Shown here: positions 1 through 64,000 of the stretch, piece after piece
How the letters are laid out: each line of letters opens with the position of its first letter
Numbering within the stretch: position 1 is the first letter of the stretch
From: a phage
Sequence record: PX930851.1
Direction: 5' to 3' (one strand)
Length of the DNA: 64,000 nucleotides
Position numbers and translations under genes: made by a program
Notes under the pieces: model-generated
The model's database searches: none
Told to the model about the DNA's origin: nothing
The model's input: only the letters and a program-made list of their open reading frames with translations

Positions 1-1487
1 GACCCATCAAACACTTCATCAAGAATTAATGTACTAATACTAACACCAGATACGATAGAAGCAATATCACGCCAAGTAAATAAAAGAGCAATATCAATTC
101 GTGCCTTTTCACCTTCACTAAATGAAGCATAACTAAAATCTTCACGACCACGGGATTTAATTGTCTCATTAAATTCTTCATCTAATGTAAACACATAATC
201 CGCTTCCATTATTTTAAGATAATGGTTAATCTGCTTATTAAATAATGGAATGTACTTTTTAATAATAGCACCTTTAATACCAGAATCTTTGAGCATATCA
301 GTCAAAATTCCTCGGTGGTATTTTTCCATTACTAAATTAGTTTTTGTCTTAACAATTTTATCAAGTTCTTCTTGAAGCAGTGCTATTTCATCAGCATGGT
401 CAATAAACTCAGAAGATGCTTTTTCTATAGCCGCTTTAACTTTTTTAGCTTTATCTACCGTCGTGATTAGAGATTGCTTTTTATTGCGAATATCATTTGC
501 CAACGACTGCTGGGTTTTAATATTATCTCGGTATTCATCAACAAGAACTTTTAAATTATCACGGTGTGTTGAAAGCTGTTCAAATGAATGCGTACATTCA
601 GAAACTTTATCTTTAATTTTAGAAACAACTTTATCACCGGAACTTAATTGTGACAAACAGGTTGGACATAATCCACCTTCATGATACATATTAATGACTT
701 TATTATACGAGTCAATTTTTGATTTAATTAAAAATGCTTCTTGACCGATTTTATTAAATGCATCAGTCGGGTCTTCATCTAAAACAATATTAACTAATCT
801 TTCATTAGCTTCTTCTATTTCCGATTTTAGCGTTCTAGCTTCTTTTGCCAAATCATCATACATATTCTGCAGACGAGTAAGGTTGTCACCAGACAATTTT
901 TTCTGGCGTTCAACGTTATCATTATATATTTTAATTTGTTGGATAATACTATCTTTTTTAACATCAAGCACTTGGTTCTGCGAATTTAATTCACGTATTA
1001 GTGCTTTATTAAGCTTATCCATTTCAGCTAATGTTCCTACCTCAAGCAGGTCTTCCACAAGCTTTCTTCGTGCAGGGGTCGACAAACCCATGAAAGGGGT
1101 ATACCCTGCTGTACCAAGGACAACAATCTGCTTGAAACTGGCATATGACATTCCGATAAGCTGTTCAAATTCTGCTTGGAAATCTTTACTGCTGGCAGAT
1201 TCATTAAGACGTGTACCGTTAACGGTGATTTCGAAAACGTTTGGTTTTTGTCCTCTTTTGATATAGTACTTTTTCTCATCATATTCCATCCACAGTTCAA
1301 CTAAAAGTTCTTTCTTATTTGTGCTGTTTATTAATTGACCTTTCTTTACATCACGAAATGGCTTACCAAAAAGCCCAAATGTGATGGCTTCTAGCATAGT
1401 AGACTTACCACCGCCATTTCGTCCAGTAATAAGAGTTTTTTGAACCTTATCTAATTGAATGTCAATAGGATTTCCACCTACTGACAT
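1..1487 (-). CDS. 46: gp46 recombination/repair nuclease ATPase subunit (SbcC/Rad50-like), C-terminus beyond window edge
   Basis: ATG at 1487; N-terminal Walker A GRNGGGKST; long coiled-coil region; runs off the window at position 1; sits beside an Mre11-like gene. Confidence 0.9.
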   Translation of the reverse strand, partial: MSVGGNPIDIQLDKVQKTLITGRNGGGKSTMLEAITFGLFGKPFRDVKKGQLINSTNKKELLVELWMEYDEKKYYIKRGQKPNVFEITVNGTRLNESASSKDFQAEFEQLIGMSYASFKQIVVLGTAGYTPFMGLSTPARRKLVEDLLEVGTLAEMDKLNKALIRELNSQNQVLDVKKDSIIQQIKIYNDNVERQKKLSGDNLTRLQNMYDDLAKEARTLKSEIEEANERLVNIVLDEDPTDAFNKIGQEAFLIKSKIDSYNKVINMYHEGGLCPTCLSQLSSGDKVVSKIKDKVSECTHSFEQLSTHRDNLKVLVDEYRDNIKTQQSLANDIRNKKQSLITTVDKAKKVKAAIEKASSEFIDHADEIALLQEELDKIVKTKTNLVMEKYHRGILTDMLKDSGIKGAIIKKYIPLFNKQINHYLKIMEADYVFTLDEEFNETIKSRGREDFSYASFSEGEKARIDIALLFTWRDIASIVSGVSISTLILDEVFDG

Positions 1488-1525
1488 TATATTTTGATAC
1501 CTAACTCGGTTTAGTTTAAAATTCT

Positions 1526-1789
1526 TCACAAAAGATTCCTTTTAATGTATCTTTTAGACCATTCTATCATATCATCATAATCTAAAAAGTATTCATCAAA
1601 TTCAGCCATGCAAACAACACCTTGTGCTGTTTTTGATGTAATATAAATTATTCCAACATATCTAGAATCTTCTTCGGTATAATCAATATTTGCTATGAAT
1701 TCATCATTAATGTCAAATGTCGAAAACTTCACAATATGCATCCTTAATACAAGATACAGCCATATCTCGTAATGATTTAGGTGTGTCAT
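1526..1789 (-). CDS. hypothetical small protein (46.1-like position); start uncertain, internal Met starts possible
   Basis: 87-aa ORF from track; overlaps upstream ORF by 77 nt so true start is probably downstream. Confidence 0.45.
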   Translation of the reverse strand: MTHLNHYEIWLYLVLRMHIVKFSTFDINDEFIANIDYTEEDSRYVGIIYITSKTAQGVVCMAEFDEYFLDYDDMIEWSKRYIKRNLL

Positions 1790-1976
1790 TATCTAAAATG
1801 TTGAAGTTAAAAGATACAGCCCAGTCAGTGCAGACCGTAACCTTTTTAATACAATTATCTTCAACCTCTAGCGGTTCAAACCAATATTCAATAATTTCTT
1901 TATGACCAATATCATCTTTTACTTCGCATTCAAAATGCTGACTCATCATAACATTTTTAAATTCATCAAAAGTCAT
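1713..1976 (-). CDS. hypothetical small acidic protein (46.2-like position)
   Basis: 87-aa ORF; start overlaps gp47 stop (ATGA-type coupling). Confidence 0.55.
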   Translation of the reverse strand: MTFDEFKNVMMSQHFECEVKDDIGHKEIIEYWFEPLEVEDNCIKKVTVCTDWAVSFNFNILDNDTPKSLRDMAVSCIKDAYCEVFDI

Positions 1977-2992
1977 TGTGTTGCCTCTACATATAACTGA
2001 TTTGCATATTGAATAAGTGCTTCGCGATCAGAATCAGTGATGTCTGGAATTGCATTAATGTATTCTTCCATCAACGTCTGAAGAGATTGAACTTCAACTT
2101 CTTCACTGTCATCTGACTCGACAGAGTTATCAATCTTTGACACAACTCGTAATGAATGCACAACTTTTTCTAGTTCAGATTCGAACTTCGTTAGATTTTT
2201 GTCTACTTCAGTTACTATAACACGTACTGATAGATTTGTAAAATCTTTATAGTCAATTTTTCCTTTAAATGGATAATGAATTCTACGATGCCAGGTAGTA
2301 TTGTTTGGAATAAATTCCATTCGTTCTGTTTCTGTATCAAACATCCAGAACCCACGAGGGTCATTCTCGTCACCTGCAGTTAGTGTCCATGGTGTCCCAA
2401 TATATCTGACGTTTGCAGCCTCAGAAATAGTATGGAAGTGACCAGACCACACTTCTTTATAAGTCTTAAGGAAATCAGGTTCAAGACCATGAGATTTCAT
2501 TCCTTTATAAAAATAAAATCCATTCAGTTCCCAGTGACCAACACAAAAAGAAGCAGATGAAGTTTTGATGTGTTCAAGAATTTCACCAGTATTTTCTTCA
2601 CACATCCAAGGAATTAAATCAATTAAACATCCGTCAAAATCTACTGTAGTAGGCTTATCATATACTTTAACATTAGGATATTTAGCCAAAAGCTCAGTAG
2701 AGGCATTTGGAGTTAAAGTATTTTTAAAGTGCATATCATGGTTTCCTACAATAGTATGTAGGGTAATACCAGCATCATCAAGCATTTGAACTATTTCACG
2801 AGCAAACTCCATAGTTTTATGCGTGATCGCTTTTCGCACATCAAAAATATCGCCGTATTGAATCCAGGTAGTAATTCCATTTTTCTTAGAATATTCTATT
2901 GCTTGTTTAATTCCATCCAACTGAATGGATTGAACCCACTCATCATCAGCTTTAACGCCTAAATGCCAATCACCTAAATTTAAAATTTTCAT
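1973..2992 (-). CDS. 47: gp47 Mre11/SbcD-like recombination nuclease
   Basis: 339 aa; phosphoesterase motifs LGDWHLG and VGNHDMH; paired with gp46. Confidence 0.93.
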   Translation of the reverse strand: MKILNLGDWHLGVKADDEWVQSIQLDGIKQAIEYSKKNGITTWIQYGDIFDVRKAITHKTMEFAREIVQMLDDAGITLHTIVGNHDMHFKNTLTPNASTELLAKYPNVKVYDKPTTVDFDGCLIDLIPWMCEENTGEILEHIKTSSASFCVGHWELNGFYFYKGMKSHGLEPDFLKTYKEVWSGHFHTISEAANVRYIGTPWTLTAGDENDPRGFWMFDTETERMEFIPNNTTWHRRIHYPFKGKIDYKDFTNLSVRVIVTEVDKNLTKFESELEKVVHSLRVVSKIDNSVESDDSEEVEVQSLQTLMEEYINAIPDITDSDREALIQYANQLYVEATQ

Positions 2993-3129
2993 ATATCAAG
3001 AACCGTCATTGAAATGCAAAATAAAATTATTGAAATAAATCCATCTGGAGTGCTAAAGAACCCAATCCAACATGCTCTAGTGAATAGATAAAATGCAAGA
3101 AAAAGTATCACATATCCAAGAAATATCAT
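2989..3129 (-). CDS. small hydrophobic protein, 46 aa (47.1-like position)
   Basis: ORF below track cutoff; MIFLGYVILFLAFYLF... single TM; stop overlaps gp47 ATG (ATGA). Confidence 0.4.
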   Translation of the reverse strand: MIFLGYVILFLAFYLFTRACWIGFFSTPDGFISIILFCISMTVLDI

Positions 3130-3144
3130 TATATCAAACTCCGT

Positions 3145-3167
3145 ATAAAGCTAAAGGGCCGAAGCCC
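3145..3167 (-). terminator. tetraloop hairpin terminator after a-gt
   Basis: GGGC-UUCG-GCCC on minus strand followed by U-rich tract. Confidence 0.5.
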
Positions 3168-3168
3168 T

Positions 3169-4371
3169 TTATTTTGTAATAATGTCAAACTGTTCTTTAA
3201 AGCAGAAGCTTGAATCTTGATGCTGATACAAAAATTCATAAGCTTTTTCACGTTCACGGTCATAAAGAGCTCGGTCAGATGACAGTTCTTTAATACGTTC
3301 AAATGTTGATTCCATGTCATTTTCATCAAACCAAACGATACCGCTATCATGAGAAATTAATGGAGTATTATCAACACGGAATTTTAAATTTTCGCCCGTA
3401 GATTTCCAAAATACCGGAATTGTTCCACATGCACCAAGCTCGAGATGAGTGTATTCTAAAGAACGTTGTAGATATTTTTTATCCAACTTACTCAACTGAT
3501 AACCAAAACCGGATTTACTCATACGTTCAAGCATTTCGCTATTTACATAACGGTCAAGAATTTGCGTTGGCAAATTAGGAGCAATTTTAATTTGGTCTAC
3601 TTGATGAAGACGATAATACTCATATGGAATTCCTTTTTCTTTAATAGGAATGAACGCAGGAGAACGTTCCAGACCTTCCATAATAGTACTTAGCCCAGCA
3701 GGTTTAAGATGTTTTTCGTGAAAATCAAACATCTGATAAAAACCTTTCCATGTAGTCGTACGACCAATCCAACGGTTGATATTCATGTTAATTTCAGAAA
3801 CATCTTTCCAGTAGGTTGATCGAACCTTCGCAATATCCATCGGAGGCTGAAAGTTATATACTGTCGGTGCTTCTTCAATATCATCAAACAGAGAAACAGT
3901 TTCTGGATACCACTCTTTCATCAGAACTTTATTAAAATCACCATTATCGGAATGGCTAAAAATAACATCAGCTCGACGAACAGTTTCTTCTAATCCCAAA
4001 TTTCGACGCAAAGAAAGAGAAGAATGGTCATGCTGATAAACTACAACACGAACCGAAGGTTTAATGTTATCAATAATTTTTTTATAGTTATTAATAGTGT
4101 CTTCTTCAACTGAAGTAGCAGGAACTGAATTGATAATTAGAATATCACAATCATTTACCAGCTTAAGTGTTTTATCATATTCTTTTGCCAATAAAACCGG
4201 AATTGAAAATGATTTATAATCATGCGCGCAATTACGAGTAAATGATTTATCTTTAGCATAAACCAAAGTTACTTCATGACCATTTTTAATAAACCAATCA
4301 CGTTGCTCAAGAGAAAATTTAGTTACACCGCAACCTTCAAGACCTCGAGCCATAAAAATACATACTTTCAT
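3169..4371 (-). CDS. a-gt: DNA alpha-glucosyltransferase
   Basis: 400 aa, same length as T4 alpha-GT; N-terminus M-x-ICIFMARGLEGCGVTKF recalled for T4 a-gt; synteny 47/a-gt/55. Confidence 0.88.
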   Translation of the reverse strand: MKVCIFMARGLEGCGVTKFSLEQRDWFIKNGHEVTLVYAKDKSFTRNCAHDYKSFSIPVLLAKEYDKTLKLVNDCDILIINSVPATSVEEDTINNYKKIIDNIKPSVRVVVYQHDHSSLSLRRNLGLEETVRRADVIFSHSDNGDFNKVLMKEWYPETVSLFDDIEEAPTVYNFQPPMDIAKVRSTYWKDVSEINMNINRWIGRTTTWKGFYQMFDFHEKHLKPAGLSTIMEGLERSPAFIPIKEKGIPYEYYRLHQVDQIKIAPNLPTQILDRYVNSEMLERMSKSGFGYQLSKLDKKYLQRSLEYTHLELGACGTIPVFWKSTGENLKFRVDNTPLISHDSGIVWFDENDMESTFERIKELSSDRALYDREREKAYEFLYQHQDSSFCFKEQFDIITK

Positions 4372-4395
4372 TTAATATCCTCTTTGTTTTGGTTT

Positions 4396-4419
4396 ATTTT
4401 ACCAAAAATTTATAAAGCA
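4396..4419 (-). promoter_or_regulatory. candidate MotA-dependent middle promoter upstream of a-gt
   Basis: MotA-box-like TGCTTTA, 11-nt spacer, -10 TAAAAT (minus strand). Confidence 0.45.
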
Positions 4420-4424
4420 ATATA

Positions 4425-4438
4425 GGAGCCGAAGCTCC
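4425..4438 (-). terminator. UUCG-tetraloop hairpin (terminator or RNA-stability element)
   Basis: GGAGC-UUCG-GCUCC; no clear U tract; second hairpin at 4461-4480. Confidence 0.3.
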
Positions 4439-4608
4439 TATCCGCATAATACACCGTATAGAGGCTCATTAGAGCCTCTAAATTTTATACGCTTATATGT
4501 TATAGTTCCTTCTGCTTTAGCTTTATCATGAGACTCTTTAAAGCGTCTCATCATTTCCTCTTTAGAGGAACGAATTTTATTATCTATTTCAGAAGTCTGG
4601 GTGTTCAT
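4438..4608 (-). CDS. possible small ORF, 56 aa; doubtful
   Basis: ATG at 4608 after upstream stop; reading frame passes through two hairpins, which argues against coding. Confidence 0.25.
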   Translation of the reverse strand: MNTQTSEIDNKIRSSKEEMMRRFKESHDKAKAEGTITYKRIKFRGSNEPLYGVLCG

Positions 4609-4611
4609 CTT

Positions 4612-4818
4612 TCATAACTGCCACCATTTTTTGACTTGATAAGAATCAACCCACACTTTCATATTAGGGTCTGCTCTTACAATAGGAGGATTAACTTCTT
4701 TAATTGAACTATCATGGTATTCTTTTTCAGAAATTTTCACACAAAGATGACCATTCAAAGATTCAGTAAATCCTGCATTAATTTTAAGACGCTTGAATTT
4801 TACGTGTGTAAGCATCAA
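4612..4818 (-). CDS. hypothetical protein, 68 aa
   Basis: ORF track; compact arrangement with neighbours. Confidence 0.45.
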   Translation of the reverse strand: MMLTHVKFKRLKINAGFTESLNGHLCVKISEKEYHDSSIKEVNPPIVRADPNMKVWVDSYQVKKWWQL

Positions 4819-5101
4819 TCATATCCTCAATCTGTGATCTAGTAGTCTTCCAAAGAATACTGATGAGTTCATCGTTATATGGCTGTTTTAGAATATCCCG
4901 ACTTTTCTTGATAGCATATTCGTATTGAGCAAAATTATTATTTTCAGCTGCGATCTGAGCGTGCTTATAAAGACGATTCAGTTCGCGTTTGTTTTTAGAC
5001 AATAACTTATTTGCTTTTCTTTCTGCTTCAAGACGGTTCTTTTCTTCAATAGAAGAAATAAGCTTTTCAACTTCATCATTAATTTCGGGTTTATCAGTCA
5101 T
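4784..5101 (-). CDS. hypothetical charged/coiled-coil protein, 105 aa
   Basis: ORF track; K/E-rich helical composition. Confidence 0.55.
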   Translation of the reverse strand: MTDKPEINDEVEKLISSIEEKNRLEAERKANKLLSKNKRELNRLYKHAQIAAENNNFAQYEYAIKKSRDILKQPYNDELISILWKTTRSQIEDMIDAYTRKIQAS

Positions 5102-5102
5102 A

Positions 5103-5321
5103 TTATTTCTCTAATATAAAATAAAAATCATCATCTGTTAAATGATACCTGTAATTTAATTCTACACCATTAGATTTAAAAGCGGTATCATACGGATTTT
5201 CTGGATCAATATCAATGTCAAGAGCTAAAACTTCCCTGAGATACATTTTAAGTAAATAGGGAATAGCTTCAACTTCAGGTATTTCTTCCAAGAATCCGGA
5301 GAGGTTAATCGTTAGCCTCAT
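5103..5321 (-). CDS. hypothetical protein, 72 aa
   Basis: ORF track; start overlaps gp55 stop region. Confidence 0.5.
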
Positions 5322-5862
5322 ATAAAAAATCCAAACTAGGAGAATCGTCTACAACACTTTTCTTTTCAGCCCCCGGTGTTCTATAGGTTGATTCTTCGTA
5401 ATGCGTCATTTTATCATAGATGTCTTGAATAAAAGTTTCATCTACTAACGCAACCATATCGTCGTCACGACTGTCATAGACATTGTGAACGAAGTAACTA
5501 TATTTCTTTGCAACTTCCTTACGTTCTTTTTTAATACGCTGGACGAATGCATTAAAACAAGCTTGAGTTATATATGCATGTGGGTTTTTATATTTCGTTT
5601 CATCAAAATTGTGAAGCCCCTTAATAGAAGCTTCTATACCATCTGCAATCATTTCTTGTTTCCAAGACTGGGTGTATCCTGAAAAGTTGAAACGCTTAGA
5701 TAAGCCTTCTGCAATAAGCATAATGGCTAATCCGATAGTATCATTCTGACGAACTACTTTATTTGGGTCTTTATTATTTGCTAATTCTGTTTTCCAATCA
5801 ATAATAGCTTGTAAAAGCTCTTTATTGTTTACGTAATTATATTTAGGCTTAGTTTCTGACAT
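5305..5862 (-). CDS. 55: gp55 late-transcription sigma factor
   Basis: 185 aa from second Met ([20 protein letters not shown]... as recalled for T4 gp55). Confidence 0.9.
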
Positions 5863-5940
5863 TTTCACCTCTTAGCTCAATTCATAGATCTATTATATCA
5901 TAATATTTGAAGATCCATCTTAAAGCATAGAGGATATCAG

Positions 5941-6210
5941 TTATCTAAGTAAACAGTATGCTTGGAATACTTTCTCCATCATCTTTTTAAATTCATGAAT
6001 ATCTATATAATGACTAGTTAGATCAGCATGATATAAAAAGTCTAAAAACTTTTCATGTGTACTAACATATTCGCTTTCATTTAATTCAGAAACATGGCTT
6101 TCCCAATATCCAACACCAGTCTTATTTGGGAAAAATGAAATTTTCATGTATTGGTCAACATAGAAAATGCCATAATTTTCAATAGTAATAGAAATATTAA
6201 TAAATTTCAT
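5941..6210 (-). CDS. hypothetical protein, 89 aa
   Basis: ORF track; tight packing. Confidence 0.5.
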   Translation of the reverse strand: MKFINISITIENYGIFYVDQYMKISFFPNKTGVGYWESHVSELNESEYVSTHEKFLDFLYHADLTSHYIDIHEFKKMMEKVFQAYCLLR

Positions 6211-6422
6211 ACATTCATCAACTTAGCCGCTCCAAGAGCTGCATCTAGTGAATCAAATTGGTCAACGTATTCAATCAATTCGCCGTAATTGGCATATAAC
6301 CACCATTGGCTAAATTCATACTCAAGGATGAATCCGTTTCCTTCAATTTGAGTTAAACCATTGCCGTTTGTATTTACTTCATATCCGGCAAGACGCAAAT
6401 CGTTAATAAGAGCTTCGTTCAT
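6207..6422 (-). CDS. hypothetical protein, 71 aa
   Basis: ORF track; 4-nt overlap with neighbour. Confidence 0.5.
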   Translation of the reverse strand: MNEALINDLRLAGYEVNTNGNGLTQIEGNGFILEYEFSQWWLYANYGELIEYVDQFDSLDAALGAAKLMNV

Positions 6423-6424
6423 AA

Positions 6425-6751
6425 TTATACCTTAGTAATTTTCAGGTCTGCAAATTTTTTCTTGCGTTGATTTTTCATGCGACGAATAGTTTTATCGGAA
6501 ATTTCATGCTTTTGATAAGCTTTAGATTCTACACCAAAAGCTTTAACATCAAATTCTGACAAGATATATTGAACCAACAATTCACGGACAGTATTGCGTC
6601 CAATCTTCTGATCATTCTGTTTCATCGTTTGATGAAGCTCTTTTTCCCATTTATCCAAACTTTGAGGAGTTACAATATCGCCTTTTTCTAGCAAAGAAAC
6701 TACTTTATCATATGCGTAAGAATTGATGGCGTTTTTAATTTGAATAGTCAT
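6425..6751 (-). CDS. hypothetical protein, 108 aa
   Basis: ORF track. Confidence 0.55.
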   Translation of the reverse strand: MTIQIKNAINSYAYDKVVSLLEKGDIVTPQSLDKWEKELHQTMKQNDQKIGRNTVRELLVQYILSEFDVKAFGVESKAYQKHEISDKTIRRMKNQRKKKFADLKITKV

Positions 6752-6780
6752 ACATTATCCTCAATTGCGTTAAAATTTTA

Positions 6781-6803
6781 TTATCCAAAAAGGGCCGAAG
6801 CCC
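6781..6803 (-). terminator. intrinsic terminator
   Basis: GGGC-UUCG-GCCC followed by UUUUUGG. Confidence 0.65.
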
Positions 6804-7004
6804 TTAGCTAAACTTTTTGGCACCCTTCCAGCCTTCGTACATCATTGCGGCTGATATTAATATTGCTCCTGAGCAACTTGAATATTTGTGATTCCAAAAC
6901 CAGTTTAGAAAAACTTCGTCATCAATACCTTGGGCTATCATATTTTCAAAGAACTGACGACGAGCTTCGGCAATTCGCTGCGATAATTTAGATTCAGGAT
7001 TCAT
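6804..7004 (-). CDS. hypothetical protein, 66 aa
   Basis: ORF track; followed by hairpin terminator. Confidence 0.45.
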   Translation of the reverse strand: MNPESKLSQRIAEARRQFFENMIAQGIDDEVFLNWFWNHKYSSCSGAILISAAMMYEGWKGAKKFS

Positions 7005-7143
7005 TTAAATTTTCCAGTTACCGTTTTCATCAATAAATTCAATCCAGTCATTTACTGACCACTTAGTTGTATCACCTTTTGGAGTAACATTTAAAGTGTA
7101 TAACCCCTGCTTAAAAAGCATTCGTTTGATATTCATATTTTCC

Positions 7144-7437
7144 TCAGCTGTAACGATAACACTCGTTTGATTTACGTTTAGCAACTCGTTGAGATGTATT
7201 ATAATCTAATTCATCGTCGATGTAAACATCTTTTTTCAACTTTCTCACTTCATTACGTAATTGACGATTTAATTCATTCTTAACCTCTGAATCAACACCT
7301 CGCATACGTCGCCATTTATCTGAACGAAAAATGTTTTCAACCATATCTTTATGACTTACACCATCAGGAGCTTTACGCTTTCCGAAATAGTCATAATCAC
7401 GTACTTTTAAATCTTTACGACGATACGTTTTACCCAT
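7144..7437 (-). CDS. hypothetical basic protein, 97 aa
   Basis: start moved to ATG 7437 (MGKTYRR...), overlapping upstream stop as ATGGGTAA. Confidence 0.5.
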   Translation of the reverse strand: MGKTYRRKDLKVRDYDYFGKRKAPDGVSHKDMVENIFRSDKWRRMRGVDSEVKNELNRQLRNEVRKLKKDVYIDDELDYNTSQRVAKRKSNECYRYS

Positions 7438-7606
7438 GGAGTTTAATTTCCTTAGCAACTGAACTAAATACAGCACGATCGCAAATCATCTGTTTATTCC
7501 ATTTAAGTACAGTATAATGAACATCTAGATCATCTACTGCTGTAACAATAACAATATGTCCGTTAACACGATAATACTGATCTCTTTTAATCTCTTTATC
7601 AACCAT
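7430..7606 (-). CDS. small ORF, 58 aa
   Basis: ATG 7606 lies ~30 nt downstream of early promoter 7637-7666. Confidence 0.4.
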   Translation of the reverse strand: MVDKEIKRDQYYRVNGHIVIVTAVDDLDVHYTVLKWNKQMICDRAVFSSVAKEIKLHG

Positions 7607-7636
7607 ATCAAATCCTCAAAGGCAATTCATATGTTA

Positions 7637-7666
7637 ATAATACCACAGTTTGAACTTCTTGTAAAC
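7637..7666 (-). promoter_or_regulatory. sigma70-type phage early promoter
   Basis: -35 GTTTAC, 18-nt spacer, extended -10 TGTGGTATTAT (minus strand); A/T-rich UP region AAAATTTTCACAAA. Confidence 0.6.
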
Positions 7667-7734
7667 AACTTTGTGAAAATTATTTTAGGGAATGATAAGA
7701 AGGGAACGATAGCTTAGAATGGTAATATACAGAA

Positions 7735-7760
7735 TGTGAGAAAGAAAGGCCCAGAGGGCC
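7735..7760 (-). terminator. intrinsic terminator
   Basis: GGCCC-UCU-GGGCC followed by U-rich tract. Confidence 0.55.
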
Positions 7761-7764
7761 CGTC

Positions 7765-8088
7765 TTAATCTTCTATGATATCTCTATCATATCCAAGTGA
7801 AATGAGAGTTTCTTTGAAGTGTTTAATGTTCTTTTGTCTAGAATCATTAATGAAAATGACTGGATAACGAATGTTAAGAGATGTGAATCCGGCACGTTTG
7901 GCAAGAGATACAATCAGTGGACGATCATACTCAATCTTACCATTATTTGTAAGAACTTTATAGAAAGTAAAAGGAGCATTGAGCTCCTTTAGAAGTTTTG
8001 TAACTGATTGACATCCAGGACAACGACCTACTTCATCTGGAATTCCATAGACTTCAATCTTATTCTTTAAGTTCGAGTTTTGTTCCAC
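7765..8088 (-). CDS. nrdH: glutaredoxin-like protein (NrdH-like redoxin); start codon uncertain (GTG 8088 or ATG 8187)
   Basis: KIEVYG strand followed by CPGC active site; no in-frame ATG just upstream of the fold; adjacent to nrdG/nrdD. Confidence 0.65.
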   Translation of the reverse strand: MEQNSNLKNKIEVYGIPDEVGRCPGCQSVTKLLKELNAPFTFYKVLTNNGKIEYDRPLIVSLAKRAGFTSLNIRYPVIFINDSRQKNIKHFKETLISLGYDRDIIED

Positions 8089-8371
8089 GAGAAATAATTC
8101 CTTGGTAAGCCCAATAAGGAGGATTAACAGAATCCTCACCAGAGTTTTCTTCAGGAAAATAAACCTGGATAACGAAGCCGGATTCATCAAAGGTGAAATA
8201 AGTAGTAGGCAGTTCACCTAACAAATCGGCACGAGCGTTGATTTCTTCGAGGTCTTGTTCACGTCCAGCCCAGAAGCTTGGGTTCAGACTACATTCATAG
8301 AAATAATAGTCATTACCGAACATATCAAAACCATTCCAACTCTCTACTACATACCGCTCAAAACTAATCAT
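8060..8371 (-). CDS. hypothetical protein, 103 aa
   Basis: ORF track; ATG at 8371. Confidence 0.5.
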   Translation of the reverse strand: MISFERYVVESWNGFDMFGNDYYFYECSLNPSFWAGREQDLEEINARADLLGELPTTYFTFDESGFVIQVYFPEENSGEDSVNPPYWAYQGIISRGTKLELKE

Positions 8372-8373
8372 AA

Positions 8374-8589
8374 TTAAGCCTTTTTATCAAGAACAGCATT
8401 CAGCTTGTTAGTAATTTTATCCAGACGCTCATTGAACTCACTAGAAGATAAGCCCTTTTCTGGAGAAATTAAACTAATAACGAAAAATACAACAATAAAA
8501 GGAATAAGAAAAATAGCTCCAACTGCCATAAACAGAAAGAATGTTACAGTTGTAAGAAAATCAGCTAAACCTTTACGAAATTTATACAT
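8374..8589 (-). CDS. small membrane protein, 71 aa
   Basis: one long hydrophobic segment FLFMAVGAIFLIPFIVVFFVISLI. Confidence 0.5.
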   Translation of the reverse strand: MYKFRKGLADFLTTVTFFLFMAVGAIFLIPFIVVFFVISLISPEKGLSSSEFNERLDKITNKLNAVLDKKA

Positions 8590-8704
8590 ATTTTACCCTT
8601 AATTGATTAACCAAGCATTGATAAGCACTAAACTATATTGCGAATAAAATTCTGGACCAAAATGAAAAATCATATCATTTATAGTATCCATAATGTAATT
8701 CAAT

Positions 8705-9175
8705 TTAATCATGTTTCCACACCCCATCGGTATTTGACCAAAGTCGCTGATTATCTGATCCTCGCCACAGCTTTTTAGTCGGAAGATTTTTCTCATACTT
8801 CCCATCAATAATAACATCAACATATTTAAGCATTTCTAGTTGTTTAATATCTTCAAACTTATATCCTGTCCACAACCAAATGCTTTTATTGGGATAAAGA
8901 TTTTTTACTGTTTGAACAATGCAATGAATAACATCTCGGTTATCAGGATAGAGAGGGTCTCCTCCAGTTATAGTTAATCCTTCTATATAATCATTATTCA
9001 AACATTCAATTAATTGTTCCAGCGTTTCACCAGTGAATGGAACACCGTTTCTAGCATTCCATGTTGATTTATTATAACACCCTTCGCATTTATGCAAACA
9101 ACCTGTAACGAAAAGAACGACCCTGCATCCAGGGCCATTCACAAAATCACAAGGATAAAATCTATCATAATTCAT
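8705..9175 (-). CDS. nrdG: anaerobic ribonucleotide reductase activating protein (radical SAM)
   Basis: 156 aa; CxxxCxxC cluster motif (GCLHKCEGC); immediately downstream of nrdD. Confidence 0.9.
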   Translation of the reverse strand: MNYDRFYPCDFVNGPGCRVVLFVTGCLHKCEGCYNKSTWNARNGVPFTGETLEQLIECLNNDYIEGLTITGGDPLYPDNRDVIHCIVQTVKNLYPNKSIWLWTGYKFEDIKQLEMLKYVDVIIDGKYEKNLPTKKLWRGSDNQRLWSNTDGVWKHD

Positions 9176-10989
9176 TGGTGTTTAACCCTATGCATGATTT
9201 CTTTATTTTTTCCAAGATTAAATCCGCGTTCATTCGGATTTCCCAAATAGCCACAAGTTCTTCTTATTGTGTTCATCTTTTTAGGATCAGTTTCTCCACA
9301 AATAGAACAAACAAACCCGTTTTCAGTAGGAGTCATTTCATGGGTACTTCCACACGTAAAACATTTATCTACTGGCATGTTAACACCAAAATAATCTAAA
9401 TGTTGTGCAGCATAATCCCATACAGCCTCAAGACCTTTTAAGTTATTTTTCATATCAGGAAGTTCAACATAAGAAATGTGACCACCTGTTGCAATGAAAT
9501 GATATGGGGCTTCGCGAGAAATCTTTTCAAACGGGGTGATATTTTCTTCTACTGAAACGTGGAAACTGTTAGTGTACCAGCCTTTATCAGTAACATCCTT
9601 TACACTTCCATATTTTTCGGTATCAAGTTTACAGAAGCGATAACAAAGGTTTTCAGCAGGAGTAGAATACAAGCTAAAAGCAAAACCGGTTCTTTCAGTC
9701 CACTGCTTAAGACGAGCATTCATTTTAGTTAAAATTTCTTGTCCAATATCACGACCGGCAAGAATATTCAATTCGTGAATACCAATGTATCCTAAGGACA
9801 CTGAACTTCTACCGTTTTTAAATAACTCAATTATGTCGTCATCAGGTTTAAGACGAACCCCAAATGCACCTTCTTGGTAAAGAATAGGAGCAACAGTCGC
9901 TTTAACTCCTTTTAAGGAACTAATTCTGCACATCAAAGCTTCAAAACATAAATCCATTCGTTCATTGAACAATTCGATAAATTTCTGTTCATTGAACTGT
10001 GTTCCAATATAAGAATCTAACGCGATGCGAGGAAGATTCAGTGTTACAACACCAAGATTATTACGTCCATCAAGAATTTCATTACCGGTTGAATCTTTCC
10101 ACACACTCAAGAAACTGCTGCAACCCATTGTAGAAACAGGAATAGATGAGCCGGTGATAGCTTTATTGTTCTTAGCTGAAATAATATCAGGATACATTCT
10201 TTTGCTTGCGCACTCTAGAGCAAGCTGTTTAATATCATAGTTCGGATCGTCTTTATAAAGATTAACACCTTCTTCAACAAACATAACAAGCTTAGGGAAA
10301 ATAGGAGTTATCCCATCACGACCAAGACCTTTAATACGATTTTTCAGAATTGCTTTCTGAATCATTCGTTCAGTCCAGTCAGTTCCTGTACCAAATGTAA
10401 TTGTTACAAAAGGTGTTTGTCCGTTTGAACTAAAGAGAGTATTTACTTCATATTCATAAGCTTGGAATGCATCGTATACATCTTTTTCTGTTTTAGATTG
10501 AGCATAATTCAACGCATCAGCGATTTGCCATTTTTCTGCATCCTCAATATGTTTTGCATAGGTGCGTTTAACATAAGGAGAAAGTACTTTATCTACATTA
10601 GCAAAAGTCGTTCCGCCATATTGGTGAGAAGCAACCTGTGCAGTAATTTGTGCCATAATTGCAGTAGCAACACCGATTGATTTAGGAGTTTCAATCTGTG
10701 CATTACCAAGCTTAAATCCGTTCTCAAGCATTCCTTTTAAATCTACTAAACAACAATTAGTAAATGGAAGAGCAGGGGAATAATCAATATCATGGAAATG
10801 GATAATTCCGCTTTCATGCGCTTTCATAATAAAAGACGGGACCATATTTTTGGCAATGTGTTTAGACACAATACCAGCCATAAGGTCCCGTTGAGTTGGA
10901 AAAACACGAGAATCTTTATTAGCATTCTCGTTTAAAAGGTCTTTATTAGTTTTATGAATCAATCCTTCAATTTCTTTTTCAATTGTCAT
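9172..10989 (-). CDS. nrdD: anaerobic ribonucleoside-triphosphate reductase (glycyl radical enzyme), intronless
   Basis: 605 aa; C-terminal Zn ribbon CFTCGS...CSICGE and glycyl radical motif RTCGYLG; one uninterrupted ORF. Confidence 0.93.
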   Translation of the reverse strand: MTIEKEIEGLIHKTNKDLLNENANKDSRVFPTQRDLMAGIVSKHIAKNMVPSFIMKAHESGIIHFHDIDYSPALPFTNCCLVDLKGMLENGFKLGNAQIETPKSIGVATAIMAQITAQVASHQYGGTTFANVDKVLSPYVKRTYAKHIEDAEKWQIADALNYAQSKTEKDVYDAFQAYEYEVNTLFSSNGQTPFVTITFGTGTDWTERMIQKAILKNRIKGLGRDGITPIFPKLVMFVEEGVNLYKDDPNYDIKQLALECASKRMYPDIISAKNNKAITGSSIPVSTMGCSSFLSVWKDSTGNEILDGRNNLGVVTLNLPRIALDSYIGTQFNEQKFIELFNERMDLCFEALMCRISSLKGVKATVAPILYQEGAFGVRLKPDDDIIELFKNGRSSVSLGYIGIHELNILAGRDIGQEILTKMNARLKQWTERTGFAFSLYSTPAENLCYRFCKLDTEKYGSVKDVTDKGWYTNSFHVSVEENITPFEKISREAPYHFIATGGHISYVELPDMKNNLKGLEAVWDYAAQHLDYFGVNMPVDKCFTCGSTHEMTPTENGFVCSICGETDPKKMNTIRRTCGYLGNPNERGFNLGKNKEIMHRVKHQ

Positions 10990-11459
10990 TTTAAACTCTT
11001 TCTAAGCTGCTTCTTGAATGAAGCTATTAATTGTGTTTTGGTGTCAGATTCATTATATTCAAATCCTCTTTGAAGCATCTCGGCCATCATTTCCTCTTTT
11101 CCTAAACGAGAAAATTCCTTTGATTTATCTCCAACGAAGTTAGGGTGAATATTATTTTGGGTGTAATCGGATTTTAAATAAGTAAGTAAATTTTCTAACC
11201 ATTCAAGATAATCAACACCTTGTCCCTTTAAGCCAGAACGATTAAATTTATGCTTCATTTGACCTTCTGCGGCATTGCAGAGATTACAGAGCAATCCACG
11301 TACCTTTCCTGCTTTTGGTCCATTTAATTCATGGTCATGGTCGAGGTGATTAGCTTGAACGTCAGGATTTAGTTCTCGTTGGCAAATTAAGCATTTACCA
11401 TTTTGTGCATCATAAAATTTCTGTTTTTCTTCTTTATATAATTTGCCAGTCAATAACAT
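10986..11459 (-). CDS. 49: endonuclease VII (Holliday junction resolvase)
   Basis: 157 aa; MLLTGKLYKEE... with Cys/His cluster CLICQ...HLDHDHE...CNLCN; upstream RBS-sequestering hairpin as known for T4 gene 49. Confidence 0.9.
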   Translation of the reverse strand: MLLTGKLYKEEKQKFYDAQNGKCLICQRELNPDVQANHLDHDHELNGPKAGKVRGLLCNLCNAAEGQMKHKFNRSGLKGQGVDYLEWLENLLTYLKSDYTQNNIHPNFVGDKSKEFSRLGKEEMMAEMLQRGFEYNESDTKTQLIASFKKQLRKSLK

Positions 11460-11465
11460 AATAAA

Positions 11466-11490
11466 ACCCTTACCTTAAATAGATAAGGGT
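11466..11490 (-). promoter_or_regulatory. RBS-sequestering hairpin upstream of gene 49
   Basis: 7-bp stem ACCCTTA/TAAGGGT; 3' arm contains the AAGGG Shine-Dalgarno 6 nt before the ATG. Confidence 0.55.
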
Positions 11491-11501
11491 ATTTATTATT
11501 T

Positions 11502-11987
11502 TCAAGTATTGTAAAACATTTGATTCAATCGCTTATATTGCCGAATCTTTTGGTCAGAAAAAGAAATTTGGGTTTCAAGCCATTCAATATATTCTGCCGC
11601 AGCTTGCATCAAATTTCCTTCATAGCCATCGTTATTTTCTTGTGCAGCTAATTTAGCTAATGCGTACGGAATACGTTCACCTTGAAAATCGGCTTTAGGC
11701 TTCTGAACAACTTGATTAGTTCTCTCTACAACTTCCTCGATTTCACCATTTTCTACTGATTCAGTATTCCACAAGCACCAATACGCAGTTGGCTTATCGT
11801 AGATGTTAATAATCTTTCCATCAGAAAGTTCAATTTCAATAATTCCAGTATCAGGTTCTATATCATCTTCACATTCTTTTACAAGTTCACGAACTTTAAA
11901 GACAGTACCTGCACTAAGTTCCGGCCAGTAATTACATAGCTCTTTATCAGCACGATTAATTCTAAACCACTTATCTACTGTAATCAT
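11502..11987 (-). CDS. hypothetical protein, 161 aa, at the position of T4 pin
   Basis: start moved to ATG 11987 (MITVDKW...); identity by synteny and length only. Confidence 0.5.
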   Translation of the reverse strand: MITVDKWFRINRADKELCNYWPELSAGTVFKVRELVKECEDDIEPDTGIIEIELSDGKIINIYDKPTAYWCLWNTESVENGEIEEVVERTNQVVQKPKADFQGERIPYALAKLAAQENNDGYEGNLMQAAAEYIEWLETQISFSDQKIRQYKRLNQMFYNT

Positions 11988-12141
11988 GTCCCATCTCCAT
12001 ATCAATTAAGTCATTTATCGTTGGTTCATTATACATCGTTTCTTCATCAGTGTAAACCGGTTCTTCCGGCTCTGGCTCTACAGTTTCCCATCTAGCCGCC
12101 CACCAAGGTTTAACCCCGAAGCTTATTAAGTTCTTCATCAT
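11971..12141 (-). CDS. small ORF, 56 aa
   Basis: below track cutoff; overlaps neighbours by short overlaps. Confidence 0.3.
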   Translation of the reverse strand: MMKNLISFGVKPWWAARWETVEPEPEEPVYTDEETMYNEPTINDLIDMEMGHDYSR

Positions 12142-12280
12142 CAATCCAGGATTCTAGTCCTGTTGGCAGGTCACATTCAATTTCCCAAAGAAGTTCTTCA
12201 ATTTTCTGAAGACGATCTAGTTCTTCGGCTGGAATAGTAACCATTGACGGAGTTCGTGATACATTAATATCGTAAATCAT
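12110..12280 (-). CDS. small acidic ORF, 56 aa
   Basis: below track cutoff; ATG 12280. Confidence 0.3.
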   Translation of the reverse strand: MIYDINVSRTPSMVTIPAEELDRLQKIEELLWEIECDLPTGLESWIDDEELNKLRG

Positions 12281-12282
12281 AT

Positions 12283-12498
12283 TTACCCCAATTTAGCCAT
12301 ACAATCGCCGTATTTCCACTTAGAAATAGACTTTTCACCATTAGAATAATAAACTTCGAGTTTAGCACGATTATTTTTAATTTGAATAACCTTGGCTGTC
12401 ATCAAAGTTCCATACCCATAATAAACTGCAACTTCATCACCTACATATACCACGCTTCCGCGGTAATCGTGAATATAGTCAGTTCCTTCGAGCATCAT
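12283..12498 (-). CDS. hypothetical protein, 71 aa
   Basis: ORF track; overlaps nrdC stop. Confidence 0.5.
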   Translation of the reverse strand: MMLEGTDYIHDYRGSVVYVGDEVAVYYGYGTLMTAKVIQIKNNRAKLEVYYSNGEKSISKWKYGDCMAKLG

Positions 12499-12758
12499 TT
12501 AAAATATTCTCGCAGTTGGTCAAATCCACCAATATGACTTCCATCAGGAGCAAATACCTGGGGCATTGTCAAGCCGATTTGAGTATCACGACCTAGTTTA
12601 GTCAGAAGCTCAGCGATTTTCTCATCATCAAAAACACCTTTTTCCGGCATAATGTTGATAAATTCAAACGGCTGTTTCTTCACGGTCAAAAGACGTTTTG
12701 CATTATCACAATACACACATTTATGAATGTTGCTATCATAACCATATACTTTAAACAT
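12495..12758 (-). CDS. nrdC: thioredoxin/glutaredoxin
   Basis: 87 aa; MFKVYGYDSNIHKCVYCDNAK... with CVYC active site as recalled for T4 thioredoxin. Confidence 0.85.
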   Translation of the reverse strand: MFKVYGYDSNIHKCVYCDNAKRLLTVKKQPFEFINIMPEKGVFDDEKIAELLTKLGRDTQIGLTMPQVFAPDGSHIGGFDQLREYFK

Positions 12759-12759
12759 A

Positions 12760-13002
12760 TTATTCCTTAATTCCTAGTACTTGTTTAAAAGTCTCGTCGT
12801 AATCAAGACTTTGGCACGTTTGTTCTTTATGTTTGTATATAATATCACTTACTTCTGATAGCATATTTTTATATGAACGAGTTAAAGCAGATTTAAGCAC
12901 GCTGTATCTATCAGGAAATTTACCGTGTTCATTATAATAAGCTATTGCTAATTCACGGACTGCCTTTTCAGCAGTCTCCATATATTCTTTACGCTTGGTC
13001 AT
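12760..13002 (-). CDS. hypothetical protein, 80 aa
   Basis: ORF track. Confidence 0.5.
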
Positions 13003-13004
13003 TT

Positions 13005-13394
13005 TTAATCCAAAATATTATTAGGCATTGGTTGAACACTCACAAGTTCTTTAAAGAACTCAGTAGAGTCAGGCAATTTAACCATTTCCGGAGCATGCTT
13101 ACTGAATTTATGTTTACATTGACGGCATTTATATTCAAGCTCTGGTTTACGCCAGTTAATCAACTGAACTTGTTCAGTACCGCATTCAGGGCAATTAGGA
13201 ACGTTTTTAGAAGCTCTTTCACGTCGTTCAACCATAGCCATAATAGCATCCCATGCTGGAGGTTTAAAATCTAAATCGTCGCAGCCGTGAATCTTTCCAC
13301 GCATTTCCATATCATCTTCCTCACCAGCCATAATAATTTTAATTAAACTGGAATTACTTGAAGCTGCAATGTCTTCTAATAAACGCTTTTTCAT
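13005..13394 (-). CDS. zinc-ribbon protein, 129 aa
   Basis: CPECG...CRQC four-Cys motif. Confidence 0.55.
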
Positions 13395-14317
13395 TTCAAT
13401 ACCTCAATAGCATTACGTAAACCATGTGCTTTGGCGGTTAAAGCCTTAAGAACTTTAGTATGCTCTTCAATTTGTTTTTCAACTTCAATCAAACGAGCAT
13501 TGAGATATTCGTGTTCTTCTTTCATAGTATCATTTCCATGATTGGATTTTGGTGTAGGTTTAAATTCACTAGGGTCTTTTAATTTAATAACAAATTTAGT
13601 TTCAAACAGTGAAAGACCATAATTCGTATTATCATCAAAGGATTTGACTACATCCATATCAGATAATAACACGCGCAAATTATAAGCCAAAGAACTAATA
13701 GTTTCATTGTGTTTATTAGCTTCGCGTGGTTTCATATACGGAAGATTTTTATATATCTCATGCGGAGCGCAAACGATAATTGACAATTCAAATTGTCCAT
13801 TCTGGGACGATGGAATGAATTTAGCCGTAACCCAGTCTTTTACATTCACATTAATAGTACGGTTATCACCATGACAAAACAGTCTACGAGAATGCTTAAA
13901 AAGCATATTCACGTTATTATTGAATTCGTGTGAAAATTCACTAGCAAATTTTTCTTTACTATCTTTAGAAAACCATTCTTCTAAATAAGTTCTTTTCACG
14001 TCATTAATAATATTAAATGTAACAACACTAGCATTTGATACATTAGTCTTAATGTAGCTTGGATACATAAATTTTTTAACATTATTAACAGCTATCACAG
14101 AAGATAGTAATCGGGAACGTTTGAACCACTCGAGCAAAGAACCAAGAGAATGTGAATACGCATTTTGTGTATCTTTACAAATATGGTTTTCCCATCCAAT
14201 ATAGTCTAAAAAATCACGAAGAATATTATTGATTACTGCTCTGTGTCCAATCTGATAATTACGATGTTTAGTAATAAGACTGTCAAAATAATCAATATAA
14301 TGTTTACGAGTTTTCAT
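13391..14317 (-). CDS. hypothetical protein, 308 aa; paralog family member 1 with C-terminal coiled coil
   Basis: ATG 14317; C-terminal heptad-like [31 protein letters not shown]; shared mid-protein motif with three downstream neighbours. Confidence 0.6.
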   Translation of the reverse strand: MKTRKHYIDYFDSLITKHRNYQIGHRAVINNILRDFLDYIGWENHICKDTQNAYSHSLGSLLEWFKRSRLLSSVIAVNNVKKFMYPSYIKTNVSNASVVTFNIINDVKRTYLEEWFSKDSKEKFASEFSHEFNNNVNMLFKHSRRLFCHGDNRTINVNVKDWVTAKFIPSSQNGQFELSIIVCAPHEIYKNLPYMKPREANKHNETISSLAYNLRVLLSDMDVVKSFDDNTNYGLSLFETKFVIKLKDPSEFKPTPKSNHGNDTMKEEHEYLNARLIEVEKQIEEHTKVLKALTAKAHGLRNAIEVLK

Positions 14318-14369
14318 GTTCTTCTCACTTGGTTAATGATTTATACTCCGAGCCATCCTTGGCTTTAAA

Positions 14370-15371
14370 TTACTTAATTAACTGTAAAGCTTGTTCCAGA
14401 CGATCAAGACGATTAACAGATTCTTCCCAAATCCTTTTAGCCTGCTTATATTCTTTCTGCGCTTTATTAGAAATTTCTAGAACTTCTTTATAAGCTTTTT
14501 CTAGTGCAATAACTTCTGGACGAATTTCTACCGGTTCAGGTGAATCATCAAGATTATCCATTAGTTCCTCAAGGGTAGTTTCTTCTTTAGGAGTATTCAC
14601 AATTTCATCACATTTTTGTTGATAAATTTCTTTATCAGTAGGTGAGTACGCGCACTTTACTTCACGAAGACTAATTACAATTTTATATCCTTCCCAACCA
14701 CCCATATTTTTGAAAGGATATGTATGAATACTTTTTACAGTTTCCATACAATCCAAAGCCGTCTCTAATTGATGAGTTATAGTGCTAGCAATTGAGAAAA
14801 ATTTATTAATATTCTTTTGGTTAGCTTCTGGTGTAAAAAATTCATAATTCACAAAAATAGCTGCTTTATTTTTATCGAGTTCATATTCTTTTATGATAAT
14901 CATATCAGAAGCCAAAGGATGAATTTGACGATAATCGCCATAACATAATTTAGAAGCTGATTTTAGAATTTGCTTTTTGAAAAGTCTGAAATTACTAATC
15001 CAACGACGAGTAAAAATATTCTTAGGGTCTTCTTTGATATTAAGATGATAAGAATTAACATCACCGAACCAATTGTATCCTATTACACCTTTAGTTCGTT
15101 TAATTTCTTTCCCAAAATTACCAAGAATATCCCGATTAACCAAATATGAAAGAAGACGAGACCCTTTAAAGATTATCTTAATATCATCTTTATCTACACG
15201 GCTAGAAATTTCACGAACTTCATGAATAAATTTACTGGAAGAAACAATACTTGCATCAATACTGCTGAGCCATTGATTGATAATAGAAAGAACAGCGTTC
15301 TGACTAGACATGGGTTTAACTTTATCATCAATAACGCTATTGAATGATTTGATATATTCGTTACGAGTCAT
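14370..15371 (-). CDS. hypothetical protein, ~333 aa; paralog family member 2
   Basis: start moved to ATG 15371 (downstream of early promoter, with GAGGAG RBS); C-terminal coiled coil. Confidence 0.6.
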   Translation of the reverse strand: MTRNEYIKSFNSVIDDKVKPMSSQNAVLSIINQWLSSIDASIVSSSKFIHEVREISSRVDKDDIKIIFKGSRLLSYLVNRDILGNFGKEIKRTKGVIGYNWFGDVNSYHLNIKEDPKNIFTRRWISNFRLFKKQILKSASKLCYGDYRQIHPLASDMIIIKEYELDKNKAAIFVNYEFFTPEANQKNINKFFSIASTITHQLETALDCMETVKSIHTYPFKNMGGWEGYKIVISLREVKCAYSPTDKEIYQQKCDEIVNTPKEETTLEELMDNLDDSPEPVEIRPEVIALEKAYKEVLEISNKAQKEYKQAKRIWEESVNRLDRLEQALQLIK

Positions 15372-15399
15372 ATTAATCTCCTCAGTAGAAAGTAAGAAC

Positions 15400-15429
15400 A
15401 TTATACCACATCCTTGTGGTAAAGTAAAC
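15400..15429 (-). promoter_or_regulatory. phage early promoter
   Basis: -35 GTTTAC, 18-nt spacer, TGTGGTATAAT. Confidence 0.6.
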
Positions 15430-16448
15430 TAGTTTAGTGCGTTTAGTGCGTTGTTCAGTTTAGAACGTTGCTTCGTGAGATTTTTGACTTTTTCTTGTGC
15501 TTTTTCTAGCATCTTTTCAGCTTCTAACACTTCATTGGTCGCTTTAACGAGTTCATCATCTACTGCCTTAAGGGACTTCTCAATCGCATCCGCGTGCCAT
15601 TTTTCAACAGGTTTAAGACTCGGATTTTCAATAGGAAGAAAATTCACTTTATTGAATTTCCATGCATCCTTATTACCTGAGCTATACATCCAAAATTTAG
15701 GATCGTTTGATGAGCAATTAGATAAATTTAAGTTATCTTGCACTTCCTGCTTTTTCTCTTGCGTGACTTCGTCCTTTCTCAAAAAATCGTATTTAAATGA
15801 AACGATCATATCAAGTTCATACGTTGTTGTGTCTAATTTAAATCGTTCAAAACGAGGTAAAATCTTAGACTGAACAGCGGCAACAACATCCATATACTTA
15901 AATGCTTCTGTCAACTGTGATTTAAGGCATTCACAAATTGAAAGAGAATTTTTTGTATTAGGTTTAAAGCTAATTCGTGCAGTTCTATTATTTTCTTTTA
16001 ATGGTCTTACTTCCATCTGAAGAGTATAACCATCAAATTTCAGATTCTTTAAGTTAATATCAGAACCTTTTAATCGACTAGCAGTAGACAAAATTTGCTT
16101 TAATTGTTTACGGAATAGAGCAATAAATCTCCATTCAAGACGATAATGATTTGGATTAAAAAATCCTGTTGATAAATCGACCTTACTCTGACCAACGCCT
16201 TGAACAAATAGAGGATTTTTATAATCAATAGTTTTACAGAAATCGGTGAGCTGTTCGCGAGCAGTCATTTGCGTAATATATCCAGCTTTATCAAAATGTC
16301 GCAGCCATTCACTGCTATTCATATACTTAAAGTGAATATCACGATTAACTTTATCAGGGTCTAAATTATTTTGGCACAAAAATGTCATAACATTACGGGT
16401 ATAGCTGGCATTACGAACCATATCTTCAATTTGAGAACGAGTTTTCAT
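15429..16448 (-). CDS. hypothetical protein, 339 aa; paralog family member 3
   Basis: ATG 16448 with AAGGAA RBS; motif FRKQLKQILSTASRL resembles member 2 FKKQILKSASKL; C-terminal coiled coil. Confidence 0.6.
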   Translation of the reverse strand: MKTRSQIEDMVRNASYTRNVMTFLCQNNLDPDKVNRDIHFKYMNSSEWLRHFDKAGYITQMTAREQLTDFCKTIDYKNPLFVQGVGQSKVDLSTGFFNPNHYRLEWRFIALFRKQLKQILSTASRLKGSDINLKNLKFDGYTLQMEVRPLKENNRTARISFKPNTKNSLSICECLKSQLTEAFKYMDVVAAVQSKILPRFERFKLDTTTYELDMIVSFKYDFLRKDEVTQEKKQEVQDNLNLSNCSSNDPKFWMYSSGNKDAWKFNKVNFLPIENPSLKPVEKWHADAIEKSLKAVDDELVKATNEVLEAEKMLEKAQEKVKNLTKQRSKLNNALNALN

Positions 16449-16456
16449 AGTGTTCC

Positions 16457-17344
16457 TTAAGATTTAAGTAAATCAACAATTTTAATTAATTTTTCACGTT
16501 CAGATTTAGCTTTACTACTCAGTCCAGATAGTCTGAAAATTTCATCGTCATATTGTTGAATAGAAATATTCAGCTCTTCAATTTGCTTATTAAAATAATC
16601 AATTTGTTCAGAATGTTTTTCGTTACTACGAACTGGTACAGGTTTTGTAGGCAATTTAGTTAAACTGGATTCATCCGGGCGATAAATTAAAATACAATTT
16701 GAACCAATCGGGCATTTTGCACCAGACGAATATTCTAATGTTCCGGCTTCTTTTAAAACTTCAAAAGCTAAACAGAGATGATGCCCCATATTAACATAAT
16801 CTGTAGAGCGAGCTCTGACGTAATAATCATCGCCGCGAATACTAAATTTAAAGCATTTAAGGTCTTCTGTATTATTGGTCTTAAAAATCATTTGTTTATC
16901 TAGACCTTTAGCTAATCGAGCGCCTAATGCTAATAATCGTCGTTGATTTTCCCACAAATCCTCAATCATTTGATCGAATGATAATTTTGGCATTAGTCGA
17001 CCATAAAGGTCATATCCTTTATTATAATTACGAAGGATTTCACTCGCGTTAATACGAGACAATGCTCCAATTTTATTAAGAGCTTTCATAATGCGATTAG
17101 ATAAACCCATTCCAGACCCGTTTGTTCGCTGTAAATGTTTTTCTAATCCAAATCCAATATCAACTTTAAATTTATCTAAAATTTCAGCATGAACATCTTT
17201 GTCAATAACATTCAAATCCAAAGTTGGGTTAAATCTATGAAAAAATTTATCTGGCTCTCCACGACGAAGTACAGTCCATTCATTCAATTTTTTATTAACT
17301 AAAGATTTAATTACTGCATTGACATTATTAATTACTACTGACAT
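16457..17344 (-). CDS. hypothetical protein, ~295 aa; paralog family member 4
   Basis: start moved to ATG 17344 (GAGGAAAAT RBS); C-terminal coiled coil. Confidence 0.6.
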   Translation of the reverse strand: MSVVINNVNAVIKSLVNKKLNEWTVLRRGEPDKFFHRFNPTLDLNVIDKDVHAEILDKFKVDIGFGLEKHLQRTNGSGMGLSNRIMKALNKIGALSRINASEILRNYNKGYDLYGRLMPKLSFDQMIEDLWENQRRLLALGARLAKGLDKQMIFKTNNTEDLKCFKFSIRGDDYYVRARSTDYVNMGHHLCLAFEVLKEAGTLEYSSGAKCPIGSNCILIYRPDESSLTKLPTKPVPVRSNEKHSEQIDYFNKQIEELNISIQQYDDEIFRLSGLSSKAKSEREKLIKIVDLLKS

Positions 17345-17351
17345 ATTTTCC

Positions 17352-17759
17352 TCACTCAATTTCAATTTTACTAAATATACAGAATAAGATGGAACAGACT
17401 ATATAAGCACCACACACAGATTGAACTAATACCATTCCAAAGAACCAAACAATATTATCAAACAATGTCTGTTTTACGTCGAAAGGACGTAAACTTACAG
17501 TAATATTATCACCTTTTTCTATTGAAGAATACATCTCTGGTGAAATATATTCGCTAAATCTATAACCGTCATTTAGTTCATATACAGCAATAAACGATAA
17601 ACTAGACCCCTTTCCTTGAGTTCCTGTAAAGGTATTAACTACAGTAACATCATAATCTTTATAATGCATATAATCATTAATTGCGTAATAACCATATGCA
17701 ATTACTATACATAAACAACATATCAATAAATTCAATCTTTTAATTATCAACTGTTTCAT
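17352..17759 (-). CDS. membrane protein, 135 aa (N- and C-terminal TM helices)
   Basis: hydrophobic segments LNLLICCLCIVIAYGYYAI and IVWFFGMVLVQSVCGAYIVCSILFCIF. Confidence 0.55.
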   Translation of the reverse strand: MKQLIIKRLNLLICCLCIVIAYGYYAINDYMHYKDYDVTVVNTFTGTQGKGSSLSFIAVYELNDGYRFSEYISPEMYSSIEKGDNITVSLRPFDVKQTLFDNIVWFFGMVLVQSVCGAYIVCSILFCIFSKIEIE

Positions 17760-17788
17760 AATAATCTCAATTAAAAGGGCTTAGAACC

Positions 17789-17813
17789 ATTATACCATCC
17801 TTGGTATAAAGCG
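17789..17813 (-). promoter_or_regulatory. candidate middle promoter (weak MotA box)
   Basis: GCTTTA, 12-nt spacer, extended -10 TGGTATAAT. Confidence 0.3.
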
Positions 17814-17814
17814 G

Positions 17815-18342
17815 TTATGCGAGTACCGTCTTTAACCGTTCTTCAAACTTCCGAAGAGTATTTTGGCGTTCAGCTCTTTGCTTTTTGTAAGTTTCAATAC
17901 GCTCTGAAATGAGAGTGTATCGTTCATTTACTGATTCTTTCATAAAATCAGGAATTTCACGAGAAGCTTTAATCTCATCAAATTTATCAATAACAGCTTG
18001 CTCTTCAGCAATTAAGTTATCATACATCAAAATATCTTTCTTGATGAACTCAATATCTTCTTGAGTTACACGAGATAATTTAGATGCTTTATCCTTTTTG
18101 TACTGTTCGTTAGTATCACGAGACCAGTGTAATGTACGATTTTTATTCGTGTTCTTGTAAATTTCTACAATACCAATCTCATCGATAATAACGATCCAAT
18201 TCCAACGAGATTTATAAATTTGTCCTCCATCAACTGTGATTTCACCTCCGATTGAGATGTCATTAAAGAACTTGCTTTGTGCTTCAGATTTAAATTTACC
18301 ATCATTGTAGTTTACCAAGTTGAAAATATCTTTAGCATTCAT
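17815..18342 (-). CDS. hypothetical protein, 175 aa
   Basis: start moved to ATG 18342 (downstream of early promoter; GGAGGAAC RBS). Confidence 0.55.
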   Translation of the reverse strand: MNAKDIFNLVNYNDGKFKSEAQSKFFNDISIGGEITVDGGQIYKSRWNWIVIIDEIGIVEIYKNTNKNRTLHWSRDTNEQYKKDKASKLSRVTQEDIEFIKKDILMYDNLIAEEQAVIDKFDEIKASREIPDFMKESVNERYTLISERIETYKKQRAERQNTLRKFEERLKTVLA

Positions 18343-18369
18343 TTTTGTTCCTCCGTAGTTGATAGTTGT

Positions 18370-18399
18370 ATAGTACCACAGAGGAACAGTCTTGTAAAC
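18370..18399 (-). promoter_or_regulatory. phage early promoter
   Basis: -35 GTTTAC, 18-nt spacer, TGTGGTACTAT; conserved leader CAACTATCAACTAC. Confidence 0.6.
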
Positions 18400-18401
18400 C
18401 A

Positions 18402-18704
18402 CTAAAAGAAACTTCTTTCACAATTTTTTCCACTGAACCAAGCGCTCACTGCTTTCTTAGTCTCAGGAGCAGTGTTATCCATAAACCATTCAAAGGCAGC
18501 CTTTTTATGATTCTGGAGGGCTTCTCGGGCTTTAATCTGCTCACGGTCTATTAACACTAACATATGAGCCTTTCTTGTCACCAGGGGCTTCTTATGATTT
18601 TTTGAATGCTCCCAATCATTTGTCCATCGCATCGTTGTTGCGAACTGAAATACTGCTTCTTTAATTTTAGTTTCGTAAATTTCACGAGCCTTTGAGTATA
18701 ACAT
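18402..18704 (-). CDS. hypothetical protein, ~100 aa
   Basis: ATG 18704 preceded by GGAGG. Confidence 0.5.
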   Translation of the reverse strand: MLYSKAREIYETKIKEAVFQFATTMRWTNDWEHSKNHKKPLVTRKAHMLVLIDREQIKAREALQNHKKAAFEWFMDNTAPETKKAVSAWFSGKNCERSFF

Positions 18705-18805
18705 CACTACCTCCATTTACCAGTTTAATTCTAGTCATCTTTTTGATGGCAGTCCATATAATCTATTTCTGAACTGCCTTTTTATCTTAGAAGGCCTCTT
18801 ATGAA

Positions 18806-19774
18806 TTATTTCAGAAGAGTAACCTCAGCGATTTCTTCCCAACCGTTTTTGTCGGTCATAATAAAGTCAGCAAGATAAAGTGCAGTACGCAGTGAAACAT
18901 TGCGTAAACGGTTAACATTGACTTTCATCCATGATAATGCTTTATAAGTTTCTTCATCAGAAAGACCGCGTTTTTGCATCATGTCAGTTGAAAGAATAAC
19001 ATCTTCAACCCTGACCATAATTTCTTCATTAGTGTGAACACCCAAATCTAAATAAACTGAGCGGGAAACTAATGCTTGTAAATGTGGAGCAAGTTTAGTA
19101 CCACGGTCTAATTCGCGGTCAATGTCAACGTTTGTGATAAAAACAATCGTTCCTTTAAATTCAAACTCACGCTCAATGCCTTTTTCTTCTAAGTAAGAAG
19201 ATGCGGTGCTCCAGCAGACTTTACGGGTCTCTCCGGTGTCCAGAGCAGCTTTCAGAAGATTAAGAATGTCCATATCAGAGAAAACATCCACATCATCAAT
19301 CAAAAGGACAGAATTCTCTTCACGATTATTCCAAAGCTGTTCATAAAGACCGATACCAGAGATTTTACCATTAATGCTTTTATATTCGATGTATCCAATA
19401 TCATTTGCTTTATTTAAAGCTTTATCTAAAGAATACGTTTTACCAATACCTGCTGCTCCAGAGATAATTAATGAACGAATGTTTCCGTTAATAATACCAT
19501 TCGTCATCATTCCCATAACATTAAATCTTTTATTAATGCGGGTTTTCATATCTTCATACGATTCTTTAACTTCTTCAACTTTTACACCATCATATGAAAT
19601 GTCTGATTTGTAAACCCAAACACCGCGACGCTTACCGTCAATTTCAACAAAAACTTTACCATCTCCTTGTGCATCTACCGGAGCATTATCTGGGAACCAT
19701 TCACCTAAGAGCTCAAAAGTTCCAGAGATTTCTTTACCGAAGTAGATACCCTTATTGATAGTTACAGTTTTCAT
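18806..19774 (-). CDS. P-loop NTPase (AAA-like ATPase), 322 aa
   Basis: Walker A GAAGIGKT; Walker B VLLIDDVD; start at ATG 19774 (GGAG RBS) below early promoter. Confidence 0.65.
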   Translation of the reverse strand: MKTVTINKGIYFGKEISGTFELLGEWFPDNAPVDAQGDGKVFVEIDGKRRGVWVYKSDISYDGVKVEEVKESYEDMKTRINKRFNVMGMMTNGIINGNIRSLIISGAAGIGKTYSLDKALNKANDIGYIEYKSINGKISGIGLYEQLWNNREENSVLLIDDVDVFSDMDILNLLKAALDTGETRKVCWSTASSYLEEKGIEREFEFKGTIVFITNVDIDRELDRGTKLAPHLQALVSRSVYLDLGVHTNEEIMVRVEDVILSTDMMQKRGLSDEETYKALSWMKVNVNRLRNVSLRTALYLADFIMTDKNGWEEIAEVTLLK

Positions 19775-19810
19775 TTTATTCTCCAATTTTACATTTGTTT
19801 TGATAGGGTA

Positions 19811-19840
19811 ATAATATCACACTACTACCCTGCTGTAAAC
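19811..19840 (-). promoter_or_regulatory. phage early promoter
   Basis: -35 GTTTAC, 18-nt spacer, TGTGATATTAT; upstream of ATPase gene. Confidence 0.55.
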
Positions 19841-19843
19841 AAT

Positions 19844-20107
19844 TTATTTTAATGTTTGCCAAATTTTTACTGCTTCACGACGAGATACTTCTACAGCTCC
19901 AAGTTCTACAGCTTTTTGGCGTCGCCGAGCGTGTAAGTCATAATGTTTAATGCGTTTATCTTGAAACCAAGAACGTTTCATTCCTATTGCTTCTGCCATT
20001 TCGTGAAGCTCTTCAATATCTCCATCAGTGAACATATGACAATTTTTAGTTGGATGACCGCGAAGTTTCCATCCATGATTCATTAAAACATCTACGTAAA
20101 CTGTCAT
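19844..20107 (-). CDS. hypothetical protein, 87 aa (resembles DUF4031-type small phage proteins, from memory)
   Basis: MTVYVDVLMNHGWKLRGH...HYDL pattern. Confidence 0.45.
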   Translation of the reverse strand: MTVYVDVLMNHGWKLRGHPTKNCHMFTDGDIEELHEMAEAIGMKRSWFQDKRIKHYDLHARRRQKAVELGAVEVSRREAVKIWQTLK

Positions 20108-20253
20108 TGATTCTTCTCCAAATAAGTTTCGATAATTTTCTGGGCGAGATAAACCGCGTTATCTTCAGTTGCGTCTTCCAAGAAACTTTCAAAACACTCT
20201 GAAATTTCTTCTGTATCAATCAACTTTTTTACTTCAATTGGTGTAATTTTCAT
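20104..20253 (-). CDS. small acidic ORF, 49 aa
   Basis: first ATG after early promoter 20290-20319; stop overlaps next ATG. Confidence 0.35.
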   Translation of the reverse strand: MKITPIEVKKLIDTEEISECFESFLEDATEDNAVYLAQKIIETYLEKNQ

Positions 20254-20289
20254 TTTGTTTTCCGTTTAAGTGTTTGTTTTGATAGTTGT

Positions 20290-20319
20290 ATAGTACCATA
20301 AAGCTTTATGCTTGTAAAC
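20290..20319 (-). promoter_or_regulatory. phage early promoter
   Basis: -35 GTTTAC, 18-nt spacer, TATGGTACTAT; UP element AAAAATTTTTCACAAAAC; immediately downstream of terminator. Confidence 0.6.
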
Positions 20320-20340
20320 CGTTTTGTGAAAAATTTTTGA

Positions 20341-20367
20341 AATAAAAAAGGGAGCCCGAAGGCTCCC
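20341..20367 (-). terminator. intrinsic terminator after nucleotidyltransferase gene
   Basis: 7-bp stem GGGAGCC-UUCG-GGCUCCC followed by UUUUUUAUUU. Confidence 0.7.
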
Positions 20368-20369
20368 TA

Positions 20370-21383
20370 TCATTTATAATAACTTCGATGGTTTTCAAGA
20401 TAAACCTGTTCGAGGAAATTATTCCAAAAGCTCATATCTACTGTTTTAGGCATACCGTTCTTAGAAGCTTCAGTAGATGCTGCTTCTACTTGATCAACCA
20501 CATCTTCCAAAAACTCTTGAACTGTTTTAAATGGATGTTTACCCAGCTTCACGTCGAGAATAAATGGAGCATCTTGGAGTGGATAAACCAAGTCGCCAGT
20601 TTTGTAAATTTCCAATAGTTGAAGTCCACCACGACAAGCATGACTTAGTGCTTTCCAGTCAATGCCTTCATTAGCTTCGGCTTTACGAGCACGTTCACCA
20701 TATTCAGCATCTAATTTATTCAGTGACTGCTTAAGCTCGATAAGAGAAAGTGTTGTCTGATATTTACGACCCAACACAGTGTAGAACGTTTGCGGGCCTG
20801 TTTTCTCGTGATTATGGAACACCCATTCACAGAACTCATTTTCAGGGAGTCTGTGTTTGATATCTTCTATCTTAGTACGACGAAGTCTATCAGGGATTCC
20901 TTCTTGATAGTCGACCCACTGGTCAGGGATTTGATTAACTACTTTTAATACATCACGTAATGCGGCCAAACGAGAACCCTTGACACCGTATTTAGAAGCT
21001 TGCTTGCGGACATATCCTAAATAGGATTTCATGTTAGTTGTATAAAACCGTGAACGATTGTCTTGGATAAATTTCCATACATCAGGCAAATCAGATTTAA
21101 CCACTAGTTCAGGCGGAGTGTGAAGCATATCCAATGCTACAGTTTCACCATCTGCTGCTAATTTAAAGAAATACTTAAGACTGTATAGTTCATGGTCAAT
21201 ATCATCTTTAGTGTTTTTAGATGATGTGTTGTTAGTGTTTTTACTCATATGCTCTTTAACATTTCCGATAAGAATATCGCGAGCACGAGGAACAAAGATT
21301 TCTTTAAAATCTACATCAGATTCTGGAGTAGAAGTTCCATAAAGATGACTACCAAAATAGCTTTTCATTACTGTTTTCATCAT
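20370..21383 (-). CDS. predicted Pol-beta-superfamily nucleotidyltransferase, 337 aa
   Basis: N-terminal motif YFGSHLYGTSTPESDVDF (G-S...D-x-D) and later hxhD (VALDMLH); start overlaps upstream TM gene stop. Confidence 0.6.
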   Translation of the reverse strand: MMKTVMKSYFGSHLYGTSTPESDVDFKEIFVPRARDILIGNVKEHMSKNTNNTSSKNTKDDIDHELYSLKYFFKLAADGETVALDMLHTPPELVVKSDLPDVWKFIQDNRSRFYTTNMKSYLGYVRKQASKYGVKGSRLAALRDVLKVVNQIPDQWVDYQEGIPDRLRRTKIEDIKHRLPENEFCEWVFHNHEKTGPQTFYTVLGRKYQTTLSLIELKQSLNKLDAEYGERARKAEANEGIDWKALSHACRGGLQLLEIYKTGDLVYPLQDAPFILDVKLGKHPFKTVQEFLEDVVDQVEAASTEASKNGMPKTVDMSFWNNFLEQVYLENHRSYYK

Positions 21384-21841
21384 TCAGCCTTATATTCAAT
21401 AACAGGACATACTTTAGCTTTACGAGCTTTTAAAAATTCGACGATAATAGATTTCTTGGGTTGAATAGGAGGTAAACCTTTATACGCCCTATCAATATTT
21501 TCTACATGTAAAGCATAATCCTTTTTCCATTTATAATCTTTATATTTTTCACGCAAATGTGCAGGAATAACAAATGAACCGATAATAAGTAAAACAACCA
21601 AAAGCGCAAGTATAAATGCTGATGGAAGCAAAGTCCATAAACTACCAAAAATAAGCCAGCGCTGTAAACTTTCTGCACAAATAATTGTCAGCCCTACGAG
21701 TATAGCACACCCAAAAATAGAAACGAAAAATGTAGGGATAACAATAGACCAAAAGTATGCACATAGCGTCTTAGGTCGTTGCCATTCGTCGTTAAACAAT
21801 TTGAATAATTTATAATGCCAAGAGTTTTCATTAATAATCAT
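21380..21841 (-). CDS. membrane protein, 153 aa, three predicted TM helices
   Basis: three hydrophobic stretches in the N-terminal 100 aa; basic C-terminal tail. Confidence 0.6.
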   Translation of the reverse strand: MIINENSWHYKLFKLFNDEWQRPKTLCAYFWSIVIPTFFVSIFGCAILVGLTIICAESLQRWLIFGSLWTLLPSAFILALLVVLLIIGSFVIPAHLREKYKDYKWKKDYALHVENIDRAYKGLPPIQPKKSIIVEFLKARKAKVCPVIEYKAE

Positions 21842-21843
21842 AA

Positions 21844-22365
21844 TTATCCTTTCATTGGAGGCGTAACGGTTGTTAAATACTTAATCATAGCTTCAGCTTC
21901 TGATTTTGATAATGAAATTTCTTCATTGTTTTGACGAATAGAAATAAAATCCGGATGACGGTCACCACCAGCTTTTAAAACACACATATAAGTATCAACT
22001 TCGCCTTCAATATTTGAAATGATTGAAGCAGTTCCACATGAATGCGGTTTTTGATAAATCAATACAGCTTTTCTTCCACCGTTTGACTGTTCATAGGCTT
22101 TTAATACATCAAGCAAATCAGTTCTTTTATCAATAGCTAAAATATTATTTTCATCTTCAATGTTAAATCCTTCGGATACTTCATAAAGCGTTACCCATAA
22201 ATCACCGATGTCAATAACAGCATTTACTTTTCCACGGCTTTCAAGAGTATGACAAATTTTCTTGATTTCGTCATAACTCATTTTAATAATATCATCTCCT
22301 TGACTAAGAAAGATGTCATTTTTAAATTCAACACGAATTAAACCACTTCCACTTGAAATAAACAT
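21844..22365 (-). CDS. hypothetical protein, 173 aa
   Basis: ATG 22365 with GAGGAAAT RBS; C-terminus resembles upstream neighbour. Confidence 0.55.
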   Translation of the reverse strand: MFISSGSGLIRVEFKNDIFLSQGDDIIKMSYDEIKKICHTLESRGKVNAVIDIGDLWVTLYEVSEGFNIEDENNILAIDKRTDLLDVLKAYEQSNGGRKAVLIYQKPHSCGTASIISNIEGEVDTYMCVLKAGGDRHPDFISIRQNNEEISLSKSEAEAMIKYLTTVTPPMKG

Positions 22366-22371
22366 ATTTCC

Positions 22372-22905
22372 TCACTTTGAAATCATAGTTGGAATGACAG
22401 AATCAAGATAAGTCTTTAGTGCAATAGCTTCGTCTTTGGTAAATGTGACAATATGTGCTCGAGAATCATCAATTTGGCGAATAGTTAAGACATCTCCCTC
22501 TTCATAACATTTTGATACATTTAAAAGAGTTTCATCATTCTGATTGCAATCGTTAGTAATAATAGCATTGCAATTTTTGAGCCATTTTAAACTATGTTTT
22601 CTTTCATTAGAATAATAAAAATATTTAATCTTAGCTATAAAACTATCCCAATGAATAACTGATAAACACATTGACTCACTTTTAATATTAAATCCTGGGC
22701 ATGAAGAATAAAAATGAATTTTGTGCTCATCATTGATGCTTACTATTTTATCAGTATAAGGATATTCAATTTGGGTTAAATGAATGATTTCACTAGGCGT
22801 AAAATACAGCATATCGTCTTCTTGCGTCAAACGATACATGTTATTTACTTTTTCTATAGCCAATTCACCAAAAAGCGGACTAACTTCTAATACTAATCGT
22901 TTCAT
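22372..22905 (-). CDS. hypothetical protein, ~177 aa
   Basis: track start at 22929 is non-ATG; ATG 22905 (MKRLVLEV...) preferred. Confidence 0.5.
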   Translation of the reverse strand: MKRLVLEVSPLFGELAIEKVNNMYRLTQEDDMLYFTPSEIIHLTQIEYPYTDKIVSINDEHKIHFYSSCPGFNIKSESMCLSVIHWDSFIAKIKYFYYSNERKHSLKWLKNCNAIITNDCNQNDETLLNVSKCYEEGDVLTIRQIDDSRAHIVTFTKDEAIALKTYLDSVIPTMISK

Positions 22906-22931
22906 ATTGATTCTCTTCGACTCGCTCACAA

Positions 22932-23036
22932 TTACATACTCCTTTGAATAATATCAATAATGTTGTTCACCAGATTATAAGTAAACATTGGGTAATTATA
23001 TTGAATCATCACATACACAACAAACAAAACTTTCAT
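22932..23036 (-). CDS. possible leader peptide/small hydrophobic ORF, 34 aa
   Basis: ATG 23036 with AAGGAG RBS, ~20 nt downstream of early promoter. Confidence 0.25.
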   Translation of the reverse strand: MKVLFVVYVMIQYNYPMFTYNLVNNIIDIIQRSM

Positions 23037-23064
23037 TCTCTTCTCCTTGGCAGTTGACAAGATT

Positions 23065-23094
23065 ACTATACCACAACCTTGCCAACTTGTAAAC
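23065..23094 (-). promoter_or_regulatory. phage early promoter
   Basis: -35 GTTTAC, 18-nt spacer, TTGTGGTATAGT. Confidence 0.6.
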
Positions 23095-23096
23095 CA

Positions 23097-23270
23097 TTAA
23101 ATGACGTTTTCAATAAAATTTTGAAGCTTTGTGTGAGCATCAACCATGATTTTCATTTCTTCTTTGGCGAAAGCTGTACCTCTTTCCCGAGAAGAACACT
23201 CATAGTCAGAAACTGCATTAGCATATTCTTCAATTAGTTTCATTAAAAACATCTGCTTTTCAGTTTTCAT
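23097..23270 (-). CDS. small ORF, 57 aa
   Basis: below track cutoff; ATG 23270. Confidence 0.35.
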   Translation of the reverse strand: MKTEKQMFLMKLIEEYANAVSDYECSSRERGTAFAKEEMKIMVDAHTKLQNFIENVI

Positions 23271-23454
23271 TATTCCACCTAATTATTTCAAGATATTGAA
23301 CTAACTTAGCTTTAGATTTATCCAAATCCTTTTTAGCTGCTTCTATACCGTCGTATGAATATCCTTCACAATGCTCAACTGCTAATTGATATGAATCTAT
23401 TTCAACATCACGTGCTAATTTAATGATTTTTTCAAACTGTTCATGTGTTAGCAT
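23260..23454 (-). CDS. hypothetical protein, 64 aa
   Basis: ORF track. Confidence 0.45.
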   Translation of the reverse strand: MLTHEQFEKIIKLARDVEIDSYQLAVEHCEGYSYDGIEAAKKDLDKSKAKLVQYLEIIRWNNEN

Positions 23455-23456
23455 AC

Positions 23457-23696
23457 TTAAACTCTCGTATTATGATCGATAATTTCATCAAGAAACATAT
23501 CTAACGCTTCTAAAGCATTATCAACTTTAGCTTCAAAGTCTTTAATGCCTTTATTCGAAATACCCGATGAATACCAAGCAAAGTCAATCAGCTCTTCATC
23601 TGCTTTACGAATTGAAGCCACTAATTCCTTGATTTTATCTGCTTGCTCTATACTAATCATTATTCCACCACATATGACAGAGAGAATATTGCACAC
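23457..23696 (-). CDS. hypothetical protein, 79 aa
   Basis: ORF track. Confidence 0.5.
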
Positions 23697-23848
23697 GCCA
23701 TGTGAGTTGCAACTTCATCACACATATTATAACGTTTCTTAAGAAGTTCTACAAGTTCTTCACTAGTAACTTCATCCATGTCGACGAAAAAATCACCATT
23801 AATGATGACGTAGATATTTCCTTCTTGATTAAGTGCTTCAATTTTCAT
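23660..23848 (-). CDS. hypothetical protein, 62 aa
   Basis: ATG 23848 with AGGAG RBS below early promoter 23877-23906. Confidence 0.5.
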
Positions 23849-23876
23849 GATGTTCTCCTCTTTATCCGATGGTTGT

Positions 23877-23906
23877 ATAGTACCACAGCTCAAACGGAAA
23901 GTAAAC
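23877..23906 (-). promoter_or_regulatory. phage early promoter
   Basis: -35 GTTTAC, 18-nt spacer, TGTGGTACTAT. Confidence 0.6.
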
Positions 23907-23910
23907 CGGT

Positions 23911-23938
23911 AAAATGAAAAAAGTCTCCCGAAGGAGAC
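23911..23938 (-). terminator. intrinsic terminator
   Basis: GUCUCC-UUCG-GGAGAC followed by UUUUUUCAUUUU. Confidence 0.65.
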
Positions 23939-23943
23939 TAATG

Positions 23944-24330
23944 TTATTCGAGGGAAAGAAGATACTTACTCTGGTAAAACATCCCAGTAATATCATCTAT
24001 CGTGCTTTGAATGGCTGGAGGCATTTCTTTATAAATGCTGTTAGATTGGTCTAGTATGCGATCAATCATTTTAATTGTGTCGGTAGGAAGTTTACTGGCA
24101 TCTGGAATTGAAGGTGTGTATTTTCTACCAGAATACCCCAAATATTGCTCACCAAATTTATCAATCAAATCTGGCAATTCGGAGAAAATAAAATCGTATG
24201 CTTTGTGTCTAGCATAACTTTTAGTTTCAAAATGTGCAGAATGAAAATAAGCTTGTGCAGCCATTAATAAACCTAAGTATTCATCTGCCTTTGAAGGTTT
24301 TCCACTTTGTGAAAAGTCGCTGAATTTCAT
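23944..24330 (-). CDS. hypothetical protein, 128 aa (rI.-1 position)
   Basis: ORF track; followed by tetraloop terminator. Confidence 0.55.
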
Positions 24331-24620
24331 TCAGTCTCCAATTTAATGTTCATAATTCTAGCGTATGATTGTGCCATCTCCGCGCCTCGTTCTATACATT
24401 CAAAATCAGAAGAGCACGGGTCATTTTTATAGGTCGTTCTCATAAAACTATAGAACTGTTCAGATGATTCTACGCTTTTATTTTCAAAAAGCATATAAAC
24501 ATGTCTAATACCAGATTCCATAAATTTATCAAAATGAGGATCGACATTCGCTTCAATCGATGGAGATAAAGCAAATGACAATCCTAGCATGGCAAATAGT
24601 GCCGTTGCTTTTAAGGCCAT
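24327..24620 (-). CDS. rI: lysis inhibition regulator rI-like membrane-anchored protein
   Basis: 97 aa with N-terminal signal anchor MALKATALFAMLGLSFALS; located just before tk. Confidence 0.7.
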   Translation of the reverse strand: MALKATALFAMLGLSFALSPSIEANVDPHFDKFMESGIRHVYMLFENKSVESSEQFYSFMRTTYKNDPCSSDFECIERGAEMAQSYARIMNIKLETE

Positions 24621-24632
24621 AAAGGCCTCCTA

Positions 24633-24845
24633 TCATTTTTGTCCTGTATTTACTTTATGCCGATGCACGGCCTTAACTTTATCAAGGTATTTTTCAAAAT
24701 TTCGCAATCTAGTATAGTCTGCCGGAGATTGGTTGAGTGATACTTCTCGACGCAAAGCTGAAATGATATTTCCAACTTCCCTACGAATTTCATCTAATTG
24801 AAGCACAGTAAGATTGCGAAGTTGCTTTTCAGTTAATTGTAGCAT
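24633..24845 (-). CDS. hypothetical protein, 70 aa
   Basis: ATG 24845 downstream of a TATAAATA late promoter. Confidence 0.5.
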
Positions 24846-24870
24846 ATATACCCCTTTAGTTAGATAAACC

Positions 24871-24878
24871 TATTTATA
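24871..24878 (-). promoter_or_regulatory. late promoter (TATAAATA)
   Basis: exact TATAAATA on minus strand ~25 nt upstream of ORF start 24845. Confidence 0.55.
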
Positions 24879-24887
24879 ACTTTTGCA

Positions 24888-25469
24888 CTAACCGAGCTTT
24901 TTAGTTAATTCGTTCCAGTGTTTTCTACACAAAGAAACATAAATTTCATCACCAATACAGATTTGATTACCTTCTTTAACTGGTGTTCCATCTTCCATCA
25001 ATCGAGCTGTCATAATCGCTTTTTTGCCGCAATGACAAACTGCCTTTAGTTCAATAAGTTTATCTGCAATCGCTAAAAGTTCTTTAGAACCTTCAAACAA
25101 TTTTCCAGCGAAATCAGTCCTTAATCCATAAGCCATAACAGGAACATTATATGTATCAACAATTCGGCTTAATTGGTGCACCTGTTCAGTTTTTAAAAAC
25201 TGAGCTTCATCTACAAATACGCAATGAATATCTTTTTGTGCTTCAGCCCATTTATAGAACTCGAAAATATCCATATCATCTGTAATAATATTCGCTTCCT
25301 GTTTAATTCCAATGCGAGAAACAACTTCACAGACAGAATCGCGAGTATCAATAGCAGGCTTAAGAACTAATACACCCATTCCACGTTCTTTATAATTATG
25401 TGCAGCAGTCAAAAGAGAAGCAGATTTTCCAGCATTCATTGCTGCATAAGTAAAAATTAAACTCGCCAT
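24888..25469 (-). CDS. tk: thymidine kinase
   Basis: 193 aa; P-loop AAMNAGKS; C-terminal Zn-binding cysteines CHCG...C. Confidence 0.92.
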   Translation of the reverse strand: MASLIFTYAAMNAGKSASLLTAAHNYKERGMGVLVLKPAIDTRDSVCEVVSRIGIKQEANIITDDMDIFEFYKWAEAQKDIHCVFVDEAQFLKTEQVHQLSRIVDTYNVPVMAYGLRTDFAGKLFEGSKELLAIADKLIELKAVCHCGKKAIMTARLMEDGTPVKEGNQICIGDEIYVSLCRKHWNELTKKLG

Positions 25470-25470
25470 C

Positions 25471-25659
25471 TTAGTCCTTAGTTAAATTTTCTAAATATGT
25501 TTCTAAATCATTTTCAGCTTTATCGATAGATTTTACTAATTCGTAATATGTTTCGGCATCTCCATATTCAGAAGATATTTCAAAAGACAAATCCTTTTCT
25601 AAACTAACAATTTCACTAACTAAAAATAATATTTCGTTCTTTTGTTCGCGAGTAATCAT
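25471..25659 (-). CDS. small acidic protein, 62 aa
   Basis: ORF track; resembles downstream neighbour (QK..LF.L..E). Confidence 0.5.
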   Translation of the reverse strand: MITREQKNEILFLVSEIVSLEKDLSFEISSEYGDAETYYELVKSIDKAENDLETYLENLTKD

Positions 25660-25841
25660 AATGAATTTATATAATCAATGAGTTCTTGTTCTTTATTATC
25701 GAATTCTTTAGAAAGTTCTTCGTACTCGTTTGCACTAAAAGGACCGCATTCATTACAAACTTTTTCCAATTCGCTATTTTTATCCATAACTTCGTGGATA
25801 AGAGAAAAGAGTTTGTCTTTTTGTTCTTTACTCAGACTCAT
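25656..25841 (-). CDS. small acidic protein, 61 aa
   Basis: ORF track; paralog-like to 25471-25659. Confidence 0.5.
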   Translation of the reverse strand: MSLSKEQKDKLFSLIHEVMDKNSELEKVCNECGPFSANEYEELSKEFDNKEQELIDYINSL

Positions 25842-26007
25842 ATATTAAATCCTAGAAGTTTTAAGATAATTCGCTTTTGCTTAAATATTTCTATCGTTAA
25901 ATGATCAGTATCTTTTTGACCAATTCCAATAGCAAAACCCTTATTTACGGCAAGTTCAATTAAATTATCAATATTGCGTAAAACTTCATAGCGTAACTCA
26001 AAACTAT

Positions 26008-26235
26008 TCATTTTGGTTTACCTTCTTTAACGAAATCAGGATAAGGATAAAATCCTGAATAAAATCCTTCACCTTTATGATTGATGCATCCTTTATTAGA
26101 ACAATAGCACCAATAATCGAAATCACAAGCCATTTCATCGTTGCATAAAGCAAAAACAACCGGCCACTTACACTTTTCACAGTGGGCATTTTTAAGAATA
26201 CTAGTTTGGCTCATAACCATGTAACCTTTAAGCAA
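26008..26235 (-). CDS. cysteine-rich small protein, ~70 aa; start uncertain
   Basis: CEKC...C...C...C pattern suggests metal binding. Confidence 0.45.
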   Translation of the reverse strand: MLKGYMVMSQTSILKNAHCEKCKWPVVFALCNDEMACDFDYWCYCSNKGCINHKGEGFYSGFYPYPDFVKEGKPK

Positions 26236-26423
26236 TATTCTTCTACATGTTGTTTACGACCTTTCTTATCAATAAAGGTATATTCAACGAATGTTCCAAT
26301 GTAGTCTTTATCTACATCATGTGGACTATTAATTGGACATTTAGTGCGGCAAATGCGTTCCCATTGACGAATAATTACTGCTTTGTTTTTAGGATCAAAC
26401 GGATGTGGGTAATGTACTTTCAT
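26211..26423 (-). CDS. hypothetical protein, 70 aa
   Basis: ORF track. Confidence 0.5.
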   Translation of the reverse strand: MKVHYPHPFDPKNKAVIIRQWERICRTKCPINSPHDVDKDYIGTFVEYTFIDKKGRKQHVEEYCLKVTWL

Positions 26424-26874
26424 AATCCACCACTATTAAATCAATATCAGGAGTAAACATGTCGATTAATTTAGAAACTTTATCCCAATCGCCGCCAGCA
26501 ATACCACAACCTATACGTGGAATGTAAATTACCGGTTTAAACAAAAGGGTTTCTGCCTGTAGATTTAATTCTATCATGCAGTTTACTAAAGCACCATAAT
26601 CAAGATTAGGACCTGGTTCGTATTGCGTATACAAGTTATAACATATGCCAAACCCATTAGGTTTATGTTTAAAAACAATAGACACATCACCGAGTTTTTC
26701 ACGCGAACCATATTCAGTTGTGGTCTTATCTATTTCTAAAATTTTGGGATAGGCTCTTGCTAATTGACCAGCTACACCACTGCCCATTGTATGAAAACAG
26801 TTACACCCGTGCGCAATAATATTACCTTCAAGAAAGAGGGCGACAATATCGCCCTTGATATATTTTACAATCAT
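26395..26874 (-). CDS. macro-domain-like protein (predicted ADP-ribose binding/hydrolase fold), 159 aa
   Basis: GDIVA...IIAHGCNCFHTMGSGVAGQLA and IPRIGCGIAGGDW align by eye to macro-domain GDIT...NAAN...GGGV and ...GIYG motifs. Confidence 0.6.
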   Translation of the reverse strand: MIVKYIKGDIVALFLEGNIIAHGCNCFHTMGSGVAGQLARAYPKILEIDKTTTEYGSREKLGDVSIVFKHKPNGFGICYNLYTQYEPGPNLDYGALVNCMIELNLQAETLLFKPVIYIPRIGCGIAGGDWDKVSKLIDMFTPDIDLIVVDYESTLPTSV

Positions 26875-27218
26875 CTAGTACTCAATCCTCGATTATAAGA
26901 ATCTACTAAACGGTCAACCATTGAATGACAAGCGGCTTTATCTTTTTCCTCCGCAACTGAACATTCTAGGGTATTCCACTTTTTAGCATATCGTTTTAAT
27001 AATGTATCGTTTTTGTATCTGCTTGATTTATCTCTTTCTCCGTCTTTATATGCATATATTAATTTCTGCGCAAATTCAGCTTGGCATGCTTTATTTTTCC
27101 CACAATAATCTGCCGCAGTGCGGTTCACATACTCCCTAATTTCAGTATATGATGTATCTGCTGACGCATAAGCAGAAAATGAAATTAATCCTATACATAA
27201 AACCAAAATTTTAGTCAT
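26871..27218 (-). CDS. small secreted/periplasmic protein, 115 aa
   Basis: signal-peptide-like N-terminus MTKILVLCIGLISFSAYASA; four Cys. Confidence 0.55.
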   Translation of the reverse strand: MTKILVLCIGLISFSAYASADTSYTEIREYVNRTAADYCGKNKACQAEFAQKLIYAYKDGERDKSSRYKNDTLLKRYAKKWNTLECSVAEEKDKAACHSMVDRLVDSYNRGLSTR

Positions 27219-27756
27219 TTACTATTTCCAAAAGTTTATTATTTTTAAGGTAATTAGCCTTTTCTAGGACTTCAGAAGCATATTTAGAACCTGCTTTAAC
27301 ATTCCATCCCGAATTATAAGAGGATATTGCTTTTCTTATATCGCCCTTATGTATATTTAACCAATAAGAAAGTTCAATGTACGCCCAGGAAGCTGAATTG
27401 GATCGTTTATTCAACATTCTTTTTATTTCAGCATCGGTCATATTATAACCAAGTTCCTTAACTCTCGCTCGCATAGTAGGCAAATAATTTTGGAACATTC
27501 CGTAAGCATGATGTTTTGGTTTAGATTTTAAATTAACTCCGCCAGAGCTTTCTTGCCATAAAATGGCTGCCATTATATGACCTAATCCACTCTTATGAAC
27601 ATTTTGATGTGTTTTATATTTTCCATCCTTAGAAAACTGTTCCCCGAATTGATACGCGTAACGCATGTTATCGAGTTGGACATTACTGAAAGTATGCTCG
27701 GAGCTATGTGCCATCATAGAAATGGCCAATAGACCAGCGAGTAGTGCTTTTCTCAT
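27211..27756 (-). CDS. secreted lytic-transglycosylase-like (SLT domain) protein, 181 aa
   Basis: signal peptide MRKALLAGLLAISMMAHS; catalytic-Glu motif AILWQESSGG. Confidence 0.6.
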   Translation of the reverse strand: MRKALLAGLLAISMMAHSSEHTFSNVQLDNMRYAYQFGEQFSKDGKYKTHQNVHKSGLGHIMAAILWQESSGGVNLKSKPKHHAYGMFQNYLPTMRARVKELGYNMTDAEIKRMLNKRSNSASWAYIELSYWLNIHKGDIRKAISSYNSGWNVKAGSKYASEVLEKANYLKNNKLLEIVND

Positions 27757-27763
27757 GTTTACC

Positions 27764-28225
27764 TCATTGAGTTTTAATTACTGCTTTAGAAGCCTTTCCT
27801 GGTAAACGACGACTGTTGATAATTGCCATCCTACATTGAAGTGACGGGTCTTTGAACTTCTCATTAGGCTTACAAACCGTAAATCCAAGCCAAAGATTTC
27901 CATCTGTAATTTCTAAACGTCCAGGGCGATATTCAACTCCATCAATAAAATCCTCATCAATGTCAGGACGCGGAGGCATACTCAGGAATTCATTAACTTC
28001 TAAAACATGGTCTTTTATTTTATGGAATAATTCAAAAACATATGTCTCATCAATCTCCCGTTGAATTGCACGATCAAGAAGATGTTGAGAATATTTTAGA
28101 TGAAACGATGAGACTCCTGCTGCTTTTGATGCCTCACGAATCTCATTGTTAATTTGACGAAACTCCGACTCAAAATGACGACGAAGCTTATTTCGACGGA
28201 TAAAAACTTCTGTATTGATAGTCAT
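27764..28225 (-). CDS. regB: RegB site-specific endoribonuclease
   Basis: 153 aa matching T4 RegB length and N-terminus as recalled; own early promoter; synteny. Confidence 0.8.
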   Translation of the reverse strand: MTINTEVFIRRNKLRRHFESEFRQINNEIREASKAAGVSSFHLKYSQHLLDRAIQREIDETYVFELFHKIKDHVLEVNEFLSMPPRPDIDEDFIDGVEYRPGRLEITDGNLWLGFTVCKPNEKFKDPSLQCRMAIINSRRLPGKASKAVIKTQ

Positions 28226-28252
28226 GTTGTTCTCCTCTTAACTGATAGAAAA

Positions 28253-28282
28253 ATTATACCACAGTCAAGAGGAAAAGTAAAC
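28253..28282 (-). promoter_or_regulatory. phage early promoter upstream of regB
   Basis: -35 GTTTAC, 18-nt spacer, TGTGGTATAAT. Confidence 0.65.
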
Positions 28283-28284
28283 AG

Positions 28285-28563
28285 TTATTCTTTAAATCTA
28301 ATCAATTTATTCATAGACTTTGAAACTTCTGCACGAACCTCATGTAAGTTTTTAAGCTGTTCAAGACGCTGCTCATAGTAAGCAATTTCATCTTCTTCGA
28401 GACAGTCCTGTGAATCTTCTTTAAGATAACGTGCATAGTCCTGAAAAGCTTTACGGACTACTTCCTGGAAGTCATCAAGACTTTGAATTTTCTTAGGAGC
28501 GGCAGATACACGACGAGGTGCAGTATAATACTCATAACCAAACCCTGCACTTAATTGAGCCAT
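28285..28563 (-). CDS. hypothetical protein, ~92 aa (vs.3 position)
   Basis: start moved to ATG 28563 to remove overlap. Confidence 0.45.
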
Positions 28564-28865
28564 TAGTATTTTTCCTCTGGTTGGAACACTGCACGACAAG
28601 CCCACATACTGGCTTCTTTGAGTTTCGTTTTAGCAATAGTTAACTGATCGAGGCTTTCAGCATAATTCTTCGCGAATTCACAGTCTTCACAATTATCTAG
28701 TGCTTCCCAGAATTCATCGTATAAAGCGTCAAAGATAAGTCCCAAACGAACTTCAGCGTCTTTGATAGCATTCACTTTACCGATTTTCTCTTCAGTATGC
28801 GGCTTATAACCCTTAATATCTTCAATCATATTTAACTTCCTCACCAGTACATAAATCGTATTCAA
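28563..28865 (-). CDS. vs.4-position protein; candidate Acb2-type cyclic-oligonucleotide sponge (anti-CBASS)
   Basis: ~90-100 aa ORF at the second position after regB, where T4 Vs.4 (reported as Acb2) lies; no diagnostic motif checked. Confidence 0.45.
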
Positions 28866-29043
28866 CTAAACGAATAGGTTCATGAATGCCATATCCCTGA
28901 ACAGAAATTTCTGTCGTAGGATAAATTCCATCAATATCACCCATATTCCAGGCTTCATTAAATTGCTGTTCGCCTGAATTACTAAACCACTCGGCGAAAG
29001 CATTTAGTACATCTTTAGAACCTTCAATAATTATCTTTGCCAT
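28822..29043 (-). CDS. hypothetical protein, 73 aa
   Basis: ORF track. Confidence 0.45.
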   Translation of the reverse strand: MAKIIIEGSKDVLNAFAEWFSNSGEQQFNEAWNMGDIDGIYPTTEISVQGYGIHEPIRLVEYDLCTGEEVKYD

Positions 29044-29405
29044 TATAAGCTCTCAGTAAAGGTACGAGCGATAACGTCGCGCTGCTGTTCCGGAGTCAGA
29101 GAGTTAAAGCGAACTGCATAACCGGATACACGGATGGTCAGCTGCGGATATTTTTCCGGATGCTTAACTGCATCTTCCAGAGTTTCACGACGCAGAACGT
29201 TAACGTTCAGGTGTTGACCACCTTCAATTTTAACTGTAGGTTGTGTTTCAATTTCAATTTCACGGGCATGCAAACCGTAGAAAATTTCCGGGTCTACAAA
29301 AGAGTCCTCTTTAAAGGTTTTAGAGACAATAATTCGTGCTTGAATACCATCTTCAAAATAAATAGTACCTTTATGTGTGCCTTCAAGAATTTGATATGCT
29401 TTCAT
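29043..29405 (-). CDS. autonomous glycyl radical cofactor (GrcA/YfiD-like)
   Basis: C-terminal ~60 aa [60 protein letters not shown] matches E. coli GrcA as recalled, including RVSGY glycyl radical motif. Confidence 0.85.
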
Positions 29406-29412
29406 ATAAACC

Positions 29413-29742
29413 TCAATTAGAAAATAAATTTATCCAAGATTGTTCTTTAATTAAAAATGGCTCAGAATCATATGCCATTAAACTTTGGGTGATTAGTCCT
29501 TTAAAAGGTCCATCAATAAATTCCATGGTAAAATATGGAATTTTATTCATTAGCCGTGCATTAGGAGCAGTACATAAAACTCTGCATCCTTTGAATACAC
29601 CCTTTTGTAATTTGTATTGCTTGGGATAAAATTCGCTCAAAATGTTATTATTTGCTAAAATTTCAAAATGATTCACCAATTTATTTTTAATAGTTTTTGG
29701 CGAAAAATAGAGATATTCGAAAAGCTGTGTGTCTGTCATCAT
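29413..29742 (-). CDS. hypothetical protein, 109 aa
   Basis: ORF track. Confidence 0.5.
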
Positions 29743-30281
29743 TGCATTCCAATAACAAAAAATTGAGGACGAACTGTTTCACCTGTTTCAGCATTATAGC
29801 TTCGACAACAGTGTTGTACCGTTTTAATATGGATATTGTAAATCTTATCCATATCAGGAGCTTTAATAGGTTCGTCAATTATGTACAAGATACGAGAAAG
29901 CGATAACCCACGGAATTTATGACCTTCATTACCGATAAAACTACGGACAGAATCAGTAAATAAACGAAAACGTATATCATCATTAGAATAACGCGAAAAT
30001 TCCTTTTTAATGTTATTTGCAGAAATTTTAGCGTAAGCTGAAGTATTAGAAAGAACAATAACTGTTCCGCCATCATACAGCCAATTAGCAGCAAAGTTAG
30101 TCACAGCAATTGATTTACCGGATTGACGTCCACCATCTATACGAAGTGTGCAGTACTGTTTGAGCACATCTTCCATTGGTGGAAGATAATCATTCTTACA
30201 AAGTTCTTCTACTCTAGCATCAGAATGGTGTGTAAAAGCATTCATCAGGGATAGATAAGGACCAGTTAAAAATGTTCTCAT
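29739..30281 (-). CDS. P-loop NTPase-like protein, ~180 aa
   Basis: Walker A GGRQSGKS and Walker B-like ILYIIDEP; start moved to ATG 30281 (AGAGAG RBS); track N-terminal extension lacks RBS. Confidence 0.5.
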   Translation of the reverse strand: MRTFLTGPYLSLMNAFTHHSDARVEELCKNDYLPPMEDVLKQYCTLRIDGGRQSGKSIAVTNFAANWLYDGGTVIVLSNTSAYAKISANNIKKEFSRYSNDDIRFRLFTDSVRSFIGNEGHKFRGLSLSRILYIIDEPIKAPDMDKIYNIHIKTVQHCCRSYNAETGETVRPQFFVIGMQ

Positions 30282-30422
30282 TTTATTCTCTCTAAGTTTG
30301 GGCCATTCCGTGGCGCATGAATTGTCCATTTCTGTATTTACCCATTACCGCACTTGGGCTCGACCTTATCACAGGTTGGCGGGAATCCCTCATAGAATCA
30401 TGAGGTCCAGGTTGTTCCCATA

Positions 30423-30896
30423 TTATTTGAACGATTTAACGTACTGAATAGAACCTTTACTATTCACAAAGGCAATTTTACCATTTTTATTATACATGGT
30501 AGCAGTACGCTGATAACCATAGGTTTGTTTACCAGATTGATAACCAACTAATGCAAAATTATCTTCACCCATTTTATTCTGTTTAGCGCGAATGCGTTCA
30601 TGACCATGTGCCATAAGAACCTTAGCATCACCAGTTGCAATGGATCGACGAGTTTTTTCATCTTCAACTGCATTAACAAAGTCGTCAAATGAATCAAATT
30701 TAGCATGAGATTTATTATACAATTTTCCATCTACTGCATAATTATATCCCTGTACATCCATCTCAACTTCTGTACCATCATCCAATACAGCAGTAATTTT
30801 TTGACCTTTTTTAAATTTCAAAAGATCAGTAAAAGATTCAGCAATAATTTGAGAATTAATAGCTGCTTCAGTGATAAATTCTTGATATGTTTTCAT
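30423..30896 (-). CDS. internal-protein-like capsid-packaged protein, 157 aa
   Basis: N-terminus MKTYQEFITE matches T4 internal-protein capsid-targeting sequence, with I-x-E prohead protease site. Confidence 0.6.
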   Translation of the reverse strand: MKTYQEFITEAAINSQIIAESFTDLLKFKKGQKITAVLDDGTEVEMDVQGYNYAVDGKLYNKSHAKFDSFDDFVNAVEDEKTRRSIATGDAKVLMAHGHERIRAKQNKMGEDNFALVGYQSGKQTYGYQRTATMYNKNGKIAFVNSKGSIQYVKSFK

Positions 30897-30905
30897 GGGT
30901 TTCCT

Positions 30906-31322
30906 TTAAATGTAAATATTTTTACCGTAATACTTATACCAATGTGGTTTCATTAAAATTTTTTCATCAAGTCGTTGTTGACTCAATTTAATAGCTGATT
31001 TGCATGGATTATAATCATTTTTCCATTCTATTGGAATATCGCTGATGTCAGGAACTTCAGTATCTTTTATACTGAACCCGCGTTTTAAGCATTCCGTTAT
31101 AATGTCTAATTGACGCTTTCGCAAAAATTCTAACTTATCGTAAAAGAACGTAACATGACCAGAACCTAAAATAAACTCGGAAGATATTTTAAAATCTTTA
31201 ACGCGCTTACCGTTTGCCACATGCTTACGAACTATACCAAAAACACGCGGCAATTCACGGTATTCTGCGATTAAATGTTGATCAGCAAGTTCAGATACTA
31301 AAGTCAAATTAATACGAGTCAT
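30906..31322 (-). CDS. denV: endonuclease V (pyrimidine dimer DNA glycosylase)
   Basis: 138 aa; [17 protein letters not shown]... as recalled for T4 endo V; own early promoter. Confidence 0.9.
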
Positions 31323-31347
31323 TTTATCCCTCCAAGTAACTGTGAAT

Positions 31348-31377
31348 ATACTATCACAATTCTAGGAGAAAGTAAAC
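31348..31377 (-). promoter_or_regulatory. phage early promoter upstream of denV
   Basis: -35 GTTTAC, 18-nt spacer, TTGTGATAGTAT. Confidence 0.55.
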
Positions 31378-31381
31378 AACT

Positions 31382-32350
<969 letters not shown>

Positions 32351-32369
<19 letters not shown>

Positions 32370-32839
32370 TCAGTGATAAAGTTATTTAAATTTTGAGTAT
32401 ATTTCTTTTCATCAAAAATCTTTTGTTGTCTGCGTAGCCGCCATGGCATTTCAATGAACGTGTACCATATCCCAGATAATATTGCTGCAGTAAAAATATT
32501 AACAAGTATGGTTAAAAGAATCCAATCTCCTATTCTGTCCATTGGATTTTTTATAAAAAAGTAAAATACGAATGATGTCACAGGAAGACTAATAATATAC
32601 CACAGAATCATAATTTTATCTGTGAACCAATCAGCGTTCGTTAACTTAGCGCGACCATTATGAATACACACGAATTTATCATCTGTTATAATAGATGGCT
32701 TAGCTGCTTGATATCCCATTCTAAACTCCCTAATCAACAAATTTTTCATATCTTCGGAACAACCATTCCAGTCAACTCTATCAACTGAAATGCCATCATC
32801 CCCATCATCTAAATCATACCAGCGAGTTTTTAAAATCAT
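32351..32839 (-). CDS. membrane protein, 162 aa
   Basis: multiple hydrophobic helices. Confidence 0.5.
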
Positions 32840-33210
32840 TTAATTTTCCTACAATCACTAACAAACTCTTCCATTGATTCTTTTTCAATATAAGACATGT
32901 AGCTATTATATTCCTTTAATTGTATTTTGTAATCTTTTTTTCTTTGCCAATTTATTTTAAAATTATCATAATGAAAATATAACATGGTACCAAAGAATGA
33001 AAATAATGAAATCGCTATAGTATAATGAAGTTCACTCCAAACTTCTATTATATCTATTATACCGCTGACGTTACTACGGATGTTTAAAATAAGACAGTCA
33101 ATTAACAATCCAAAAAGACTACCCGCAAGAGCTGCAGCCAACGCTACAGCAAAAATTAAAAATGACTCAGGAAGAGAATATTTGACTTTATTTAGTTTTG
33201 GCTTTTGCAT
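32836..33210 (-). CDS. membrane protein, 124 aa
   Basis: two TM segments. Confidence 0.5.
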   Translation of the reverse strand: MQKPKLNKVKYSLPESFLIFAVALAAALAGSLFGLLIDCLILNIRSNVSGIIDIIEVWSELHYTIAISLFSFFGTMLYFHYDNFKINWQRKKDYKIQLKEYNSYMSYIEKESMEEFVSDCRKIK

Positions 33211-33605
33211 CGTGATTCCTTAACAAATTTCATAATTTCATCAAATTCATGCGCAGCAAGTTTAAGCTGATGTTCCTTTTTAATCTTTTTACACTGAGCT
33301 TTCCAATCACGTACACGTTTACGATAGTGTCTTCCTTGATACCAATATCCTATCCAATTTATAGGTACTAATAAAAGCGGAACTACCAACGGAAGAATTA
33401 GTGTTGCTCCAAATATTGCACCAGATTCAATATCAGTCATAACGTCTATAACCATTCCAGCAATCACCAGAATCACAAATGATACAACTACCACAGGACC
33501 TATTAACACATCAGTAGAAATTATCTGACGCTTTAATTCATACTTCAACGGTTTACTTGGAAGGTATAGTGATGGTTTTGACATATTCTCTACATTCCTT
33601 AACAA
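33192..33605 (-). CDS. membrane protein, 137 aa; start uncertain
   Basis: two or three TM segments; overlaps upstream ORF. Confidence 0.45.
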   Translation of the reverse strand: MLRNVENMSKPSLYLPSKPLKYELKRQIISTDVLIGPVVVVSFVILVIAGMVIDVMTDIESGAIFGATLILPLVVPLLLVPINWIGYWYQGRHYRKRVRDWKAQCKKIKKEHQLKLAAHEFDEIMKFVKESRCKSQN

Positions 33606-34161
33606 ATTTTTCTAATAATAAATCGCTTTCAAAATTGGGATTTTCTACGAATTTATCAAAAAGATCATCGACAATAGTTAAGATATTCTTTTTACTAAGA
33701 ATACGTTTATTTTCATATTTTGTTTCAGAGTCAACTATAAGAGTAAAGAAATATTTCTTGCCCTGAAATTTTACAGTAGTATCAATATAGAATAAATTTG
33801 ACTTTTGTAAATTACGTTTAAACCATGCATCACTTAAACTATAAACGCCAAGATAATCATAATCGTCGTTTAAATAACAGACCGTCCATTCAGGAGAAAC
33901 AAAATCAGTAAATTCAACGTCAAAATCGCATGTTAATAAATGAATTGATTCAATACTATTAATAAGTATTCCAGGACGTATTAAAGACTTTTTACCTCTA
34001 GAAAATCTTCCAGAAAGATTTTCAACAGTTTCATATGAAGAACCCCAATAATAATTACGTCCTTCTGCCATACGTTTAAGAGCATTTAATAATTGGTCTG
34101 GAACATCAACCTGTCTTTGGAACTCTTCAAACATTGAATTGAAATCACTTTGCATTTTCAT
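33553..34161 (-). CDS. hypothetical protein, 202 aa
   Basis: ORF track. Confidence 0.55.
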   Translation of the reverse strand: MKMQSDFNSMFEEFQRQVDVPDQLLNALKRMAEGRNYYWGSSYETVENLSGRFSRGKKSLIRPGILINSIESIHLLTCDFDVEFTDFVSPEWTVCYLNDDYDYLGVYSLSDAWFKRNLQKSNLFYIDTTVKFQGKKYFFTLIVDSETKYENKRILSKKNILTIVDDLFDKFVENPNFESDLLLEKFVKECREYVKTITIPSK

Positions 34162-34182
34162 TCCTACTTACTCCAAGTAATA

Positions 34183-34196
34183 GGGGCCGAAGCCCC
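34183..34196 (-). terminator. tetraloop hairpin (weak terminator or stability element)
   Basis: GGGGC-UUCG-GCCCC right after stop of 34203-34796; no U tract. Confidence 0.3.
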
Positions 34197-34202
34197 TTAT
34201 CA

Positions 34203-34796
34203 TTATTTCAGAGAATTAATATATTCCTGAACATCGGCAGAGGTAGTTTCAACCCCAGAAATATTACCATTAAAGGTTTCAACTCGAGCAAGAGTATCTT
34301 CAATATCAACCTTAGTCAGTGCTGCAATTTCAACTACATCATCAGCAGTACTAATTCCAAGGGCATTCGCGGCGCGAGTTTCACGGATATATTCCAATTT
34401 AACTGCAAGTTCTTGGCGAGCATCATCTAACTCAACTACTTTCTTGGCGATTTCAATTCGCATTTCAGCATAACCATCAGCTTTAGTAGTCAACTGCTCA
34501 GCTGTTCGACGATATAGTAAACCAAGTTTAGCATGCATTGTTACATCTTGACCTTCCGAAAGGAGCTTGCGAATTTCACGCTCTTTTGATTCGGCCTGCT
34601 TATTCTTTTCGACAATAAGTTCACGAATACGCTTTTCTTCATTAATAGATTTAACAGAAGCAGTTTTTAGATCTTTAATTTTATCAAGCAATTTTGCTGC
34701 TGCGGCAGTATACTGCTCTTCAACAGATAGATTTTTAGCCATAGCAGAACCAAGTTTAGTGCGAATAAACTCAACAATTTTCTTCAGTGTGTTCAT
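34203..34796 (-). CDS. coiled-coil protein, 197 aa
   Basis: long helical/charged repeats; PspA-like resemblance only by composition. Confidence 0.55.
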
Positions 34797-34839
34797 AGTA
34801 TTTCCTTAGGTTGATTAGAAATTAAAATCTGCAGAAGAA

Positions 34840-35373
34840 TTATATCATGCTACTTAAGAGATGTAAACTATTTTTAATTTTACAAATTCGTTCAGCTTCT
34901 TCAACAGCGGCAGTGATAATGCTTTTAGCTATAGGAGTACTAATACTAGTAGCTTTTACACTTAACACGATTTCTTTATCTTTACCAGGCCAACCCCACG
35001 ATTTTTCACCATGGGTGCCTTTAATTACAGCAGACACCTCAAGTGAGCATCCATTATCGCATGTTTTTACATTAACAACCCAAGTGTCACTTTTCTCAAC
35101 CGGTTTATCCCAGTAAATATTAAGAATACGTGGGACATCAAATTTAGCAGGGCAAATCTTAACCGTAAGACCTTCGCTTTCTAGCCAATTAATAAGAGGG
35201 CGTTCATACATGCGGCGATGTGGGCTTTGAACTCGACAAGCTTTGTACCCATTGCTTGCGGCTTCACTAAGCTCTTCTAATACATGCTTTTGCATTATTG
35301 ATAAGATACCATCAAAAGATTTTTCGGAAGTTTCATTCAGTTCGGTATAAAGAGACATAACAGTTTTCCTCAA
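34840..35373 (-). CDS. hypothetical protein, 177 aa
   Basis: ORF track. Confidence 0.55.
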   Translation of the reverse strand: MRKTVMSLYTELNETSEKSFDGILSIMQKHVLEELSEAASNGYKACRVQSPHRRMYERPLINWLESEGLTVKICPAKFDVPRILNIYWDKPVEKSDTWVVNVKTCDNGCSLEVSAVIKGTHGEKSWGWPGKDKEIVLSVKATSISTPIAKSIITAAVEEAERICKIKNSLHLLSSMI

Positions 35374-35414
35374 ATTATAGGCTCATAATATCTCAATCAT
35401 GAGCCTATGTAAAC

Positions 35415-35678
35415 TTATTTCATATTATTGAAATATTCTTCTGCGATTTCGTCGTTATCATGGTAAACTTTATAAGACAGTTTAACATAACCTTCAGCAG
35501 TGAACATGTTAATCACAACCTTTACAGTATACCACTGACCATCTTCATTACCCATTACTGCATAGGTTTCAAACATCGGATGATCAGGACCGATAACTTT
35601 AATATCATTCACCGTACGACCAAAATCTTCTGAAACACATTTCATAAAGAAGTTGAACAGTTCACCGTAATTATCCAT
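35415..35678 (-). CDS. hypothetical protein, 87 aa
   Basis: start moved to ATG 35678 (GGAG RBS) below early promoter 35722-35751. Confidence 0.5.
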   Translation of the reverse strand: MDNYGELFNFFMKCVSEDFGRTVNDIKVIGPDHPMFETYAVMGNEDGQWYTVKVVINMFTAEGYVKLSYKVYHDNDEIAEEYFNNMK

Positions 35679-35721
35679 TTCATTCTCCAAGTTGTTTTCT
35701 GTATCAGTAGTTGATAGTTGT

Positions 35722-35751
35722 ATAGTACCATAGAAGAACAGGGATGTAAAC
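35722..35751 (-). promoter_or_regulatory. phage early promoter
   Basis: -35 GTTTAC, 18-nt spacer, TATGGTACTAT; same leader cassette as 18370 and 20290 copies. Confidence 0.6.
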
Positions 35752-35881
35752 AGTTTTGTGAAAAAATTTTTAAAAAGTTTTGGGGAATTCTAGGGCAGGG
35801 AGGGGAAATCAAAGGATAGGATAATATATTATAAAGGGTAGAAACTAAATGATGCCTAGAGAGGCCTGGAAAGGCCTAGAT

Positions 35882-35912
35882 ACCAAAAAGCCCCAACCTT
35901 TCGGCTAGGGCT
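35882..35912 (-). terminator. intrinsic terminator, copy 1 of a duplicated element
   Basis: hairpin with GAAA loop then UUUUUGGUA; near-identical copy at 36441-36471. Confidence 0.55.
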
Positions 35913-35919
35913 AAGAATG

Positions 35920-36393
35920 TTATTTGATTTGTTTAGCAGACCAAATGCGGTCTTTAATAATTTTTTGAATGTCTTCAACATACTCAAGAGAGTGAGCGTG
36001 TGGGTTATCTTTGAAACTATAAGCACGAGCTAGTTTTTGGCCTTCAGTTTTGATTACTAAAAGCTCTTTAAGGATAGCTTCATATTTGGAGATAATTCCT
36101 TTAACAATATTTTTCTCTTGTGCGACTTTAGGATCTGCTTTAGGAGCAGGTTTACCCGAAGCCTTTGCAAAAGCAGCGCCAGTAGCAACTAAACTTTTCC
36201 AGGCCATACTAACTGCATTTCCCGTAAATCCTTCCGCTTTCATGTCGCGTGCGAACTGGAATCGCGATTCATCAGAAGCATCTTTGTAAGAATATTTACC
36301 CGCTGCAATGGCTGCTTTTGCGACAGCTTGAATTTCGGTGCTAGATGCTTCATTTAACACCGCTTCATTTAAAAATTGAGTATATGATTTCAT
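35920..36393 (-). CDS. internal-protein-like capsid-packaged protein, 157 aa
   Basis: N-terminus MKSYTQFLNE (capsid-targeting-sequence-like, L-x-E site); late promoter 36434-36441; flanked by duplicated terminator hairpins. Confidence 0.6.
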   Translation of the reverse strand: MKSYTQFLNEAVLNEASSTEIQAVAKAAIAAGKYSYKDASDESRFQFARDMKAEGFTGNAVSMAWKSLVATGAAFAKASGKPAPKADPKVAQEKNIVKGIISKYEAILKELLVIKTEGQKLARAYSFKDNPHAHSLEYVEDIQKIIKDRIWSAKQIK

Positions 36394-36433
36394 CTTATTT
36401 CCTGTTTTAATTCGTGGATTTAATATACTACTA

Positions 36434-36441
36434 TATTTATA
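36434..36441 (-). promoter_or_regulatory. late promoter (TATAAATA) upstream of IP-like gene
   Basis: exact TATAAATA on minus strand; overlaps U-tract of upstream terminator. Confidence 0.6.
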
Positions 36442-36471
36442 CCAAAAAGCCCCAACCTTTCGGTCGGGGCT
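36441..36471 (-). terminator. intrinsic terminator, copy 2 of a duplicated element
   Basis: 10-bp stem (one mismatch) AGCCCCGACC-GAAA-GGUUGGGGCU then UUUUUGGUAU. Confidence 0.6.
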
Positions 36472-36524
36472 AAGCCTTGCGGCAACCTTGTCGGGGTTCC
36501 ACCTACTAAGGCAAGTGTTTGTAC

Positions 36525-36616
36525 GAAACGCCGGGATTCGAACCCGGTTATCAAGCAGTTGACGCTACTCAATATTTTTAAAAGGCCATATCTCGACCAT
36601 ATCCGAACGTTCCGTC
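36525..36616 (-). ncRNA. tRNA-like element (possible stable small RNA or degenerate tRNA)
   Basis: perfect T-arm CCGGG-TTCGAAT-CCCGG and 7-bp acceptor-like pairing (CGGAACG/CGTTTCG) but no canonical D or anticodon arm. Confidence 0.3.
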
Positions 36617-36782
36617 AAAAACGCTACTCGGCTTACGGCAAAGATATTTCCTCGAATCGATAATTCGGTGCGCCGTTTCTGCTGTGATATAAGGGGGCAT
36701 TAACAAAACATAAAGATTTATTAATGCCAGTCCTTAAACAGGGAACATCAGTCCGACGACTTACCGGTAGCGACCCGGTTTC

Positions 36783-37133
36783 TTAATATTCTTTTAAAGC
36801 ATCAATTTGTTCACGGCGTTTACGCCATAAATCAATTGCTTCATAAGCAGATTCAGCATTTCGAATTAGCCGACATTTATGTAAAGACTTATGATTTTGA
36901 TATTGTGTAGATAACGGAATTTTATCTAAAAGGTCTTTACGTTCAAAATATTCGTAACCATCTAAACCAAATGAACGATTTTTGAGAAATTGCCAATGAC
37001 CAAATTCGTTTTCGACATAAACATAATCTGCATGCTGATAAAGCAAATTAATTACACGTTCAGAAATAACAGTATCATTATGATTAAAATAGAATGTTAA
37101 ATCATGAACTACTAAGTAAACATTGCCTTTCAT
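36783..37133 (-). CDS. hypothetical protein, 116 aa, embedded in the tRNA cluster
   Basis: ATG 37133 with GAGGAAAAT RBS; track start 37181 would overlap tRNA-Arg. Confidence 0.55.
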   Translation of the reverse strand: MKGNVYLVVHDLTFYFNHNDTVISERVINLLYQHADYVYVENEFGHWQFLKNRSFGLDGYEYFERKDLLDKIPLSTQYQNHKSLHKCRLIRNAESAYEAIDLWRKRREQIDALKEY

Positions 37134-37151
37134 ATTTTCCTCACTTATAAT

Positions 37152-37228
<77 letters not shown>

Positions 37229-37232
37229 TATT

Positions 37233-37307
37233 TGGCGGACATGCATGGATTCGAACCATGGACCAATTGATTAACAGTCAACTGCTCTACCACTGAGCTA
37301 CACATCC
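37233..37307 (-). tRNA. tRNA-Asn (anticodon GTT), CCA encoded
   Basis: manual cloverleaf: D-arm GCTC-AGTGGTA-GAGC, loop CTGTTAA, T-loop TTCGAAT. Confidence 0.75.
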
Positions 37308-37311
37308 AAAT

Positions 37312-37398
37312 TGGTGGGGAGTGATGGAGTCGAACCACCCGAGTCGCAATGACAATGAATTTACAGTCCACACCGCTACCTCTACGGGATAACTCCCC
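37312..37398 (-). tRNA. tRNA-Tyr (anticodon GTA), long variable arm
   Basis: acceptor GGGGAGT/ACTCCCC, anticodon loop CTGTAAA, long variable arm, CCA encoded; D-arm pairing imperfect. Confidence 0.7.
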
Positions 37399-37410
37399 TA
37401 ATTCATAATT

Positions 37411-37485
37411 TGGTGGCCCTGGGTGGAATTGAACCACCATCTGGCGATTATGAGTCGCTTGCTTGAACCTTCCAGCTACAGGGCC
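37411..37485 (-). tRNA. tRNA with CAT anticodon (Met, or Ile2 if lysidine-modified as for T4 tRNA-Ile)
   Basis: acceptor GGCCCTG/CAGGGCC, loop CTCATAA, T-arm GGTGG-TTCAATT-CCACC. Confidence 0.75.
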
Positions 37486-37486
37486 T

Positions 37487-37562
37487 TGGTGCTGATTGAC
37501 GGAATCGAACCGCCGACCTTCTCATTACAAGTGAGTTGCTCTACCTACTGAGCTAAATCAGC
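37487..37562 (-). tRNA. tRNA-Thr (anticodon TGT)
   Basis: canonical cloverleaf; loop CTTGTAA; T-loop TTCGATT. Confidence 0.85.
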
Positions 37563-37567
37563 AAAAC

Positions 37568-37657
37568 TGGCGGAGGCGATAGGATTCGAACCTATGAATC
37601 GCCGGAGCGACTGCCGGTTTTCAAGACCGGTGCATTCAACCACTCTGCCACACCTCC
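37568..37657 (-). tRNA. tRNA-Ser (anticodon TGA), class II
   Basis: long variable arm; loop CTTGAAA; near-identical to T4 tRNA-Ser as recalled; 2 nt from tRNA-Pro (dimeric precursor). Confidence 0.88.
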
Positions 37658-37659
37658 AG

Positions 37660-37733
37660 TCTCCATACAAGGATTTGAACCTTGGACCTCCTGATCCCAA
37701 ATCAGGCGCTCTACCAAACTGAGCTACACGGAG
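37660..37733 (-). tRNA. tRNA-Pro (anticodon TGG), CCA not encoded
   Basis: canonical cloverleaf; loop TTTGGGA; abuts tRNA-Ser. Confidence 0.85.
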
Positions 37734-37743
37734 TAAATTAAAT

Positions 37744-37817
<74 letters not shown>

Positions 37818-37822
37818 AAATT

Positions 37823-37909
37823 TGGTGCGAGAAGTGGGACTCGAACCCACAAGGAAATCATTCCGCAGCATTTTAAGTGCTGTGCCTTTACCAATTTGAC
37901 CATTCTCGC
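37823..37909 (-). tRNA. tRNA-Leu (anticodon TAA), class II
   Basis: long variable arm; loop CTTAAAA; T-loop TTCGAGT. Confidence 0.85.
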
Positions 37910-37910
37910 G

Positions 37911-37983
37911 CTGGGAATAAAGGACTCGAACCTTTGCATCTAGCAGTCAAAGTGCTATGCCTTACCAACTTGGCTAATTCCCA
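37911..37983 (-). tRNA. tRNA-Gln (anticodon TTG), CCA not encoded
   Basis: acceptor TGGGAAT/ATTCCCA; loop CTTTGAC; 1 nt from tRNA-Leu (Gln-Leu dimer as in T4). Confidence 0.85.
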
Positions 37984-38052
37984 ATTATTAACAAAGGCTC
38001 TCAAACAAGAACCCTTGATGATAGAGGGTATTAATCAGTGCGGTATGAGTTA

Positions 38053-38077
38053 ATAATAACAAATAATTCTTAAAGCA
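38053..38077 (-). promoter_or_regulatory. candidate MotA-dependent middle promoter upstream of tRNA cluster
   Basis: AATTTGCTTTA MotA box, 12-nt spacer, -10 TATTAT. Confidence 0.5.
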
Positions 38078-38585
38078 AATTAAACATTTTAACGGTCGGC
38101 AAAACAATTTCTTCTTCTATATAAGAGTATTTAACACTCTCAACTACACGCAAAAAATCATAATCATAATACTCAGAAGCATTACCTAAAATATTAATAA
38201 GTCCTTCAAGCACTTTATTACCATTCACAAAGAATAAGTCAAATACGCGTTCTTCGTCTTCTTCGGATTTATTACCAAGGTCAACTTCTATATCAAAGAC
38301 CTTTTTAATGAATTCTGGATAAAGTTGTTCTGAGAACAGTCCTTCAACCAAGTATTCATAAATAAAAAGCGATTGCTCGCTGAACAAGCCATTACCACAA
38401 TAACGTTCAGCTTTAGTACTAGAATGTCTACTTTTAAACTTCTTTAAAAGATATTGAAATTGTAAGATTTCATGCTCTTCTACGCCAAACAGTGTTTTAG
38501 TTTTATAGTTGTCACCATCATTTTCCCAGGTAGTGACATCAATTACGTAACCCTGTGGAATTGTAGTACCTAAACAAATATTCAT
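38070..38585 (-). CDS. hypothetical protein, 171 aa
   Basis: ORF track. Confidence 0.55.
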   Translation of the reverse strand: MNICLGTTIPQGYVIDVTTWENDGDNYKTKTLFGVEEHEILQFQYLLKKFKSRHSSTKAERYCGNGLFSEQSLFIYEYLVEGLFSEQLYPEFIKKVFDIEVDLGNKSEEDEERVFDLFFVNGNKVLEGLINILGNASEYYDYDFLRVVESVKYSYIEEEIVLPTVKMFNLL

Positions 38586-38875
38586 TTGCTCACCATATTA
38601 ATGTAAGTATATTCAATACATTCAAGACCCAAAGGATTCTTGAAAATATCATATTCAAGAGGACCTTTTTCCGTTTCAATAAAGAAATCAAAATTTACTG
38701 TATTAAATTTACGGTCTTCCTTCACTAATTTAACCTGAGAAGATGAACGGTCAATGTAAACCTTTTCAACTTCAAAACATGTTAAAATGCCATAATCATC
38801 AATCAAGGCTTTAGCTGCTTCTTGATCATATTTATATCCATTTTCAATGGACGATACTTTAGCATAAAGAATCAT
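38582..38875 (-). CDS. hypothetical protein, 97 aa
   Basis: ORF track. Confidence 0.5.
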   Translation of the reverse strand: MILYAKVSSIENGYKYDQEAAKALIDDYGILTCFEVEKVYIDRSSSQVKLVKEDRKFNTVNFDFFIETEKGPLEYDIFKNPLGLECIEYTYINMVSK

Positions 38876-38878
38876 TAT

Positions 38879-39268
38879 TTACCCTTCATCAACAATAGTA
38901 TGAGTGTGGGCATTTACGATTTGCCACCAGTCAAAGCGATTAGAACCATACATTGGTTTGTTCTCATTTTCTTTGATAATGTCACGGAGTTCATCTTCGG
39001 TAGCGGCTTTCGCGATTAAATCAGCATATCCACCGCGAGGATAATAATTATCACCTGCAAAAAGTAAAAAGTTTGGTTTAATATTATTAAACTCTTCAAG
39101 AGTAATAACTTTTCCTGTCGGTTGAACAATCTCTACATATTTATATCCTAATTTTTGAGCAGCATCTACTGCTTCAAGCAGGGTATCATGAGCCCATCCA
39201 ATTTGGCAATCTGGCTTTTCAGATGGATTAGCCTGATAATCCGCGTACACTTTATACATTCTATTCAC
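38879..39268 (-). CDS. hypothetical protein, 129 aa
   Basis: ORF track. Confidence 0.55.
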   Translation of the reverse strand: MNRMYKVYADYQANPSEKPDCQIGWAHDTLLEAVDAAQKLGYKYVEIVQPTGKVITLEEFNNIKPNFLLFAGDNYYPRGGYADLIAKAATEDELRDIIKENENKPMYGSNRFDWWQIVNAHTHTIVDEG

Positions 39269-39446
39269 CTTTAGAAATTTTATCCATAACGATAGCGATT
39301 AAACCAATTAAAAATGCTACTACAAGCGAAAACACATTTTCTGCTGTAGTTAATAATCCGCATATAAATCCAACAAACATTGAAAAACTAAAAGCAGAAG
39401 CAGAAATTGCAATAGCAACATTTCGAATTAATTCACAGCGTTTCAT
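39261..39446 (-). CDS. small membrane protein, 61 aa
   Basis: start moved to ATG 39446 (GAGGAG RBS) below early promoter; one TM helix. Confidence 0.45.
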   Translation of the reverse strand: MKRCELIRNVAIAISASAFSFSMFVGFICGLLTTAENVFSLVVAFLIGLIAIVMDKISKGE

Positions 39447-39474
39447 TTTATTCTCCTCAGTAGTTGATAGGGTA

Positions 39475-39504
39475 ATAGTATCACAACTAAAACCCCGTGT
39501 AAAC
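39475..39504 (-). promoter_or_regulatory. phage early promoter
   Basis: -35 GTTTAC, 18-nt spacer, TTGTGATACTAT. Confidence 0.6.
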
Positions 39505-39516
39505 AACTTTGTGAAA

Positions 39517-39774
39517 TTATTTTAAATCTTCTAATCGTTTCTTCATCTTAGAACCATTTTTAGCGATTTCTCCTGCGTCAGAGCATAATGCTAAAAGTGC
39601 TTTAACTTTAGTTTGGTCTCCTTTAAAAGACGAAGGATCGACTGCAGCAGCAAGTTCTTTAATACGAGAGAAAAGACGCTCAGCTTCAGCTAAAGCCATT
39701 CCAAGCTTTACTTCCATACCATGAGAAGATTCAGTGATAATAGTTTCTGTAGCAAACTCTTTATAAGTTTTCAT
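39517..39774 (-). CDS. internal-protein-like capsid-packaged protein, 85 aa (ipI-like position)
   Basis: N-terminus MKTYKEFATETIITE; early promoter 39806-39835. Confidence 0.6.
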   Translation of the reverse strand: MKTYKEFATETIITESSHGMEVKLGMALAEAERLFSRIKELAAAVDPSSFKGDQTKVKALLALCSDAGEIAKNGSKMKKRLEDLK

Positions 39775-39805
39775 TTTATTTTTCCTAATTAATTTTGATG
39801 AGGTA

Positions 39806-39835
39806 ATAGTATCACTACCTCATCAGTGTGTAAAC
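39806..39835 (-). promoter_or_regulatory. phage early promoter upstream of IP-like gene
   Basis: -35 GTTTAC, 18-nt spacer, GTGATACTAT; spacer contains inverted repeat GATGAGGTA/TACCTCATC. Confidence 0.55.
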
Positions 39836-39847
39836 AACTTTGTGAAA

Positions 39848-40544
<697 letters not shown>

Positions 40545-40545
<1 letters not shown>

Positions 40546-41270
40546 TATAGTACCTTTAGTGTATTTTTAATTTTAGAAAAAAGTTCTTCAAGAGAACCAT
40601 CGTTTGTAATTACTAAATCGCCATCACGAATTGGCAATCCAGCTTCTGTAATATGTGTATCATTGGATTTTTGACCAGGACGAACTACATGAATTACTGT
40701 AGCACCCATCGCCCTAGCCGCATCCATTTCATGATCTTGACGAGTATCAGGAACGATATAATAATCATAACCTGAGTTAAATTTATCAAGATAATCTAAA
40801 GCAAATAATTTTACCCAGTACATGCGGTCGAAGTTATTAACAATCAAATCCGTACCTAGGGCTTGCATCAGACGACGGACTGACCATTGATCTTCAATAT
40901 TATTTATAACGTCAATAATCTTGTTAAATGCTACGGAATTAACTGATTCTTTTCCTTCGTCATCAAAAACAAACACACCTTTAATTGGGCTTTTACCATT
41001 AAGATAGCAAAATGCTTGTTCCATAATTGTGATTACTTCTAATTTAGTCAGATTTAAATTAGTCTCACGATCATAGTCAATTCCTTCAAACTCTTTACGA
41101 GTTAAGCAAGGATAGTCAGTGTTTGCTGCAAATACTCCCCATGCATAAGCCAATGCATCCTTAATAGGACCAGCAAGTTGGTATTTAACTGCAGAATAAT
41201 TGCTCATGATAAAATCAGCAGTAGTATCTTTTCCACTACGCTTTACACCGCTTAAAAAGATTAGTTTCAT
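40545..41270 (-). CDS. 1: gp1 deoxynucleoside monophosphate kinase
   Basis: start at ATG 41270 gives 241 aa (MKLIFLSGVKRSGKDT..., P-loop); track start is further upstream. Confidence 0.88.
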
Positions 41271-41319
41271 GTGTTTCTCCTCAAATTTAATTAAGATTAT
41301 AACACACAAAACTGAAGCA

Positions 41320-41850
41320 TTAAACTTCTGCTATAATTTTTCCATCTTTTTCTACTTGAAAATAGGTGTAAGGAATCGTTGCAGTACATACTAAAGCCGG
41401 GTCTGAATCTTCTGTGTAGCTAAATTCTACTTCAGATAGGTCAGAAACCCACGGCTTATAAAAATTTATTGACATCACGATTTCAGTTTTGCTATTATCT
41501 AAGATGTAAAGCGTAATGTACTCAGGACCTGTTTTTTGGGCAGTATTTTCACCTGTAAGATAGTTGCTAGTTCCTAACATCCATTCATACATTCCTATCC
41601 ACGACTTAAGTTCTTCATCAACTATAAATCTCACAATGAGTGGATCATACTCAAATGTAACACCTGGACGTTGTGCTCGGCCCAGTCCAAACGGCCCAGT
41701 CACGGTATCAGTAACAGGTATTCTAATTCCTGGAATAGGAACTGACTGAGCATTTAAAGTAAAAGCAGATGTAGTATTACTATGTGGTATTGATACTACA
41801 AAGTTAGTTGTATTTGCTTGGTTAAAAATTTGTTGCAGAGCTTGCGACAT
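41320..41850 (-). CDS. 3: gp3 tail completion/sheath stabiliser
   Basis: internal ATG 41850 gives 176 aa, matching T4 gp3 length; synteny 1-3-2-4. Confidence 0.75.
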   Translation of the reverse strand: MSQALQQIFNQANTTNFVVSIPHSNTTSAFTLNAQSVPIPGIRIPVTDTVTGPFGLGRAQRPGVTFEYDPLIVRFIVDEELKSWIGMYEWMLGTSNYLTGENTAQKTGPEYITLYILDNSKTEIVMSINFYKPWVSDLSEVEFSYTEDSDPALVCTATIPYTYFQVEKDGKIIAEV

Positions 41851-41956
41851 ATATTCCTCATAATGCTTTATAACTGTTGGTGGTATAATGGGTCTAAGTC
41901 CCTTCCATTCAATTCCATTTAGAACAAACAACAGAAAAGAATGGAAGATAATAGAA

Positions 41957-42781
41957 TTAGATATTTGACCAGACTTTGTTTGCAGAGAAACGTTTTCCTT
42001 TTGAAACGAACTGCTGAAGTGGCATCAGCACAACGTTCGCCCAGTCTTTCGGGGCGATTTCAACAAGGCTACCCATAATATTACCAGGTATATATGCCTT
42101 AATCATTTGGTCTGCACCCCTAAATCCTTTCACTTGACTCCAATCAATTTTTAATTTCGTTTTATTAGTAATAGTAGGTGTATTTGCATATTGCTTTAAA
42201 AGCTCTTCTAGGAATTGCTGACGAGCTTTAGGTGGAATATAGTGCAAGTTCAATCCGTACATTAAATTATGCTTACCTAAACCAAGGTAAATTATCAAAG
42301 GAAATTTATCCCAGTAAGGAAGAGTTTCCTTGTGTTTAGCATCATAAGCAAAAGCATATATTCGTCCCGGCTGCGGGCGAACAACTTTATGTCCTTTTAC
42401 TTGCTTAATAGTTTCAGCAAACCATTTTCTGGTTTTATTATTAATTGCTGCACCTTCATTACGAATTTTATCGCGCAATGTTTGTCTGAATGAATTTATC
42501 ATAAGCAGTTGTCTTTCTTGCTTATTGAGCTTATTCATTGGTTTTGATTCAAGCTTTTGAATCTTTTCAGCCGTTTTAATTCCCGAAGCATATTTTGACA
42601 TTGCCGAAGTAAACGTAGAGTATTTGATTCCTCTTTCTTCAGCAAATTGCTTTCCTGTCATTCCTTTTGCTTTGGCCTTTTTATATTCAAGACCTATTTG
42701 AATCCATTTCTTTTCGTTTAATGATTGCTTAACCTTTGGAACTTGGGGAGTGCTTTCATTAATTATTTGAAAAATAGCCAT
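41957..42781 (-). CDS. 2: gp2 DNA end-protector protein
   Basis: 274 aa; synteny. Confidence 0.85.
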
Positions 42782-43233
42782 TATGCCCCCTTAAAGCCAA
42801 GAGCTCGTAATCCATCTTCTGTTAGAATTCTAAATTTTATTCCACGCTTTTCAGCTAAAGATTGCGCTGCTTTCCATTTGTCGGTATTAACGGAATATGT
42901 ATAAATTTCATTCATAAATCTTTTCTTCGCTGCAGTTGTTAGATGTGCTGGTTTAACTGGTGGTTGTGTTTCTTTTTTAGGTTTTATTTCAATAAAAAAT
43001 TCTTGTCCAGAAGAATCTTTCATCCAAATATCCATGAAGTATCTACGTTTTTTCCCTTCGGCATTACAAAAATAAGGAATTACTGCTGTTTCACTACCCC
43101 ATGCAATAATTTCTGGATTTTTATCTAACCATTCAAAAAAGAATTTTTCCCAATTTGATCTATACGTAATTTTTTTAGGGTCACCTCTATATTTTGATAT
43201 ATTTTTAGGAACCCATTTTCCAGAATATGCCAT
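42781..43233 (-). CDS. 4: gp4 head completion protein
   Basis: 150 aa; synteny; divergent from gene 53 with late promoters on both strands. Confidence 0.85.
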
Positions 43234-43244
43234 TGGATTCTCCT

Positions 43245-43252
43245 TATAAATA
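43245..43252 (+). promoter_or_regulatory. late promoter (TATAAATA) for gene 53
   Basis: exact TATAAATA 29 nt upstream of gene 53 ATG. Confidence 0.7.
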
Positions 43253-43259
43253 GATAATA

Positions 43260-43267
43260 TATTTATA
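43260..43267 (-). promoter_or_regulatory. late promoter (TATAAATA) for gene 4 operon
   Basis: exact TATAAATA on minus strand 27 nt upstream of gene 4 ATG. Confidence 0.65.
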
Positions 43268-43280
43268 AACAGGAGGGCCC

Positions 43281-43871
43281 ATGCTCTTTACATTTTTTGA
43301 TCCGATTGAATATGCGGCCAAAACGGTGAATAAAAACGCGCCGACTATTCCTATGACAGATATTTTTAGAAACTATAAAGACTATTTCAAACGTGCTCTT
43401 GCGGGATACCGCTTACGTACTTATTATATTAAAGGTTCACCTCGTCCCGAAGAATTAGCAAATACTATATATGGAAATCCACAGTTGTATTGGGTTTTAT
43501 TGATGTGTAATGATAATTATGACCCGTATTATGGATGGATTACTTCACAAGAAGCTGCTTATCAAGCATCTATACAAAAATACAAAAACGTAGGTGGAGA
43601 CCAAATAGTATATCATGTGAATGAGAACGGTGAAAAATTTTATAATTTAGTATCATACGATGATAATCCATATGTTTGGTATGATAAAGGCGATAAAGCT
43701 AGAAAATATCCTCAATATGAAGGAGCACTTGCTGCGGTCGATACGTATGAAGCTGCCGTTCTTGAAAATGAAAAACTTCGTCAAATAAAAATAATAGCAA
43801 AATCAGACATCAATTCATTTATGAACGACCTTATACGTATAATGGAGAAATCTTATGGAAATGATAAGTAA
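43281..43871 (+). CDS. 53: gp53 baseplate wedge protein
   Basis: 196 aa; late promoter and AGGAGG RBS upstream. Confidence 0.88.
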   Translation: MLFTFFDPIEYAAKTVNKNAPTIPMTDIFRNYKDYFKRALAGYRLRTYYIKGSPRPEELANTIYGNPQLYWVLLMCNDNYDPYYGWITSQEAAYQASIQKYKNVGGDQIVYHVNENGEKFYNLVSYDDNPYVWYDKGDKARKYPQYEGALAAVDTYEAAVLENEKLRQIKIIAKSDINSFMNDLIRIMEKSYGNDK

Positions 43872-45582
43872 TAACCTCAATTGGTTTGTTGGTGTTGTTG
43901 AAGATAGAATGGACCCATTGAAATTAGGTCGTGTTCGTGTTCGTGTTGTTGGTCTGCATCCACCTCAAAGAGCACAAGGTGATGTAATGGGTATTCCAAC
44001 TGAAAAATTACCATGGATGTCAGTTATTCAACCTATAACTTCTGCAGCAATGTCAGGAATTGGAGGCTCCGTTACTGGACCGGTAGAAGGAACTAGAGTT
44101 TATGGTCATTTTTTAGACAAATGGAAAACCAACGGAATTGTTCTTGGCACATATGGTGGAATAGTTCGCGAAAAACCTAATAGACTTGAAGGATTTTCTG
44201 ACCCAACTGGGCAATATCCTAGACGTTTAGGAAATGATACTAACGTACTAAACCAAGGCGGAGAAGTAGGATATGATTCGTCTTCTAACGTTATCCAAGA
44301 TAGTAACTTAGACACTGCAATAAATCCCGATGATAGACCGCTATCAGAGATTCCAACTGATGATAATCCAAATATGTCAATGGCTGAAATGCTTCGCCGT
44401 GATGAAGGATTAAGACTAAAAGTTTATTGGGATACCGAAGGATATCCGACAATTGGTATTGGTCATCTTATTATGAAGCAGCCAGTTCGTGATATGACCC
44501 AAATTAATAAAGTTTTATCAAAACAAGTTGGTCGTGAAATTACCGGAAATCCAGGTTCTATTACAATGGAAGAAGCGGTAACTTTATTTGAACGTGATTT
44601 AGCTGATATGCAACGTGACATTAAATCACATTCTAAAGTAGGACCAGTCTGGCAAGCTGTCAACCGTTCTCGTCAAATGGCATTAGAAAATATGGCATTT
44701 CAGATGGGTGTTGGCGGTGTAGCTAAATTTAACACAATGTTAACTGCTATGTTAGCAGGAGATTGGGAAAAAGCATATAAAGCCGGTCGTGATTCGTTGT
44801 GGTATCAACAAACAAAAGGCCGTGCATCCCGTGTTACCATGATTATTCTTACCGGAAATTTGGAATCATATGGTATTGAAGTTAAAACACCAGCTAGGTC
44901 TTTGTCGGCAATGGCTGCTACTGTAGCTAAATCTTCTGACCCTGCTGATCCTCCTATTCCAAATGACTCGAGAATTTTATTCAAAGAACCAGTTTCTTCA
45001 TATAAAGGCGAATATCCTTATGTGCATACAATGGAAACTGAAAGCGGACATATTCAGGAATTTGATGATACCCCTGGACAAGAACGATACAGATTAGTTC
45101 ATCCAACTGGAACTTATGAAGAAGTATCACCGTCAGGAAGAAGAACGAGAAAAACTGTTGATAATTTGTATGATATAACAAATGCTGATGGTAATTTTTT
45201 GGTAGCCGGTGATAAAAAGACTAACGTCGGTGGATCAGAAATTTATTACAACATGGATAATCGTCTTCACCAGATAGATGGAAGCAATACAATATTTGTA
45301 CGTGGCGATGAAACTAAGACGGTTGAAGGTAATGGAACTATCCTAGTCAAAGGTAATGTTACTATTGTAGTTGAAGGTAATGCTGACATTACAGTTAAAG
45401 GAGATGCTACCACTTTAGTTGAAGGAAATCAAACTAACACAGTAAATGGAAATCTTTCTTGGAAAGTTGCTGGGACAGTTGATTGGGACGTTGGTGGTGA
45501 TTGGACAGAAAAAATGGCATCTATGAGTTCTATTTCATCTGGTCAATACACAATTGATGGATCGAGGATTGACATTGGCTAA
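43855..45582 (+). CDS. 5: gp5 baseplate hub/tail lysozyme (cell-puncturing device)
   Basis: 575 aa; internal lysozyme domain similar to e (LRRDEGLRLKVYWDTEGYPTIGIGHL); C-terminal beta-helix repeats (VEGN...). Confidence 0.95.
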   Translation: MEMISNNLNWFVGVVEDRMDPLKLGRVRVRVVGLHPPQRAQGDVMGIPTEKLPWMSVIQPITSAAMSGIGGSVTGPVEGTRVYGHFLDKWKTNGIVLGTYGGIVREKPNRLEGFSDPTGQYPRRLGNDTNVLNQGGEVGYDSSSNVIQDSNLDTAINPDDRPLSEIPTDDNPNMSMAEMLRRDEGLRLKVYWDTEGYPTIGIGHLIMKQPVRDMTQINKVLSKQVGREITGNPGSITMEEAVTLFERDLADMQRDIKSHSKVGPVWQAVNRSRQMALENMAFQMGVGGVAKFNTMLTAMLAGDWEKAYKAGRDSLWYQQTKGRASRVTMIILTGNLESYGIEVKTPARSLSAMAATVAKSSDPADPPIPNDSRILFKEPVSSYKGEYPYVHTMETESGHIQEFDDTPGQERYRLVHPTGTYEEVSPSGRRTRKTVDNLYDITNADGNFLVAGDKKTNVGGSEIYYNMDNRLHQIDGSNTIFVRGDETKTVEGNGTILVKGNVTIVVEGNADITVKGDATTLVEGNQTNTVNGNLSWKVAGTVDWDVGGDWTEKMASMSSISSGQYTIDGSRIDIG

Positions 45583-46111
45583 TATACTTCCAATGAGCGC
45601 TGATTTAGGAGAATCCATGGAAGGTTCTTCTATCGACGTCACCTTTACCGCTCAATTAGAAACAGGTGAAACGTTAGTATCTATAAATATAACTAGTTAC
45701 GAAGAAACTCCTGGGGTTTTAGTAGAAGAAAATCGTTTATATGGAACGTATGAATCTGTATTTGGATTTGGAAATGACGCGTTGAAATATCGTTTAGGCG
45801 ATGAATTTAAAACTGCTGCTTCATGGGAAGAACTTCCTACTGATTCTGATACTCAGTTGTATTTGTGGAAAGCTCCTCAAAACCTCCAGAAGACCTTCAC
45901 TTACGAAGTAACATTAATATATGACTACCAAGAACAAAGTGAATCTGGAGGTTCTGGCAGTAATTCTAGGTCATCTTCTGATACTACTGAACCGACAAAT
46001 CCTCCTGCTCCAGTAAGAAAAACTCTCGTTAAAAATTATACTAAAACTATAGTTGGAAATTGGAGCCGTTGGGCTAATAAATTGAGAAGCTATGTGTATG
46101 AGAGGCCATAA
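45554..46111 (+). CDS. gp5.1-like protein
   Basis: 185-aa ORF between genes 5 and 5.4. Confidence 0.6.
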
Positions 46112-46405
46112 ATGTCAGGATTAAGTTATGATAAGTGTGTTACTGCTGGCCATGAAGCGTGGCCTCCAACAGTTGTGAATGCTACACAAAGTAAAGTATT
46201 CACTGGAGGAATTGCTGTTCTAGTAGCAGGCGATCCAATTACAGAACATACAGAAATTAAAAAGCCATATGAAACACATGGCGGAGTGACACAACCTAGA
46301 ACTTCTAAGGTATATGTCACTGGAAAGAAAGCTGTTCAAATGGCTGATCCAATATCATGCGGTGATACTGTGGCTCAGGCATCATCTAAAGTATTCATTA
46401 AATAG
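46112..46405 (+). CDS. 5.4: gp5.4 PAAR-repeat spike-tip protein
   Basis: 97 aa between genes 5 and 6; Gly/His-rich PAAR-like composition. Confidence 0.75.
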
Positions 46406-46413
46406 GATTTAAA

Positions 46414-48396
46414 ATGGCAAATACCCCTGTAAATTATCAATTAACAAGAACAGCAAATGCTATTCCCGAGATATTCGTCGGGGGTACGTTTGCTGAAATA
46501 AAACAAAACCTCATTGAATGGCTTAATGGCCAAAATGAATTTTTGGATTATGATTTTGAAGGCTCAAGATTAAACGTTCTGTGTGACCTTTTGGCTTATA
46601 ATACGCTGTACATTCAACAGTTTGGTAATGCTGCTGTGTATGAAAGCTTTATGCGTACTGCTAACTTACGAAGTTCAGTTGTTCAAGCTGCACAAGATAA
46701 CGGATATTTACCTACTTCAAAATCAGCTGCTCAAACTGAAATTATGCTAACTTGTACAGACGCATTGAATAGAAATTACATTACAATTCCTCGCGGAACT
46801 CGCTTTTTAGCATATGCAAAAGATACTTCTGTTAATCCATATAACTTCGTTTCTACTGAAGACGTTATTGCTATTCGTGATAAAAATAACCAATATTTTC
46901 CGCGTTTAAAATTGGCCCAGGGACGTATAGTAAGAACTGAAATCGTTTATGATAAATTAACGCCTATTATCATTTATGATAAAAATATTGATAGAAACCA
47001 GGTTAAATTATATGTTGATGGAGCGGAATGGATTAACTGGACGAGAAAGTCAATGGTTCATGCTGGTTCTACATCAACAATTTACTACATGCGTGAAACT
47101 ATTGATGGAAATACTGAATTTTATTTTGGTGAAGGTGAGATTTCCGTTAATGCGGCAGAAGGAGCATTGACCGCTAATTATATTGGAGGTCTTAAACCTA
47201 CCCAGAACTCTACAATTGTTATTGAGTACATCAGTACTAACGGTGCAGATGCGAACGGCGCAGTCGGATTTTCGTATGCAGATACATTAACAAATATAAC
47301 TGTTATCAATATTAATGAAAATCCAAACGACGACCCAGATTTTGTCGGAGCAGATGGCGGCGGTGATCCAGAAGATATTGAGCGTATTCGCGAATTAGGT
47401 ACTATTAAACGCGAAACCCAGCAACGCTGCGTAACCGCAACTGATTATGATACATTTGTCTCAGAAAGATTTGGTTCTATTATTCAAGCTGTTCAGACTT
47501 TCACTGATTCTACTAAACCTGGGTATGCATTTATTGCTGCTAAACCTAAATCAGGATTGTATTTAACTACTGTACAGCGTGAAGATATTAAAAATTATCT
47601 CAAAGATTATAATTTAGCGCCTATTACACCGTCAATTATTTCTCCTAATTATCTTTTTATTAAGACTAATTTAAAAGTCACATATGCTTTAAATAAACTA
47701 CAAGAATCCGAACAGTGGCTTGAAGGTCAAATAATTGATAAAATTGATCGTTATTATACAGAAGATGTAGAAATTTTTAACTCATCTTTTGCCAAGTCTA
47801 AGATGTTAACTTACGTAGATGATGCAGATCATTCTATCATTGGTTCATCAGCGACAATTCAAATTGTTCGTGAAGTACAAAACTTCTATAAAACGCCTGA
47901 AGCAGGTATTAAATACAATAATCAAATAAAAGATCGTTCTATGGAATCTAATACGTTTTCATTTAATTCTGGACGAAAGGTTGTAAATCCTGATACTGGT
48001 TTAGAAGAAGATGTATTATATGACGTTCGTATAGTATCAACAGACCGAGATTCTAAAGGAATTGGTAAAGTTATTATTGGTCCATTTGCTTCTGGCGATG
48101 TTACAGAAAATGAAAACATTCAGCCGTATACAGGCAACGATTTTAACAAATTAGCAAATTCTGATGGACGCGACAAATACTATGTTATCGGTGAAATAAA
48201 CTATCCAGCCGATACAATTTATTGGAATATCGCTAAAATTAATTTAACATCTGAAAAATTTGAAGTTCAGACTATTGAATTATATTCTGACCCAACCGAT
48301 GATGTTATCTTTACTCGCGATGGTTCACTGATTGTATTTGAAAATGACTTACGTCCACAATACTTAACTATCGATTTGGAGCCTATATCACAATGA
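46414..48396 (+). CDS. 6: gp6 baseplate wedge protein
   Basis: 660 aa; synteny. Confidence 0.9.
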   Translation: MANTPVNYQLTRTANAIPEIFVGGTFAEIKQNLIEWLNGQNEFLDYDFEGSRLNVLCDLLAYNTLYIQQFGNAAVYESFMRTANLRSSVVQAAQDNGYLPTSKSAAQTEIMLTCTDALNRNYITIPRGTRFLAYAKDTSVNPYNFVSTEDVIAIRDKNNQYFPRLKLAQGRIVRTEIVYDKLTPIIIYDKNIDRNQVKLYVDGAEWINWTRKSMVHAGSTSTIYYMRETIDGNTEFYFGEGEISVNAAEGALTANYIGGLKPTQNSTIVIEYISTNGADANGAVGFSYADTLTNITVININENPNDDPDFVGADGGGDPEDIERIRELGTIKRETQQRCVTATDYDTFVSERFGSIIQAVQTFTDSTKPGYAFIAAKPKSGLYLTTVQREDIKNYLKDYNLAPITPSIISPNYLFIKTNLKVTYALNKLQESEQWLEGQIIDKIDRYYTEDVEIFNSSFAKSKMLTYVDDADHSIIGSSATIQIVREVQNFYKTPEAGIKYNNQIKDRSMESNTFSFNSGRKVVNPDTGLEEDVLYDVRIVSTDRDSKGIGKVIIGPFASGDVTENENIQPYTGNDFNKLANSDGRDKYYVIGEINYPADTIYWNIAKINLTSEKFEVQTIELYSDPTDDVIFTRDGSLIVFENDLRPQYLTIDLEPISQ

Positions 48397-51300
48397 CAGT
48401 AAAAGCACCTTCAGTCACTAGTCTCAGAATTTCCAAGTTATCCGCTAATCAGGTGCAAGTACGCTGGGATGACGTTGGTGCTAATTTCTACTACTTTGTA
48501 GAAATCGCTGAGACAAAATCAAACTCGGGAGAAAATCTCCCGAGTAATCAATATCGTTGGATTAATTTAGGATATACAGCAAATAATAGTTTCTTTTTTG
48601 ATGATGCTGATCCACTGACATCATATGTTATTAGAGTAGCTACAGCTGCGCAAGATTTTGAGCAGTCTGATTGGATTTATACAGAAGAGTTTGAAACTTT
48701 TGCTACAAATGCTTATACATTTCAAAACATGATTGAAATGCAATTAGCTAATAAATTCATTCAGGAAAAGTTCACTCTTAATAATTCTAATTATGTCAAT
48801 TTCAATAATGACACAATAATGGCTGCGTTGATGAATGAATCATTTCAGTTCAGCCCATCGTATGCTGATGTCTCATCAATCAGTAATTTTATTATTGGTG
48901 AAAATGAGTATCATGAAATACAAGGTTCTATTCAGCAAGTATGTAAGGATATTAACCGAGTTTATTTGATGGAATCAGAAGGAATTCTATATCTTTTTGA
49001 GCGCTATCAACCCGTAGTTAAAGTATCAAATGATAAAGGACAAACCTGGAAAGCTGTAAAGCTCTTCAATGACCGTGTAGGATATCCTTTATCTAAGACT
49101 GTATATTACCAATCTGCAAACACAACATACGTTCTAGGATACGATAAGATTTTCTATGGCCGTAAATCGACTGACGTTAGATGGTCAGCAGATGATGTCA
49201 GATTCAGTTCGCAGGATATAACATTTGCTAAATTAGGAGACCAACTTCATTTAGGATTCGATGTTGAAATCTTCGCTACTTATGCGACTTTACCAGCGAA
49301 TGTATATCGTATAGCTGAAGCCATTACTTGTACGGATGATTATATCTATGTTGTTGCCAGAGATAAAGTTAGATATATAAAAACGAGTAATGCACCTATA
49401 GATTCTGACCCGTTATCACCAACATACTCGGAAAGACTTTTTGAACCTGATACAATGACTATAACTGGAAATCCTAAAGCTGTATGCTATAAAATGGATT
49501 CTATTGGTGATAAAGTTTTTGCTCTTATTATTGGTGAAGTTGAAACATTAAATGCTAATCCTAGAACATCAAAAATAATTGATTCCGCTGATAAAGGAAT
49601 ATATGTTTTAAATCAAGACACGAAAACATGGAAAAGAGTTTTCGGTAATACCGAAGAAGAAAGAAGACGTATTCAACCTGGATACGCAAACATGTCAACT
49701 GATGGTAAATTAGTTTCTCTGTCTTCGAGTAATTTTAAATTTTTAAGTGATAACGTTGTTAATGACCCTGAAACTGCTGTAAAATACCAGTTAATCGGTG
49801 CTGTTAAATATGAATTTCCTCGCGAATGGTTAGCTGATAAACATTATCATATGATGGCGTTTATAGCGGATGAAAAATCTGATTGGGAGACTTTTACTCC
49901 TCAACCGATGAAATACTACGCAGAACCGTTCTTTAATTGGTCTAAAAAATCTAACACTCGTTGTTGGATAAACAACCCTGATAAAGCTGTAGTAGTTTAT
50001 GCTGATTTAAAATACACTAAAGTTATAGAAAATATTCCGGAAACATCACCAGATAGATTAGTTCATGAATACTGGGATGATGGCGATTGCACTATAGTAA
50101 TGCCAAATGTTAAATTCACCGGATTTAAAAAATATGCATCTGGGATGCTTTTCTACAAATCTTCTGGCGAAATAATTTCTTATTATGATTTTAACTATCG
50201 TGTGAGAGATACAGTAGAAATTATTTGGAAGCCAACTGAAGTATTTTTAAAAGCATTTTTACAAAACCAAGAGCGTGAAACTCCTTGGTCCCCGGAAGAA
50301 GAGCATGGATTAGCTGATCCTGATTTAAGACCATTGATTGGCACAATGATGCCTGATTCTTATTTGTTACAAGATTCTAATTTTGAGGCATTTTGTGAAG
50401 CATATATTCAATATCTTTCTGACGGATATGGAACTCAGTATAACAATTTACGAAATTTAATTCGTAACCAATATCCGCGAGAAGAGCATGCGTGGGAATA
50501 TTTATGGTCAGAAATATATAAAAGAAACATTTATTTAAATGCTGACAAACGCGATGCTGTTGCAAGATTTTTTGAATCACGTAGCTATGATTTTTATTCT
50601 ACTAAAGGAATTGAAGCATCATATAAATTTCTTTTTAAAGTTCTTTATAATGAAGAAGTTGAAATTGAAATTGAATCGGGAGCGGGTACTGAATATGATG
50701 TAATCATTCAATCTGATTCTCTTACAGAAGATTTAGTAGGACAAACGATTTATACAGCTACAGGAAGATGTAATGTTACTTATATAGAAAGAAGCTATTC
50801 TAATGGTAAATTGCAATGGACCGTGACTATACATAATCTTTTGGGGCGTTTAATAGCAGGGCAAGAAGTTAAAGCAGAAAGACTTCCAGGTTTTGAAGGC
50901 GAAATTATTCGTGGGGTTAAAGGAAAGGATTTGCTTCAAAATAATATAGACTATATTAATCGAAGTCGATCATATTATGTAATGAAAATTAAATCCAAAT
51001 TACCTTCTTCTCGTTGGAAATCTGACGTTATTCGTTTTGTTCATCCAGTAGGATTTGGATTTATAGCAATTACACTTTTAACAATGTTTATTAATGTTGG
51101 TTTAACTCTTAAACACACAGAGACTATAATTAATAAATACAAAAACTATAAATGGGATTCTGGATTGCCTACTGAATATGCTGATAGAGTAGCTAAATTG
51201 ACTCCAACTGGTGAAATTGAGCATGATTCGGTAACAGGCGAAGCAATTTATGAGCCTGGCCCAATGGCTGGTGTAGAATATCCTCTTCCTGATGACTATA

Positions 51301-51491
51301 ATGCTGAAAATAACAATTCAATATTTCAAGGTCAATTGCCGTCTGAACGACGTAAATTAATGAGTCCTTTATTTGATGCATCTGGAACAACATTTGCGCA
51401 ATTTAGAGATTTAGTTAATAAACGTCTAAAAGACAATATAGGAAATCCAAGAGACCCTGAAAATCCAACACAGGTTAAAATAGATGAATGA
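48393..51491 (+). CDS. 7: gp7 baseplate wedge initiator
   Basis: 1032 aa; synteny. Confidence 0.9.
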   Translation: MTVKAPSVTSLRISKLSANQVQVRWDDVGANFYYFVEIAETKSNSGENLPSNQYRWINLGYTANNSFFFDDADPLTSYVIRVATAAQDFEQSDWIYTEEFETFATNAYTFQNMIEMQLANKFIQEKFTLNNSNYVNFNNDTIMAALMNESFQFSPSYADVSSISNFIIGENEYHEIQGSIQQVCKDINRVYLMESEGILYLFERYQPVVKVSNDKGQTWKAVKLFNDRVGYPLSKTVYYQSANTTYVLGYDKIFYGRKSTDVRWSADDVRFSSQDITFAKLGDQLHLGFDVEIFATYATLPANVYRIAEAITCTDDYIYVVARDKVRYIKTSNAPIDSDPLSPTYSERLFEPDTMTITGNPKAVCYKMDSIGDKVFALIIGEVETLNANPRTSKIIDSADKGIYVLNQDTKTWKRVFGNTEEERRRIQPGYANMSTDGKLVSLSSSNFKFLSDNVVNDPETAVKYQLIGAVKYEFPREWLADKHYHMMAFIADEKSDWETFTPQPMKYYAEPFFNWSKKSNTRCWINNPDKAVVVYADLKYTKVIENIPETSPDRLVHEYWDDGDCTIVMPNVKFTGFKKYASGMLFYKSSGEIISYYDFNYRVRDTVEIIWKPTEVFLKAFLQNQERETPWSPEEEHGLADPDLRPLIGTMMPDSYLLQDSNFEAFCEAYIQYLSDGYGTQYNNLRNLIRNQYPREEHAWEYLWSEIYKRNIYLNADKRDAVARFFESRSYDFYSTKGIEASYKFLFKVLYNEEVEIEIESGAGTEYDVIIQSDSLTEDLVGQTIYTATGRCNVTYIERSYSNGKLQWTVTIHNLLGRLIAGQEVKAERLPGFEGEIIRGVKGKDLLQNNIDYINRSRSYYVMKIKSKLPSSRWKSDVIRFVHPVGFGFIAITLLTMFINVGLTLKHTETIINKYKNYKWDSGLPTEYADRVAKLTPTGEIEHDSVTGEAIYEPGPMAGVEYPLPDDYNAENNNSIFQGQLPSERRKLMSPLFDASGTTFAQFRDLVNKRLKDNIGNPRDPENPTQVKIDE

Positions 51492-52488
51492 TTCAAGTGT
51501 TATCTATCGTGCGATAGTTACTTCAAAATTTAGAACAGAAAAAATGTTGAATTTTTATAATTCAATTGGAAGTGGTCCGGATAAAAACACTATCTTTATC
51601 ACATTTGGAAGATCAGAACCGTGGTCATCAAATGAAAATGAGGTGGGCTTTGCCCCACCTCATCCTACCGATTCTGTATTAGGTGTAACTGACATGTGGA
51701 CTCATATGATGGGAACAGTAAAAGTTCTTCCATCTATGCTTGATGCAGTTATTCCTCGTCGAGATTGGGGAGATACTAGATATCCGGATCCATACACATT
51801 TAGAATTAATGATATTGTAGTGTGCAACTCAGCTCCTTACAACGCTACTGAATCAGGCGCGGGATGGTTAGTGTATCGCTGTTTAGATGTTCCTGATACT
51901 GGAATGTGCTCAATAGCATCTTTAACTAATAAGGATGAATGCCTTAAATTAGGTGGAAAATGGACTCCTTCTGCTAGGTCAATGACTCCTCCTGAAGGCC
52001 GAGGAGATGCTGAAGGAACAATTGAACCCGGCGATGGATATGTATGGGAATATCTTTTTGAGATTCCGCCTGATGTATCTATAAATAGATGCACGAATGA
52101 GTATATTGTAGTTCCTTGGCCTGAGGAATTAAAAGAAGACCCGACTAGATGGGGGTATGAAGATAATCTCACTTGGCAGCAAGATGATTTTGGATTAATT
52201 TATCGTGTTAAAGCTAATACAATTCGTTTTAAAGCATATTTAGATTCAGTTTATTTTCCTGAAGCTGCATTGCCGGGAAATAAAGGATTTAGACAAATAT
52301 CGATAATTACAAATCCTCTTGAAGCTAAAGTTCATCCAAATGATCCAAACGTTAAAGCTGAAAAGGATTATTATGATCCTGAAGATTTAATGAGGCATTC
52401 GGGTGAAATGATTTATATGGAAAATAGGCCACCTATTATTATGGCAATGGATCAGACAGAAGAAATCAATATTCTGTTTACATTTTAA
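51484..52488 (+). CDS. 8: gp8 baseplate wedge protein
   Basis: 334 aa; followed by strong terminator. Confidence 0.9.
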   Translation: MNDSSVIYRAIVTSKFRTEKMLNFYNSIGSGPDKNTIFITFGRSEPWSSNENEVGFAPPHPTDSVLGVTDMWTHMMGTVKVLPSMLDAVIPRRDWGDTRYPDPYTFRINDIVVCNSAPYNATESGAGWLVYRCLDVPDTGMCSIASLTNKDECLKLGGKWTPSARSMTPPEGRGDAEGTIEPGDGYVWEYLFEIPPDVSINRCTNEYIVVPWPEELKEDPTRWGYEDNLTWQQDDFGLIYRVKANTIRFKAYLDSVYFPEAALPGNKGFRQISIITNPLEAKVHPNDPNVKAEKDYYDPEDLMRHSGEMIYMENRPPIIMAMDQTEEINILFTF

Positions 52489-52493
52489 ATTAA

Positions 52494-52520
52494 GGGAGCC
52501 CATGGGCTCCCTTTTTCTTT
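52494..52520 (+). terminator. intrinsic terminator after gene 8
   Basis: palindrome GGGAGCCCATGGGCTCCC followed by TTTTTCTTT. Confidence 0.7.
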
Positions 52521-52527
52521 ATAAATA
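52520..52527 (+). promoter_or_regulatory. late promoter (TATAAATA) for gene 9
   Basis: exact TATAAATA after gene 8 terminator, 25 nt upstream of gene 9 ATG. Confidence 0.7.
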
Positions 52528-52551
52528 CTATAAACTCATAAGGAAACCGCT

Positions 52552-53418
52552 ATGTTCATTCAAGAACCAAAGAAATTGATTGATACCGGCGAAATTGGTA
52601 ACGCTTCTACTGGTGATATCTTATTCGACGGTGGTAATAAAATTAATAGTGATTTTAACGCAATTTATAACGCGTTTGGCGATCAACGTAAAATGGCAGT
52701 AGCAAATGGCACTGGAGCTGATGGTCAAATTATCCATGCTACTGGATATTATCAAAAACACTCTATCGCGGAGTACGCAACTCCAGTAAAAGTTGGCACT
52801 AGACATGATATTGATACTTCTACCGTAGGTGTTAAAGTTATCATTGAAAGAGGCGAACTTGGCGACTGCGTTGAATTTATTAACTCGAATGGATCAATAT
52901 CAGTTACTAATCCTTTAACGATTCAAGCTATTGATTCAATTAAAGGCGTTTCAGGTAATTTAGTAGTAACTAGTCCATATAGTAAAGTTACTTTACGTTG
53001 TATTTCATCTGATAATTCTACGTCGGTTTGGAATTATTCTATTGAAAGTATGTTTGGGCAAAAGGAATCACCAGCTGAAGGTACATGGAATATTTCTACA
53101 TCTGGATCAGTTGACATTCCACTATTTCATCGCACTGAATACAATATGGCTAAATTGCTAGTTACGTGCCAATCAGTAGATGGAAGAAAAATTAAAACAG
53201 CAGAAATAAATATTCTTGTGGATACTGTTAATTCAGAGGTCATTTCTTCTGAATATGCTGTCATGCGAGTTGGGAATGAAACCGAAGAAGACGAAATCGC
53301 TAATACTGCATTTAGTATTAAAGAAAATTACGTAACGGCGACTATAAGTTCTTCAACTGTCGGTATGAGAGCAGCAGTTAAAGTTATCGCTACGCAGAAA
53401 ATCGGGGTGGCTCAATAA
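52552..53418 (+). CDS. 9: gp9 baseplate wedge/long tail fibre socket
   Basis: 288 aa; own late promoter. Confidence 0.9.
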   Translation: MFIQEPKKLIDTGEIGNASTGDILFDGGNKINSDFNAIYNAFGDQRKMAVANGTGADGQIIHATGYYQKHSIAEYATPVKVGTRHDIDTSTVGVKVIIERGELGDCVEFINSNGSISVTNPLTIQAIDSIKGVSGNLVVTSPYSKVTLRCISSDNSTSVWNYSIESMFGQKESPAEGTWNISTSGSVDIPLFHRTEYNMAKLLVTCQSVDGRKIKTAEINILVDTVNSEVISSEYAVMRVGNETEEDEIANTAFSIKENYVTATISSSTVGMRAAVKVIATQKIGVAQ

Positions 53419-55223
53419 TGAAACAAAATATTAATATCGGTAATGTTGTAGATGATGGTACCGGTGACTACCTGCGTAAAGGTGGTATAAAAATAAATGA
53501 AAACTTTGATGAGCTTTATTATGAACTCGGTGATGGTAATGTTCCATATTCAGCCGGTGCTTGGAAAACTTATAATGCTTCATCTGGGCAAACATTAAAA
53601 GCTGAATGGGGAAAATCATACGCTATTAATACTTCGTCTGGAAGAGTAACACTGCAACTTCCTAAAGGAACTGTTAATGATTATAATAAAGTAATTAGAG
53701 CTAGGGATGTATTTGCAACATGGAATGTTAATCCAGTTACTTTAGTAGCCGCTTCTGGTGATACTATTAAAGGATCATCGTCATCGGTTGAAATTAACGT
53801 TCAATTTAGTGATTTAGAGCTAGTTTATTGCGCTCCGGGCCGTTGGGAATATGTCAAAAATAAACAAATTGACAAAATTATTAGTTCAGACATTAGCAAT
53901 GTAGCTCGTAAAGAATTTTTAGTCGAAGTTCAAGGACAAACAGACTTTTTAGATATTTTCCGTGGAACTAGTTATAATGTTAATAACATCAGAGTAAAAC
54001 ACCGCGGTAACGAATTGTATTACGGCGATGTTTTTAGCGAAAACAGTGACTTTGGCTCTCCAGGGGAAAATGAAGGAGAATTGGTTCCTCTTGATGGATT
54101 TAATATTAGATTAAGACAGCCTTGTAATATTGGTGACACTGTTCAAATTGAAACATTTATGGATGGTGTATCGCAGTGGAGAAGTTCATACACAAGACGT
54201 CAAATAAAAGTATTAGATTCAAAATTAACATCAAAAACTTCTTTGGAAGGAAGTATTTACGTTACTGATTTATCGACAATGAAATCAATTCCATTCTCCG
54301 CATTTGGATTAATTCCAGGAGAACCTATTAATCCTAATTCTCTTGAAGTTCGTTTTAATGGAATTTTACAACAACAAGCTGGAACAGCCGGATATCCTCT
54401 GTTTTTATGTGAAGGCGCTAATTCAGATACACAAGAAGGATGTATATCTCTTGGTGGTGAATGGAAAGAATCAAACACAGATTATTCTATAGAATATGAA
54501 GATGGAAAACCGATCAGTCTTTTATTTGATAGAAAATTTGAATCAGGTGATATAATCGTTATAACATGGTTCAATAATGATTTAGGAACTCTTTTAGAAA
54601 AAGATGACATCATTGAATTGACTGATGACCGTTATGTTAGCAAAGGATCATCTACCGAAGTTACTGGTGATGTAGCCTTAACAGATTTTGATAAAATCGG
54701 TTGGCCAAATGTTGAAAAAGTTGATTCTTATACTAGAACGTATAATTCAATATCATCTATTTTCGATAGCATTTATCCTGTAGGTTCAATTTATGAAAAT
54801 GCTATAAATCCAAATAATCCGGTGACTTATATGGGATTTGGTTCATGGAAATTATTTGGTAAAGGACAAGTTTTAGTAGGATGGAATGATGATGTTACGG
54901 ATCCAAACTTTGCTTTAAACAATAATGATTTAGATTCTAGCGGAAATCCTTCACATACTGCCGGTGGAACAGTTGGAACAACATCAGTAACGCTTGAAAA
55001 CGCAAATCTTCCTGCAACTAAAACCGACGAAAGAGTTTTAATTGAAGACGAAAATGGATCGGTTATTATTGGAGGTTGCCAATATGACCCAGACGAAACT
55101 GGTCCTATATATACAAAATATCGTGAAGACTACGCAACAACAAACTCTTCACATACTCCTCCTGCTAATATTAGTAATATTCAACCGTCTATTACTGTAT
55201 ACCGTTGGATAAGGATTGCATAA
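53418..55223 (+). CDS. 10: gp10 baseplate wedge protein
   Basis: 601 aa; synteny. Confidence 0.9.
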
Positions 55224-55882
55224 TGAGTTTACTTAATAATAAAGCGGGAGTTATTTCCCGCTTAGCAGATTTTCTTGGTTTTAGAACTAAGAAAAATGAT
55301 ATTTCGGTTATGAATAATCAGCCAGTAGGTGCTGTAACAATTTCACAAATAGCAAAAGGTTTTTATGACCCAAATGTAGAATCTGCTATTAATGATGTTA
55401 GAAATATGGCAGAGCAACAGGTTGGAGCTGTATTAGTTAATATAAGCGGTGTATCTCCTACTGGAGTGCAACAAACAGACTACTGGTCATTTGAAGGAAC
55501 TGTCAATGATACTTCAGCCAAACCAGGTGACACAGTTATTGTTAACATGTTTGGTATTCCAGTTAAAGCTACTAATGGAATGACTTCAATCGAATTTACC
55601 AGTGCCGTTAGAACAGCTCTACAGGAAATGGTTGCAAAATTTATTGCAATTGATTCATTTGAAGACCATCCTACCATAGGAAATAAAATACAAGTTAAGT
55701 ATTTAGATAACCAAGAACATATCTTAGAACAATACTCTGATAAAGGAATTACTTTCAAACAAGAAATAATTTCTCCTTCTAAACCTGGATACGGAACTTG
55801 GCAATTATTAGGTGCGCAAACTGTCACGCTAGATAGTCACACACAACCTACGGTATTTTATTATTTTGAGAGAATAGCATGA
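55223..55882 (+). CDS. 11: gp11 baseplate wedge/short tail fibre connector
   Basis: 219 aa from ATG 55223 (TAATG overlap with gene 10 stop). Confidence 0.88.
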
Positions 55883-57429
55883 GTAACAATACATATCAGC
55901 ACGTATCAAATGAATCAAAATACGTTAAATTCGATCCTGTAGGATCGAATTTTCCTGACACTGTCACGACAGTGCAGTCTGCATTATCAAAAATAAGTAA
56001 TATCGGCGTAAATGGTATTCCTGATGCAACTATGGAAGTTAAAGGAATAGCAATGATTGCGTCAGAGCAAGAGGTTTTAGATGGAACTAATAATTCTAAA
56101 ATCGTTACACCAGCTACATTAGCAACAAGATTATTGTATCCAAATGCTACTGAAACTAAGTATGGTTTAACGCGCTATTCAACAAATGAAGAAACATTAG
56201 AAGGCTCAGATAATAATTCATCAATAACGCCGCAAAAACTGAAATACCATACTGACGATGTGTTCCAAAATAGATATTCGTCTGAGTCATCAAACGGGGT
56301 TATTAAAATATCATCTACACCTGCAGCTTTAGCTGGTGTAGATGATACTACGGCAATGACTCCGCTAAAAACACAAAAACTTGCAATAAAATTAATTTCG
56401 CAAATAGCTCCTTCAGAAGACACAGCATCAGAATCTGTTAGAGGCGTAGTTCAGTTATCAACTGTCGCTCAAACTCGTCAAGGAACTCTCCGCGAAGGAT
56501 ATGCAATTTCTCCGTATACCTTTATGAATTCTGTTGCAACACAAGAATATAAGGGTGTTATACGTTTAGGAACACAATCGGAAATTAACAGTAATTTGGG
56601 AGATGTTGCTGTAACAGGTGAAACATTAAATGGTCGAGGAGCTACCGGTTCTATGCGTGGGGTAGTAAAATTAACGACGCAAGCCGGTATTGCCCCTGAA
56701 GGTGATAGCTCTGGAGCATTAGCATGGAACGCAGATGTAATTAATACTCGCGGTGGACAAACTATTAATGGTTCTTTAAATTTAGATCATTTAACAGCAA
56801 ATGGAATTTGGTCACGCGGCGGAATGTGGAAAAATGGCGATCAACCTGTTGCCACTGAAAGATATGCGTCCGAAAGGGTTCCAGTTGGAACTATTATGAT
56901 GTTTGCTGGAGATTCAGCTCCTCCTGGTTGGATTATGTGCCATGGTGGAACTGTGTCAGGAGATCAATATCCTGATTATAGAAACACAGTTGGAACGAGA
57001 TTTGGTGGCGATTGGAATAATCCTGGCATTCCTGATATGCGAGGTCTTTTCGTCAGAGGAGCTGGTACTGGTGGTCATATTTTAAATCAACGAGGGCAAG
57101 ATGGTTACGGGAAGGATAGACTTGGTGTAGGATGTGACGGAATGCATGTTGGCGGGGTTCAAGCACAACAGATGTCATACCATAAACATGCTGGCGGTTG
57201 GGGAGAATACCAAAGACATGAAGCTCCATTTGGCGCGTCCGTTTATCAAGGATATCTTGGAACTAGAAAATATGCCGACTGGGATAATGCTTCATACTTC
57301 ACTAATGATGGATTTGAATTAGGTGGGCCGAGAGATGCCCTTGGTACACTTAATCGCGAAGGATTAATTGGTTATGAAACTAGACCATGGAATATATCAT
57401 TAAACTATATTATTAAAATTCATTACTAA
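55879..57429 (+). CDS. 12: gp12 short tail fibre
   Basis: 516 aa; synteny. Confidence 0.88.
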
Positions 57430-57438
57430 GGATTACAA

Positions 57439-58896
57439 ATGATTGAATTAAAAGATTTACCTTTTGTTGATAGCGTTCCTGGCGAAGGTCAGGAACGTAT
57501 TTCATGGATTAAAAATGGTGAAGAAATACTAGGAGCTAGTACTAAGTATGGAAACGATGGATCAATGAATAGACCAACTGTGTCCGTATTTAAAAATGTT
57601 GAGGTTCTTGATGAAAATATAGGAATTCTTAAAACTGCCGTTGAAACATCACAGGAAGATATTAAAACAATTCAAGGCATTTTGGATGTATCTGGAGATA
57701 TCGAAGCACTATCACAGATTAGCGTTAATAAAAATGACATATCAAATTTAAAGACGCTTACGAATGAACACACTGATATATTAAATGGTACAAATACTAC
57801 GGTTGATAATATTCTTTCTGATATTGGTCCATTTAATTCGCAAGCAAATTCAGTTTATAGAACGATTAGAAATGATTTGTTATGGATTAAAAGGGAATTA
57901 GGACAATATGCTGGGCAAGATATTAATGGTCTTCCTGTTGTAGGAAATAGCAGCACGGGGATGAAGCACCGTATCATTAATAATACAGATGCTATAACTT
58001 CCCAAGGAATACGTCTAAGTGATTTGGAAGAAAAATTTATTGAATCTGATGTAGGTTCACTGACAATTGAAGTTGGAAATCTTAGACAAGAACTTGGACA
58101 AAGACCATCTTCATTTAGTGAAAGCATATATTCACGTGTGTATAATTTAGATCAATCACAGATTAATCTTAGTTCCGAAATTAAATCTATCAAAACTTCT
58201 ATTGGATATCCAGGAAATACTTCAATAATCACAGATGTCAATGTCAACAGTCAAGAAATTTCAGCTTTAAATGATGAACTAAATAAAAGTGGCGGCGTTA
58301 AACAGCGATTAACTGTTATTGAAACATCGATTGGTTCAGATGATATTCCTTCTAGTATTAAAGGTCAAATTAAAGATAATACCACTTCTATTGAATCTTT
58401 AAATGGAATTGTAGGTGAAAACACCTCGTCCGGTTTAAGAGCTAACGTTTCATGGCTAAATCAGATAGTTGGAACTGATTCTAGCGGAGGTCAACCTTCT
58501 CCTCCGGGGTCTCTTTTAAATAGAGTTTCAACAGTTGAAACCTCTGTTAATAGACTTAACAATGATGTTCAAAACTTACAGGTTGAAATTGGTAATAACA
58601 ATTCCGGAATTAAAGGGCAAGTTGTAACACTAAATAAATTAGTAAATGGAACAAATCCGAATGGTTCAACTGTCGAAGAACGCGGATTGACTAATTCAAT
58701 AAAAGCTAATGAGACTAACATTTCTTCAATTAATCAAGAGATTCGTAGTATTAAAGGTAATGTGTCCTCATTGCAGAGGGATGTCCAGACTTTACAAGAA
58801 GCTGGTTATATTCCTGAAGCTCCAAAAGATGGTCAAGCTTACGTTCGTAAAGACGGCGAATGGGTATTGCTTTCTACCTTTTTATCACCAGCATAA
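57439..58896 (+). CDS. wac: fibritin (whisker antigen control)
   Basis: 485 aa coiled-coil protein; C-terminal foldon-like [27 protein letters not shown]. Confidence 0.92.
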
Positions 58897-58900
58897 CATG

Positions 58901-58914
58901 GGGCCGCAAGGCCC
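58901..58914 (+). terminator. GNRA-tetraloop hairpin after wac
   Basis: GGGCC-GCAA-GGCCC; weak U tract. Confidence 0.35.
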
Positions 58915-58927
58915 TAAAGGATTTTAA

Positions 58928-60629
<1,702 letters not shown>

Positions 60630-60670
60630 TAAATATTATAAACTAATTAAAGCCCAGATTAGGAGAAATC

Positions 60671-63811
<3,141 letters not shown>

Positions 63812-63839
63812 TATTAAAGCATATTAAAGAGGATTAAAA

Positions 63840-64000
63840 ATGACTTTATTATCTCCGGGCATTGAGCTCAAAGAAACTACGGTTCAAAGCACCGTGGTTA
63901 ATAACTCTACTGGTACAGCAGCTTTGGCCGGTAAATTCCAGTGGGGTCCTGCTTTTCAGATTAAACAGGTTACAAATGAAGTAGATTTAGTTAATACTTT
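63840..64000 (+). CDS. 18: gp18 tail sheath protein, N-terminal fragment at window edge
   Basis: ATG 63840 (MTLLSPGIELKETTVQS...) preceded by TATAAATA late promoter. Confidence 0.85.
   Translation, partial: MTLLSPGIELKETTVQSTVVNNSTGTAALAGKFQWGPAFQIKQVTNEVDLVNT

Follow-up and report, generated by a model that had tools for sequence, protein, structure and literature searches.

nrdC.3 to nrdC.6 of a T4-like phage: a tandem array of diverged early genes that may encode inhibitors of host immune sensors

Even in T4, which serves as the reference for lytic phages, most early accessory genes are without an assigned function. In the 64,000-nucleotide stretch of phage DNA analysed here (record PX930851.1; the window), four minus-strand genes in a row raise the question of whether they descend from one ancestral gene and what their products do in the infected cell. 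A first-pass annotation, made from the sequence, had described them as diverged tandem paralogs with C-terminal coiled coils and had suggested that they are binders or inhibitors of variable host targets. The window is from a Tequatrovirus (T4-like phage): the DNA of the array region is 97% identical to Tequatrovirus records naming nrdC.3 to nrdC.6, and the proteins of the window are 89-96% identical to their T4 counterparts. The genes are already known, and their family relationship appears to be undescribed.

Four consecutive genes encoding proteins of 295-339 aa were found, as first proposed, among the listed open reading frames (13391-14317, 14370-15401, 15429-16448 and 16457-17365 before start correction). 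The nrdC.6 start is the ATG assumed in the first pass and not the frame start at 17365. For nrdC.4, the mechanically called ATG at 15401 was rejected because it forms the last part of a promoter -10 element (TATAATG), and the start was moved to Met11 at 15371, which is preceded by GAGG and is invariant among homologues. No further copies of the array genes were detected in the window by blastn and tblastn, and viral contigs scanned with nrdC.3 yielded only two close loci. The enrichment in lysine and asparagine noted earlier is present but mild (lysine 9.6-11.2% compared with 7.5% in the window, asparagine 6.4-9.4% compared with 6.2%).

Coordinates of the array genes, their conserved segments and the early promoters in the window
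Feature	Position	Strand	Details
nrdC.3, paralog 1	13391..14317	-	308 aa; phrog_1435; 91.6% identity to T4 NrdC.3
nrdC.4, paralog 2	14370..15371	-	333 aa; phrog_1435, PF26897; 89.5% identity to T4 NrdC.4
nrdC.5, paralog 3	15429..16448	-	339 aa; Pfam DUF7235/PF23882, phrog_2351; 93.5% identity to T4 NrdC.5
nrdC.6, probable distant paralog 4	16457..17344	-	295 aa; phrog_2257, PF26899
Motif helix, nrdC.3	13859..13924	-	aa 132-153, FNNNVNMLFKHSRRLFCHGDNR
Motif helix, nrdC.4	14928..14990	-	aa 128-148, FRLFKKQILKSASKLCYGDYR
Motif helix, nrdC.5	16059..16115	-	aa 112-130, FRKQLKQILSTASRLKGSD
Motif helix, nrdC.6	16895..16957	-	aa 130-150, LWENQRRLLALGARLAKGLDK; invariant throughout the nrdC.6 family
C-terminal heptad helix, nrdC.3	13394..13531	-	aa 263-308; preceded by a Pro-rich linker
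C-terminal heptad helix, nrdC.4	14373..14516	-	aa 286-333
C-terminal heptad helix, nrdC.5	15432..15608	-	aa 281-339; seven unbroken 3-4 heptads
C-terminal helices, nrdC.6	16463..16612	-	aa 245-271 and 277-294 (AlphaFold2)
Early promoter, T4 'early promoter 50.0'	15400..15428	-	GTTTAC -35, TGGTATAAT extended -10
Early promoter upstream of nrdC.8	18370..18398	-	TTTACA-17-TACTAT with TG

Pairwise BLASTP found the nrdC.3/nrdC.4 pair only, its sensitivity being too low for the remaining pairs, and identity from paralog to paralog is below 25%. In profile-profile alignments (hhalign), the nrdC.3 family matched the nrdC.4 family with a probability of 98% (E = 7.7e-14), and nrdC.3 and nrdC.4 combined matched nrdC.5 with a probability of 92.8% (E = 4.1e-7) over 180 columns of the globular part. 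Profiles built from database homologues alone gave low probabilities (0.5-10%); the nrdC.5 alignment was too shallow until the distant members P0228, P0231 and RB69 'nrdC.5' were added. Both nrdC.3 and nrdC.4 matched the phrog_1435 profile over their full length (E = 6e-100 and 8e-165, respectively), and PF26897 was present in all nrdC.4 homologues and in the nrdC.3-type half of the hybrid P0119. nrdC.5 belongs to Pfam DUF7235 (408 bits, E = 3.4e-122, full length; curated cut-off 30 bits over the whole protein), a family from which nrdC.3 was rejected, with only 10 bits on its C-terminal helix. Taken together, the profile alignments firmly support the assignment of nrdC.3, nrdC.4 and nrdC.5 as paralogs.

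The predicted layout is also common to the four proteins: a helical N-terminal part is followed by a conserved amphipathic motif helix (h-x3-L-x2-[SGA]-[AS]-[RK]-L-x2-G-D), then by a ββαββ unit, a flexible linker rich in proline and, at the C terminus, a heptad helix of 46-59 residues. The mid-protein motif that the first-pass annotation had picked out by eye held up, since its four strings occupy the same columns in independent profile-profile alignments. An uninterrupted 3-4 hydrophobic repeat of at least four heptads within a predicted helix occurs at the C terminus of all four proteins, with custom heptad scores of 0.74-0.85 across its length, and when the 68 non-overlapping ORFs of 100 aa or more in the window were ranked by C-terminal score, the four array genes and nrdC.8 took the first five places. 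The heptad-like stretch is free of proline in each of the four proteins and covers residues 238-288 in nrdC.6. The C-terminal coiled coil was thus rightly recognised, although the helices are longer than the ~30-35 aa first given; coiled-coil formation and oligomeric state are predictions from the heptad patterns. The AlphaFold2 model of nrdC.6 had an overall pLDDT of 79.7 and that of nrdC.5 was poor (pLDDT 51; C-terminal helix at 280-338), with the C-terminal helices of both at pLDDT 77-92. The order of elements was alike in the two models (motif helix, ββ, α, ββ, linker, long helix), but indicative only for nrdC.5 because of its poor model. The C-terminal feature alone proves nothing, because nrdC.8 has a heptad helix without homology; nrdC.8 was rejected as a fifth member, its homology to the array being undetectable.

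Is nrdC.6 then a member of the same family? When the merged nrdC.3, nrdC.4 and nrdC.5 profile was aligned directly with nrdC.6, the score of 31-32 (P = 0.0014) exceeded every null (shuffle maxima of 20.3 and 25.7, with column-shuffled, block-shuffled and reversed controls all at or below 25.7 against an observed 31.3). With bridging sequences, E values of 5.1e-6 to 8e-5 were obtained, and gp94 of Yersinia phage fHe-Yen9-01 matched both sides across the same region (scores of 31.0 and 37.3; null maximum 21.4). The link is weak when direct and draws in part on this one bridging sequence. It could be argued that nrdC.6 has a separate origin and resembles the others only in architecture (a helical domain plus a C-terminal coiled coil) and through a motif match due to chance. 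This might be suspected from direct hhalign probabilities of just 1-18%, from the terminal heptad helix of the non-homologous nrdC.8, and from PHROGs and Pfam, which hold the families separate (nrdC.6 matches phrog_2257 over its full length with E = 2.6e-152, and PF26899 is carried by 105 of 105 nrdC.6 homologues). However, besides the excess over all nulls and the match of gp94 to both sides, the similarity falls in the globular part, outside the coiled coil; alignment registers among the families are transitive, that of nrdC.6 agreeing via three independent pairings; and six successive secondary-structure elements of the nrdC.5 and nrdC.6 models align with a near-constant offset. We consider an unrelated origin rather unlikely and nrdC.6 a probable, more distant member of the family. 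Collinear profile-profile similarity was found across all member families, which suggests a NrdC.3-6 superfamily with nrdC.6 as its weakest link; the description as four diverged paralogs is firm for nrdC.3, nrdC.4 and nrdC.5 and probable for nrdC.6 (bridging E = 5e-6).

Searches for a catalytic motif, a solved relative or a known fold gave none for the four proteins, in agreement with the first reading that no catalytic motif is recognisable, and comparison with enzyme families and nucleotide-binding folds was likewise negative. The thioredoxin/glutaredoxin name used in GenBank is a mis-annotation (no thioredoxin-family match in Pfam or NCBIfam, and CxxC in none of the four proteins), the label being carried over from the neighbouring nrdC gene. 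In a Foldseek comparison with viral models, the nrdC.6 model hit proteins from further T4-like phages at a probability of 1.00 (E = 3e-7 to 6e-4), with no recognised nrdC.3, nrdC.4 or nrdC.5 representative among the matches. These uncharacterised proteins of 300-335 aa come from fHe-Yen9-01 (gp94 and gp111), Pectobacterium phage PM2, Acinetobacter phages Acj9, Acj61 and fHyAci03, and Enterobacter phage IME523. Like the array proteins, gp94 and gp111 end in a heptad-rich C-terminal helix, and they gave weak profile matches in the motif region; the look-alikes differ in having 12-16% identity and in not always lying in tandem or adjoining nrdC. The best three matches of the nrdC.5 model were also T4-like phage proteins, in a search that was uninformative because the model is poor.

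Both early promoters are conserved, and the T4 record U76612 carries them as annotated features. In the one inside the array, as first proposed, the -35 element overlaps the stop codon of nrdC.5; this promoter directs transcription of nrdC.4, nrdC.3 and genes downstream. A terminator-like hairpin within it (15421-15404) was dismissed, such sites being as many as expected by chance. The second promoter exists but lies at the high-coordinate, upstream end of the array and not, as first stated, at its low-coordinate end, and it drives nrdC.8, nrdC.7, nrdC.6 and nrdC.5. The proposed separate expression of members is therefore limited to expression by halves.

The strongest indication of function comes from nrdC.5. 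When T4 nrdC.5 is expressed, a deletion phage regains the ability to plate on MG1655 with ECOR17 dsr1, a genetic experiment only (Srikant et al. 2022, eLife, PMC9391042). The window gene is the ortholog of T4 nrdC.5, with the same neighbours, position and transcription unit, and, as in T4, lies upstream of early promoter 50.0, from which nrdC.4 is transcribed; the 6.5% of residues that differ along the full length lie mainly in the linker region 220-280. By orthology, it is a putative anti-Dsr1 gene, the phenotype being that of the T4 allele (PMC9391042). Literature searches for a mechanism, binding or a new name for NrdC.5, or for the Pfam DUF names, gave nothing beyond Srikant et al. 2022. 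According to a preprint, Dsr1 has a TPR sensor that is triggered by a major capsid protein (PMC12803255). A working analogy that we propose for NrdC.5 is DSAD1 of an SPbeta-type phage, which inhibits the related DSR2 sirtuin NADase, a SIR2-domain defence enzyme whose activation by a phage structural protein it stops; no sequence or fold similarity to the solved DSAD1 was found.

We read the array as, most likely, a family of proteins that inhibit host immune sensors stoichiometrically, and we put at about 60% the probability that the array consists of four early, dispensable genes from one ancestor that encode non-enzymatic inhibitors of such sensors. Old tandem duplications of one ancestral gene would have given rise to nrdC.3, nrdC.4, nrdC.5 and nrdC.6, whose products would be synthesised within the first minutes after infection. 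By binding to the Dsr1 sirtuin NADase, NrdC.5 would stop the phage trigger from switching it on and would thereby spare NAD+ from depletion; the C-terminal helix would hold the array proteins together as oligomers, specificity for the target would reside in the poorly conserved central part, and nrdC.3, nrdC.4 and nrdC.6 may have changed so as to act on further defence proteins or sensor variants. Because T4 nrdC.5, a diverged copy, overcomes Dsr1, the other three are good candidates for immune blockers, and homology, early expression, dispensability and variable copy number point to an anti-defence role for them. That the proteins bind or inhibit variable host targets, as first suggested, has experimental backing for nrdC.5 alone, in T4 (PMC9391042), and is inferred for nrdC.3, nrdC.4 and nrdC.6.

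Comparison of copy number and sequence across related phages showed both to be variable. LYE-01 is without nrdC.4, there are three members in RB69 and a deletion in ACG-C40, and the nrdC.5 of Ec_YwIITB1 is split; nrdC.3 alleles are 90-100% identical at their ends and only 25-60% identical in the centre. Values of dN/dS were 0.14-0.28 for nrdC.3 to nrdC.5, 0.08 for nrdC.6 and 0.03-0.06 for nrdC.8 to nrdC.10; being well under 1 in all four array genes, they indicate purifying selection, with no gene-wide signal of positive selection. We take the copy-number variation, the nrdC.3 alleles and the higher dN/dS of nrdC.3 to nrdC.5 relative to nrdC.8 to nrdC.10 as suggestive of accessory, arms-race behaviour. 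Among T-even accessory counter-defence genes, those of the dmd-tifA-adfA 'anti-TA island' and those for the internal proteins IPI and IPIII are non-essential in T4, and each of them counteracts a single host defence; they lie in clusters and are readily lost or swapped among related phages (PMC9391042). Those proteins are small and not described as mutually homologous (PMC9391042), whereas the array would represent four ~300-aa copies of one scaffold.

One alternative accepts four paralogs but makes nrdC.5 alone a counter-defence gene, while the others are redundant or have diverged towards different roles in the early takeover of the host, for instance by binding its transcription, nucleoid or metabolic proteins. 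The literature reports no phenotype for nrdC.3, nrdC.4 or nrdC.6, the low identity between paralogs is compatible with changed function, and nrdC.6, unlike a typical arms-race gene, is far more conserved than the other three; yet layout and early co-expression are held in common with the anti-defence member, and frequent natural loss or pseudogenisation and the cassette-like nrdC.3 alleles all fit host-range accessory genes. We consider this alternative unlikely. It is also conceivable, but quite improbable, that NrdC.5 defeats Dsr1 indirectly or enzymatically, by NAD+ replenishment or protection, by modification of the trigger or by blocking dsr1 expression. Such a route would be compatible with a purely genetic rescue (PMC9391042), and other phages defeat NAD+-depleting systems, DSR1 included, by rebuilding NAD+ (NARP pathways). 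Against it, NrdC.5 resembles neither an enzyme family nor a nucleotide-binding fold, no invariant polar constellation of catalytic type occurs in the family outside structural motifs, and just 13 representatives of the family occur among 1.84 billion proteins, a very narrow range that is typical of a specific binder and not of a metabolic enzyme.

Returning to the inhibitor family, placing the anti-Dsr1 gene in a four-member family would turn three 'hypothetical proteins', widely mislabelled as thioredoxin, into counter-defence candidates. The likely seat of specificity would be the variable central segment, and the C-terminal helix would serve as a handle for oligomerisation. More speculatively, and on balance doubtfully, NrdC.3-6 and the distant T4-like look-alikes may be one modular anti-immune scaffold, with a central surface that changes fast and is displayed by a conserved frame and an oligomerising C-terminal helix. 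The paralogs, possibly as mixed oligomers, would then each be directed at and block a separate member of one family of capsid-sensing TPR sensors (Dsr1, Avs7 and relatives with other effectors). If so, T-even phages would owe broad protection from one class of pattern-recognition receptors to a single gene family. The array offers a small, testable gene set for identifying E. coli defences that limit T-even host range, which is relevant to T4-like phage therapy cocktails.

When the array was used as a 3,975-base query, it matched 510 phage records, with at least 80% query coverage in 462, and the best matches to its DNA were Tequatrovirus genomes at 97% identity. The genes under the matching region in phage AR1 and in T4 record U76612 are named nrdC.3, nrdC.4, nrdC.5 and nrdC.6, and the encoded proteins were 91.6%, 89.5%, 93.5% and 96.5% identical to those of T4, respectively. 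The array lies downstream of nrdC.7 to nrdC.10 and upstream of the thioredoxin gene nrdC. All four minus-strand ORFs proposed by the first-pass annotation, which was made from the sequence alone, were present, with two mechanical starts needing correction. An nrdC.4 start at ATG 15401 was rejected because this ATG lies within an early-promoter −10 element (TATAATG); the true start is Met11, which is preceded by GAGG and is invariant in homologues. The other correction concerns nrdC.6, whose start is the ATG at 17344. Outside the array, the mechanical GTG start of nrdC.8 at 18402 was also rejected, as it lies upstream of the promoter.

Features of the nrdC.2 to nrdC.10 region (coordinates in the window)
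Feature	Coordinates	Strand	Description
nrdC.2	13005-13394	-	Zinc-ribbon protein, CPEC...CRQC
nrdC.3	13391-14317	-	
Late-promoter-like site	14338-14345	-	TATAAATC; 7/8 positions of T4 late-promoter consensus TATAAATA; nrdC.4/nrdC.3 gap
nrdC.4	14370-15371	-	333 aa; start at 15371
First early promoter	15428-15400	-	Ahead of nrdC.4
nrdC.5	15429-16448	-	
nrdC.6	16457-17344	-	295 aa; ATG start at 17344
nrdC.8	17815-18342	-	175 aa; true start ATG at 18342
Second early promoter	18398-18370	-	Ahead of nrdC.8
nrdC.10	18806-19786	-	326 aa; P-loop GAAGIGKT; 99% identical to T4 protein

Among the neighbors, nrdC.10 was far more conserved than the adjoining array. The nrdC.2 product is 129 aa long in the window and 104 aa in T4, with only 78% identity; its C-terminal tail differs from that of T4 and its gene overlaps the nrdC.3 stop codon. 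In T4 record U76612 (7350-7530), nrdC.6 encodes 275 aa compared with the full 296 aa in other T4 isolates, because a frameshift, due to a sequencing error or to variation between strains, removes the C-terminal helix.

BLASTP among the four proteins detected only nrdC.3 with nrdC.4 (25% identity over 266 residues, E 1.5e-5), and PHROGs places these two in one family and nrdC.5 and nrdC.6 each in separate families. Family alignments were built from database homologues and compared profile to profile. The nrdC.3 and nrdC.4 profiles matched with a probability of 98% (E 7.7e-14). A search of 1.84 billion proteins yielded only 13 representatives of the nrdC.5 family at E <0.001, marking it as very narrow, and the family profile was enlarged with distant members and the RB69 gene before comparison; the merged nrdC.3 and nrdC.4 profile then matched it with a probability of 92.8% (E 4.1e-7) over 180 columns of the globular part, outside the coiled coil. 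We conclude that nrdC.3, nrdC.4 and nrdC.5 are certainly homologous.

The profile merged from these three families matched the nrdC.6 family with a score of 31-32 over 69-86 columns (P 0.0014), and the mid-protein motif that the first-pass annotation had seen in all four proteins falls inside the matched columns. This score was reached by none of the column shuffles (maximum 20.3, n=160), the block shuffles (maximum 25.7, n=100) or the reversal (17.9), and alignment registers agreed in all pairings (nrdC.4 residue 64, nrdC.5 residue 48 and nrdC.6 residue 85 correspond). A Yersinia phage fHe-Yen9-01 protein, gp94, matched the same region of both sides, scoring 31.0 against the nrdC.6 profile and 37.3 against the merged profile (null maximum 21.4). 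With bridging sequences added, nrdC.6 matched the other side with a probability of 86% and an E of 5.1e-6, a figure that depends on gp94 itself and was therefore treated as evidence from an intermediate sequence, not as an independent test. In both the confident nrdC.6 model (pLDDT 79.7, pTM 0.65) and the weak nrdC.5 model (pLDDT 51), the motif helix is followed by a pair of strands, a helix, a second pair of strands, a disordered linker and the long C-terminal helix, with an offset between the models staying near 15-20 residues. The proposal of diverged tandem paralogs was thus borne out for three genes, and nrdC.6 is probably a distant fourth member (probability about 0.85). The common origin and shared architecture of these long-known T4 ORFs appear to be new.

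At the C-terminus of all four proteins, a proline-rich linker leads into a helix that lacks proline and has a 3-4 hydrophobic repeat; in the AlphaFold2 models of nrdC.5 and nrdC.6 the C-terminal helices were predicted at pLDDT 77-92. The heptad character described earlier was confirmed, with a length of 46-59 rather than ~30-35 residues, and the Lys/Asn enrichment was real but mild. Among 68 non-overlapping window ORFs of at least 100 aa, the top five C-terminal heptad scores belonged to the four array genes and nrdC.8, whose ~40-residue helix scored second highest. We rejected nrdC.8 as a further paralog, since the helix is its sole common feature with the four and no homology to them was detectable. 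In a 173-aa metagenome protein (P0230), an unrelated N-terminal domain, for which no source was found in the window or phage records, is joined to an nrdC.5-type C-terminal helix that matches the window's helix at 98% identity and the AR1 helix at 100%, which suggests that the coiled coil can be transferred as a unit.

Hundreds of GenBank/UniProt records label homologues of nrdC.3 to nrdC.6 'thioredoxin' or 'Mur ligase domain-containing protein'. We rejected a thioredoxin identity because neither a thioredoxin-family match nor a CxxC motif was found in the four proteins, and the label therefore stems from the gene symbol. Searches of Pfam and NCBIfam gave no match to an enzyme or nucleotide-binding family, and no sequence relatives were found in the PDB.

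Both early promoters noted previously were found, nearly base-for-base conserved and annotated in T4, the first as 'early promoter 50.0'; the second lies upstream, on the high-coordinate side of the array and not at its low-coordinate end. Their positions therefore define transcription units nrdC.8-nrdC.7-nrdC.6-nrdC.5, of which nrdC.8 is the first gene, and nrdC.4-nrdC.3-downstream. The late-promoter-like site, kept in T4 and reading CATAAATC in RB9, could provide extra late expression of nrdC.3.

In its behavior the array resembles host-range accessory genes: the phage can dispense with it, and its copy number varies in nature, with LYE-01 lacking nrdC.4 and RB69 having three members. In the RB69 locus (8247-8660), the membrane-protein gene nrdC.7 lies between nrdC.2 and nrdC, away from nrdC.6; the block was therefore rearranged besides being cut down to three large genes. 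Ec_YwIITB1 has a split nrdC.5, and in-frame hybrids of array genes occur. A metagenome protein (P0119) is a natural deletion hybrid that runs through nrdC.5 to ...KFNKVN and continues with the nrdC.3 motif helix MLFKH..., with nrdC.4 gone. ACG-C40 retains nrdC.6 and remnants, its deletion hybrid (6802-7213 of the locus) consisting of no more than a stub of the nrdC.5 N-terminus and a remnant of the nrdC.3 C-terminus. The nrdC.6 homologue of Shigella phage Sf25 (P0121, 378 aa) contains a stretch of ~83 residues, from the β-unit through the linker into the start of the C-terminal helix, that is duplicated internally in tandem. Alleles of nrdC.3 are 90-100% identical at their ends and only 25-60% identical in the center (residues 80-260). 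All genes compared were under purifying selection, with nrdC.3 to nrdC.5 evolving faster (dN/dS 0.14-0.28) than nrdC.8 to nrdC.10 (0.03-0.06). Foldseek matched the nrdC.6 model, with a probability of 1.00 and identities of only 12-16%, to uncharacterized 304-335 aa proteins of other T4-like phages, infecting Yersinia, Pectobacterium, Enterobacter and Acinetobacter. One match, fHe-Yen9-01 gp111, has a C-terminal heptad helix, adjoins an nrdC.10 homologue and, in profile comparison, weakly matched the motif region of nrdC.5. This scaffold is probably widespread in the Straboviridae.

Dsr1, a bacterial defense, is a SIR2-domain NADase. Among evolved T4 clones with deletions, one no longer plated on ECOR17; plating returned when dsr1 was deleted from the host, and on MG1655 with dsr1 it was rescued by expressing T4 nrdC.5 (Srikant et al., eLife 2022, PMC9391042). 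According to a 2026 preprint, a phage major capsid protein triggers the Dsr1 TPR sensor, which is common to Dsr1 and Avs7 (PMC12803255). A literature search found no later published work on the mode of action of NrdC.5. The simplest mechanism, by analogy with DSAD1, described as a phage protein inhibiting the related DSR2, would be that NrdC.5 binds Dsr1 directly and prevents its activation. The earlier suggestion that the array encodes binders or inhibitors of variable host targets is partly supported, by the published counter-defense activity of T4 nrdC.5; for nrdC.3, nrdC.4 and nrdC.6, inhibition of other host targets is a candidate role and a reasonable inference. Their common origin and shared architecture nominate these three as further candidate counter-defense genes.

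Follow-up and report, generated by a model that had tools for sequence, protein, structure and literature searches.

The nrdC.11–mobD.2 early transcription unit of a T4-like phage and the predicted RlaP-family nucleotidyltransferase that it encodes

The region analysed here, part of a 64,000-nucleotide stretch of phage DNA (sequence record PX930851.1; hereafter the window), is the nrdC.11–mobD.2 early transcription unit of a T4-like phage in its RB32/T2-type arrangement. The unit is best explained by its nucleotidyltransferase, NrdC.11, which probably serves RNA-end repair as a member of the RlaP family, while the membrane protein encoded next to it is probably not a dedicated partner. The repair function was chosen because of the membership of NrdC.11 in PF10127, its full-length homology to RlaP, the RNA ligase, RtcB, and tRNA genes found next to its relatives, and literature in which NrdC.11 is named. 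The membrane protein was set apart because the overlap of the two genes is unspecific, their linkage does not exceed the level of rI and tk, many loci carry the membrane protein gene without the nucleotidyltransferase gene, and frameshifted alleles of the former exist. An earlier note, written from the sequence alone, had held a second-messenger immune module, RNA repair, and an anti-defence enzyme to be equally likely; the same evidence on NrdC.11 favours RNA repair, which in a phage is also anti-defence, and not the immune module.

Gene content and boundaries of the unit

The window has the gene layout of a Tequatrovirus of the RB32/T2 type. The DNA of the region is 95% identical to many Tequatrovirus genomes, and the matching genomes carry the annotations nrdC.11, mobD.1, and mobD.2. 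The open reading frame list contained the five minus-strand genes described in the earlier note, and comparison with the RB32 and T4 annotations agreed with its placement of the block between nrdC and rI. The genes are mobD.2, mobD.1, a second y05I-family paralog, an unnamed membrane protein, and nrdC.11, and they lie among the following features:

23065..23093, minus strand: early-type (sigma-70-like) promoter; TTTACA, 17-nt spacer, TATAGT, extended -10 TG; 10/12 match
22932..23036, minus strand: mobD.2, conserved 34-aa small protein (phrog_3515, E 3.7e-22; annotated mobD.2 in RB32 and T4)
22372..22929, minus strand: mobD.1, y05I family (PF24449, E 1.5e-38; PF24448, E 1.8e-21; phrog_1502)
21844..22365, minus strand: second y05I paralog, 173 aa (PF24449, E 2.2e-33; PF24448, E 6.6e-22)
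21380..21841, minus strand: 153-aa membrane protein, phrog_944 (RB69ORF104c-like; E 8e-51)
20370..21383, minus strand: nrdC.11, 337-aa predicted Pol-beta-superfamily nucleotidyltransferase, RlaP family (PF10127; phrog_388, E 1.7e-136)
20340..20368, minus strand: intrinsic terminator; AGGGAGCC-UUCG-GGCUCCC, then T-run
20290..20318, minus strand: next early-type promoter; TTTACA-17-TACTAT with TG; same element in T4

The early promoter previously placed at 23065-23094 was recovered as a sigma-70/early-type element at 23093-23065. The T4 promoter upstream of mobD.2 is identical in sequence, and this conservation, together with the consensus match, points to a function as promoter. Likewise, the strong terminator reported at 20350-20367 corresponds to a hairpin at 20368-20349 with a stem of 8 bp (6 GC), a UUCG loop, and a T-run, and the T4 terminator has the same sequence. 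The promoter at 20290..20318 starts a downstream unit composed of a 49-aa ORF, a DUF4031 gene, and nrdC.10, and forms the 3' boundary of the nrdC.11 unit.

The 34-aa reading frame, formerly regarded as a leader, is instead the conserved gene mobD.2, which is present in other genera too, tblastn having recovered it from Mosig-, Jiaoda-, and Karamvirus loci with 54-62% identity. The mobD.1 product, 86% identical to T4 MobD.1, is 185 aa long when read from the GTG at 22929 and 177 aa from the ATG at 22905, the start annotated in RB32. The second paralog is annotated in RB32 as 'similar to mobD.1' and gave no tblastn match in the T4 locus. The two proteins of about 175 aa had been described as paralogs with similar C-termini; their paralogy was supported (BLASTP 27% identity, E 4e-8), but the similarity extends over the full length. 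Both exceeded the Pfam cut-offs in both domains, with 115-132 bits (cut-off 24.9) and 77-78 bits (cut-off 27). Pfam labels the y05I family 'putative transcription factor'; a profile search of these proteins against the PDB returned no match, and a literature search on y05I found nothing relevant.

In T4, the HNH homing endonuclease gene mobD fills the slot held here, in RB32, and in T2 by the membrane protein gene and the second y05I paralog. The RB32 annotation of the membrane protein gene reads 'replaces mobD', and the gene is absent from the 12 kb nrdC-tk region of T4 by both annotation and tblastn. The block is not the universally conserved T4 core unit considered in the earlier note, but it is an already known one, annotated since the T4 and RB32 genomes. 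We regard mobD.2, the two y05I paralogs, and the two-TM protein as separate accessory early genes, whose shared transcript with nrdC.11 reflects the dense, overlapping arrangement of early genes in T4. The segment nrdC.11-mobD.3 is deletable in T4 (PMC9825161).

Family assignment and catalytic motifs of NrdC.11

Judged by its sequence, NrdC.11 is a member of the RlaP family. Its match to PF10127 scores 42.3 bits (E 9.4e-11), where the gathering threshold of Pfam is 23, with the single-sequence match restricted to profile positions ~20-150 of 249, and PF10127 was carried by nearly all homologs among the matches listed. The profile of the NrdC.11 clade was aligned by hhalign with a canonical 253-aa RlaP drawn from plasmid sequences, which itself covers PF10127 positions 19-249 with 77 bits. 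Both the N- and C-terminal domains were matched (probability 99.7, E 2.6e-26), with residues 2-~135 and 236-327 of NrdC.11 aligned, and a 338-aa homolog from Deferribacter spans profile positions 2-246. Relative to the canonical RlaP, NrdC.11 contains an insertion of ~100 residues (roughly 137-235), which could change substrate choice. Of the families that the earlier note had proposed for comparison, PF10127 was thus recovered above its curated cut-off, with full-length homology in addition. The minimal nucleotidyltransferase models fell short (PF01909, 13.3 bits against 21; MntA of NCBIfam, 13.2 bits against 60), and CD-NTase/SMODS families gave no Pfam match, the best CD-NTase structure, 8ysd, reaching a Foldseek E of 0.13, a probability of 0.10, and a TM-score of 0.14.

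The putative catalytic core, composed of G11-S12, D23, D25, and D63, appears to have an intact motif set. Among 119 homologs, G11, D23, D63, K244, H248, and R251 were conserved in 119/119, and S12 and D25 in 118/119. The Pol-beta signature reported earlier is accordingly correct for GS at residues 11-12 and for D23-x-D25, but the third strictly conserved aspartate is D63, situated on a predicted beta-strand, and not part of an hxhD element near residue 85; position 85 holds an acidic residue, E or D, in 117 of the 119 and falls in a predicted helix. The AF2 model (pLDDT 87.9) shows a nucleotidyltransferase core together with a helical domain and ends in a helix at 317-336; in the crystal structure of the family, a cleft separates the domains and the C-terminal helix packs against the nucleotidyltransferase domain. 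Single-sequence and profile searches of NrdC.11 against PDB sequences, a set without the PfRlaP structure, gave nothing or noise only.

NrdC.11 is 94-95% identical to T4 NrdC.11 (NP_049709) and the RB32 ortholog RB32ORF095c. The T4 protein shares the PF10127 assignment, and its gene has the corresponding position, with the same early promoter upstream and the same terminator directly behind it, while the gene studied here differs by one more Met codon in the overlap (ATGATGA). NP_049709 is annotated 'nucleotidyltransferase'. When compared to the characterised RlaPs, the likenesses are the three strictly conserved Asp residues, the nucleotidyltransferase domain followed by a C-terminal helical domain, and relatives located near RNA ligase or RtcB genes. 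In contrast, the characterised Pseudomonas RlaPs belong to sequence similarity network (SSN) cluster 1a, while NrdC.11 belongs to cluster 5 and bears the insertion of ~100 residues. The CD-NTase/CBASS cyclases share with NrdC.11 the GS...DxD core of the Pol-beta superfamily but differ in the C-terminal domain, which in NrdC.11 is of the RlaP type.

Proposed role in RNA-end repair

The genomic neighbourhoods of NrdC.11 relatives repeatedly include genes of RNA metabolism. In phiN3, the NrdC.11 gene sits between two RNA ligase genes; the DSS3P8 homolog is embedded in a cluster of tRNA genes; in marine relatives, an RNA ligase of PF09414 lies ~600 bp upstream; and on a Deferribacter megaplasmid, the homolog and RtcB are clustered on one strand. 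In the T4-like loci examined and in the window itself, the neighbours of nrdC.11 are y05I, the membrane protein gene, and nrdC.10, not RNA ligase or RtcB; unlike the association seen for the RlaP family, NrdC.11 of T4-like phages is thus located outside any RtcB/RNA-ligase operon. By the established T4 map, nrdC.11 of T4-like phages has neither RNA ligase nor pnk genes beside it, and T4 encodes Pnkp, Rnl1, and Rnl2 at other loci.

The bacterial RlaPs from Pseudomonas, PfRlaP and PaRlaP, extend the 3'-OH ends of RNA by one or two NMPs; among macromolecules of E. coli, RNA was the sole acceptor, and the product is compatible with 5'-P ligases (Carruthers, Fatma & Huang 2025, preprint, PMC12776372). 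The same work names T4 NrdC.11 as an RlaP of SSN cluster 5 (PMC12776372). According to a published prediction, RlaP puts back nucleotides that RloC-type enzymes have removed, and across jumbo phages it occurs in a pattern parallel to that of RNA ligases (PMC7824862). Damage by RloC has been proposed to be beyond the reach of T4 repair (PMC2610378). Our literature search found no experiment on NrdC.11 itself.

We infer that NrdC.11 has the same activity as the bacterial RlaPs, acts on tRNA, and works together with Pnkp and Rnl. By homology, it would most likely be a template-independent nucleotidyltransferase that extends the 3'-OH of broken RNA, above all of tRNA, by one or two NMPs. This addition would restore nucleotides removed by host ribotoxins, for example wobble-excising anticodon nucleases of the RloC type, and Pnkp together with Rnl1/Rnl2, whose 5'-P/3'-OH ligation chemistry suits the RlaP product, would then finish the repair. 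NrdC.11 would in this way act as a non-essential counter-defence accessory enzyme. Since the nucleotidyltransferase family now has a published activity and T4 NrdC.11 is a named member, the assignment has little importance as a discovery. Nevertheless, the chemistry of T4 Pnkp/Rnl1 is what the RlaP product needs, which makes T4-like phages a clean system for the question whether RlaP overcomes anticodon nucleases that excise nucleotides, such as RloC, and the resistance of RloC lesions to phage repair is a question standing since 2008.

An RlaP-fold enzyme could also act on another acceptor: tRNA 3'-CCA ends, in their maturation or repair; a small molecule; or a host protein, in the way that HEPN RNases are AMPylated by the MNT antitoxin. 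The position of the DSS3P8 homolog within the tRNA cluster would fit work on CCA ends as well as anticodon repair, and the clade-specific insertion may redirect specificity. NrdC.11 also has weak, sub-threshold matches to the MntA and NTP_transf_2 models; however, the MntA and PF01909 scores of 13 bits lie far under the cut-offs. Considering in addition that the bacterial enzymes took only RNA and that the repeated RNA-ligase/RtcB neighbourhoods favour a ligation-coupled role, we judge a different acceptor to be unlikely.

The membrane protein and its linkage to the nucleotidyltransferase gene

The membrane protein belongs to a large family, with 2,204 representative clusters at E<=1e-3, which carries an N-terminal motif SWH...LCxYFW, a C-terminal motif KAxKxKxCP, and the invariant residues C27, Y29, C145, and P146. 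Its hydropathy profile contains two long hydrophobic segments (25-60 and 62-98), both termini are basic, and the AF2 model consists of two long helices at low confidence (pLDDT 63, pTM 0.28). Two TM spans are thus most likely according to these predictions, in place of the three helices proposed before. No match was obtained in Pfam, in a PDB profile search, or in PADLOC, and 40 diverse members of the family searched against Pfam were assigned to no family. PHROGs places phrog_944 in the category 'moron, auxiliary metabolic gene and host takeover'. Frameshift or truncation alleles occur in T2, Bas43, and CE1, and in Bas43 the frameshifted gene adjoins an intact nucleotidyltransferase ORF of 1,014 bp (checked directly).

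The ATGATGA overlap between the two genes is present as described in the earlier note, which had taken it to imply coupled translation. The start of the nucleotidyltransferase gene, though, overlaps a stop codon in other settings as well: in other genera that of unrelated genes located upstream, and in T4 that of mobD; functional coupling was rejected as a reading of the overlap, which occurs with whatever gene is upstream. Among 77 loci centred on the nucleotidyltransferase, the membrane protein gene was adjacent in 13, located 350-2,600 bp upstream in 33, and absent in 30, and one to four unrelated genes stand between the two in many genera. Conversely, of 54 loci centred on the membrane protein, 22 had the nucleotidyltransferase gene on the same strand no more than about 1.2 kb downstream, and ~30 had none (flank up to 8 kb). 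Co-occurrence with the nucleotidyltransferase across 80 loci was 46 for the membrane protein, 53 for rI, 51 for tk, and 47 for rI.-1. The linkage is no stronger than background synteny, and this control with rI and tk led us to reject the conserved gene order as a sign of a functional link, although the order, on the same strand, is kept across several genera and a loose link may on that account exist. The pairing of a nucleotidyltransferase with a membrane partner, for which a presence/absence comparison had been suggested, is therefore not specific, considering the 46 of 80 loci and the presence of mobD instead of the membrane protein gene in T4.

These observations also bear on the layout of a second-messenger immune module that had been seen in the pair. 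According to such a reading, the nucleotidyltransferase would make a nucleotide or oligonucleotide signal gating or controlling the membrane protein, in the manner of CBASS or Hailong, or else a decoy by which a host membrane effector such as HalA would be held closed. In Hailong, as described in a review (PMC13276650) that cites Tan et al. 2025, HalB is a nucleotidyltransferase making oligo-dA and HalA a membrane ion channel. Hailong is a bacterial defence system, whereas the nrdC.11 block consists of early genes of a lytic phage in which the pair is not specifically linked, and a HalB-family nucleotidyltransferase paired with a HalA-type channel was not found at the locus. The resemblance of NrdC.11 to HalB is confined to the generic nucleotidyltransferase core (16% identity; TM-scores of 0.23-0.40 to the HalB chains in Foldseek), with no sequence-profile match, and the membrane protein profile had no PDB relative that would link it to HalA. 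NrdC.11 had no CD-NTase, SMODS, or PADLOC match, its full-length homology is to RlaP, and PADLOC returned nothing relevant for four proteins of the unit. Together with the unspecific overlap and linkage, the intervening genes, the T4 slot, and the intact nucleotidyltransferase gene beside a frameshifted allele in Bas43, this makes a signalling module extremely improbable. It is scarcely more probable, and still very unlikely, that the two-TM protein serves in some T4-like phages as a dispensable partner tethering or regulating the RlaP nucleotidyltransferase at the inner membrane or, more modestly, represents a new class of early membrane effector; if true, tethering would constitute a membrane-localised RNA-repair or signalling module.

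A possible, albeit doubtful, reading is that the membrane protein, perhaps with the y05I proteins, is the key element of the unit, an early membrane effector in superinfection exclusion, host takeover, or anti-defence that acts independently of the nucleotidyltransferase. The size and conservation of its family, in which Cys27 and Cys145 are invariant and the motifs at both ends are conserved, would suit such a function, as would the early-type promoter upstream, the PHROGs category, and its occurrence in many phage types without the nucleotidyltransferase. Against this, Tequatroviruses often have a frameshifted copy of the gene or, as in the T4 region, none; no known domain was matched in Pfam or the PDB profile search, and the structure model is of low confidence. 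Very large, unnamed, and uncharacterised, with a distinctive motif, this family is a second point of remaining value in the locus. An early membrane effector is compatible with, and not opposed to, RNA-end repair by NrdC.11.

Organization of the nrdC.11 transcription unit

The 2.8-kb region recurs in hundreds of Tequatrovirus genomes at approximately 95% identity. An ORF scan bore out the five minus-strand ORFs that the earlier note had placed between positions 20335 and 23100, and inspection of the sequence located the early promoter and strong terminator proposed to bound them:

23093-23065, minus strand: sigma-70/early-type promoter, TTTACA-17-TATAGT, with an extended -10 TG
23036-22932, minus strand: 34-aa ORF (mobD.2)
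22929 or 22905 (alternative starts) to 22372, minus strand: 185/177-aa ORF (mobD.1)
22365-21844, minus strand: 173-aa ORF ("similar to mobD.1" in RB32)
21841-21380, minus strand: 153-aa hydrophobic ORF (TM gene)
21383-20370, minus strand: 337-aa ORF (nrdC.11)
20368-20349, minus strand: terminator hairpin with an 8-bp stem (6 GC pairs), a UUCG loop and a following T-run
20318-20290, minus strand: next early-type promoter, directly after the terminator

Since the promoter and terminator are followed by a second early-type promoter at 20318-20290, the boundaries of the unit match those proposed earlier, and all three elements are sequence-identical in phage T4. The overlap ATGATGA between the TM gene and the nucleotidyltransferase (NTase) gene nrdC.11 is likewise present. 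RB32 annotates the same five genes as mobD.2, mobD.1, "similar to mobD.1", "similar to RB69ORF104c; replaces mobD", and nrdC.11. In T4, the HNH homing endonuclease gene mobD occupies the slot between nrdC.11 and mobD.1, and a tblastn search of the T4 nrdC-tk region found neither the TM gene nor the second mobD.1 paralog.

The initial sequence observation was sound, minor corrections aside. The 34-aa ORF exists, but rather than a leader it is the conserved small gene mobD.2, which matches phrog_3515 and shows 54-62% identity in other genera. The two ~175-aa proteins are indeed paralogs (27% identity, E 4e-8), with a likeness that extends over their full length instead of being limited to the C-termini; both belong to the y05I family, each matching PF24449 and PF24448.

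Among the adjacent genes, mobD.2a and mobD.3 (23097-23454, minus strand) are tandem DUF7438 (PF24219) paralogs (E 3.7e-15 and 3e-16). Between nrdC.10 and nrdC.11, an 87-aa DUF4031 gene and a 49-aa ORF (19844-20253, minus strand) are served by their own early-type promoter (20290-20318), where T4 and RB32 have merely ~115 bp of intergenic DNA; a DUF4031 homolog was found in 10/80 NTase loci. NrdC.10 (18806-19786, minus strand), present alongside NrdC.11 in 37/80 loci, carries the Walker A motif GAAGIGKT, with AAA/STAND-NTPase matches that are all sub-threshold.

Family, catalytic residues, and predicted structure of NrdC.11

NrdC.11 matched PF10127, the RlaP family of RNA-end nucleotidyltransferases, with 42.3 bits against a Pfam gathering threshold of 23, and nearly all of its thousands of homologs carry the same domain. 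Single-sequence Pfam matches end at about position 150 of the 249 profile positions throughout the NrdC.11 clade, and full-length membership was therefore tested directly against a canonical RlaP, a 253-aa Bacillus thuringiensis plasmid protein covering PF10127 positions 19-249 (77 bits). NrdC.11 is a full-length RlaP with an insertion of ~100 residues (positions 137-235), because hhalign of the clade profile with this reference (probability 99.7, E 2.6e-26) covers residues 2-~135 and 236-327. A Deferribacter homolog of the same long form (338 aa) spans PF10127 positions 2-246.

In an alignment of 119 NrdC.11 homologs (24-95% identity), G11, D23, and D63 were kept in 119/119 sequences and S12 and D25 in 118/119, while K244, H248, and R251 of the C-terminal domain were present in all. 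The Pol-beta signature noted earlier thus holds for GS at residues 11-12 and for D23/D25. As the third catalytic carboxylate, D63, on a predicted strand, appears more likely than the proposed hxhD position near residue 85, which is acidic in 117/119 sequences but lies within a predicted helix.

The AF2 model built on this alignment was confident (pLDDT 87.9, pTM 0.76). Searched against solved structures, it retrieved only Pol-beta-superfamily NTases with modest scores (DrrA, ANT/KNTase, MNT), as well as HEPN-like matches for the C-terminal helices; in BFVD it matched many phage and giant-virus NTases over the full length. The model barely resembled the CD-NTase 8ysd (probability 0.10, TM-score 0.14).

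The TM protein and its relation to the NTase

The TM protein belongs to a large unnamed family of 2,204 representative clusters (E<=1e-3), found in T4-like, jumbo, and other phages and often with no NTase present; most members are stand-alone proteins, 110-190 aa in length. An N-terminal SWH...LCxYFW motif leads into the first hydrophobic segment, followed by a variable hydrophobic core and a basic C-terminal KAxKxKxCPxIE motif; C27, Y29, C145, and P146 were invariant in a 40-sequence sample. Two long TM helices, not the three proposed earlier, are indicated by hydropathy and by an AF2 model of low confidence; this arrangement would place both conserved termini on one side of the membrane, probably the cytoplasmic one.

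The layout of an NTase with a membrane effector had suggested a second-messenger immune module, but five independent tests say that the TM protein is not a partner of the NTase. The gene whose stop the NTase start overlaps varies: the TM gene in Tequatro-, Mosig-, and Dhakavirus, a gene for an unrelated soluble protein of 121-141 aa in Jiaoda- and Karamvirus, a ProQ_C-like gene in a Klebsiella phage, another gene in Angelvirus, and mobD in T4; the overlap is generic, whatever gene lies upstream. Spacing is variable: an NTase was found downstream on the same strand in only 22/54 TM-homolog viral loci (gap 3-1,207 bp), apparently on T4-like contigs, and was absent from ~30/54, jumbo phages included, in flanks of up to 8 kb. 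Conversely, across 77 NTase-centred loci the TM gene was adjacent in 13, separated from the NTase by other genes and 350-2,600 bp upstream of it in 33, and absent from 30. A synteny control using neighbours functionally unrelated to the NTase (80 NTase loci: TM 46, rI 53, tk 51, rI.-1 47, nrdC.10 37) shows no excess linkage. T2, Bas43 (TadeuszReichstein), CE1, and others carry TM alleles whose frameshift or truncation removes the conserved motif at the N- or C-terminus, and in Bas43 the 1,014-bp NTase ORF adjoining the damaged TM gene is intact. Finally, the TM protein had zero matches in PADLOC, Pfam, and PDB, and homology to signalling modules was not found. The second-messenger reading is not supported.

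Jiaoda-, Karam-, and related Klebsiella phages (L005 4489-5685, L006 4453-5660, L013 2801-4004) bear a different three-gene set (~190 aa, 73 aa, and 121-141 aa or ProQ_C-like) between the TM gene and the NTase or directly upstream of the NTase, its last gene translationally overlapping the latter. In Bas43 (L158 1208-2973), the y05I genes and mobD.2-mobD.5 are apparently missing too, with the NTase intact.

RNA-repair context of NrdC.11

The alternative offered in the earlier note, an RNA-repair or anti-defence nucleotidyltransferase, is supported for NrdC.11. The finding is ordinary, since the genes and the family assignment were already known. Its remaining interest lies in the predicted activity of NrdC.11 and its presumed action against nucleotide-excising anticodon nucleases in T4, the phage in which RNA repair was defined, and in the co-transcribed TM protein as a representative of a large uncharacterised family.

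Homologs of NrdC.11 are flanked by two RNA ligase genes in Sinorhizobium phage phiN3, enclosed by a tRNA gene cluster in Roseobacter phage DSS3P8, preceded ~600 bp upstream by a PF09414 RNA ligase in marine phage-like contigs, and, for the 338-aa Deferribacter protein, located in a same-strand cluster with RtcB. Our literature search found no experimental work on NrdC.11 itself. Carruthers, Fatma & Huang explicitly assigned T4 NrdC.11 to RlaP SSN cluster 5 and reported that, among E. coli macromolecules, Pseudomonas RlaPs take RNA only, put one or two NMPs on its 3'-OH ends, and are required before over-damaged tRNA can be aminoacylated again, the product being chemically compatible with 5'-P ligases (PMC12776372). 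According to Iyer et al., jumbo-phage RlaP distribution mirrors that of RNA ligases, and RlaP is predicted to put back nucleotides taken out by RloC-type enzymes (PMC7824862); wobble excision by RloC was itself proposed to defeat T4 repair (PMC2610378). T4 tolerates deletion of nrdC.11-mobD.3 (PMC9825161), which is consistent with an accessory counter-defence role.

Canonical 253-aa RlaP genes were also observed on Bacillus phage-like plasmids (L159, B. thuringiensis pAM65-52-3-235K; L161, B. pumilus), where the neighbours nrdEF, thioredoxin, thymidylate synthase, and thymidine kinase resemble the T4 nrdC-tk region. Many NrdC.11 orthologs carry the wrong name "thioredoxin" in public records and one is called "HNH homing endonuclease", errors that have propagated, and small mobD.x genes are misnamed [quoted passage not shown], apparently through gene-name confusion.

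Follow-up and report, generated by a model that had tools for sequence, protein, structure and literature searches.

A glutamine-type macrodomain protein of a T4-like phage is the orthologue of T4 Tk.4 (AdfM) and a relative of ADP-ribose-1''-phosphate phosphatases

What is the function of the 159-residue protein encoded between the genes tk and regB of a T4-like phage (Tequatrovirus)? The gene is positioned on the minus strand at 26395..26874 of a 64,000-nucleotide stretch of DNA (sequence record PX930851.1, hereafter the window), with the start codon ATG at 26874 and the stop codon at 26395, and it encodes a single macrodomain. A sequence-only reading described the product as a macro-domain protein that could reverse ADP-ribosylation-based defence or regulate the ADP-ribosyltransferases of the phage itself. 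The gene is a known one, tk.4 of phage T4, also named adfM, and the finding is therefore not novel. The selected function of the protein is probably the removal of DarT2-type ADP-ribose from phage DNA.

The genes of the region are arranged on the minus strand in the order regB (27764-28225), vs.1, vs (26871-27218), the gene of the 159-residue protein, tk.3 (26211-26423), two additional small ORFs, tk.2, tk.1, and tk (24888-25469), and the location in the tk-regB interval given by the sequence-only reading is thus correct. The ORF at 26211-26423 is the true orthologue of tk.3. Located between tk.3 and vs, the gene is by synteny the orthologue of tk.4 in T4. The two proteins are homologous over their full length (58% identity over 155 residues, E-value 5e-70) and have similar lengths of 159 and 155 residues. 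They have identical first 14 residues and share His22, Asn25, and Gln84, whereas 42% of the residues differ. At the DNA level, 569 phage records match the gene, and its identity to the sequence of Escherichia phage EPIMRB01 is 99.4%. The complete genome of EPIMRB01, the nearest relative with this allele, is 166.9 kb long, and its segment 31.6–95.2 kb is collinear with the window.

The genes regB, vs.1, vs, and tk.4 are co-oriented and overlap by 4–8 nt. A consensus scan located a sigma-70-like promoter site upstream of regB (28253..28281, minus strand), which has ten of the twelve consensus bases and a TG extension, and the annotation of Yersinia phage fPS-2 has an early promoter at the corresponding position. 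The site may be the early promoter of the run from regB to tk.4. The same scan found a terminator-like hairpin in codons 7–13 of tk.4 (26837..26855, minus strand; GGGCGA..UCGCCC followed by CUUUCUU), which is 100% identical to the sequence of T4 and coincides with a terminator annotated in fPS-2. The folding energy of the hairpin does not differ significantly from that of shuffled sequence (z-score of -0.99). At the other end of the gene, tk.4 and the start of tk.3 share 29 nt (26395-26423), compared to 4 nt in T4, because the allele is four codons longer and its end is placed differently. The two small ORFs between tk.2 and tk.3 (25838-26011 and 26008-26235, minus strand) are missing from this place in T4. 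The first encodes 57 residues, and the second 68 residues from the ATG at 26214, or 75 residues if translation begins at an upstream TTG. The two ORFs match PHROG 3452 and PHROG 2306, which are both families without an assigned function, and the product of the second is rich in cysteines (CEKCKW...CNDEMAC...CYCSNKGC).

The relationship of tk.4 to macrodomains has been on record for a long time. In RefSeq, T4 tk.4 is described as 'phosphatase; contains A1pp phosphatase motif', the label 'A1pp phosphatase/macro domain' dates from 2003-2006, and the A1pp match of the tk.4 orthologues was published already in 2006. Close copies in GenBank are named 'macro domain protein', 'Appr-1-p processing protein', or 'phosphatase'. 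The sequence-only reading was right about the fold and the location, but missed that the gene is the long-annotated tk.4.

The assignment of the fold is supported by several comparisons, which all agree. The protein matches the Pfam family PF01661 (Macro) with 34 bits at a gathering cut-off of 22 (E-value 3.1e-8), and the alignment covers profile positions 2-117, that is, 116 of 118. PHROG 335 ('phosphatase') is matched with an E-value of 2.5e-71. Searches of PDB sequences retrieved BT1257 (6e-11), Poa1p (2e-9), SCO6735 (8e-8), and the DarG macrodomain from Mycobacterium tuberculosis (3e-5), together with TARG1. An AlphaFold2 model calculated from 65 homologues has a mean pLDDT of 94.3 and a pTM of 0.89, and displays the three-layer alpha/beta fold of macrodomains. 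A Foldseek search with the model gave TARG1 (E-value 1e-10), BT1257, Poa1p, DarG, and SCO6735 as the top matches. The macrodomain resemblance is thus far above chance. Since the nearest structural neighbours are TARG1, DarG, Poa1p, and the pair BT1257 and SCO6735 rather than macrodomains of the MacroD or PARG types, the protein belongs to the TARG1-like (ALC1-like) macrodomains. Among the models of defence systems in PADLOC, only DarG was matched (8.4e-7). DarG is also the best match in NCBIfam (NF048014), with a score of 26.3 bits that is far below the cut-off of 250.

The four motifs named in the sequence-only reading are present in the DNA, and their mapping to the ADP-ribose-binding loops of macrodomains holds. 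The motif G8-D9-I10-V11 is located near the N-terminus. The active-site motif H22-G23-C24-N25 (26800..26811, minus strand) is part of the first strand and aligns with H24-V25-C26-N27 of SCO6735; its Asn25 corresponds to Asn23 of PhiKZ AdfM, the residue changed in the N23A mutant of that protein. The first glycine-rich, diphosphate-binding loop, G31-S32-G33-V34-A35-G36 (26767..26784, minus strand), corresponds to MGAGIA in TARG1 and to MGKGIA in DarG. The second glycine-rich loop, I121-G122-C123-G124-I125-A126-G127-G128 (26491..26514, minus strand), differs from the IGAGIGKG of T4 Tk.4. Its sequence PRIGCGIAGGDW aligns with PRIGCGLDRLQW of TARG1 and PRIGCGLAGGTW of SCO6735. In the set of 65 homologues, which extends down to 39% identity, His22, Gly23, Asn25, Cys26, Gly33, Ala35, Asn80, Tyr82, Gln84, Pro119, Gly122, Gly124, and Trp130 are invariant, and Cys24 and Gly31 are nearly so. 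The binding pocket, formed of both glycine-rich loops and the asparagine, is therefore conserved, and the protein is predicted to bind ADP-ribose.

The segment N80-L81-Y82-T83-Q84 (26623..26637, minus strand) contains the residue that distinguishes the protein from the best-known enzymes of its class. Gln84 occupies the column of the catalytic lysine, which contains Lys84 in TARG1, Lys80 in Escherichia coli DarG, Gln85 in SCO6735, and Ser84 in Poa1p. The register of this column was established by HMMER and hhalign profile alignments and by local-pair MAFFT, which all agree; a plain MAFFT alignment of seven proteins, which misaligned SCO6735 and BT1257 near the glutamine, was discarded. As judged from the alignments, the whole phage family has an invariant glutamine where DarG and TARG1 have the catalytic lysine. 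The TARG1 catalytic dyad of Lys84 and Asp125 is replaced by Gln84 and Ala126 in the phage protein. Yeast Poa1p differs by a phenylalanine (Phe152) at the position of Ala126 and by a long insertion that precedes the second loop, in addition to the serine at the glutamine position.

The combination of the glutamine with the His/Asn motif assigns the protein to the TARG1-like macrodomains represented by Streptomyces coelicolor SCO6735 (PDB 5e3b) and Bacteroides BT1257 (PDB 2afc/2fg1). However, these proteins are just 27–28% identical to the phage protein, and they are cellular and basic, whereas the phage protein is acidic with a pI of 5.1. SCO6735 lacks both TARG1 catalytic residues, but removes thymidine-linked ADP-ribose faster than DarG and TARG1. 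Its activity is abolished by the mutations Q85A and Q85E, and the proposed mechanism employs a water molecule held by the backbone of Val25. The enzyme also cleaves uracil-ADP-ribose and de-ADP-ribosylates protein. Lys34 of SCO6735 positions the DNA and is important for activity on DNA, as indicated by the effect of K34E; the equivalent residue of the phage protein is Ser32, and a serine is found in this column of T4 Tk.4 as well.

DarG and gp104 of PhiKZ, a chimallivirus macrodomain that was independently named AdfM and that removes DarT2-made ADP-ribose from DNA in vitro, retain the catalytic lysine within the sequence FPTK and are just 18–22% identical to the phage protein. DarG from E. coli, for which the 356-residue protein of a genuine darT-darG locus served as the comparator, has a second, C-terminal domain that binds DarT, and it is encoded next to darT. 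The 159-residue protein has neither the second domain nor the lysine, as Gln84 aligns with Lys80, and its gene is not preceded by a darT gene, although genuine DarTG loci have DUF4433 immediately upstream. One Tk.4-like match, encoded beside a DUF4433 gene on a plasmid of Haliscomenobacter, turned out to be a regular DarG of the lysine type with no special link to the phage family. On E. coli plasmid pSTEC1012_1 (1-5450), the comparator locus interrupts a type I restriction-modification operon, with hsdS on one side and hsdR on the other. The presence of Gln84 in the lysine column, together with the parallels to SCO6735, suggests that AdfM of T-even phages is a glutamine-type enzyme chemically unlike DarG and the AdfM of PhiKZ.

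The biological evidence comes from T4. Work from 2025 established that T4 lacking both adfA and adfN still resists DarTG2, and a further factor was predicted. In a screen of a T4 transposon library on a host with DarTG2, tk.4 was the only significant hit according to a preprint of November 2025 (bioRxiv 10.1101/2025.11.20.689424). The same source reports that a clean deletion of tk.4 renders T4 sensitive to DarTG2, and names the gene adfM, for anti-DarT factor macrodomain (bioRxiv 10.1101/2025.11.20.689424). The evidence presented there is genetic, and the authors write of enzymatic removal of the modification by T4 AdfM that it 'seems likely' (bioRxiv 10.1101/2025.11.20.689424). Our search of the literature for biochemistry of T4 Tk.4 returned no more than this genetic finding and the early annotation of the domain. 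The proposal of the sequence-only reading that the protein counteracts ADP-ribosylation-based defence matches the screen and the knock-out published for the T4 orthologue, as far as that preprint describes them. The DarTG2 phenotype belongs to the T4 allele alone, and because 42% of the positions differ from the tested protein, the activity of the present allele against DarT2 is an extrapolation. The approximately 58% identical allele would act as T4 Tk.4 does, and the phenotype of T4 would be enzymatic.

The mechanism can be proposed by analogy with these relatives. The host toxin DarT2 would attach ADP-ribose to thymidines of single-stranded phage DNA and thus block replication. The macrodomain would hold the ADP-ribose in the cleft between its two glycine-rich loops and cut the bond between ribose and thymine, so that free ADP-ribose is released and the DNA is restored. 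As the lysine that serves DarG and TARG1 in catalysis is missing, the protein is expected to follow the scheme of SCO6735, in which thymidine-ADP-ribose cleavage depends on the glutamine: Gln84 would place the distal ribose, and a backbone-held water near His22, Gly23, and Asn25 would start the hydrolysis.

Several properties of the protein speak against the removal of ADP-ribose from DNA. The catalytic lysine of DarG, TARG1, and PhiKZ AdfM is missing, the DNA-positioning Lys34 of SCO6735 is replaced by Ser32, and the protein is acidic. However, DarG of E. coli and PhiKZ AdfM are equally acidic, and net charge and pI were therefore dismissed as indicators of DNA binding, as they do not discriminate. 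Furthermore, the most similar biochemically characterised protein is not a DNA enzyme but a small-molecule phosphatase, Adpp of Vibrio phage Gary, which acts on ADP-ribose-1''-phosphate (ADPR-1''P) and is 40% identical to the 159-residue protein (E-value 5e-28). The sequence of Gary Adpp was taken from the supplement of a preprint (bioRxiv 10.64898/2026.01.28.702374). In hhalign comparisons with the family profile, Gary Adpp (1e-32) precedes SCO6735 (4e-16), Poa1p (5e-14), DarG (1e-11), and PhiKZ AdfM (5e-9). Gary Adpp shares the motifs H-x-C-N-C-F, Y-x-Q-Y, and IGCG-x-AGGDW with the protein and has glutamine at the lysine position, and its His24 and Asn27 correspond to His22 and Asn25. In a rough neighbour-joining tree, the macrodomains linked to NARP1 and the Tk.4-like proteins form one clade, in which all members have the glutamine, and the NARP1-associated macrodomain of Acinetobacter phage phiAbaA1 branches within the Tk.4-like group. 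By these comparisons, the anti-DarTG2 factor and the ADPR-1''P phosphatase belong to one family. No comparison of AdfM with Adpp appears in the available text of the two preprints (bioRxiv 10.1101/2025.11.20.689424; bioRxiv 10.64898/2026.01.28.702374).

According to the January 2026 account of the NARP1 system (bioRxiv 10.64898/2026.01.28.702374), Adpp macrodomains of phage NARP1 operons convert ADPR-1''-phosphate to ADPR in vitro. ADPR-1''-phosphate is the product of aRES defence, and its dephosphorylation lets NARP1 rebuild NAD+. Alanine mutants of His24 and Asn27 (N27A) of Gary Adpp lose the anti-aRES activity, and the loss of any one of Adps, Adpp, and Namat abolishes the protection, as described in the same source (bioRxiv 10.64898/2026.01.28.702374). 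By analogy, the 159-residue protein very probably also dephosphorylates ADP-ribose-1''-phosphate in vitro. It is a different and unlikely proposition that ADP-ribose-1''-phosphate, a product of NAD+ cleavage by RES-type enzymes (aRES), is the main substrate, which would be dephosphorylated to ADP-ribose approximately as the old 'A1pp phosphatase' label implies. The relationship to Gary Adpp, whose activity is needed against aRES, with the retention of both mutated residues, the common clade, and the structural proximity of Poa1p, a yeast ADPR-1''P phosphatase, favour this explanation. However, the gene is flanked by vs and tk.3, unlike that of Gary Adpp, which is part of an Adps-Adpp-Namat operon. 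Tblastn searches identified no homologues of Adps, Namat, or Nampt in the window (no match with E < 0.07) or in the complete 166.9 kb genome of EPIMRB01 (no match with E < 0.9), and neither the window nor that genome contains NARP1 or NARP2 genes. As Adpp needs both Adps and Namat in order to protect, the phosphatase activity would have no pathway to feed in this phage; it may well occur in vitro and yet not be the function under selection. Moreover, the table of NARP1-linked macrodomains in the preprint lists no Escherichia phage (bioRxiv 10.64898/2026.01.28.702374), and the T4 orthologue has the reported DarTG2 phenotype. The missing NAD+ pathway and the synteny to T4 adfM favour the role against DarT2.

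The sequence of tk.4 diverges from that of T4 in a manner not seen in its neighbours. A sliding comparison with T4 identified a block of 50–80% DNA identity at 26420..26830, flanked on both sides by DNA that is 97–100% identical. The first approximately 15 codons of tk.4 are shared with T4, and the proteins encoded by the eight neighbouring genes rI, rI.1, tk, tk.1, tk.2, vs, vs.1, and regB are 96.8–100% identical to those of T4, compared to 56.6% for Tk.4 in this gene-by-gene comparison. The pattern looks like an allele replacement by recombination that was limited to the coding sequence of tk.4. Database matches of tk.4 fall into identity classes of about 96%, 73–81%, 61–67%, and 57–58%, so that at least four classes circulate among T4-like phages.

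The confinement of the divergence to tk.4 is what would be expected of contact with a variable host partner, and the protein might counteract DarT2 chiefly as a binder and inhibitor of the toxin rather than by catalysis, with the diversity of the alleles tracking variants of DarT2. The catalytically dead Q85A mutant of SCO6735 still inhibits DarT in vitro, more than the mutants of DarG or TARG1 do. Nevertheless, such a mode of action appears quite improbable, as the residues of the catalytic site are invariant in distant phages, which argues for selection on enzymatic activity, and the phage protein has no C-terminal DarT-binding domain. It is still less probable that the protein erases or tunes ADP-ribosylation introduced by the phage itself, namely the marks of Alt, ModA, and ModB on host proteins or the RNA chains linked by ModB. 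EPIMRB01 encodes modA, modB, and two alt genes, and the activity of SCO6735 on protein provides a precedent; yet the annotation of Alt is that of an arginine ADP-ribosyltransferase, the documented substrates of TARG1-like macrodomains are Glu/Asp esters and thymine and uracil bases, and neither alt nor mod is adjacent to the gene. In the screens described in the preprint, tk.4 is dispensable on E. coli K-12 and is conditionally required only in the presence of DarTG2 (bioRxiv 10.1101/2025.11.20.689424). The second suggestion of the sequence-only reading, regulation of the phage's own transferases, is therefore not borne out, although we infer this in part from the substrates of the class. Signals derived from ADP-ribose, such as the cyclic ADP-ribose isomers of Thoeris or O-acetyl-ADP-ribose, could also be bound without catalysis, or degraded, by the protein, given that macrodomains bind many ADP-ribose derivatives, that some relatives are named 'O-acetyl-ADP-ribose deacetylase' in databases, and that Tk.4-like domains occur in entries for 'SLOG family protein' of Bacillus thuringiensis plasmids, but we consider this very unlikely. 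CmdTAC, an mRNA ADP-ribosyltransferase system, was rejected as a target, because its defence against T-even phages is reported to be effective and is thus evidently not neutralised by their macrodomain.

It is possible, albeit on balance doubtful, that the clade of T-even Tk.4 and Adpp has a dual-purpose, lysine-free site of His22, Asn25, and Gln84 that clears the C1'' position of ADP-ribose, irrespective of whether the leaving group is thymine in DNA or phosphate in the aRES product. The replacement confined to tk.4 would then result from selection by variants of DarT2, possibly through contact with the toxin.

Other phages and plasmids differ in the context of such genes. The counterpart of the gene studied here is the sole macrodomain gene of the complete EPIMRB01 genome, which contains two adjacent alt-like ADP-ribosyltransferase genes at 19214-23368, and modA and modB elsewhere (11749-12971 of a separately numbered stretch). 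In this lineage, four ADP-ribosyltransferase genes thus accompany one macrodomain gene. In Vibrio phage CZ01 (KVP40-like), the Tk.4 homologue is positioned two genes downstream of pseT and near rnlA (3484-5516), that is, in an RNA-repair neighbourhood of polynucleotide kinase and RNA ligase 1, unlike the position in T4. Plasmids of B. thuringiensis and B. velezensis encode Tk.4-like macrodomains with approximately 28–30% identity in genes annotated as 'SLOG family protein', which suggests fusion proteins that handle ADP-ribose-derived signals.

Three observations go beyond the cited literature: the divergence from T4 is restricted to tk.4; the glutamine is invariant as in SCO6735; and Adpp belongs to the family, while the lineage has no genes for the reconstitution of NAD+. 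The glutamine-type clade thus holds both a reported anti-DarTG2 factor and an ADPR-1''P phosphatase, which may represent one promiscuous enzyme or two specialised ones. Phage AdfM proteins would accordingly occur in two chemistries, the lysine type of PhiKZ and the glutamine type of T-even phages. The picture that T-even phages have layered equipment against DarTG, with AdfA and AdfN acting against DarTG1 and AdfM against DarTG2, is unchanged by this analysis. As a part of that equipment, AdfM bears on the host range of these phages and on the choice of phages for therapy.

Follow-up and report, generated by a model that had tools for sequence, protein, structure and literature searches.

Vs.6 of a T4-type phage, a GrcA/YfiD homologue with a C-terminal half very probably overwritten from the grcA gene of its host

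The window analysed here, a stretch of phage DNA of 64,000 nucleotides (sequence record PX930851.1), contains a small gene, vs.6, whose second half is indistinguishable in protein from E. coli GrcA (YfiD) and whose first half finds no match in E. coli genomes. This raises two questions: how half of a phage gene came to look like a host chromosomal gene, and which enzyme its product serves. We hold with high confidence that vs.6 encodes a phage GrcA/YfiD that rescues host PFL, that its tail was overwritten from E. coli grcA, and that the same happened independently from K. pneumoniae in Jiaodavirus. Below, "head" and "tail" denote the N-terminal and C-terminal halves of the gene or its product.

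Identity and setting of vs.6

Over the whole gene, vs.6 of the window is 99.2% identical in nucleotide sequence to vs.6 of RB51, and its product is identical to T4 Y06I (NP_049730) at 118 of 120 residues. In the T4 reference genome (RefSeq), vs.6 bears the annotation "autonomous glycyl radical cofactor GrcA". The window and RB51 also agree in gene order, with vs.8 and vs.7 upstream of vs.6, vs.5, vs.4, vs.3 and regB downstream, and denV further upstream (Table 1). Based on the close match to RB51, the same neighbours and a T4 orthologue that differs at only 2 of 120 residues, the window belongs to a Tequatrovirus genome, and its reading frame at this site is the gene named Y06I in the older literature. 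The site of vs.6, between vs.7 and vs.5/vs.4 and near regB and denV, is conserved in RB51, T4, RB69, Mineola, KP27 and RB16.

Table 1. Features of the window discussed in the text, with window coordinates
Feature	Position	Strand	Remarks
vs.6 (Y06I, phage grcA) CDS	29043..29405	minus	starts ATG; 120 aa plus TAA stop
Head, gene nt 1-178	29228..29405	minus	codons 1-59 and part of 60; phage-lineage, homologous to the GrcA N-terminus but diverged
Host-derived conversion tract, gene nt 179-353	29053..29227	minus	exactly E. coli grcA nt 200-374, strain SK1144-type allele
Phage-type 3' end, gene nt 354-363	29043..29052	minus	right-hand junction
RVSGY glycyl-radical motif, residues 92-96	29118..29132	minus	read from the translation
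Codon of the radical glycine, G95	29121..29123	minus	equals GrcA G102 and PflB G734
Shine-Dalgarno GAGG	29411..29414	minus	5 nt 5' of the vs.6 ATG, within the end of vs.7
vs.5	28822..29043	minus	no Pfam match
vs.7	29413..29742	minus	no Pfam match
vs.8	29739..30329	minus	no Pfam match
regB-like ORF	27764..28225
denV	30906..31322
nrdG	8705..9175	minus	Fer4_12 and Radical_SAM domains
nrdD	9172..10989	minus	605 aa; RTCGY motif at residues 577-581

The product matched the GrcA/YfiD family TIGR04365 (IPR011140; E = 1.4e-45), PF01228 (E = 2.2e-18, residues 60-101) and the YfiD structure PDB 6OWR (E = 4.6e-42), in agreement with the GrcA-like gene of the preliminary description. Its TIGR04365 score, 154.6 bits, stays under the curated equivalog cutoff of 170, which E. 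coli GrcA passes with 234, because the N-terminal half has diverged. From these matches, the protein is a diverged member of the GrcA family and is predicted to act like GrcA.

We scanned the surroundings of vs.6 for expression signals. Promoter-like sites were fewer than in shuffled controls, with none directly upstream of the gene, and terminators did not exceed the shuffled expectation. The stop codon of vs.6 and the start codon of vs.5 overlap (TAATG), and vs.5, vs.7 and vs.8 lie close against vs.6 with stop and start codons that overlap, an arrangement suggestive of translational coupling.

Genes like grcA were found in 1515 of 50,697 phage records. The carriers include T5-like Tequintavirus, Krischvirus and jumbo phages of Escherichia and Erwinia, in which the DNA is 70-76% identical to the window tail. 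In the T5-like phage Spc35 (Tequintavirus), the grcA-like gene adjoins tRNA genes.

A host-identical tract inside an old phage gene

Residues 61-120 of the vs.6 product equal residues 68-127 of E. coli GrcA at all 60 positions, including RVSGY. The likeness reaches the DNA. Gene nt 179-363 matched grcA of every complete E. coli genome searched by blastn (5426/5426) at 97.8-98.4% identity, and the longest exact run, shared with strain SK1144, was 175 nt, extending from the last two bases of codon 60 to the second base of codon 118. The K-12 allele departs from this tract by a single synonymous difference; a 61-mer of the tract around that site was exact in 2970 of the 5339 E. coli genomes that matched.

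In a codon-based alignment of vs.6 with E. coli grcA, the maximum chi-square breakpoint fell after aligned column 151, with 73 of 151 positions identical on its left (48%) and 179 of 182 on its right (98%). The statistic (chi2 = 112) was reached in none of 2000 permutations. The preliminary description, which had called the C-terminal half host-identical, had proposed looking for such a boundary in mid-gene and comparing the codon usage of the two halves. In the latter comparison, GC3 was 0.20 in the head and 0.43 in the tract. The window has 53 long ORFs, and the 1236 sixty-codon windows drawn from them had a mean GC3 of 0.227 (sd 0.059) and a maximum equal to the value of the tract.

The host-like sequence ends before the gene does. 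Gene nt 354-363 lie in the codons GAG AGC TTA TAA, against GAA AGC CTG TAA in E. coli, with three synonymous differences, and vs.6 of RB69, leB, RB16 and KP27 ends with GAG AGT CTA TAA in common. Since the last 10 nt are phage-like and differ from E. coli, the host-identical stretch is internal to vs.6. Among phage records, the identity of the tail to that of the window was bimodal, with 641 records at or above 95%, 6 at 90-95% and 862 below 90%. In IMG/VR, tails identical to E. coli at 168-170 of 170 positions occurred only in six contigs of Tequatrovirus/Mosigvirus type, and tails of all other lineages reached 122-155 of 170 against the best of 82 host genes. We also considered an assembly artefact as the source of the exact run and rejected it, as the tract is present in 641 independent phage records.

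Could purifying selection alone, with no recombination, have kept a tail that must fit host PFL and PFL-AE? The tail protein is indeed extremely conserved in phages: RB16 and leB (Pseudotevenvirus) have the same 60 of 60 residues as E. coli GrcA, with dN = 0, and T5-like and jumbo phages have retained the greater part. Yet RB16 and leB differ from E. coli at 30 of 180 nt in the tail (dS 1.4-1.8), against the 175-nt exact run of the window, indicating that selection on the protein does not yield identity of the DNA. The codons of the tract are host-type, at the GC3 maximum given above, and Klebsiella phages instead agree with K. pneumoniae at the synonymous sites peculiar to that species. The exact run and the host-type codons therefore require a recent transfer of DNA; the synonymous sites already refute selection as the sole cause, and we leave it hardly any probability. 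Constraint accounts for the identity of the protein and recent host-to-phage conversion for that of the DNA, so that each acts at a level of its own. Recent recombination with the host and strong constraint, which the preliminary description had offered as alternatives, are thus both borne out, the former by the exact run, the host-like GC3 and a dS near zero, the latter at the protein level.

We next consider the head. Gene nt 1-178 found no match in the 5426 complete E. coli genomes by blastn. When 15 phage heads were compared with 67 host GrcA N-termini, tails removed, hhalign gave a probability of 93.2% (E = 2.9e-7) over 47 columns at 28% identity, and the alignments of the vs.6 protein to TIGR04365 and PDB 6OWR reach back to residues 20-22. 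In family scans, the head alone matched no NCBIfam family and gave only one sub-threshold Pfam match (E up to 1), so its kinship to GrcA is remote, and it was detected only by profile-profile comparison. The head occurs in 814 phage records at 72-100% nucleotide identity, distributed continuously, for example 91% in RB69 and 72-76% in Klebsiella phages. It is orthologous, in a shared gene neighbourhood, across Tequatrovirus, Mosigvirus, Jiaodavirus, Karamvirus, Slopekvirus and Pseudotevenvirus.

Hence the N-terminal ~60 residues, earlier taken for unrelated phage sequence, are homologous to the N-terminus of GrcA, and what took place was gene conversion within an old phage grcA homologue. The word chimeric in the preliminary description stands in the sense of recombination with the host; it fails in the sense of a host piece fused to unrelated phage sequence. 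Taken together, vs.6 is an old phage grcA homologue whose first half diverged and whose second half was recently replaced.

Which way did the DNA move? Counted from E. coli K-12, the grcA tail differs at 3 sites in another Escherichia, 14 in Citrobacter and 30 in Salmonella, and the host heads diverge in parallel. Citrobacter is the next-closest sampled host outside Escherichia, with 167 of 183 positions identical to the phage. The phage tract lies within E. coli variation: of the two common alleles of E. coli, one has the same sequence. With its sharp boundaries, synonymous divergence of about zero, donor codon usage and nesting within donor diversity, it bears the marks of a recent host-to-phage gene conversion. 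On these comparisons, grcA of the E. coli chromosome was the donor, and the phage received the sequence. Transfer from phage to host, or recent capture of the whole gene from E. coli followed by fast 5' divergence, would account for the shared sequence and gains nothing specific beyond it. E. coli grcA is full-length, with both halves co-linear with those of other Enterobacterales and a divergence that tracks host relatedness, and the phage head has phage-type GC3 besides its orthologues in the same neighbourhood of six T4-type genera. We regard the probability of either scenario as negligible.

Other E. coli genes were considered as donors. Among the matches listed in E. coli genomes, tdcE was the only paralogue, at 76%, compared with 98% for grcA; pflB and tdcE were rejected as donors, their identity being 76-80%.

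The junctions coincide with the limits of phage-host homology. Phage and host DNA are ~48% identical on the upstream side of the tract and bear no relation to each other beyond the stop codon. Phage tails that have not been converted match host tails at ~76-84% identity and have TTGAAGGTGG (10 nt) in common with them on the left edge and, on the right edge, ACCTTTAC. Because homology between phage and host is confined to the tail, the tract covers essentially all the sequence that can pair.

We therefore favour host-to-phage conversion, very probably along the following course. A grcA homologue has long been present in T4-like phages at a fixed position between vs.7 and vs.5/vs.4, with an N-terminal half that diverged freely and 60 C-terminal residues almost frozen by selection. 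In the lineage or lineages leading to Tequatrovirus and Mosigvirus, only one part of this gene, ~175 nt long, was still close enough in sequence to its host counterpart for pairing, and E. coli grcA overwrote it, beginning at EGGQH and ending ~10 nt short of the stop codon. The sharp boundaries are the edges of phage-host homology, the right one close to the stop codon. The presumed event is a homeologous recombination of the phage gene with a piece of host chromosome, resolved at these edges, and T4 UvsX or host RecA may have carried it out.

Age and recurrence of the conversion

The tract is carried by both Tequatrovirus (the window, T4 and RB51) and Mosigvirus (RB69 and ATK48). We compared its divergence between the two genera with that of the head. 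Against RB69, the window differs at 16 of 180 sites in the head and 2 of 170 in the tract (Fisher p = 0.001); against ATK48, the counts are 22 of 180 and 2 of 170 (Fisher p = 2e-5). Between the genera, the head thus differs at 9-12% of sites and the tract at ~1%. Synonymous divergence is 0.27-0.40 in the head and ~0.02-0.05 in the tract, with the last 10 nt set aside, and third-position differences number 9-12 of 60 versus 1-2 of 56 (p = 0.002-0.02). In bins of 30 nt, the first five bins of the tract hold 0-1 differences and the bin spanning its 3' end 2-3, the head bins hold 1-6, and those of vs.5 just downstream 6-12. In vs.5, 25-35% of sites differ, far above either half of vs.6. In 11 sampled phages, the two genera are set apart by many head sites and by no tract site, and none of the 175 nt of the tract shows a fixed difference from E. 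coli. The divergence of the tract being so much lower than that of the head, the tract is younger than the split of Tequatrovirus and Mosigvirus.

Either each genus was converted separately, or one conversion was followed by passage between phages. Three points favour separate conversions, none of them conclusively. First, the block of low divergence coincides with the limits of host homology. Second, the right-hand end is patchy: at gene nt 354, 357, 358 and 360, the 11 phages show six different arrangements of bases of E. coli type and of phage type. Third, at tail position 39 (C/T), both E. coli alleles occur in both genera. One phage (L099) has a third state, G, at this position, which means that the site mutates recurrently, and its polymorphism is therefore only suggestive of multiple conversions.

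A single old conversion in the common ancestor of the two genera, with unusually slow change of the tract and no event after the split, would be the most economical account, and the left junction is identical and the right one similar in both genera. Against it stand the synonymous divergence, far lower in the tract than in the head, the lack of any fixed E. coli difference over 175 nt, the patchy right end and the two alleles at position 39 in both genera. We consider a single old event unlikely, and prefer conversion after the split.

The Klebsiella phages offer a second case. In Jiaodavirus, the head is orthologous to that of the window, and the tail has a GC3 of 0.58-0.60 and its closest host match in K. 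pneumoniae grcA. An IMG/VR genome of 167 kb (L120, UViG_2974754850) is identical to K. pneumoniae grcA at 157 of the first 158 nt of the tail and then has a phage-type end. The tail of Mineola (L004) is 94.8% identical to K. pneumoniae grcA, and 138 phage records reach at least 90% identity to the K. pneumoniae tail. In L120, Mineola and pzk-kv19 (L092), the left junction is the same as in the E. coli case, and the 3' end is of phage type. We read the Jiaodavirus tail, by the same kind of comparison, as a second, independent conversion, from K. pneumoniae. Jiaodavirus tails have two Klebsiella-type residues (LLDAVEH versus LEDAVKH), as does the older, AT-richer tail of KP27 (Slopekvirus).

The K. 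pneumoniae grcA used here (L175) came from CP125156.1, a chromosome of 5.37 Mb mislabelled as a plasmid in PLSDB, and the 80 host loci of the GTDB scan did not include K. pneumoniae itself. The PLSDB plasmid collection includes whole or partial chromosomes labelled as plasmids. Two further genes have irregular frames: the head of L120 is apparently interrupted, with an ORF parse of 80 aa only, and grcA of K. aerogenes NCTC10006 (LR134122.1, L176) is frameshifted, probably through an assembly error.

Other IMG/VR contigs carry tails that resemble those of further hosts. The tail of L123 is identical to Yersinia grcA at 155 of 170 nt and encodes a Yersinia-type protein, and those of L113-L118 have the Pasteurellaceae-type NPDKYPQ and are identical to Haemophilus parainfluenzae at up to 147 of 170 positions. 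This suggests that host matching extends beyond the Enterobacteriaceae. Among short IMG/VR contigs, L164-L174 contain GC-rich ORF ends with a 60-aa tail that is nearly the PflB C-terminus in protein (MNREMLLDAME[HN]PEKY...); these may be host pflB on prophage-containing contigs, not phage spare parts.

Conversions may well number more than two, given the patchy right junctions and the host-type residues in KP27 and in the unclassified Yersinia- and Pasteurellaceae-type contigs. We wondered whether vs.6 is a standing hotspot at which virulent T-even phages repeatedly and adaptively overwrite the working half of the gene with the grcA of their current host. We put this forward tentatively, as somewhat less probable than its opposite. 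If it is true, conversion would keep the phage module matched to host PFL and its activase, and degraded host DNA would recombine into T-even genomes wherever ~180 nt of 80-85% homology exist. As the protein was already nearly identical, conversion could also be a neutral by-product of recombination.

Client enzyme and comparison with known systems

The biochemistry of this kind of protein is known from T4 and E. coli. T4 Y06I is activated by PFL-AE in vitro and reconstitutes O2-cleaved PFL, according to the account of Wagner 2001 given in PMC8683613. For O2-cleaved PFL, two spare-part proteins have been validated, Y06I and YfiD: PFL-AE installs a glycyl radical on the spare part, which complements PFL cleaved by oxygen at Gly734 (PMC8683613). 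Residues 61-127 of YfiD fold like residues 693-759 of PFL; its residues 1-60, though disordered, are needed for cPFL binding and activation (PMC8683613). The converted tract corresponds to YfiD residues 68-125, within the structured half. The vs.6 tail is ~76% identical to PflB 697-759 (1H16) over 63 residues (E = 5e-26).

Because the window protein is identical at 118 of 120 residues to the biochemically tested T4 protein, we assign it the function of Y06I with high confidence, as a prediction. Host PFL-AE would put the radical on Gly95, and the C-terminal domain would dock into host PFL with an oxygen-severed radical domain, restoring its activity. In an infected cell under microaerobic conditions, production of acetyl-CoA and formate might thus be sustained.

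Does the phage have a client enzyme of its own? The window also carries nrdD and nrdG, which overlap each other by 4 nt and lie ~18 kb from vs.6 on the same strand. The preliminary description had pointed to this pair in proposing a spare glycyl-radical module, here taken to mean one for phage NrdD, activated by NrdG. Besides the presence of both genes in the same window, a 2006 comparative-genomics paper can be counted for this proposal, in which a role of vs.6 in nucleotide metabolism was guessed from a shared Pfam domain (PMC1524935). However, vs.6 has no detectable similarity to NrdD of the window outside the generic motif (BLASTP E = 5.8), and the radical site of NrdD is RTCGY in an unrelated context. 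The tail, by contrast, has the match to PflB just described and is 100% identical to host GrcA, and it is PFL that T4 Y06I reconstitutes, as relayed in PMC8683613 from Wagner 2001. We judge a service to NrdD to be highly improbable; host PFL, and not phage NrdD, is the target predicted for vs.6.

An indirect link between host PFL and the phage nrdD/nrdG enzyme is conceivable. Formate is the reductant of class III ribonucleotide reductase, as seen with the E. coli enzyme. Formate made by rescued PFL may therefore supply the phage class III ribonucleotide reductase.

With E. coli GrcA/YfiD (P68066; NMR structure 6OWR), vs.6 shares the 60 C-terminal residues, the 175 identical nt and the architecture of a disordered N-terminal half joined to a structured glycyl-radical half that copies PFL 693-759. 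It differs in that its N-terminal half is seven residues shorter and ~28% identical, and in that it lies in a phage operon without the regulatory region of host grcA. The C-terminal domain of PflB (1H16, 697-759) is the same fold element with the same RVSGY, but belongs to an enzyme of 85 kDa, whereas vs.6 is a stand-alone protein of 14 kDa.

For the exchange itself, a precedent exists. Intragenic recombination between host and phage has reportedly been described for cyanophage psbA, which encodes photosystem II D1, in work said to be that of Zeidner in 2005 and Sullivan in 2006. There too, a metabolic gene of T4-like phages exchanges segments with the host copy and becomes mosaic, so the phenomenon is of a known kind. 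Unlike psbA, vs.6 involves an enterobacterial host and a tract bounded by the limits of homology in a half-diverged gene, and the same segment was replaced independently from two host species.

The gene and its biochemical role are already known, and the window adds no new kind of system. PMC1524935 notes only the Pfam domain of vs.6. The searchable literature contains no mention of the DNA-level mosaic, of recurrent conversion or of the repetition in Klebsiella phages, though these may have been noticed earlier. T4-type phages degrade the DNA of their host. The contribution is thus evolutionary: a clean and precisely bounded case in which a strictly lytic T4-type phage very probably took up host chromosomal DNA by homologous exchange. 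Replacement of the same vs.6 segment from two host species makes it a natural marker of how often conversion occurs and of the recent host of a T-even lineage. The case also separates selection from recent transfer, which look alike at the protein level, and provides a natural experiment on which residues of a spare part must match the host enzyme.

T4 Y06I is the closest of the known systems, being the same gene between vs.7 and vs.5 with the same E. coli-identical tract. The two residues that differ are Pro54 and His73 in T4, against Thr54 and Arg73 in the window. In Arg73 the window agrees with E. coli, which places its copy nearer to the host than the T4 protein that was tested. At this site (29187..29189 in the window), T4 vs.6 (L003, 3558-3920) has CAT, for His73, and E. 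coli and all other sampled phages have CGT, CGC or CGG, for Arg. As His73 is confined, among the phages sampled, to the T4 reference strain, the tested Y06I bears a strain-specific substitution inside the host-derived tract.
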